A stretch of DNA of 24,570 nucleotides from a virus (IMGVR_UViG_3300025084_000214:1-24570); one strand, 5' to 3'; shown: positions 1-24,570, counted from the first letter of the stretch. A program made the numbers and translations. Notes: generated by a model not told the origin, from the sequence alone.

Positions 1-2088
1 GTTAAGGATGGTCTTGTTTGTCATTTTAGAACCCATGTGCTTTTTAAATGCACGAGTGAGTTCTGCTTTAGTTGCAACTTCAGATTTTTGTTTTACCTCA
101 AGTTCTTTCATGTCATCTCCTATACCTTTATCTGGCATAAAAAATGATTCAGTAAACCCAATCTTATCTTTGACTGAGGCAAACTTTTCTTTCCTCCATT
201 GCTTATCAATAGTTCCCATTTGTTCGCTAGCAAACTCACGAATCAAACGAGTCAAATCTGTTTTACTACATATACGAATACCAATCCAATTGTAGTCTGT
301 AATCTCACGATAGAAAGAAACGATTTCCTTTGTAGTTTGATATGGAGAAGAATTAATCTTGCGAGTGTATCCTGTCAAAGAATCCCTAAGGAAGAATACT
401 TTATGGCGTTGATGGCACATGTAGACATGTCTTAATTCATCAACACCACCCATCCTTTGAATATAGGACATTGGATTTGCTTCCCCATCAGTCAGACAAA
501 TTACATTTACTTTAGTAATTCTCTCAATCTTTTTCATCTGAGAAACGATTTGCCTAGTGCAATAAACTGACTCAGCAAGAGGGGTTCCTCCAAGACCATA
601 CTCTTGAAGATATCCTAGGCGACATCCTACCATACCAAACGCTTGAGCATAAACCAATTGCATGGATTTCTCTAGAGACCTAGTATTTTGACGAGAGGAG
701 AAAAATTCAAGGAGTCTGAAGTCCTTAGTTACACCAAGTTCATTTTCATTCTGCCTAACATCGTCCTGTAAGCGAGAATAAGAACCATAAGCACCTGATT
801 GAAATGCATACACTCTAAAAGGAATGCCAGATTTTTTACAGAACCAAATCAAATTGTAAACTTGCTTCAGAGTATCTAGCAGTTGATACTGCATTGAACC
901 AGACCAGTCAATATGCATCACAAGTCCATGATTCTTACCTTCAGGGACGACAGCAACTTTCTTAAAGATATCTTCAGTGAGTTTGTACTTGAAAAGTTTA
1001 TTAGTATTGATTACTCCAGTCTTAGCAGTTGCTGTTCGACGATATTCATCAGCAGACTTTTTCATTTCAAACTGCTTACACAAATACCCAACCGTTTTTT
1101 TACTACCTCTCTTAAAATTTTCATAATGATTTAGTGCATACTCAAAATTTTTAAAGTGATACTCTTGCTGAGATTTATTATGAAATGCCTTACCGTAATA
1201 ATAAAAATATAAATTTTCCTGAACCTCATTGCATGATGTAATGTGGTCATTGGCATCAATGGTAGGTGTAGTGATATAAACCCACTCTTTAGCATTATCA
1301 TCTACAAGAGTTTCTAGTGCCTCTGTAAATGCATCATCAGTAACAGATTTAGTTTCATCAGCACCACCTTGATAAGAAGGTGTTTCAAGGTCCGAATGAT
1401 CTTTTTCACGTTTAGATGCTTCTTCAAGCATCTCTTCATGAGTCATATACTCATCTTCTTCCTCACCATCTTCTGAAGGTGTATCAACTGTTTCTTGACG
1501 GTCTGCTTGCTTACTACCATTGGCAGATGATGGTTCTAGAATCTCTTCCTTTTCTTCTTGCTTTTCATTGGCATACTCCCAAAGTTCTTTAGCAAGAGCA
1601 ATGACCTCTTGAAAACTCTTAGTATTATCAGCACGTTCTACCCATATCCGCTCATCTTCAAGAAAAGGAACTTGGGGATTGCCCTTAAAGTAAAGATTGA
1701 TACGGTCAATTAAAGCCAATTCAGATATTTCTTCATGCTTCACACCAAAGAAATCTGCATCCCAAAGTTCTTTATACCCTTCAAAGAAGGATTTGCGAAG
1801 ACCAGGATAGGCAACCTTCATCATCTTCTCAATACGAGCATCCTCTAAGACATTCACAAATGCCTTTGAGGCACCACCAAAGTCCACATTAGGTGTATAG
1901 AGAGCATGACCCACCTCATGTCCCACTAGAAGGTCATAAACGGTATTAGAAGCAGTCTTCCAGATGGGAAGGATGAGAGTCCTACTGTTGACATCAAAAC
2001 AAGCAGTAGACACTTTGCGATGCTCTACCGTCAGGTTTTCTGTAGCAAGCAGTTTGGCAAGAGTGCCCTTGACTTCCTGAGTGTTCAT
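1..2088 (-). CDS. HEXXH metallopeptidase-like N-terminus + vWA (MIDAS) domain protein, CobT-like; 3' end truncated by window
   Basis: Not in ORF track (no stop in window). Hand translation from ATG 2088: MNTQEVKGTLAKLLATENLTVEHRKVSTACFDV...LLVGHEVGHALYTP, acidic linker, then KNHGLVMHIDWSGSM (DxSxS), GTPL, CLTDGE; the same frame reads ...KHMGSKMTNKTILN at base 1. Segments were spot-translated, not every codon. Confidence 0.85.
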   Translation of the reverse strand, partial: MNTQEVKGTLAKLLATENLTVEHRKVSTACFDVNSRTLILPIWKTASNTVYDLLVGHEVGHALYTPNVDFGGASKAFVNVLEDARIEKMMKVAYPGLRKSFFEGYKELWDADFFGVKHEEISELALIDRINLYFKGNPQVPFLEDERIWVERADNTKSFQEVIALAKELWEYANEKQEEKEEILEPSSANGSKQADRQETVDTPSEDGEEEDEYMTHEEMLEEASKREKDHSDLETPSYQGGADETKSVTDDAFTEALETLVDDNAKEWVYITTPTIDANDHITSCNEVQENLYFYYYGKAFHNKSQQEYHFKNFEYALNHYENFKRGSKKTVGYLCKQFEMKKSADEYRRTATAKTGVINTNKLFKYKLTEDIFKKVAVVPEGKNHGLVMHIDWSGSMQYQLLDTLKQVYNLIWFCKKSGIPFRVYAFQSGAYGSYSRLQDDVRQNENELGVTKDFRLLEFFSSRQNTRSLEKSMQLVYAQAFGMVGCRLGYLQEYGLGGTPLAESVYCTRQIVSQMKKIERITKVNVICLTDGEANPMSYIQRMGGVDELRHVYMCHQRHKVFFLRDSLTGYTRKINSSPYQTTKEIVSFYREITDYNWIGIRICSKTDLTRLIREFASEQMGTIDKQWRKEKFASVKDKIGFTESFFMPDKGIGDDMKELEVKQKSEVATKAELTRAFKKHMGSKMTNKTILN

Positions 2089-2111
2089 CCGTCTCTCTTG
2101 GTTACCTTGTA

Positions 2112-2167
2112 ATTATAGCAGAGATTCCTGCTGCTGGACAACCGATGGGACACTTTCGTCACTGTCC
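2112..2167 (-). promoter_or_regulatory. Sigma70-like early promoter with upstream inverted repeat
   Basis: Minus strand: GGACA-N10-TGTCC (2167-2148), TTGTCC (-35, 2141-2136), 18 nt, TATAAT (-10, 2117-2112) preceded by TGc (extended -10), upstream of ATG 2088. Confidence 0.75.
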
Positions 2168-2401
2168 TACAAGCATCCCCTTCTCTTGCATGAAGTGTAG
2201 CGTGTCGTGCATATTTCCAACATGCTTATATCCTAAAGATACTTGGGGATACGTCGCCCCTTCGCCAAATTCATTTTCAAATGATCTTTGAGTAAAGTGG
2301 TGATTGAGTTTATACTCTAAAAACTCTCCACCAAGAGAATCTAATAGTGCTGCCATACGCTCGCACTCTTGACTACCGTTAGAATAAATTACTGCTTGCA
2401 T
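2159..2401 (-). CDS. Glutaredoxin-like protein with degenerate active site
   Basis: 80 aa; VIYS..SQEC (SxxC in place of CxxC), TYPQV cis-Pro motif, HVG near C-terminus. Confidence 0.7.
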   Translation of the reverse strand: MQAVIYSNGSQECERMAALLDSLGGEFLEYKLNHHFTQRSFENEFGEGATYPQVSLGYKHVGNMHDTLHFMQEKGMLVGQ

Positions 2402-2592
2402 GTGTCTTCTTTGTAAGTAATGGTGATTTGATTGTACACTTCATCTCGATTGTCGCTGTTATAAACACGACAACGTTTGATGTCAGCATCTAATATATTT
2501 ACAACATTACCTAGTTGATGTTCAACTATAAATTTCTTGAAACCCTCATCCATCCAAGATTTATTAGATCCTGGGGTATTAAATCCTTCCAT
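2389..2592 (-). CDS. Hypothetical phage protein
   Basis: 67 aa ORF overlapping both neighbours in a tightly packed operon. Confidence 0.65.
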   Translation of the reverse strand: MEGFNTPGSNKSWMDEGFKKFIVEHQLGNVVNILDADIKRCRVYNSDNRDEVYNQITITYKEDTCKQ

Positions 2593-2728
2593 TATTCTTT
2601 TTTAACCAGCAAGGTTTACATAACGAATTTATCCAACTGCCGTCAGGTGCTTGATGTCCCACCTGAGGAGTTTCATTCGCTGGTGTCATCTTACCACACT
2701 CAGAGCATTTTGTCTCCCACATTTTCAT
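2579..2728 (-). CDS. Small zinc-finger-like protein (49 aa)
   Basis: Not in track. MKMWETKCSECGKMTPANETPQVGHQAPDGSWINSLCKPCWLKKNNGRI; two CxxC; ATGA overlap with the HNH stop; fills the gap. Confidence 0.7.
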   Translation of the reverse strand: MKMWETKCSECGKMTPANETPQVGHQAPDGSWINSLCKPCWLKKNNGRI

Positions 2729-3111
2729 TTACGAAATTGATCTCCAGTTTTCTCTCTATGGCAATCATAGCACAGAAGTTGACATTTCTCAATTTCTCTC
2801 CATTGTCTCTTAGTCATAGTTTTACATTCCATTCTAGGACGAGGGTCGAATTCTTTATCTTCTTGGTTGATATGATCCAATTCTAATCTTTCATATGTTC
2901 CACAACCAATACACCCTTCATGGTTGTCACGTTCTTCAAAAAACGCAATGACTTGGGAAAAATTATTTGCAAATCTTTCTTTTCTAATAGATTTGTTTTC
3001 TATTGACCACCGTGCTTTTCGTTCTATAACTTTGGGTAGTTTATTACGAGCAATCTTTTTTGCTTTTTGTTCTGGTGTTAGACGAGCATATTCTGCTTTA
3101 TGATCTCTCAT
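2725..3111 (-). CDS. HNH endonuclease (putative homing endonuclease)
   Basis: CIGC...LELDHI...KCQLLCYDCHREKT HNH/zinc motif; basic N-terminus. Confidence 0.85.
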   Translation of the reverse strand: MRDHKAEYARLTPEQKAKKIARNKLPKVIERKARWSIENKSIRKERFANNFSQVIAFFEERDNHEGCIGCGTYERLELDHINQEDKEFDPRPRMECKTMTKRQWREIEKCQLLCYDCHREKTGDQFRK

Positions 3112-3407
3112 AATGTTCTCTCTAGTCTTTCGGTAGGTTGGTCTGGAAAGTCTCTTGGTCTGCTATCAAGTGCATTGTCAGTTCTAGGAGAACCCTCATT
3201 CGCCTTCATAGTATGCTGATAGTTTGCTCTTGGGTATCTGATACAAAATGGATCTGGCATCCAGTATGTTACCTGCCATTCCTGGTCAGGATTTAACTCA
3301 AGGTGCTTCTCTACACTGTGAGAGAAACTACCGATTTGAATGTATCCATCATGACTGATACATCTGCCGTTGCCAGCATCAACCAGGAATAGCATCTTAC
3401 TACTCAT
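3108..3407 (-). CDS. Hypothetical cyanophage protein
   Basis: 99 aa; ATGA overlaps on both ends. Confidence 0.7.
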   Translation of the reverse strand: MSSKMLFLVDAGNGRCISHDGYIQIGSFSHSVEKHLELNPDQEWQVTYWMPDPFCIRYPRANYQHTMKANEGSPRTDNALDSRPRDFPDQPTERLERTL

Positions 3408-3547
3408 AGCACTTCTTGCTCTGGGTTGAGATTTTTCACGAATTGCTCAGGGTCCTTTTCTGACTTATGTACCCAATGATATCGCATCATCTCAAAAATG
3501 GGATCCCACATGGGGATACAGACATAATCAGACTTTTGCTTTTTCAT
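3404..3547 (-). CDS. Small hypothetical protein (47 aa)
   Basis: Not in track. MKKQKSDYVCIPMWDPIFEMMRYHWVHKSEKDPEQFVKNLNPEQEVL; fills the gap, ATGA overlap with the downstream gene. Confidence 0.6.
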   Translation of the reverse strand: MKKQKSDYVCIPMWDPIFEMMRYHWVHKSEKDPEQFVKNLNPEQEVL

Positions 3548-3737
3548 TTCTATGCTCAAGTAACCAATCTAAAAACTGAGGAACTCTAGTCTCAACCAGA
3601 TAAGGATCTAAGTCAGCTGGTACTGCATGATATTCTTTAATTGAAATACAAAAGTCCATAATTACCTGACCCAATCTAAGTTCGGGATGCGTTTTCTGAA
3701 CCGCCACAGCTTTTGCGATGATTTGTTCTTTGGTCAT
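3528..3737 (-). CDS. Hypothetical protein
   Basis: 69 aa ORF with HPELRLGQ motif, in operon orientation. Confidence 0.65.
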   Translation of the reverse strand: MTKEQIIAKAVAVQKTHPELRLGQVIMDFCISIKEYHAVPADLDPYLVETRVPQFLDWLLEHRNEKAKV

Positions 3738-3750
3738 GAGTCTAAAATGT

Positions 3751-3963
3751 TTACCAAAAGTTATGTTTAAGAGAGTTCTCTTTGAGTTTTTCGTAATAAT
3801 TAATTAATCTTCCGACCTGCTTCTTTTCAGTTCCTTCAGGAGCATTTCGTAAACATCGCAATATACATTCTTCATCACCTATAGGAGGTTTGATAGAAAA
3901 TCCATGCTTATCTACTTTTCCCTTTGGTGCCTCTACATTATCAATCTTAAAAAGATCAGTCAC
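3751..3963 (-). CDS. Hypothetical protein
   Basis: 70 aa ORF overlapping the upstream gene by 8 nt. Confidence 0.65.
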   Translation of the reverse strand: MTDLFKIDNVEAPKGKVDKHGFSIKPPIGDEECILRCLRNAPEGTEKKQVGRLINYYEKLKENSLKHNFW

Positions 3964-4270
3964 GTTGCCTCCAGTCGTCGGGTTTATCTCGTTGGAACCA
4001 TTCTAACACATCATCGGCACTTGTAAACCCCTTTTTGTGATTGGATGGGTCGGGGTCGCCTAACCCCATCCTATTGAGAAAATCGTCGGTACTACCATCT
4101 TCAATGTTTTGTGATACTTGACGACGTGCCTTTTGTAACCAATCTCTAGCAAGAGTATGAGACTTTGCTAGTTTCTCAGCCCAAATCATGTCGTCTAATT
4201 TAACCTCTTCACCATTGGCAATACATTTACAAATAAACTCTAGTCGAAGTCTGTACTGTGTAGAAAGCAT
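3956..4270 (-). CDS. Conserved cyanophage hypothetical protein
   Basis: 104 aa, MLSTQYRLRLEFICKCI...DWRQRD; recognised from memory as a cyanomyovirus family; follows a CTAAATA late-type box. Confidence 0.75.
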   Translation of the reverse strand: MLSTQYRLRLEFICKCIANGEEVKLDDMIWAEKLAKSHTLARDWLQKARRQVSQNIEDGSTDDFLNRMGLGDPDPSNHKKGFTSADDVLEWFQRDKPDDWRQRD

Positions 4271-4291
4271 TGGTGTAACTAGATGTACATA

Positions 4292-4298
4292 TATTTAG
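4292..4298 (-). promoter_or_regulatory. T4-type late promoter variant (CTAAATA)
   Basis: Overlaps the g46 stop, 21 nt upstream of ATG 4270. Confidence 0.45.
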
Positions 4299-6016
4299 CT
4301 GTCATCAGACATGCGTGAGAAATCGTTAACTTTCTCAAATTTAATTGTGCGAAGAAACTTATCTACTAATATTTCTCCTTTATGTGAGATGACAAAAACA
4401 TTGGAATCGTTACCAAGACCACGGAGAATTTGAAGAAGTTCTCCAGTACCAGATGTATCTAATGAACTATCAAACACTTCATCAAGAATGAGTAAATTAG
4501 TAGCAACACTATTTTTCATACGAGCAACTTCACGCCATGTAAACAGAAGTGCTAAATCAATCTTCTGCTTCTCACCTTCGGAGAATGATGCATAAGAAAA
4601 CTCGTCACGAAAGCGACTCTTAATGACTTCATTAAACTCTTCATCTAATGTGAAGTTAACAAAGAAGTCCATCGATTGGAGATACTTGTTAATTAGTTGA
4701 TTGAAGATAGGAATATATTTTTTAATAATCTGACTTTTGATTCCCGAATCCTTAAGGAGAGAAGCAACAACTTGAAACTCATCCAACTGCTGACTGACTG
4801 CAGCACAGTCAGTTTCTGTCTGTCTATATTCATTTTCAACATCTTCTAGGTACTGCCGTTCTTTATCGATATCAGGAGTATCCCTTTGCAACTTTACAAG
4901 TTCATCGTTGATGCGAAGATTATCAAACTCTAGTCTAACGTAGTCACGGTCAAGTGCAGAAAGGTTACTGGAAAGTTCTTTAAGTTTCATAGACTGTTCA
5001 GAAATTTCAGACACAATCTGAGTCGCTTCAGTAACATCTACATTGAATTGAACAATCTCTTCAGCAACTGATTTGCCTGAGTTTGTCAATTTATCAACTT
5101 GAGTATCCTTAAATGCACCACTAATATCTTGTGTGCATGTAGGACATACATCATGTCCCTTGAAAAACTTCAGGTCTTTAGCGATAATTTTTAGTTGAGA
5201 TTTTCTATCCGACTGACCTTGACGCAAGGATGATAAAGTTTTTGCTGCAGCATCATAGTCACCTATTTTACTTTCTGTATCTTCAATATCTTTCTCTACA
5301 ATATACTTATCTTCATGTACCTTCTTCATCAAAAGAAGATTCTCATCATACTTTTTCTGTTTCTCTTCTTGACGATTCTGATTTACTTCTTCAAGAGAAT
5401 AGATTAATTTTTTCTGAGCATGTACTTTACCTTCCGAAAGAGTCAGCATGTGAGAACAATCTTTACTTTGACCTTGTGATGCACGAATACGTTCTTTCAG
5501 AAGACCATTCATGTTTGAGAAGATATTGATGTCAAGTAAATCTTCAATAACTTCTCTCCTGTGAGAGGCAGCGAGTTGCATGAAGGGGACAAAAGTTGAC
5601 GATCCGAGTATAACAACTTGAGTGAATGATTTGTAATTGAGTTTGAGGATTGATTGCTCCAGGTATTTTTGCGTGTCCTTAGTGGCGGCGTCCTGGTCAA
5701 CCAGTTTATTATTTTTGTAAAGTTCAAATGCATTTGGTTTAATTCCTCGGAATACACGATACTCATCTTTACCAATAGAAAATACTACTTCAACAATAGT
5801 TCCCGTTCCATTGATAGAATTCACCAACTGGGGTTTGTTAATCTTGCGAAATGCTTTTCCAAACAAAGCAAAACACAGGGCATCTAACATAGTAGATTTC
5901 CCTGCGCCGTTAGAACCAACGATTAACGTCGATTGAAATTCACAAAAGTTAATTTCTGTCCATTGGTCTCCTGTTGAAAGAAAGTTTTTCCAGCGGATAG
6001 TTTCAAATTTAATCAT
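4295..6016 (-). CDS. g46: Recombination endonuclease ATPase subunit gp46 (Rad50/SbcC-like)
   Basis: Walker A GSNGAGKS, coiled coil with CPTC zinc hook, FSEGE signature, LLILDE Walker B, ISHK. Confidence 0.97.
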   Translation of the reverse strand: MIKFETIRWKNFLSTGDQWTEINFCEFQSTLIVGSNGAGKSTMLDALCFALFGKAFRKINKPQLVNSINGTGTIVEVVFSIGKDEYRVFRGIKPNAFELYKNNKLVDQDAATKDTQKYLEQSILKLNYKSFTQVVILGSSTFVPFMQLAASHRREVIEDLLDINIFSNMNGLLKERIRASQGQSKDCSHMLTLSEGKVHAQKKLIYSLEEVNQNRQEEKQKKYDENLLLMKKVHEDKYIVEKDIEDTESKIGDYDAAAKTLSSLRQGQSDRKSQLKIIAKDLKFFKGHDVCPTCTQDISGAFKDTQVDKLTNSGKSVAEEIVQFNVDVTEATQIVSEISEQSMKLKELSSNLSALDRDYVRLEFDNLRINDELVKLQRDTPDIDKERQYLEDVENEYRQTETDCAAVSQQLDEFQVVASLLKDSGIKSQIIKKYIPIFNQLINKYLQSMDFFVNFTLDEEFNEVIKSRFRDEFSYASFSEGEKQKIDLALLFTWREVARMKNSVATNLLILDEVFDSSLDTSGTGELLQILRGLGNDSNVFVISHKGEILVDKFLRTIKFEKVNDFSRMSDDS

Positions 6017-6263
6017 TAGGTGGAATAATTAATTCATCAGGTGAGATGACTAGATACGAATAACCTTTCGATTCACAATTGATTGCTACTACCGTTGGGT
6101 CAACTTCAAGCACTTCTAAGTCTTTGGCATAACCTTCAGCAATTAGCATTTCATGGTATCTTACTGCATCATCCTCATTTTCAAAAACATGTACAGTTTG
6201 TACTTCGTTTTTATTCTTGAGGGCGTAGACACCACCGCTACTTTTTTCGGTTAAAACAAACAT
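6009..6263 (-). CDS. Hypothetical protein between g47 and g46
   Basis: 84 aa; TAATG coupling to g47 and overlap with the g46 start. Confidence 0.75.
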   Translation of the reverse strand: MFVLTEKSSGGVYALKNKNEVQTVHVFENEDDAVRYHEMLIAEGYAKDLEVLEVDPTVVAINCESKGYSYLVISPDELIIPPND

Positions 6264-7297
6264 TACAGTTCGCAGGCTTCTTTATAGAGTAGACGCATTA
6301 CAGTTTTAACATTAGTCTTGTTAACTTTTAGGTCTATTTCATCTATGTAGTTATCAAGAAGAGTCATTGTGTCTTCGGTTTCCAGTATCTCACTACCTTC
6401 TTCCAGTTCAACACTAAGGTCTTCGATAATTTTTAAGTCTGCAACATCCATATCTTGGAGTTGTTTGACTGCATAATCAAACTTTGCATAGTCACCTTTG
6501 TGCTCTACGATTAATTTGACGAATGCTCCTTGAAGTTCTTTTGCATCTGGCAAGCGTACTCCATCATTATAATACAACTTATGGAAAGTGTCAAAGGGAT
6601 TTCTATAGAATGTTGTCTTAAGAGTTTCGGTATCAAATACATGAAACCCTCTCTTACATCCATAGTCGTTCCAATATAGTTGGTATGGATTACCAAGATA
6701 ACTTACGTTCTTCTTGGTTGATTTCATATGGTAGTGTCCAGAAAATACCTTTTTAAATTTAGAAAAAGTATTTGCATCCATACCATTTTTCATTATGTGA
6801 CCAGGATGTGCTTCAAAACCATCGAGTTCAAGATGCCCCATGCATACTTTTGCTTCTGTACTTCCTACTTTTTCCAGAACTTCTGCACGATTTTCATCGC
6901 AAATCCAAGGGAGAAGGAGTATAGGAAGACCATCGTAAACAGAAGTGGTAGGTTCTGTGATAACGTTGATGTTGTTGTATTCTCCAAGTAACTCACTTGG
7001 GGCGTTAACTCGTAGAGTATTCTTGTAATAAATATCATGATTCCCTACGAGCATGTCCATCTTAACACCCCTTAAGGCAAGAGGTGTAAACCACATATTC
7101 TTTGCTGCCTCAAGAGACATAAAGTTGATAGAACGTCTCTTGTCAAAGGTATCTCCTAGACAAATAACATTTTTAATATCGTAGGCATCGATGTATGGAA
7201 GAACTACTTCTTCATAAAATTTCTTATAGTGTTGAAGAAAGTACTGGTTATCATTACGAACACCGAAGTGTTGGTCAGTTATCAGAAGGATTTTCAT
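6263..7297 (-). CDS. g47: Recombination endonuclease nuclease subunit gp47 (Mre11/SbcD-like)
   Basis: Metallophosphoesterase motifs TDQHFG, LGD, GNHD, GHL, SGHYH. Confidence 0.97.
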   Translation of the reverse strand: MKILLITDQHFGVRNDNQYFLQHYKKFYEEVVLPYIDAYDIKNVICLGDTFDKRRSINFMSLEAAKNMWFTPLALRGVKMDMLVGNHDIYYKNTLRVNAPSELLGEYNNINVITEPTTSVYDGLPILLLPWICDENRAEVLEKVGSTEAKVCMGHLELDGFEAHPGHIMKNGMDANTFSKFKKVFSGHYHMKSTKKNVSYLGNPYQLYWNDYGCKRGFHVFDTETLKTTFYRNPFDTFHKLYYNDGVRLPDAKELQGAFVKLIVEHKGDYAKFDYAVKQLQDMDVADLKIIEDLSVELEEGSEILETEDTMTLLDNYIDEIDLKVNKTNVKTVMRLLYKEACEL

Positions 7298-7415
7298 TCT
7301 TGGGTTCTAAATCACGAAGTCTTTTGCGCCAGTAACCGCGCTCATTGTCATCTCTACAGGTGTTGTCTTTTTGAACAGCATCATGTAGTCGTTCCTGATC
7401 AGTTTTTTTAGTCAT
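7275..7415 (-). CDS. Small hypothetical protein (46 aa)
   Basis: Not in track. MTKKTDQERLHDAVQKDNTCRDDNERGYWRKRLRDLEPKNENPSDN; ATGA overlap with the g55 stop, fills the g55-g47 gap. Confidence 0.55.
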   Translation of the reverse strand: MTKKTDQERLHDAVQKDNTCRDDNERGYWRKRLRDLEPKNENPSDN

Positions 7416-7879
7416 CTCTTTGAATTCATTTCAACACGGGATTTGATATGATTATAACCCGAATCTATTTCTCCGTCAACTGAGAAGACGTGATTGTATC
7501 CTGACTTCTCCAGAATTTTATCTTTGATATCCATCTGCCTTTTTTCTTTTTGAATTCTCCTTAAGAAAGCATAGTATACAATCTGAGTGAAGTATGCAAA
7601 AGGATTTTTAGATTTCTCTGGATCAAAGTTATCAATATACTGAATACAATTCTCAATTCCATCACAAACCATGTCATCCTTATACATGTAGTTGATGAAA
7701 TTAGGACGATATGAAAGGTGAGTTGCAATCTTCAAGAAGCATCCACCAATGTAATTATTCACCCTAGGTTTGGGAAGACCTTTTTCTTCAGCCTGCTTTA
7801 CCTTGATTTTATACTTCACTAAGGCTTCAAGAAAATCTTGATTGTTTACATAGTGCTGCTTTTGTTTAGCATTTTTCAT
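7412..7879 (-). CDS. g55: Late transcription sigma factor gp55
   Basis: HYVNN, LSYRPNFINY, DGIENC, NFDPEKSKNPFAYFTQI motifs. Confidence 0.97.
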   Translation of the reverse strand: MKNAKQKQHYVNNQDFLEALVKYKIKVKQAEEKGLPKPRVNNYIGGCFLKIATHLSYRPNFINYMYKDDMVCDGIENCIQYIDNFDPEKSKNPFAYFTQIVYYAFLRRIQKEKRQMDIKDKILEKSGYNHVFSVDGEIDSGYNHIKSRVEMNSKR

Positions 7880-7901
7880 ATAAGAAACTTGTATTGATAG
7901 A

Positions 7902-7930
7902 ATTATACTATTAAATTAACTATATGTCAA
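7902..7930 (-). promoter_or_regulatory. Consensus sigma70 promoter for g55
   Basis: TTGACA-17 nt-TATAAT, a perfect consensus, 22 nt upstream of ATG 7879. Confidence 0.9.
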
Positions 7931-7931
7931 C

Positions 7932-7960
7932 TTGACAATATATCGAATTGTCAGTAGAAT
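7932..7960 (+). promoter_or_regulatory. Divergent sigma70 promoter firing antisense
   Basis: TTGACA-17 nt-TAGAAT on the + strand, back-to-back with the g55 promoter. Confidence 0.65.
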
Positions 7961-7974
7961 AACCATGTGGGGTT

Positions 7975-8445
7975 TCAAGGGTTATTGGGCTCTTTAAAGA
8001 TTCTTTCAAAGACCTTTCTTGCTTCTTCAATTTTACCTAAGTAACCAGGAGATAAGTTTGCTTCAGTATGGAACTTGGATTTTCTTAACTTACTAATATT
8101 TTTGTCAGTGCTACTACCCTGAAAATTATCTTCTTCATCGATATTATAAGTTTCATACATGAAGATAATTTCCTTACTCATCGATGCAACTGTTAGGATA
8201 TCTTTCTCACGTAAGATAAAAAATTCTTCATCAGACATTTGCATCCACTTAGAGAATCCAAATCCCTTGATTACTTTTCCACCATCAGTTTCTTTTACAA
8301 TTTGTTGAACACTTACGGGAGATGAAATGAACACCAAAGATTCACCTTCATCCTCGGTAATAATTGCTTTACCAAGAATTTCTTCTCCACTAGTAAGTTT
8401 GAAAATTCCGTAGAACTCTTCATCATGTTTTGCGTAGTTAATCAT
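7975..8445 (-). CDS. Conserved protein downstream of uvsW (Sm-like beta fold suspected)
   Basis: 156 aa; IFKLTSGEEILG motif typical of T4-like phage Sm-like proteins; overlaps the uvsW stop. Confidence 0.75.
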   Translation of the reverse strand: MINYAKHDEEFYGIFKLTSGEEILGKAIITEDEGESLVFISSPVSVQQIVKETDGGKVIKGFGFSKWMQMSDEEFFILREKDILTVASMSKEIIFMYETYNIDEEDNFQGSSTDKNISKLRKSKFHTEANLSPGYLGKIEEARKVFERIFKEPNNP

Positions 8446-9904
8446 AAGTTTTTACTTTGACATCTATGATTTCGTAGTTGAATTTTTCTTCGTTATAGAC
8501 TTTGACTCTCTCCATTAAATGGTTGAGTGTATAGTTGTTACCTCTGTCTGTAGAGATATCATCAGCAAGGTCGTATAACGTTGCTTGAGATTTATTTTCG
8601 CCTTTCCTTAGGACACGACCAATAGATTGAAGGTTGCGAACTCTGGACTTTGAAGGACTTGCGAAGATAACGTTGTGTAATTTTTTGATGTTGATGCCTG
8701 TGGAAAACGTACCATATGAAGCAACGATGATGGCATTGTCAGATTGTTCGGTTAGTAGTCTGATGTCTTCACGGTCATTAACATCTACTCCACCATGTAC
8801 GAAATGTACTGGTCTTTCGGTGTAACTATTTATCATCTCGTACAAAGGCACCCCATGGCGTTCTACATAGTTGAAAAGGACTAGGGTGTTTCCCTTTAAA
8901 TCACAGGCAAGATTACGGATAAATTTATTTCTACCTTCATGTTCTACAAGGTATCCAATCTCATCTTGATAACCCTCAAACAGTTTCTCTTCATGCTTCA
9001 ATAGAACAATCTTCACCTTCAACTTAGCAACATGTCCTTCTTGCATTAGTTGTGCAGTTTTGGTAACCTGTGAACATCTACCAAATACACCTTCCAGAAC
9101 TAACTGATTGACATTCGCACCATCAAGAGTTCCTGTAAATCCAATACGATATTTACATTCATGCAACTTACCCATCAAAGACGTAAGAGATTTAGCTTTG
9201 AAAAGGTGTGCCTCGTCACCGATGACTACATCGAACCTGTCAAACCACTTACGAGGTTCCTTATAGATAGATTGCCAAGTGGTAATTACCACCTGATGGT
9301 CCGTGTATTTTTCTGCCCCCGCATATATCTTGTGGCAGTTTTCGGCACACGTCCATCCGTATTCATGAAAGTCCTTGTACATCTGCTCAACTAAAGATGT
9401 AGTTGGGACAACAATTAAAATATTTCTGTCTGCATTTGCATGAAAGCGTACCAATGCATAAATCATCAGAGACTTTCCAGAAGCTGTCGGTGATAATAAA
9501 AGTCTTCTATTATATTTTAGTGCCTCGTATATTGCTTTATACTGATAATCCCGAGCGGGATACGGTAAGTGAAGAGACTTTACAAAACCTACAACACCCT
9601 GAGGAGTGATAAAATCATTCTGTGCTAGAGGGTGACCAAAGAACTTACATTCTTCAAACTTATATTGATACTTCTTCTCGTCTGCCCACTCCAAAAGATA
9701 GTCTAATAGACCACAATATATTTCTCCTGTTGCAGGTGAGTACAAACGAATCTTTCCGTCCCACCCTTTCCAACGGCGTTGCTTCTGCATATACTTTGCA
9801 GACTCAACTTCAAAACAAAAATAATCTGCTAGTTCATAATTAATGTGAGGTTCTGCCTCAACCTTAAGATAAACTTCATTCTTTTTACGAATACGGAGGT
9901 CCAT
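8438..9904 (-). CDS. uvsW: UvsW SF2 DNA helicase
   Basis: RDYQ, SPTASGKS, DEAH, TGT, QSIGRVLR helicase motifs. Confidence 0.97.
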   Translation of the reverse strand: MDLRIRKKNEVYLKVEAEPHINYELADYFCFEVESAKYMQKQRRWKGWDGKIRLYSPATGEIYCGLLDYLLEWADEKKYQYKFEECKFFGHPLAQNDFITPQGVVGFVKSLHLPYPARDYQYKAIYEALKYNRRLLLSPTASGKSLMIYALVRFHANADRNILIVVPTTSLVEQMYKDFHEYGWTCAENCHKIYAGAEKYTDHQVVITTWQSIYKEPRKWFDRFDVVIGDEAHLFKAKSLTSLMGKLHECKYRIGFTGTLDGANVNQLVLEGVFGRCSQVTKTAQLMQEGHVAKLKVKIVLLKHEEKLFEGYQDEIGYLVEHEGRNKFIRNLACDLKGNTLVLFNYVERHGVPLYEMINSYTERPVHFVHGGVDVNDREDIRLLTEQSDNAIIVASYGTFSTGINIKKLHNVIFASPSKSRVRNLQSIGRVLRKGENKSQATLYDLADDISTDRGNNYTLNHLMERVKVYNEEKFNYEIIDVKVKTYD

Positions 9905-10436
9905 AAAACCATGCTACAAGAGATTTACGCAATCCTGATGTTACAGGTCTAACCCTGTGCCATTGATCACCTTGAAAAAAGACGGCAGTTCCTGGTTTTG
10001 TTTTAAACGATTTATACCTAGGTTCTACCCCTGGACTATATATCTCCAAATCAAACTCCCCTCCCTCGTAGTCATCGTTTAGGAAGAGTGACATACTAAT
10101 CTTTCTTACGTTACCTCTAACAGGTCTGGGGTGTTGATCTACGTGCCAATTATATGTCCCTCCTGGTTCATATAATCCATATTGAATAGGTTCAACTCCA
10201 GTAATATTAAAGTTCCATCCAGCGTTTCTATTAACCTGCTTGACCATCTTCAGTAGCATGATATATAACTGCTCGTCTTTCACCCATGCTATTTTAGATT
10301 TTCGTTTTGTTTCATTTTTTTGGTCATACAACCGACCATCTTCCCACTTAAAAAAATTGCCAGTTAATGCAGTATTGACTACTTGCATCGACTGGCGATT
10401 AAAAGAAACTTCTTTATAATATAGACCGTAATTCAT
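9885..10436 (-). CDS. 2OG-Fe(II) oxygenase (prolyl-4-hydroxylase-like)
   Basis: WHVD...YEGGEF...WHRVRPV..G.RKSLVAW; start set at the ATG in the TAATG overlap with the uvsY stop (track start 10463). Confidence 0.9.
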   Translation of the reverse strand: MNYGLYYKEVSFNRQSMQVVNTALTGNFFKWEDGRLYDQKNETKRKSKIAWVKDEQLYIMLLKMVKQVNRNAGWNFNITGVEPIQYGLYEPGGTYNWHVDQHPRPVRGNVRKISMSLFLNDDYEGGEFDLEIYSPGVEPRYKSFKTKPGTAVFFQGDQWHRVRPVTSGLRKSLVAWFYGPPYS

Positions 10437-10864
10437 TACATACCAGATTGAAACCTTTTCCATTCAATAGCGTTCTTGATATGATATGTACGACTATTGA
10501 TTTGTCGCAATACCCCATCCAGAAAGAAAAGAACCTGTTCTATGTATCCAATCTTATATTGTAGTTTTCCAATCTCTTCATCTGCCTCAATGAACATTGA
10601 GATTTCTTCTTTGGTTGTAAGTTTTAAATCAAAGGGCATCTCTTTGTAGATTGCTGCAGGTGCTTTACCTTTGTAATACAACCACTTCTCTTTGATGAGG
10701 CGTTTCATTTGAATTTCACGATCTCTTTTCATTAAAGAGAATGTGTTATGAAACTCCATATATTTCATATGGAGTTGAGGGATTTTGATTGAATCGTTAT
10801 CATGCAAATCATCATCAAGTTTGCAATCAGTTTTCCACTGTTCCTGTAGTGTTTCTAAATTCAT
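10436..10864 (-). CDS. uvsY: UvsY recombination mediator
   Basis: IPQLHMKY, WLYYKGKA, IKNAIEWKRFQSG; synteny g3-uvsY-uvsW. Confidence 0.93.
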   Translation of the reverse strand: MNLETLQEQWKTDCKLDDDLHDNDSIKIPQLHMKYMEFHNTFSLMKRDREIQMKRLIKEKWLYYKGKAPAAIYKEMPFDLKLTTKEEISMFIEADEEIGKLQYKIGYIEQVLFFLDGVLRQINSRTYHIKNAIEWKRFQSGM

Positions 10865-10994
10865 GACAATATTTAAGTTTGAGTCCTTGTAAAATCCAAG
10901 CCTGTGATAAGGACTTGGGTCCGTTCATTATTAGTCTAGCATATTTGTATTTTAAATTGGGGTCTGCTAATGCTCTTCTCTTCCAACTATTCAT
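10827..10994 (-). CDS. Small basic hypothetical protein (55 aa)
   Basis: Not in track. MNSWKRRALADPNLKYKYARLIMNGPKSLSQAWILQGLKLKYCHEFRNTTGTVEN; ATGA overlap with the g3 stop. Confidence 0.6.
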   Translation of the reverse strand: MNSWKRRALADPNLKYKYARLIMNGPKSLSQAWILQGLKLKYCHEFRNTTGTVEN

Positions 10995-11539
10995 CTTCTA
11001 GTTTGACTGTTGATATTTCTGATTTCATATAGGGTGTATTTAAAAGTTGCTGAAGCAATAAAATAATCATTGTCACTTCCAGTGACATCAAATGATAATG
11101 TAGATAAGTCACTTGGGAACAAATCTTTAAAGACAACATCAAAGTTTGCTAAGTTGTTGTTATTTAATACTTGCAAAGTTGCATCAGAAAATCTTGGATC
11201 TTGTGATGGAGATTTTGCATTTGATTCATTCCAAAGTGTTCTTTCTTTAAACTCCTGCGGTGTTCCCAATGCACGCATCCAATTGTGCAATTGCATATAA
11301 TTTTCTAAATCTTCATCTACGATAAATTCAATCGTAAAATCACTATACCTCATGTTCCCTTCTACAGGGATTGGAACTAATCCTCTAGTTGGAATTTGAA
11401 CATCTCCCAATGTTACAGGTGGGATTTCTGCTTTCTGACACAAAAAAGAAACCTTATTTGCTTTATCCAGTAGGAATAAAAATCCAATTGGTGAAAGAAA
11501 GTTTTTATTTGTTAATTGGTCGCCGTACCAGTTTGCCAT
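10991..11539 (-). CDS. g3: Tail completion/sheath stabilizer gp3
   Basis: NKNFLSPIGF, FIVDEDLENY, SDATL, FKDLFP motifs; start moved to MANWY (11539) because the track start lies inside a terminator. Confidence 0.92.
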   Translation of the reverse strand: MANWYGDQLTNKNFLSPIGFLFLLDKANKVSFLCQKAEIPPVTLGDVQIPTRGLVPIPVEGNMRYSDFTIEFIVDEDLENYMQLHNWMRALGTPQEFKERTLWNESNAKSPSQDPRFSDATLQVLNNNNLANFDVVFKDLFPSDLSTLSFDVTGSDNDYFIASATFKYTLYEIRNINSQTRR

Positions 11540-11562
11540 TAATGGTTGTTTATCTTCCTTAG

Positions 11563-11569
11563 TATTTAG
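11563..11569 (-). promoter_or_regulatory. Late promoter variant (CTAAATA) for g3
   Basis: 23 nt upstream of ATG 11539, right after a terminator. Confidence 0.6.
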
Positions 11570-11572
11570 AAT

Positions 11573-11603
11573 AAAAAAATGAGGTCCCAATAGAGACCTC
11601 ATT
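11573..11603 (-). terminator. Rho-independent terminator
   Basis: AATGAGGTCTC-TATT-GGGACCTCATT followed by a T run. Confidence 0.85.
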
Positions 11604-11636
11604 CACTTCCTTCACACGGTATAATATGTATATGAT

Positions 11637-11795
11637 TTACATAAGCACTTCCTTGCAGATTCTTTTACATGATGCTTGATGCGTATCTGTACATTCAATT
11701 AGGCATTCGTAGTAATCGTTTATTTTTTCTAATTCGGTAGAATCCTCAAAGTGTGACCATTCGTATAACTGATTTCTAGAAGCGAGGTTGTTCAT
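11637..11795 (-). CDS. Small twin CX3C protein (52 aa)
   Basis: Not in track. MNNLASRNQLYEWSHFEDSTELEKINDYYECLIECTDTHQASCKRICKEVLM; bounded by terminators, AGGA upstream. Confidence 0.8.
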   Translation of the reverse strand: MNNLASRNQLYEWSHFEDSTELEKINDYYECLIECTDTHQASCKRICKEVLM

Positions 11796-11847
11796 AGTTT
11801 TCCTGTTCGTATCTGTGATTCATAATGTAGTTCAAATTTGGGGTCAT
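11776..11847 (-). CDS. Putative leader peptide / uORF (23 aa)
   Basis: GAGGTG SD 5 nt before ATG; MTPNLNYIMNHRYEQENYEQPRF; overlaps the start of 11637..11795 out of frame. Confidence 0.45.
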   Translation of the reverse strand: MTPNLNYIMNHRYEQENYEQPRF

Positions 11848-11945
11848 TTGTTCACCTCGTAATTCTATACTATCTATACTAGTTTGTCAGGAAATACTCA
11901 CTTAACGCAAAGAATATTATTGCCTACTAATTTATACCTAGGCAT

Positions 11946-11971
11946 AAAAAAGACCCCCTTGTAGGAGGTCT
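11946..11971 (-). terminator. Rho-independent terminator after g23
   Basis: AGACCTCCT-ACA-AGGGGGTCT followed by TTTTT. Confidence 0.85.
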
Positions 11972-11980
11972 GAAAGGGCA

Positions 11981-12001
11981 TGTGGGACAACCTGCCCCAC
12001 A
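11981..12001 (-). other. Stem-loop 10 nt downstream of the g23 stop
   Basis: TGTGGGGC-AGGTT-GTCCCACA (8 bp, one G-U pair). Confidence 0.6.
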
Positions 12002-12011
12002 ACAACCTGCA

Positions 12012-13385
12012 TCACATAAGGTTCGTGACCTGTACACGACGGTAGTAACGGTTGGCGTTGGCGGTAAGTGCGCCTGAACCTTGAGTAAGACCGTTAGCGA
12101 AGGGGTTCGAGACCATGCCGTAGCGAGTCTTGAAGCCAATCTTGGGCTGGAAGGTGTCAGGGTTGATTGCACGAACCTGCTGAAGAGGAACATATGGGCA
12201 ATAGAACAGACCAGCGTCATAGGCGCTAGTACCCTTATAACCAGCAACATAGAAGTGCTTGTCAGCAAGGTTTGCAGAGTAAGGATCAACGTAGACCTTA
12301 ATCTTGCCGTTGAGTGTACCAACCAGTGTGCTGGAGGTATCGTCAACACCTGCGAGAGCATTGTTACCAGCAAGAGCAGGAGTGTAGTCAAGTACACCAG
12401 CCATACCCAGTGCAGAAGCAACGTCGGCAGAACAAATCAGGATGTTGCCCTTGCCACGACGAGTTTGCTGACCGATGGCGTTAGAATCGCGCTCAATCTG
12501 GAACAGAAGTCCTTTGAACTTCTCAACAGACCAGCGACCGTTGGAGTCAACGTCAAGGTCAAAGATACCAGCGTTAGCGGTATTGTTCTGAGCACCAGGA
12601 ACAGCGTTTGTGTAGATGGTACGAACAACTTCGCGGTTGATTTCAGCAAGGATTTCAGTGCTGAGGATGTTAGCCAGTTCGGTCTCAGCATCCAAGCCAT
12701 GAATCGCCTTAAGGTCTTGAGCCAGTTCGATGCTGTACTCGGCCTTCAGGGCGCGTGCCTTTGCAGTAACGGTGACTTTCTCAATCGAGAAACCCATCTC
12801 ACGGAAAGCAGTGGATGAAGAACCATCGTTAAGTGCTTCAACTGTTGCCGTGCTCATGCCAGTGGCGTCGTCTGCTTGCTCATAGGTTCCAGCAGGGGAA
12901 TCGTTGAGAAGTGCAGGGTTGTTGCCTTGGGCATCGTTGGTTGCGTCAGAAGCACCAGGATCGTATGCACCAGGACCACCAGAGAAACCAGCGTTAGGCT
13001 CGTTGAAGAATGCTTCGTCGTAACCAGAGGCATTAGGATCGCGCTCGCTACCATAGTTGGTACGCATTGCGAAGATAAGTCCAGTAGGACCAGTCATCGG
13101 TTGAACGCCAGCAATATCATAAGCGATAAGCTGAGGCATGGAGCGGCGGATCAGGCTAATCAGAACAGGGTCGAAACCTGCTACAGGACCTGTTGCTGTA
13201 TCGCCACCAGTGTAACCAGTGGTTTGGAGTGTTTCGTTAAGAATGCTTGCCTCTTCGGTCAAAGCTTTCTCTTGGTTTTCTAGGAGTTGTGCAACGACAC
13301 CACGCTTGTGGGAATCGGTGATCTCGGGGAGAGCATCGTGATTCAGAACGGGTGCCCACTTCTCCTGGAGGTTGTGTAAAGACAT
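12012..13385 (-). CDS. g23: Major capsid protein gp23
   Basis: EKWAPVL, LIRRSMPQLIAYDIAGVQPMTGPTGLIFAMR, KARALKAEYS, FQPKIGFKTRYG. Confidence 0.99.
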   Translation of the reverse strand: MSLHNLQEKWAPVLNHDALPEITDSHKRGVVAQLLENQEKALTEEASILNETLQTTGYTGGDTATGPVAGFDPVLISLIRRSMPQLIAYDIAGVQPMTGPTGLIFAMRTNYGSERDPNASGYDEAFFNEPNAGFSGGPGAYDPGASDATNDAQGNNPALLNDSPAGTYEQADDATGMSTATVEALNDGSSSTAFREMGFSIEKVTVTAKARALKAEYSIELAQDLKAIHGLDAETELANILSTEILAEINREVVRTIYTNAVPGAQNNTANAGIFDLDVDSNGRWSVEKFKGLLFQIERDSNAIGQQTRRGKGNILICSADVASALGMAGVLDYTPALAGNNALAGVDDTSSTLVGTLNGKIKVYVDPYSANLADKHFYVAGYKGTSAYDAGLFYCPYVPLQQVRAINPDTFQPKIGFKTRYGMVSNPFANGLTQGSGALTANANRYYRRVQVTNLM

Positions 13386-13418
13386 TTTAGTTTCCAGTTT
13401 TAAGTAGTTAATTTACAA

Positions 13419-14441
13419 TTATTTAGACCAGCGAGCTAATGCATCAACGTATTTCGACATTGATCCGCTCGTGGTTGATTCTACAAGGGGTTCCGAGACT
13501 TCTTCTGTGGGGTCGCTTACAGATTCTGTAAGTTCAGCCTTTCTAGTGAAGTAGGATTCCTTGATCGTTTCGATTTTCTTACGAAAATCTGCTTCAGTTT
13601 CAAACTCAACACCCTCTGCAAGAGAAGCAAGCTTCTCCTTTTGGGTCTCAGCGAGTCCCGTAGCGCATTCGTTCACAATTTCCATTTTTACAAACTCACC
13701 AACACGCTTATTCAAAGCAACGTTAGTGTCGATTTGCTCGTTGAGTTTAGTTTCCATATCATCAAGCTCACCTGCCATTCCATCTAGCAGGTTGAACTTC
13801 TCCTCAGGCACACTAAAGTTGTGCTCTAAGAAGAGACCTTTTAGACCGTTGAAGAAAGATTCTGCCATCTCAGTCTTAATGCCATGCTCAACAGCCAGGG
13901 TATTTTCCTGCATCCACTGTTCAGCGGCATAAGTGAGGTAATCATCTACCTTCTCGGCCAATTCTGTCTGAATCTTTTCGACTTCTTCAGTCAAGGTAGA
14001 TTCAAATGCCTCTTGCAACGCCGTGACTTCAGCATTCACCTTAGAGGTAACTGCTGCTTCAAAGATTGTTGCTGCTCTTACACGGAAGTCTTCTGAGAGT
14101 TCTTCACCAGCGACAAGAGCGTTAACATCTTCAGTAAAGTCGTACTCGGTTTCAGTGAGGACTTCTTCTTCTTCATCTGTTTCCTCCATTTTAGCGGATG
14201 CGCCACTAGGTTTGGTACTAGGGACTGGTGCTTTTCCTACTGCTTTAGAAGCAGAAGCGCCAGCATTTTTAGTGCCCTTTGCACCTTCTTCTGAATCAGA
14301 AGTAACATCAACTACTTTCGCTGCGCCACCGCCAGAAGTATCAATCTTCTCGCCAGGTTTTGCGTCTTTAGTAACTGCGTTAGAACCTTCGGTCACTTCT
14401 TCCATGTTATCTAACTCTTTATCGAGTGAGGTCTCAGCCAT
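13419..14441 (-). CDS. g22: Prohead core scaffold protein gp22
   Basis: Acidic coiled coil, AATIFEAAV, VDDYLTY; located between g21 and g23. Confidence 0.95.
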   Translation of the reverse strand: MAETSLDKELDNMEEVTEGSNAVTKDAKPGEKIDTSGGGAAKVVDVTSDSEEGAKGTKNAGASASKAVGKAPVPSTKPSGASAKMEETDEEEEVLTETEYDFTEDVNALVAGEELSEDFRVRAATIFEAAVTSKVNAEVTALQEAFESTLTEEVEKIQTELAEKVDDYLTYAAEQWMQENTLAVEHGIKTEMAESFFNGLKGLFLEHNFSVPEEKFNLLDGMAGELDDMETKLNEQIDTNVALNKRVGEFVKMEIVNECATGLAETQKEKLASLAEGVEFETEADFRKKIETIKESYFTRKAELTESVSDPTEEVSEPLVESTTSGSMSKYVDALARWSK

Positions 14442-14479
14442 TTGTTTGAACTCCGTTATGCATTAGCGTTGTCTGTATT

Positions 14480-14487
14480 TATTTATA
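14480..14487 (-). promoter_or_regulatory. T4 late promoter TATAAATA for g22
   Basis: Exact consensus in the g21-g22 intergenic region. Confidence 0.85.
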
Positions 14488-14489
14488 AA

Positions 14490-15134
14490 TCACAAACTCT
14501 TTAAAAACTTAGCAAACGCGGAAACCTTTCTTTCCTGCAAGTTGATAAGAGTTGCTTGGTCAATTTCAGTTTTGATTTGAGAAATTGCTGCCTCTTTGAG
14601 GATGCCATTATCCCAAACCCACTCTTTACCTTCCATGATGCCATCGACAAATGCATCGGGGGCAGAAGGATCTGCTACAATATCAGCAGCAGTGGCAAGC
14701 ATGAAGTCGTCTGCAACAACGCTGCAGCCTTCTTTTTTAATTAAAGAACCCATGCCTCTAGATGAAACGCCAAGCATGACACCTTCATCCAAAAGATTCT
14801 TTGTAATGTTGCCCATGGGAGTATCTAGAATCTTTGCCTTACCAATGAAGTTGTTTCCATCTTCTTTGAGAGACATAATTTTATGTGATACCCTATCCAA
14901 GTTGATGGAAGGACCATCGGGATGACCTAATTCTCCAAGAGCACGCCCTTTTTGAATGTAGTTCTCGCTGTATTTAGCAACTTCGCGCTGCAAAGTTTGC
15001 AACATATACTTTCGGTTGTTGCGATTTTCTACTTCTGCCTGCAAGAAAACACCTTCGATGAAGTAATTCTTCTTGCCTTCTTTCTCTTCACAGAGAAAAT
15101 CTACTTGGGTAATTTCTTCAGCTATCAGTTTCAT
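14490..15134 (-). CDS. g21: Prohead protease gp21
   Basis: ALGELGHP, VSSRGMGS, DIVADPSAPDAFV. Confidence 0.97.
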   Translation of the reverse strand: MKLIAEEITQVDFLCEEKEGKKNYFIEGVFLQAEVENRNNRKYMLQTLQREVAKYSENYIQKGRALGELGHPDGPSINLDRVSHKIMSLKEDGNNFIGKAKILDTPMGNITKNLLDEGVMLGVSSRGMGSLIKKEGCSVVADDFMLATAADIVADPSAPDAFVDGIMEGKEWVWDNGILKEAAISQIKTEIDQATLINLQERKVSAFAKFLKSL

Positions 15135-15441
15135 TTTCTTCTTCGGGGGTTTCTACAGGTTGTTCTAACTCGGCAGTAGGAGGTTCATGTGGCATACGTC
15201 CATCAAATTCAACATTCTCAGGTGGTGTCGTTCCATCAGGTACTGCGTTTGAAACTTCATCTGCAGCATCTTGAGCAGTATCGTCTATGTCAAATCCCAT
15301 CTGCCTTGCAAAATTAATTTTTTGCTGTTGAATAGCATCATATGTTGCTGCCGCCAAGGCATCATTCATAGAATCGATGGCTGCTGCTTTGTCGTCACTA
15401 TAGACTTGTTGAACGATTTGCTTTGCAATGTCACTAGGCAT
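15118..15441 (-). CDS. Acidic prohead core protein (gp67/gp68 position)
   Basis: 107 aa, very acidic, between g20 and g21; function inferred from synteny. Confidence 0.7.
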   Translation of the reverse strand: MPSDIAKQIVQQVYSDDKAAAIDSMNDALAAATYDAIQQQKINFARQMGFDIDDTAQDAADEVSNAVPDGTTPPENVEFDGRMPHEPPTAELEQPVETPEEENETDS

Positions 15442-15464
15442 AATAATTTAGCTCCCAATAATAG

Positions 15465-15479
15465 TATTTAGTTATTTAG
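15465..15479 (-). promoter_or_regulatory. Tandem late promoter variants (CTAAATA x2)
   Basis: Two copies at the g20 stop, upstream of ATG 15441. Confidence 0.55.
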
Positions 15480-17089
15480 AATTCTGCTCTACGAGCATCA
15501 GATGGTTGAACTGCGGACTCTTGCTCACTAGGTGCTACTTCTGCTGCTGGTGCTCCTCCTCCACCTTCATCGCCAGCAGCCATAGCGGGATCCATTTCCG
15601 CCATAGGATCAGCAATAATACCTGCTTCCATTTCAGAGGCGATTTGGTCATCAATCTCCTTAATCTCAACGTCTGTTTGCTTCAGAACCTGACGACGCAT
15701 ATACTCGACAGAGAAATATTTGCCAACATAAGGATCCATAACATTAATCTGGTTCATTCTTTCATTACGAATTTCAATCTCCTTCAGTTCAGTGAAGTAG
15801 TTGTCCGCAATGAAGTCAAATTGAACGTGATTCTTCATCGTTTCCCACTCTTCAAGAGATATAATACCCTTAAGAATGAGTTGAGTCTTCAGTAAATCAA
15901 CAAACAATTCAGAAAAACGCTTACGAAGACGAGAGATAAATTTTTGAAACTTAACTTCGTCTCTAGTAATCTCAGCAGCACGACCAATGTTAAACGTCGT
16001 TTCTGTTTCTAAACGAGAACCAGGAACATTGAGTGACTTATAAAGTTTCTTTTGGAAATACTTTACATCTTCTAGTTCACCTAAGTTCTGACCACCAGGA
16101 AGAGTTGTGATTTCTGTTCCTCTACCACCTTCACGTCTAGGTAACCAGAAGTCCTCCAGCATAGACATGAACTTTTTGTCGTCCTTAATCTCACCAGTGC
16201 TCGCATCATAAACCATCTTATTGCGATAGCGTCCCATGACTTCACGAAGATATTGCTCCGCTTTATTCTTAGGAAGATTGCCAACATCAATATAGAAAAT
16301 TCTACGTTCTGGTGCTCTACTTAAACGATAGATAACCAGAGAATCTTCAATCATTCTCAGTTGGTTGACTGCCTTAATCGCCTTATGCAGGTGACTAAGA
16401 GTCATGTTTTTGTTCAGGTCTTGAATACCTGAGTGGCAATATGTGATAGAATCAGTAGTAATTTTCATACCCTGATTAGTTGAGTTCTTTAATCCCTTTG
16501 GATTGTATAAGAAATACTCTGCTGCCTTTTGTGAAAGTTGAGTATTAAGATCTTCCCCTCGCATTTGCTCGGGTCTTTTCTGTTCGTACTCAGTAACCTT
16601 ACGAATTTTGCGAGGATCGATATATCGAATTTCTACAAGACCTGTTCCAGGACTTTTAGGGTCGATTACTTTATGGTAAAACAATCTTCCATCGACATAC
16701 CATCTACGGAAGATTTCATAAGAACGATTTTCAAAATCTAGTAAACGTAAGATTTCACCAAACTCATCTCGCATGAGTTTTTTAATTTTATCCGATACTT
16801 TCAGATTAGAAAGTTCTAATTCAACAGGAACATCATCAAAGTTTCCACAGATAGTTTCATTGACGATATCATCAACGGCACTATCACACTCTGGTTGCAT
16901 TACCATTTCTCTGTAACGAGTAATTAACTCATGCTCGTTACGAACCGTTCCATCAAGGTCAACAGAATATCCATAGTATCCGCCACCTACAATAGGTTGC
17001 GAACCATCCATGTTATCCTTTTGAACAAAAGAAGGCCCCTTGGGGACCTTCTTCGCTCTCTCAAGTGAAAATCCAAAGAGCTGCGACAT
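15476..17089 (-). CDS. g20: Portal protein gp20
   Basis: RRWYVDGR, YRLSRAPERRIFYIDVGNLP, EDFWLPRREGGRGTEITTLPGG. Confidence 0.99.
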   Translation of the reverse strand: MSQLFGFSLERAKKVPKGPSFVQKDNMDGSQPIVGGGYYGYSVDLDGTVRNEHELITRYREMVMQPECDSAVDDIVNETICGNFDDVPVELELSNLKVSDKIKKLMRDEFGEILRLLDFENRSYEIFRRWYVDGRLFYHKVIDPKSPGTGLVEIRYIDPRKIRKVTEYEQKRPEQMRGEDLNTQLSQKAAEYFLYNPKGLKNSTNQGMKITTDSITYCHSGIQDLNKNMTLSHLHKAIKAVNQLRMIEDSLVIYRLSRAPERRIFYIDVGNLPKNKAEQYLREVMGRYRNKMVYDASTGEIKDDKKFMSMLEDFWLPRREGGRGTEITTLPGGQNLGELEDVKYFQKKLYKSLNVPGSRLETETTFNIGRAAEITRDEVKFQKFISRLRKRFSELFVDLLKTQLILKGIISLEEWETMKNHVQFDFIADNYFTELKEIEIRNERMNQINVMDPYVGKYFSVEYMRRQVLKQTDVEIKEIDDQIASEMEAGIIADPMAEMDPAMAAGDEGGGGAPAAEVAPSEQESAVQPSDARRAEF

Positions 17090-17117
17090 TATAATACTAA
17101 GTTGATTGATCCTGTTC

Positions 17118-17125
17118 TATTTATC
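17118..17125 (-). promoter_or_regulatory. Late promoter variant (GATAAATA) for g20
   Basis: Overlaps the g19 stop, upstream of ATG 17089. Confidence 0.55.
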
Positions 17126-17711
17126 AAGCATCCACGGAGGCATCAATTGGAGTCCAGTACTGAGTCTGGAGTTCAACAGTAAACTCTTCAATGGCATCGT
17201 TACTACCGAAGTCCAAGTCAATAGCAGCAATGTTGCTAGGGAAGACGTTGTAGAACTTGTAAGACTTGAGAATTTTAGGAACATCTCCATTCTTAACATC
17301 GCGTGCCAACTGATGAACAGTCATGTCCGCAAAATATCCTGTTGCATCGTCTGCGTCTCCAAGACCAGCAGCAGAAGTAAAGTTCTCATTATACGCTTGA
17401 ATACTTGATGCCCAAAGTTCAAATGCGTTACGAAGAATGAAGTTGCTGTCATTCTGGATAGTTACCGTCCAAGGTTCAAACGTTCTATCACCAGCAATCT
17501 TCAATACACGTCCTCTGAAAGGAACTTCAATAACACCAATGTTCGAGGAAGGAAGATTTGCAGCACGAACAGTGAACTTACCGAGTTCAATCAGAGATGA
17601 GTTGTTGATAATACCAGTAGGGAAATTTAAATCAACTTGAAATAAATTTGGTCTCGCGAAATCCGAGGCAATATTTGCCTTGAAATCATCGATAGTTCCT
17701 CTTTTTGCCAT
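17124..17711 (-). CDS. g19: Tail tube protein gp19
   Basis: ARPNLF, GRVLKIAGDRTFEPWTVT, IEEFTVE; start moved to MAKRG (17711) behind a GGAGA SD. Confidence 0.96.
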   Translation of the reverse strand: MAKRGTIDDFKANIASDFARPNLFQVDLNFPTGIINNSSLIELGKFTVRAANLPSSNIGVIEVPFRGRVLKIAGDRTFEPWTVTIQNDSNFILRNAFELWASSIQAYNENFTSAAGLGDADDATGYFADMTVHQLARDVKNGDVPKILKSYKFYNVFPSNIAAIDLDFGSNDAIEEFTVELQTQYWTPIDASVDA

Positions 17712-17737
17712 TTTTTTAAAAGTGTCTCCGTCGCTAA

Positions 17738-17744
17738 TATTTAG
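17738..17744 (-). promoter_or_regulatory. Late promoter variant (CTAAATA) for g19
   Basis: Between the g18 terminator and the g19 start. Confidence 0.6.
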
Positions 17745-17764
17745 TACGAACAATATTTTCAGAC

Positions 17765-17791
17765 AAAAAAAGAGACCCCGTAGGGTCTCTT
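17765..17791 (-). terminator. Rho-independent terminator after g18
   Basis: AAGAGACCC-TACG-GGGTCTCTT followed by a T run. Confidence 0.9.
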
Positions 17792-17808
17792 AGTTATGTT
17801 AGTTGTTA

Positions 17809-20079
17809 TCAGGAAGCGACTTCGTTGAATGCAACACCAGTTCTGGTGGCAACGAATGTCAGGGTAATGTAGTTGATTGTGCGGGTGGGTTTTACGAAGA
17901 TTTCTGCATAGAACTCACCACGGTCAACTGCTTCAGGAGGATTGTTGTCGCTGTCGCACTTGACTAAGAAGTCAGTTACACCGCGACGACCTTGTACATC
18001 GCGAAGATAAGGTTCGACAATGTTCAGGAAGAGTGAACGCTGCGACTCATCATTCTGTTCAAACAGTTGTGACTTAGCAGCACCACTGATGACACGCTCA
18101 ATAGTGAGGAACAGACGGCGAACGTTGATTCTGTCGAATGCAGAAGCAAATCCAAGAGCAGTCTTGTCACCATAAAGGACGACGCCTTGACCAGGGAATG
18201 AAACGATTGGGTTAACGCGAGCAGCATACAAGCGGTCGCGCTGACTTCTATTAGGAGTATATGCAAGTTTAATTGCATTTCTCAAAATACCACGTTGGAA
18301 TCCAGCAGGAGAGAACCAAGGTTCTGCGACTTCGGTTGTCTGCAAGCAAAGACCAGCAACGTCACCGTTACAAGGAACATAACGATAGACATCATTGTAC
18401 TTATCGTAGATGTACTTATACCCGCTGTCAAATACAACGTAGGATGAGGATGGAAGTTGATCGAAGAAATCGATTGTGTTGTTAGTTGCTGTTGTGTTAT
18501 TGGTAATACCAACTACATTTGCTCTACGAGGAGAAACAAATACAATACAGTCACGACGCTCTTCTGCGATATTAACCAAAGACGTAACCTTAGCGATTGC
18601 ATCTGCATCACTAGCACCAGAAGGACCAGTTAAGATAAAGTCAATGATTTGAGACTCAGGGTCTTCGCCTAATTCATATGCGGTTGCAAAGTCGGCATTA
18701 CTTACGGTGTAAGTACCAGAACCAGCATAATCAGCACCATCGGTAAGTGCATAGAACGCAGTAGCGTTATTTGTAGTATTGAGAGTTACCGAATCTGTTG
18801 GATACGATTTTGTTCCACCAGCATTGTTGATGATATCAAAATCGGTTGAAGCTACTGCTCCCCAAGCGCCAGGATTGTTGGCATCAACATCATGCAAACT
18901 AGTTTCGTGGAAACCCCAGAAGACAAATTCTGAACGTTGCTTAATTACAGTTGGATAATAGTTAGTTTCTCCAACAGTAGTCTTAGCATCAGATGCCTTA
19001 GAAAGACCAATGAAACGCTCAAGAACTGCACCAGTTGTACCAGTAATTTTGCCGTCAGCATCAATAACCAAGACGTGCAATTCGTCACGACTACCGCCAG
19101 CATTTTGAGCAAAGCGACTTGTTCCAGGACGAGGAGCAACATTAACCCACTTCAATCCAGGAAGATATTCACGAGTTGAATACTCATCCGAAACTGTGGC
19201 AAGAACTACAGTATTACCAGTACCAGTGGCACCTTCTTTAACATTATCTGTAGCAGAAAATGCAGCACTACCTTTGTTCAAAGAGATGTACAGATTTCTT
19301 TCAACACCAGCTGCAGCAATATCTGCGGTAGCAGTTGAAGTTACACCAGTAACAGTTTGACCAGCAGCAATGATGGCATCAACACCAGCAGAAGGAATAC
19401 CGATTTCCAGTTTTTTGTTTGGTAGGTCAAATGCAAGAACGTCAACCTCTTTATCGGCACCAGAGATGTCAATATTTGCAGTTTCACCAACTGTAAATGT
19501 TCCTACAATATTTTCAAGTGTTAAAACAATACTATACTTATAAACTAAACCTGTAGAAGCACCTGCGGTTAGTGGTTGCTCAGGCACGAATCTCCACTCA
19601 CCACCTGATGCAGGTGCGGGACATGTTGCGATTTGGTCTGCACCAGCGTCTGTTGTGAAAATTCTTACGGAATTTCCAAGAGTTCCTGGATTGCGTGCTG
19701 CCCAGTGAAAAGTATTACTACCAGAATTTTCGTAAGTAGTTTCATACTCATCAAGGTTCTTAATAAGAACAGTGTCTACTGAACCTGTGATATCAGCAAC
19801 AGAGTTCTTCAGACTGGATGATGCAACACGAACGGTCTTAAGTATGCCACCATACGAAAGATACTGTGCTGCTGTATACCAATACTCATAGTTTGAGTCG
19901 TTTGGTTTGCCAAAAACTTCTGCTAATTCTCTCTCACTGGCAATTTGTACAATCTCATCTACAGGACCTTTTACAAAAGGTGCTGCGATAAGACCAACGT
20001 TTGCGGTAGAAAGAGTTGTAATGGTCGTCAGGTCTCTTTCTTGAAAGACTACACCTGGCGAGGATTGGTTAGCTGCCAT
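17809..20079 (-). CDS. g18: Tail sheath protein gp18
   Basis: SPGVVFQERD, PWFSPAG, GDKT, FDRINVRRLF, KPTRTINYITLTF. Confidence 0.98.
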   Translation of the reverse strand: MAANQSSPGVVFQERDLTTITTLSTANVGLIAAPFVKGPVDEIVQIASERELAEVFGKPNDSNYEYWYTAAQYLSYGGILKTVRVASSSLKNSVADITGSVDTVLIKNLDEYETTYENSGSNTFHWAARNPGTLGNSVRIFTTDAGADQIATCPAPASGGEWRFVPEQPLTAGASTGLVYKYSIVLTLENIVGTFTVGETANIDISGADKEVDVLAFDLPNKKLEIGIPSAGVDAIIAAGQTVTGVTSTATADIAAAGVERNLYISLNKGSAAFSATDNVKEGATGTGNTVVLATVSDEYSTREYLPGLKWVNVAPRPGTSRFAQNAGGSRDELHVLVIDADGKITGTTGAVLERFIGLSKASDAKTTVGETNYYPTVIKQRSEFVFWGFHETSLHDVDANNPGAWGAVASTDFDIINNAGGTKSYPTDSVTLNTTNNATAFYALTDGADYAGSGTYTVSNADFATAYELGEDPESQIIDFILTGPSGASDADAIAKVTSLVNIAEERRDCIVFVSPRRANVVGITNNTTATNNTIDFFDQLPSSSYVVFDSGYKYIYDKYNDVYRYVPCNGDVAGLCLQTTEVAEPWFSPAGFQRGILRNAIKLAYTPNRSQRDRLYAARVNPIVSFPGQGVVLYGDKTALGFASAFDRINVRRLFLTIERVISGAAKSQLFEQNDESQRSLFLNIVEPYLRDVQGRRGVTDFLVKCDSDNNPPEAVDRGEFYAEIFVKPTRTINYITLTFVATRTGVAFNEVAS

Positions 20080-20123
20080 GTTTTATTTCTCCTAGATTGT
20101 GCCGTCATCGGGTTGTCTAAGAT

Positions 20124-20131
20124 TATTTATA
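20124..20131 (-). promoter_or_regulatory. T4 late promoter TATAAATA for g18
   Basis: Exact consensus in the g17-g18 intergenic region. Confidence 0.85.
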
Positions 20132-20142
20132 TTTTTCAATAT

Positions 20143-21792
20143 TCACTTCCAGTCCCACATATAGGACTTATCAGCATATTCCGCAACTTGCCAGACATCC
20201 CCCTGAGCATCTGCAAAGTATTCATCCCCTAACCCATCATCCATAAATCCAAAAGGTGCCATATCTTGTTCGATGGATTCTTTTTGGTCATCATAGATAC
20301 GTTGCCTGACATCATTGTCATGCATTTCTCTAAAGTATGGTTGCATTGCCATCCATCCAAAAATGACAAGACACATAGCTAAGTCATCATTACACCCATC
20401 TTCTGCAGCAAATGATTGTCCCTTAACGATGAATGTAGTTAATTCTGCAATAGTGTCATAGTCTGGAATCATCAATTTGTCTTCTTCAATAAGTGCTTTT
20501 AAATTAGAACACCCTACCTGCTTTACAACAGTAGACATCTTTACACCCATTTGTGTTTTCTTGCCAGAAAATCCTTGACCTAATTGTTGACCCGCACGAC
20601 CGCGCATTGCTGCCATCAAAAGGTTCTCATATTCTAAATCAAACTGAATGATATCTGCAACCTGCCCACCAATATCATTTACCTCACATAAAATATATGC
20701 ATTATTATAATTCTTCCCCACATCAACAATAATATTAGGGAAGATGATGGGTTTAATCTCATTATTCCTATATCTAGCCACTACTCTATATGGTAGTGTT
20801 GTTGTATCCATCACCATAAATGCTGAATAATCATTAGATGTTCCTCTAGCAACATCTACAGTGATGATATAGTTATGCTCTGGGATTACATCTTCATATA
20901 CCGCAAGTCCTTTACCTTGCTTAATCGGTTCGATATACGGCATAGTCCTCAACTTACTAGGACTAATCAGAGTATCAACAGAACCGAGGAACTCACATTC
21001 AAACTCAACCTTGAACTGTTGTTCTGAAGTGTTCTTGATAGTTTGCTCTTTCCATGCAGCATCTCTACCAGGAACCTGTGACCAATGTACTTCTGTTGGC
21101 AGATATTCATTCTTTCCCTGTTCTGCATCATGCCACAACTTATAGAACATATTCATCCCATGTGGCGTGGAGATGATGATTACCTTTGTGCTTTTACCAG
21201 AAGATACAGTAGGATAGACAGATGAAAAGAACTGGTCAGCAATATGGTTCGGAACAAACGCGAACTCGTCCAGAAATATGACATTAAAAGACATGCCCCT
21301 GACGGCACTAGCGGAAGTAGATGCAGCCAGAATTTTACTACCATTCTCAAGTTCCAATGATCCCCTGTTCCATTGGAGGATACCTTGCTGGAGCCATTTT
21401 GGAAGATTTTCATAACTAAGTTGTAAGCGACCTAACATTTCACGGGCAGTCGCTGCTTTGTTTGCAAGGATTGCTACATTTACATTTTGATTGAATAGAA
21501 CATACCAAAGAAGATATGCAGTAACGATAGTAGATTTGCCAGACTGACGAGGCAACTTGGCAATATTAAATCTATTCTCATGGAAACTCTTTACCATGTC
21601 AACCTGAAAGTCGTACATGGTAAAAGGAATAACACCTTCGTCAAGGGAAACAATCCTAATATAAGTTAGAATAAAATATACAGGATCATCCGCACACTTA
21701 AGATACTCCTGCACTTCTTCAGGAGAAAACTCCTGAGCAATATTTGCCTTCTTTAGATTAGGATTGCCAAGATATACTTCAGTTGTGCTCAT
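20143..21792 (-). CDS. g17: Terminase large subunit gp17
   Basis: YLGNPNLK, PRQSGKST, FLDEFAF, STPHG, VDVARG, DDLAM. Confidence 0.98.
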   Translation of the reverse strand: MSTTEVYLGNPNLKKANIAQEFSPEEVQEYLKCADDPVYFILTYIRIVSLDEGVIPFTMYDFQVDMVKSFHENRFNIAKLPRQSGKSTIVTAYLLWYVLFNQNVNVAILANKAATAREMLGRLQLSYENLPKWLQQGILQWNRGSLELENGSKILAASTSASAVRGMSFNVIFLDEFAFVPNHIADQFFSSVYPTVSSGKSTKVIIISTPHGMNMFYKLWHDAEQGKNEYLPTEVHWSQVPGRDAAWKEQTIKNTSEQQFKVEFECEFLGSVDTLISPSKLRTMPYIEPIKQGKGLAVYEDVIPEHNYIITVDVARGTSNDYSAFMVMDTTTLPYRVVARYRNNEIKPIIFPNIIVDVGKNYNNAYILCEVNDIGGQVADIIQFDLEYENLLMAAMRGRAGQQLGQGFSGKKTQMGVKMSTVVKQVGCSNLKALIEEDKLMIPDYDTIAELTTFIVKGQSFAAEDGCNDDLAMCLVIFGWMAMQPYFREMHDNDVRQRIYDDQKESIEQDMAPFGFMDDGLGDEYFADAQGDVWQVAEYADKSYMWDWK

Positions 21793-22250
21793 TCAATTAA
21801 TGTTCCATGCGCTCTACGAATCTCTCTTAGTTTTTCTAAGTTCATATCCTTGGTGCCTCCATCATAGGCATGAGCATAACCCTCCTCGATCATTTGCTCA
21901 TTGAGAGACAACTCTTCATCTCCAATATACAACCAACCAAGAAGGCGACCATACTTACCTTGACCACCAACTAACTCAGTTCTGACAGACAACTCATCTT
22001 CACCAGCAATAGCACCTTCGAGTTTTTCTTTCATCCAGTTGGTTGCTTCGATTCCAAGAGCCTTCTCCTCTAAGTTTCTCGTCCTCTTCTCTGGCGTATC
22101 AACGCCTGCAACTCTAACTCTTTCTTTCTTGTATAAATCAAACCCGAGGTCAATAGTGACATCGATAGTATCACCATCAAGGACACGATTGATCTCCGTT
22201 ACTCGGAAGTTGTAGCAGCTCTTCCTGCTCGGTGGTGTCATTGCTCCCAT
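21789..22250 (-). CDS. Thermonuclease (SNase-like) family protein
   Basis: RVLDGDTI, RVAGVDTPE, GKYGRLLG, LNEQMIEEGYA. Confidence 0.9.
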   Translation of the reverse strand: MGAMTPPSRKSCYNFRVTEINRVLDGDTIDVTIDLGFDLYKKERVRVAGVDTPEKRTRNLEEKALGIEATNWMKEKLEGAIAGEDELSVRTELVGGQGKYGRLLGWLYIGDEELSLNEQMIEEGYAHAYDGGTKDMNLEKLREIRRAHGTLIE

Positions 22251-22386
22251 TTTCTAACTCTGCAAATGCTTCTCTTAGTATGTATATGACTACAAATAAA
22301 GCACCAGCAACTGCCAGTATCACACAGATAATTACTGACCACACAGGATCATTGGCATTATCTAGTGGTCTCAATAGTAAATTCAT
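22177..22386 (-). CDS. Small single-TM membrane protein
   Basis: 69 aa; hydrophobic stretch VWSVIICVILAVAGALFVVIYIL. Confidence 0.7.
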   Translation of the reverse strand: MNLLLRPLDNANDPVWSVIICVILAVAGALFVVIYILREAFAELENGSNDTTEQEELLQLPSNGDQSCP

Positions 22387-22463
22387 TTCTTAACTGGCCA
22401 AGTAATTTCCATTCCTACAGTAAGTAGGATAATAAATCCAAATACAAATATTCCACTAATCAT
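22383..22463 (-). CDS. Micro membrane peptide (26 aa)
   Basis: Not in track. MISGIFVFGFIILLTVGMEITWPVKK; overlaps both neighbours (ATGA with the downstream gene). Confidence 0.55.
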   Translation of the reverse strand: MISGIFVFGFIILLTVGMEITWPVKK

Positions 22464-22626
22464 GTTTCTTTGCAAAAGGTTCCCAATGTTGCCAACCGTA
22501 ATTATGAACTAGGTGCATACCGATAATAGGCACAAAAACTAATGCAAGACTGAGTGTTCCAATTCCAAAAGGATTATTGAGTGTGGCAGCAGCAATGTGT
22601 GCTGCCTTAAGTGCTACATGTGTCAT
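22456..22626 (-). CDS. Small membrane protein (56 aa), His/Trp-rich tail
   Basis: Not in track. MTHVALKAAHIAAATLNNPFGIGTLSLALVFVPIIGMHLVHNYGWQHWEPFAKKHD; starts 1 nt after the petE stop. Confidence 0.7.
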   Translation of the reverse strand: MTHVALKAAHIAAATLNNPFGIGTLSLALVFVPIIGMHLVHNYGWQHWEPFAKKHD

Positions 22627-22627
22627 A

Positions 22628-22951
22628 TTACTGAACGTGAATAACTCCTGTCATACCTGCACCTTGATGAGGACCACAGAAGAAAGTATAATCTCCTGCG
22701 TCAGCAAATAGAACATCTTGAGTTTCTCCTGGAGCAAACAATAATGCTTCTCTGGAAAGATCTGCGCGACCTTCTACAATAATATTGTGAGGAGGTAGTG
22801 CTTCATTAATAAAATGAACTGTGTCACCTGCAGAGATTGTAATGTCATTCGGTTCAAATACTAGGTTGCCACCATGACCCATTGAGACATCAACTGCCCA
22901 TGCTGGAACAGCAAAAAATAAAGTAGCCAGAAGCACAAAAAAATACTTCAT
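22628..22951 (-). CDS. petE: Plastocyanin (auxiliary metabolic gene)
   Basis: Signal peptide ending AWA; LVFEP, PPHN, C-x2-H-x4-M (CGPHQGAGM) type-1 copper ligands. Confidence 0.95.
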   Translation of the reverse strand: MKYFFVLLATLFFAVPAWAVDVSMGHGGNLVFEPNDITISAGDTVHFINEALPPHNIIVEGRADLSREALLFAPGETQDVLFADAGDYTFFCGPHQGAGMTGVIHVQ

Positions 22952-22972
22952 AAAACAAATAGTAACTAAGAC

Positions 22973-22979
22973 TATTTAC
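22973..22979 (-). promoter_or_regulatory. Late promoter variant (GTAAATA) for petE
   Basis: 21 nt upstream of ATG 22951. Confidence 0.45.
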
Positions 22980-23019
22980 TCATGAAGTATTTGATTTAAG
23001 TAAGTTTTAACAGTCTGTG

Positions 23020-23313
23020 TCAGGGATTCATCATGTCATTCAAATCATTTAAAGCATCTCTTTTTGCTTTGATTGCACCATCGACAAATCCCGATCTGTA
23101 TGCCCATGTTTGACCACCATCTTGCCCTTTCTTGGGGTTGATGCACTGTTCATTTCCATACTTATTACATACCAGACCAGCAAGATCTAACTCACTATTA
23201 TCATATGAAGCAGCAGTTCCACTGAACATGTGCTTTCCATTAATCCAAATGGCACCACATTTCTCACACTCTACTCTAGAGAGAGATAATTCGGATACTT
23301 CTTTACTTTCCAT
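23020..23313 (-). CDS. Conserved cyanophage hypothetical protein with four Cys
   Basis: CEKC...DLAGLVCNKYGNEQCINP; possible metal binding. Confidence 0.75.
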   Translation of the reverse strand: MESKEVSELSLSRVECEKCGAIWINGKHMFSGTAASYDNSELDLAGLVCNKYGNEQCINPKKGQDGGQTWAYRSGFVDGAIKAKRDALNDLNDMMNP

Positions 23314-23515
23314 ATGTTTTGTAATGCTTTATAAAACTTGTCTTGGGGAATCCTAGTCTTTCTTCTAAATCTCTTCTGATAAAGAAACTGCGGAATATAA
23401 CCCAATGCCAACGCAGTTCTAAATCTAGGAATGCAAATAACCTCATTACGTTTTCAGTGCCTGCATATGCTACAAACAAAATGAAAACAGTAACGGATAG
23501 GTAAAAAGAAACCAT
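23303..23515 (-). CDS. Small membrane-anchored hypothetical protein
   Basis: N-terminal hydrophobic segment; start set at ATG 23515 behind GGCGGT. Confidence 0.65.
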   Translation of the reverse strand: MVSFYLSVTVFILFVAYAGTENVMRLFAFLDLELRWHWVIFRSFFIRRDLEERLGFPKTSFIKHYKTYGK

Positions 23516-23538
23516 AATAGTACCGCCTTGTTGTGACA

Positions 23539-23567
23539 AGTATACTACTATTTACCCAGATTGTCAG
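23539..23567 (-). promoter_or_regulatory. Sigma70-like promoter with an embedded late-type box
   Basis: CTGACA-17 nt-TATACT, with GTAAATA (23549-23555) inside the spacer. Confidence 0.6.
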
Positions 23568-23585
23568 TTACAATGTGTTAAGATA

Positions 23586-24570
23586 TCAGCAATTCCACTT
23601 CCTTAATGACTTCGACAGACGATCATCTCCAGTATTGTTGGATGCTTTCTGTCTCTTTCTCATGCCCTTCATTCTAGCGCAGAAGGATGCCCTCCTGGGA
23701 TTTCCAACCTTTGTGCTTGGTGCTTTGAGGTCAGATCCTGGATTTTCCTTTTCATAAGACTTTCGTCCTTTTTCATTGAGTCCTCCTTCGGAGTTCTTTC
23801 CTGACTTTTTTGTCCAAGCTGCTCCTTCATTTTGCACTTCCTCTGGAACGCAATTTGGTACTAGTTTGGCACCTTTCTTTTTCATACCAACTTTTTTATA
23901 TCCCTTCCAGCACTTCTCCTGAAAGTCTTGAAGTGTCATTCCTTCAGACTTATTACCATAGTTAGCAGCACCTTTCTTACGGCACTGGACTAATCTACCA
24001 CTGGCATATGCAGAAGGCCATACCTTTGCACTTGCTTTTACTTTCTTGTAGCAAGCATCTTTCTCGCCTGCTTTCTCATTGACAACTTCTTCGCCCATGC
24101 CAACGTTAGTTACTCTTTTCTTCTTGGCATCTACCTTTTTGAGATACGAATCGAGTTGCTTCTGTTTGATTGCACGAATCATAGAAGAACGCTTACTAAG
24201 ATATGCGGGTTTCTCACCTTGGGTTTTTCTGATTGCCTTGACTGCAACATCACCCATGCCTTCATCTACCTTAAGACTAGGGCAGCACTTCTGACCATGA
24301 ACACTACAGTCCTTACCTTTTGGAGTTCCTGCACATTCTTCTCCTTCTTTTCTAAGACCCAATCTACCTAACAAAGACTTTTTCTTGGGTTTAATATTAG
24401 CACCCATTGCATTTAATCTGCTAGCGGCAGTACTAGACTTTGGCCTTGATGCCTTCTGACGTTTGGAATAGTCCATGTAGGACTCACCTGGTTTCAGTTT
24501 CTTAGGATCTGCCTTAGGTTTAGATTTAGCAGCACTATCTTCACGGGCACGAGCATTAGCACCAGGTCCA
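23586..24570 (-). CDS. Basic modular protein, probable internal virion protein; 5' end truncated
   Basis: Frame stays open upstream of track start 24476 to the window end (GPGANARAREDSAAKSKPK...). Lys-rich modules such as CWKGYKKVGMKKKG..VPNCV, WPSAYASG, GGLNEKGR...SFCARM...RKWNC. Confidence 0.8.
   Translation of the reverse strand, partial: GPGANARAREDSAAKSKPKADPKKLKPGESYMDYSKRQKASRPKSSTAASRLNAMGANIKPKKKSLLGRLGLRKEGEECAGTPKGKDCSVHGQKCCPSLKVDEGMGDVAVKAIRKTQGEKPAYLSKRSSMIRAIKQKQLDSYLKKVDAKKKRVTNVGMGEEVVNEKAGEKDACYKKVKASAKVWPSAYASGRLVQCRKKGAANYGNKSEGMTLQDFQEKCWKGYKKVGMKKKGAKLVPNCVPEEVQNEGAAWTKKSGKNSEGGLNEKGRKSYEKENPGSDLKAPSTKVGNPRRASFCARMKGMRKRQKASNNTGDDRLSKSLRKWNC

What the first reader, a model, noticed from the sequence alone, without database searches (positions are those of the whole stretch)
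11927..12020. Candidate programmed +1 frameshift giving gp23 a Cys-rich C-terminal tail
Seen: g23 ends AAC CTT ATG TGA. The +1 frame reads TTA TGT GAT GCA GGT TGT TGT GGG GCA GGT TGT CCC ACA TGC CCT TTC..., i.e. (L)CDAGCCGAGCPTCPFRPPTRGSFLCLGIN-stop, with 5 Cys in 13 residues and no start codon of its own near the motif. Known: CCGxGCxxCP(F/Y) resembles small metal-binding Cys clusters (DUF5522 / oxidoreductase-like N-terminal motif, from memory). CUU is the P-site codon in the prfB and Ty1 +1 shifts, and phage capsid genes with frameshift-extended C-termini exist (T7 gp10B, Listeria phage PSA). Inference: a minor gp23 form carrying a metal/FeS-binding or cross-linking tail; I know of no description of this in T4-like phages.
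Basis: partly seen in the sequence, partly recalled or inferred. Interest (0 to 1): 0.8.

Follow-up and report, generated by a model that had tools for sequence, protein, structure and literature searches.

The report
Hidden cysteine gene inside capsid gene
A conserved four-cysteine peptide code sits one base out of frame just behind the capsid gene of this marine cyanophage and behind other genes in related phages; it is likely read as the end of a small unannotated gene nested inside the capsid gene rather than as a tail added by a slip at the capsid stop codon, and it is predicted to bind a metal.

Summary
The motif is real (minus strand, 12007-11969) and under protein-level selection. In 88 of 90 distinct g23 junctions that carry it, it lies in +1 (spacers 4/7/10/16 nt), and pN/pS is 0.12-0.18 against 1.3-3.3 in the other frames. 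The proposed CUU-AUG-UGA shift is not supported. CTT occurs in 21 of 90 junctions. Carriers without their own start avoid +1 stops far upstream (3 gains against 81 in non-carriers, p=6e-8; still p=0.0014 at codons 21-35), so ribosomes likely enter the frame well inside g23. The lead entry is ATG 12220, in a predicted hairpin with AAGGG, giving a 97-aa nested ORF; that ATG is not carrier-specific, and an upstream frameshift remains possible. The same module follows psbD and other phage genes, mostly with its own start, and stands alone in a few Synechococcus genomes. It is DUF5522-like but below the Pfam cut-off. No expression data cover the junction. Ten literature searches found no description; this scan noted the element before on other genomes (e1-6475530, e1-5358556).

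The parts
12012..13385 (-). g23, major capsid protein (457 aa), ending AAC CTT ATG TGA
11969..12007 (-). Four-Cys module GCCG(A/S)GCP(T/D)CP(F/Y)R, 13 codons, +1 relative to g23; first Cys codon begins 7 nt after the stop
   Evidence: pN/pS 0.12-0.18 in this frame; spacer changes are multiples of 3 in 88 of 90 junctions
11927..12220 (-). Candidate nested ORF, 97 aa, +1 frame, overlapping g23 by 209 nt and ending in the module (start inferred, not shown)
   Evidence: no PHROG or ESM Atlas hit
12216..12241 (-). Predicted RNA hairpin (-7.0 kcal/mol) holding an AAGGG element (12236-12232) and the ATG 12220-12218; also common in non-carriers
12035..12037 (-). Nearer in-frame GTG (36-aa ORF); polymorphic, absent from isolate ACG-2014g
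11981..12001 (-). 9-bp hairpin inside the module; its 3' arm can alternatively pair with the g23 Leu-Met-stop codons
11945..11971 (-). Intrinsic-terminator-like hairpin and U tract; its 5' arm overlaps the Arg-Pro-Pro codons
   Evidence: terminator-like site within 80 nt in 93 of 93 distinct g23 contexts
11637..11795 (-). Next gene, 52 aa, three Cys (phrog_665, unknown function); also found behind non-carrier g23 ends, so not part of the element

Best explanation
The stretch is a conserved four-cysteine coding module lying in the +1 frame behind the g23 stop, and it is likely translated as the C-terminal end of a separate small protein that ribosomes likely begin inside g23, most probably at the ATG at 12220 (97 aa), rather than as a tail on full-length gp23. 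SHOWN: the module is under protein-level selection in +1. In carriers with no start at or after the g23 Met codon, the +1 frame is kept free of stops over at least the last 21-35 g23 codons, and this constraint relaxes where the module has gained its own start. The same module sits behind psbD and several hypothetical genes, inside the 5' end of a signal-peptide gene, and as a free ATG-started ORF in some Synechococcus genomes. INFERRED: ribosomes translating g23 open the hairpin that holds AAGGG and the ATG, allowing coupled internal initiation as in the MS2 coat/lysis pair; other in-frame starts may contribute. The upstream ~70 residues are likely a passive linker dictated by gp23. The four Cys are predicted to bind a metal ion or Fe-S cluster, from likeness to DUF5522 (itself of unknown function). 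The element is dispensable and moves between gene ends.
For: Coding selection: pN/pS 0.122 over 13 codons and 0.175 over the six codons the search pattern did not fix, against 1.3-3.3 in the two other frames (19 distinct motifs); 88 of 90 junctions in +1 with four spacer lengths. Upstream entry: parsimony gains of +1 stops in the last 80 codons were 3 on carrier branches (length 5.33) against 81 on non-carrier branches (15.38), p=6e-8, and against 21 on 4.51 for close non-carriers, p=3e-5; own-start lineages had 3 on 0.80. By region: codons 1-2, 0 vs 21; 3-11, 0 vs 12; 21-35, 0 vs 22, p=0.0014. Leu/Val/Ile sites where a +1 stop could form held one in 4 of 962 cases (carriers) against 119 of 995 (non-carriers), while the same codon types were used at 125 of 474 and 215 of 528 sites where no stop can form. 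Further upstream, carriers have about one +1 stop per 34 codons in most bins beyond codon 103 (17 long loci). No fixed shift-prone codon in 38 carrier representatives. A start codon is present at the 12220 column in 95 of 96 carriers. Own starts elsewhere: in one hypothetical-gene family sampled without regard to the motif, 30 of 32 carriers against 5 of 15 non-carriers have the Tyr codon that makes the ATG, and the other two carriers have an ATG one codon on (Fisher p=3e-5 on related sequences). Free ORFs in hosts.
Against: The ATG is not carrier-specific: 36 of 37 carrier representatives but also 62 of 65 close non-carriers have it, and the hairpin alone can explain it. Stop depletion is not significant between codons 36 and 69 (1 vs 7, little power) or 70-80 (1 vs 10), so the entry point is not fixed. 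Intact modules occur where the frame is closed with no ATG/GTG/TTG start left: L196 (second copy downstream), L669 (CTG only), and an S-RIM12 allele in 3 of 6 carrier isolates fetched; under this model these are null alleles, and L196 and L923 are not among the 3 gains counted. A 209-nt overlap is far longer than MS2's 50 nt (PMC12548453 passages), and termination-reinitiation needs short distances (PMC10666635 abstract), so coupling would have to be by unfolding. The tree rests on 243 nt of recombining phage DNA. There is no RNA or protein evidence: the RNA contigs laid do not cover the junction.
Confidence: 0.55

Rival explanations
1. Ribosomes translating g23 shift +1 at least 21-35 codons before the stop, at an unrecognised site or diffusely along the long open frame, giving a minor gp23 form whose last residues are replaced by the +1 sequence and the Cys module.
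For: Predicts the same upstream stop depletion and needs no carrier-specific start. Starts within 10 codons are not significantly enriched (53 of 77 vs 39 of 71, p=0.09). g23 is likely so heavily translated that a small leak would suffice (inference).
Against: No conserved shift-prone codon. The product would lose the conserved gp23 C-terminus. Other loci select for an ATG. No gp23-length in-frame fusion was found (weak evidence, as both searches are insensitive).
Confidence: 0.17
2. One reading: a programmed +1 shift at CUU AUG UGA (or at AUG UGA) appends the Cys-rich tail to full-length gp23.
For: Frame conservation. TGA in 86 of 90 junctions. The S-RIM12 TTG allele and L196 can only be entered after the Leu codon. 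Phage capsid extensions by frameshift exist (T7, T3, PSA; PMC5009743 passages).
Against: Does not predict stop depletion 3-35 codons upstream. CTT in 21 of 90. No re-pairing for CUC or AUG in +1 (inference). The TGA and CTY bias is largely shared by the nearest non-carriers (16 and 17 of 19). No carrier with a purine-ending Leu codon and 7-nt spacer was found in the whole viral contig collection.
Confidence: 0.07
3. A 36-aa mini-protein is made by termination-reinitiation at the nearby GTG (12037) or other starts within about 10 codons of the stop.
For: This is the arrangement at most non-g23 loci (start 4-7 codons before the first Cys); 53 of 77 g23 junctions lacking a downstream start have such a start.
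Against: 24 of 77 lack one, including ACG-2014g and four ACG-2014a isolates, with the same pN/pS (0.135 vs 0.131). It does not explain depletion at codons 21-35. At AUGUGA, reinitiation goes to the overlapping GUG, which is the -1 frame (PMC9841429 passages).
Confidence: 0.1
4. Function-level rival, compatible with any entry route: translation of the module acts in cis. A ribosome pausing at Arg-Pro-Pro over the terminator's 5' arm would tune readthrough according to metal or Cys status, as CruR does.
For: N- and C-terminal flanks are free to vary. Terminator-like site in 93 of 93 g23 contexts and 68 of 105 others. CxxC-plus-stall precedent (PMC9426467 passages).
Against: No RAPP motif; the second Pro varies; full DUF5522 proteins also have xP after CP(F/Y); CxxC-to-Arg spacing is 3 residues against 45 in CruR; downstream genes vary; non-carriers have the same terminator.
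Confidence: 0.12
5. The conservation reflects RNA structure or hitch-hiking of a cassette that is not translated at g23.
For: Hairpins exist. L196 shows a compensatory change that trades Pro for Ile to keep pairing with a TAA stop. Most g23 ends lack the module (118 of 120).
Against: The consensus fold has a covariation term of about 0 and 1 of 17 pairs with a two-sided change (11 sequences). Structure does not explain frame-keeping indels, Ser TCN/AGY exchange or upstream stop avoidance.
Confidence: 0.05

Closest known systems
DUF5522 (Pfam PF17653), function unknown
   Same: CCGxGCxxCP(F/Y)xP core; top Pfam hit for the window peptide and for three of four free mini-ORFs tested, second hit for the fourth; best ESM Atlas leads at 0.83
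   Different: Only model positions about 30-45 of 48 are matched; 12.5-15.7 bits against a cut-off of 25, while fuller phage members score 34-66; occurs as an out-of-frame cassette at gene ends
MS2/fr coat-lysis overlapping gene pair
   Same: A small gene starting inside the 3' part of the major coat gene, its start held in RNA structure and opened by coat-gene ribosomes (PMC12548453 passages); here the start and hairpin are predicted
   Different: Overlap 209 nt against 38-50 nt; dsDNA T4-like phage; the conserved part lies after the capsid stop; no lysis-protein likeness found; coupling untested
Frameshift-extended phage capsid proteins (T7 gp10B, T3, Listeria PSA)
   Same: Out-of-frame coding sequence behind a major capsid gene (PMC5009743 passages)
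   Different: No conserved slippery site; +1 frame protected far upstream; the same module is also made from its own start at other loci
CruR (DUF2946) copper-sensing uORF
   Same: CxxC followed by an Arg/Pro motif near a termination signal (PMC9426467 passages)
   Different: No RAPP; 3-residue rather than 45-residue spacing; sits at gene ends, not at the head of operons

Membership tests
DUF5522 (PF17653) | Score at or above the Pfam gathering cut-off (25 bits) | tested here: not met
   12.5 bits for the window peptide, 14.8-15.7 for four free mini-ORFs; four fuller controls 34.2-65.5
DUF5522 (PF17653) | CCGxGCxxCP(F/Y) core | tested here: met
DUF5522 (PF17653) | N-terminal part of the model (positions about 11-29) | tested here: not met
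   matches begin at model positions 30-34
DUF5522 (PF17653) | Metal or Fe-S binding (assumed for the family, not established) | not testable with these tools
   inference from Cys spacing only
prfB-type +1 frameshift | Conserved CUU_U with the stop codon directly in the A site | tested here: not met
   CUU is followed by AUG; CTT in 21 of 90 junctions; definition
Ty1-type +1 frameshift | CUU_AGG_C or a similar slow A-site codon, with re-pairing to UUA | tested here: not met
   A-site codon is AUG; 65 of 90 have CUC; definition
Frameshift-extended capsid (T7/PSA) | Shift at a defined site near the 3' end, leaving the upstream alternative frame unconstrained | tested here: not met
   +1 stops depleted 3-35 codons upstream; no fixed shift codon
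Frameshift-extended capsid (T7/PSA) | Extended protein present in virions | not testable with these tools
   no proteomic data available
MS2-type nested coupled gene | Alternative frame open from inside the coat gene and kept open by selection | tested here: met
MS2-type nested coupled gene | A defined, selected start held in RNA structure | tested here: inconclusive
   start in 95 of 96 carriers with a predicted hairpin, but ATG also in 62 of 65 close non-carriers
MS2-type nested coupled gene | Expression depends on coat-gene translation | not testable with these tools
   needs reporters or ribosome profiling
CruR/RAPP arrest peptides | RAPP-like motif about 45 residues after CxxC, in a uORF heading an operon | tested here: not met
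   (F/Y)RP with a variable next residue, 3 residues after CxxC, at gene ends

The most novel reading that the evidence does not exclude
Cyanophages carry a mobile 13-residue four-cysteine micro-domain that is indifferent to how it is entered (own AUG, GUGA or UUGA overlap, nested AUG, or ribosomal frameshift). It has made the 3' end of the major capsid gene and the signal peptide of another gene dual-coding, and it works as a metal or redox sensor on the ribosome or as a tag on highly expressed phage proteins, including an alternative gp23 form.
Probability: 0.22. Interest if true: 0.85.

Novelty: new variant of a known kind. Interest (0 to 1): 0.62.

Why it matters
g23 is a standard marker gene for T4-like phages (general knowledge), and the isolate records I opened annotate nothing at this position. 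Selection on a second frame in its last 35 or more codons, present in carriers and relaxed in own-start lineages, is a clean natural experiment on how overlapping genes are kept. The module also appears behind psbD and in Synechococcus genomes, so it may be an overlooked host-shared auxiliary gene; as a 13-residue core it would be an easy handle on what DUF5522 does. Cultured phage-host pairs carry it with and without the element (ACG-2014a, ACG-2014g, S-MbCM100, S-RIM12), so the question is directly testable.

Tried and rejected
Rfam: nothing near a gathering score. RNA runs: four contig sets laid (X1, X4, X8 as RNA; X23 of unknown kind), none covers the module or bridges the junction, so neither expression nor RNA-level slippage could be judged. 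Readthrough (frame 0) and the -1 frame (ATG overlapping the stop in this window): not conserved, pN/pS 1.3 and 2.7. CTY and TGA bias as a shift signal: largely shared by nearest non-carriers, and TTG carriers exist. In-frame fusions: two hypothetical-protein fusions (P0003, P0013), each from one contig, among the best 120 listed of 1701 family hits; I read them as errors or rare alleles; cluster membership could not be looked up. No gp23-length fusion in two insensitive searches. phrog_10291: weak hit to one mini-ORF, but it finds none of the module loci and rings in 13 of 14 control genomes. Host scan: 32 of 301 family genomes matched a loose pattern; 27 are one sequence type, many with an in-frame stop, read as an off-frame chance match; 4 are intact mini-ORFs; 1 (L613) was not followed up. 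Three loci ending NLM with a different CCGxGCC mini-ORF (L172, L174, L175) were dropped before the g23 counts. The downstream 52-aa gene is not tied to the module. Mutual exclusion of copies: ACG-2014g has two, the other 104 of 106 records one by that query; not informative. No structure prediction of the nested ORF was obtained, so its fold is open. Literature: ten searches, seen as listings; none showed this element, and DUF5522 gave 0 papers. The library lacks most subscription papers, and no supplements were read, including published cyanophage proteome tables that may bear on expression.

Full report
Observation. The window is a fragment of a T4-like cyanophage 98.7% identical over 301 nt to Synechococcus phage ACG-2014g. 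g23 lies on the minus strand at 13385..12012 and ends AAC CTT ATG TGA. The +1 frame continues LCDAGCCGAGCPTCPFRPP... to a TAA at 11929-11927. A terminator-like hairpin at 11971-11951 overlaps the Arg-Pro-Pro codons. Rfam gives nothing. The frame also holds a GTG at 12037 and an ATG at 12220, so the statement that it has no start is only partly right.

Is it more than chance? Of 120 g23 ends collected by a pattern that ignores the motif, 2 carry it, both in +1 and with many third-position differences from the window. Pattern scans of viral and metagenome contigs and of isolates gave 90 distinct g23 junctions: 88 in +1 with spacers of 4, 7, 10 or 16 nt, and 2 in -1 with 17 nt. The patterns fixed part of the motif, so I tested the unfixed part separately. 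In 19 distinct motifs from scans 8 and 12 plus the window and ACG-2014g, pN/pS is 0.122 over 13 codons and 0.175 over the six unfixed codons, against 1.3-3.3 in the other two frames. Ser is written with both TCN and AGY codons. RNA pairing exists but does not explain this: the consensus fold of 11 carriers has almost no covariation.

The module is not specific to g23. Among 170 distinct contexts it follows the stop of psbD, a psbN-like gene and several hypothetical genes (psbD and psbN recognised by me from their C-termini, not by a call), typically 4 nt after the stop and with ATG, GTG, TTG or CTG 4-7 codons before the first Cys. In one such family, sampled without regard to the motif (47 distinct of 79 loci), 30 of 32 carriers against 5 of 15 non-carriers have the Tyr codon that creates the ATG, and the two other carriers have an ATG one codon on (p=3e-5 on related sequences). 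Three Synechococcus MAGs in the GTDB scan, and two more genomes in a 301-genome family sample, hold a free ATG-started ORF of 27-44 aa with the same core. It is also overprinted on the signal peptide of another phage gene: 36 of 41 distinct sequences keep the full motif in the alternative frame, with third positions nearly frozen. ACG-2014g has a second copy near psbD. At g23 itself, 13 of 90 junctions have gained their own start at or after the Met codon, two of them in the -1 frame through a GTGA overlap. The unit under selection is therefore the four-Cys core, not a gp23 fusion.

How is the +1 frame entered at g23? A nearby start is not required either. Of 77 junctions without a downstream start, 53 have one within 10 codons, against 39 of 71 comparable non-carriers (p=0.09), and start-less carriers show the same pN/pS. 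Reinitiation at AUGUGA goes to the overlapping GUG, the -1 frame, in E. coli tests (PMC9841429, passages).

The decisive computation was on +1 stop codons upstream, using 96 carriers without a downstream start, 25 with one and 106 non-carriers that had 243 nt of upstream sequence. On a tree of these, +1 stops were gained 3 times on carrier-only branches (length 5.33) and 81 times on non-carrier branches (15.38), p=6e-8; against close non-carriers alone, 21 on 4.51, p=3e-5; own-start lineages gained 3 on 0.80, near the non-carrier rate. The depletion holds at codons 1-2, 3-11 and 21-35 (p=0.002, 0.03, 0.0014), but is not significant at 12-20, 36-69 or 70-80. It is not general codon bias: carriers had a stop at 4 of 962 Leu/Val/Ile sites where one could form (non-carriers 119 of 995), yet used the same codon types at 125 of 474 sites where none can form (non-carriers 215 of 528), and they tolerate +1 stops beyond about codon 103. 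A shift at the last codons predicts none of this. Entry is therefore at least 21-35 codons upstream. Two closed alleles (L196, and L923, fetched later) are not among the three gains; adding them gives five.

Where? No codon that could be a fixed shift site stands out in 38 carrier representatives. A start codon is present 68 codons upstream in 95 of 96 carriers, 11 nt behind AAGGG and inside a predicted hairpin (-7.0 kcal/mol in the window), giving a 97-aa ORF whose linker varies freely. This resembles the MS2 coat/lysis pair, where coat-gene ribosomes free a structured start (PMC12548453, passages). The weakness is that close non-carriers have the same ATG (62 of 65) and often the hairpin, so it may be a pre-existing feature the cassette exploits, or irrelevant. 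The overlap (209 nt) is too long for termination-reinitiation (PMC10666635, abstract and outline). An unrecognised or diffuse upstream frameshift remains the main rival.

Results against my reading. Three of six S-RIM12 carrier isolates fetched have TTG before the Met codon, which closes +1 there, with an intact module and no start; a seventh isolate lacks the module altogether. L196 and L669 are also closed without an ATG/GTG/TTG start. These are either null alleles of a dispensable element or show some entry at AUG-UGA. No such allele with the 7-nt spacer was found in the viral contig collection. The tree is short and these phages recombine. No RNA or protein data were obtained.

RNA features. 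The Leu-Met-stop codons can pair with the Pro-Thr-Cys codons; this helix is in the MFE fold of 42 of 96 carriers, 0 of 25 own-start loci, and a comparable stop-covering helix in 67 of 106 non-carriers, and L196 shows a compensatory change. I read it as an older g23 feature that shapes codon choice in the module.

Comparison with what is known. The core matches the C-terminal third of DUF5522 below its cut-off, and ESM Atlas gives DUF5522 clusters as leads at 0.83. It works like a nested coupled gene; it is not a member of the prfB, Ty1, T7/PSA or CruR classes by the features tested (PMC9426467, passages). Metal binding is inferred from Cys spacing only. A profile search of 1.84 billion representatives returned 12 proteins of 33-149 aa, all this module in cyanophage-like or mini-ORF contexts by my reading. 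Ten literature searches, seen as listings, showed no description. Two earlier notes of this scan read the same element on other genomes as a mini-gene. My data agree that it is not a simple capsid tail; the upstream stop depletion and the nested ORF are not mentioned in the lines of those notes shown to me.

Verdict. A real, unannotated, selected coding element. Nested +1 ORF entered inside g23: 0.55. Interest 0.62; new variant of a known kind.

Noticed in passing
window 12216-12241 (minus) and g23 of most relatives: A conserved hairpin inside g23 (over GYKG...YD) fixes a Tyr codon as TAT in 94 of 95 carriers, 25 of 25 own-start loci and 83 of 93 non-carriers, against about 30-60% TAT at the two other Tyr sites seen in all loci.
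   Followed up: partly
L839-L921 (e.g. L839, L850): A secreted-protein gene whose signal peptide is dual-coding with the four-Cys module: 36 of 41 distinct sequences keep the motif in the -1 frame; some upstream genes supply a TTGA overlap start, and two variants begin with an ambiguous ATGTG (L511, L518).
   Followed up: partly
L196 1871 and 2503; L520: Two copies of the module flank a GIY-YIG-like homing endonuclease gene (family recalled, not tested) inserted behind g23; the first copy has a compensatory Pro-to-Ile change.
   Followed up: partly
L300:1465-2484: A short DUF5522-like segment (23.2 bits) fused in frame to a UvdE UV-endonuclease in a viral contig.
   Followed up: no
window 11637-11795 (minus); L603: The 52-aa phrog_665 gene behind g23 has a CxxxC...C pattern, and a similar-looking small gene lies near the host mini-ORF in L603 (by eye; it was not among the tblastn hits).
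   Followed up: partly
L182, L198, L456, L642, L696: A second gene family ending in a Met codon plus TAA carries the module in +1 with a 7-nt spacer and a +1 frame open for 138 codons in L182, the same pattern as g23.
   Followed up: partly
L172, L174, L175: A different Cys mini-ORF (M-x-CCG(Q/N)GCC...) with AGGAG and its own ATG follows genes ending in NLM; unrelated to g23.
   Followed up: no
L774, L778, L817, L819: Decayed or variant cassettes behind the hypothetical-gene family, showing that the element is lost as well as gained.
   Followed up: no
L121 / KJ019071 and ACG-2014a GenBank records: The major capsid gene is annotated as 'head vertex gp24 precursor' in these records, although Pfam and PHROGs call it gp23.
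   Followed up: no
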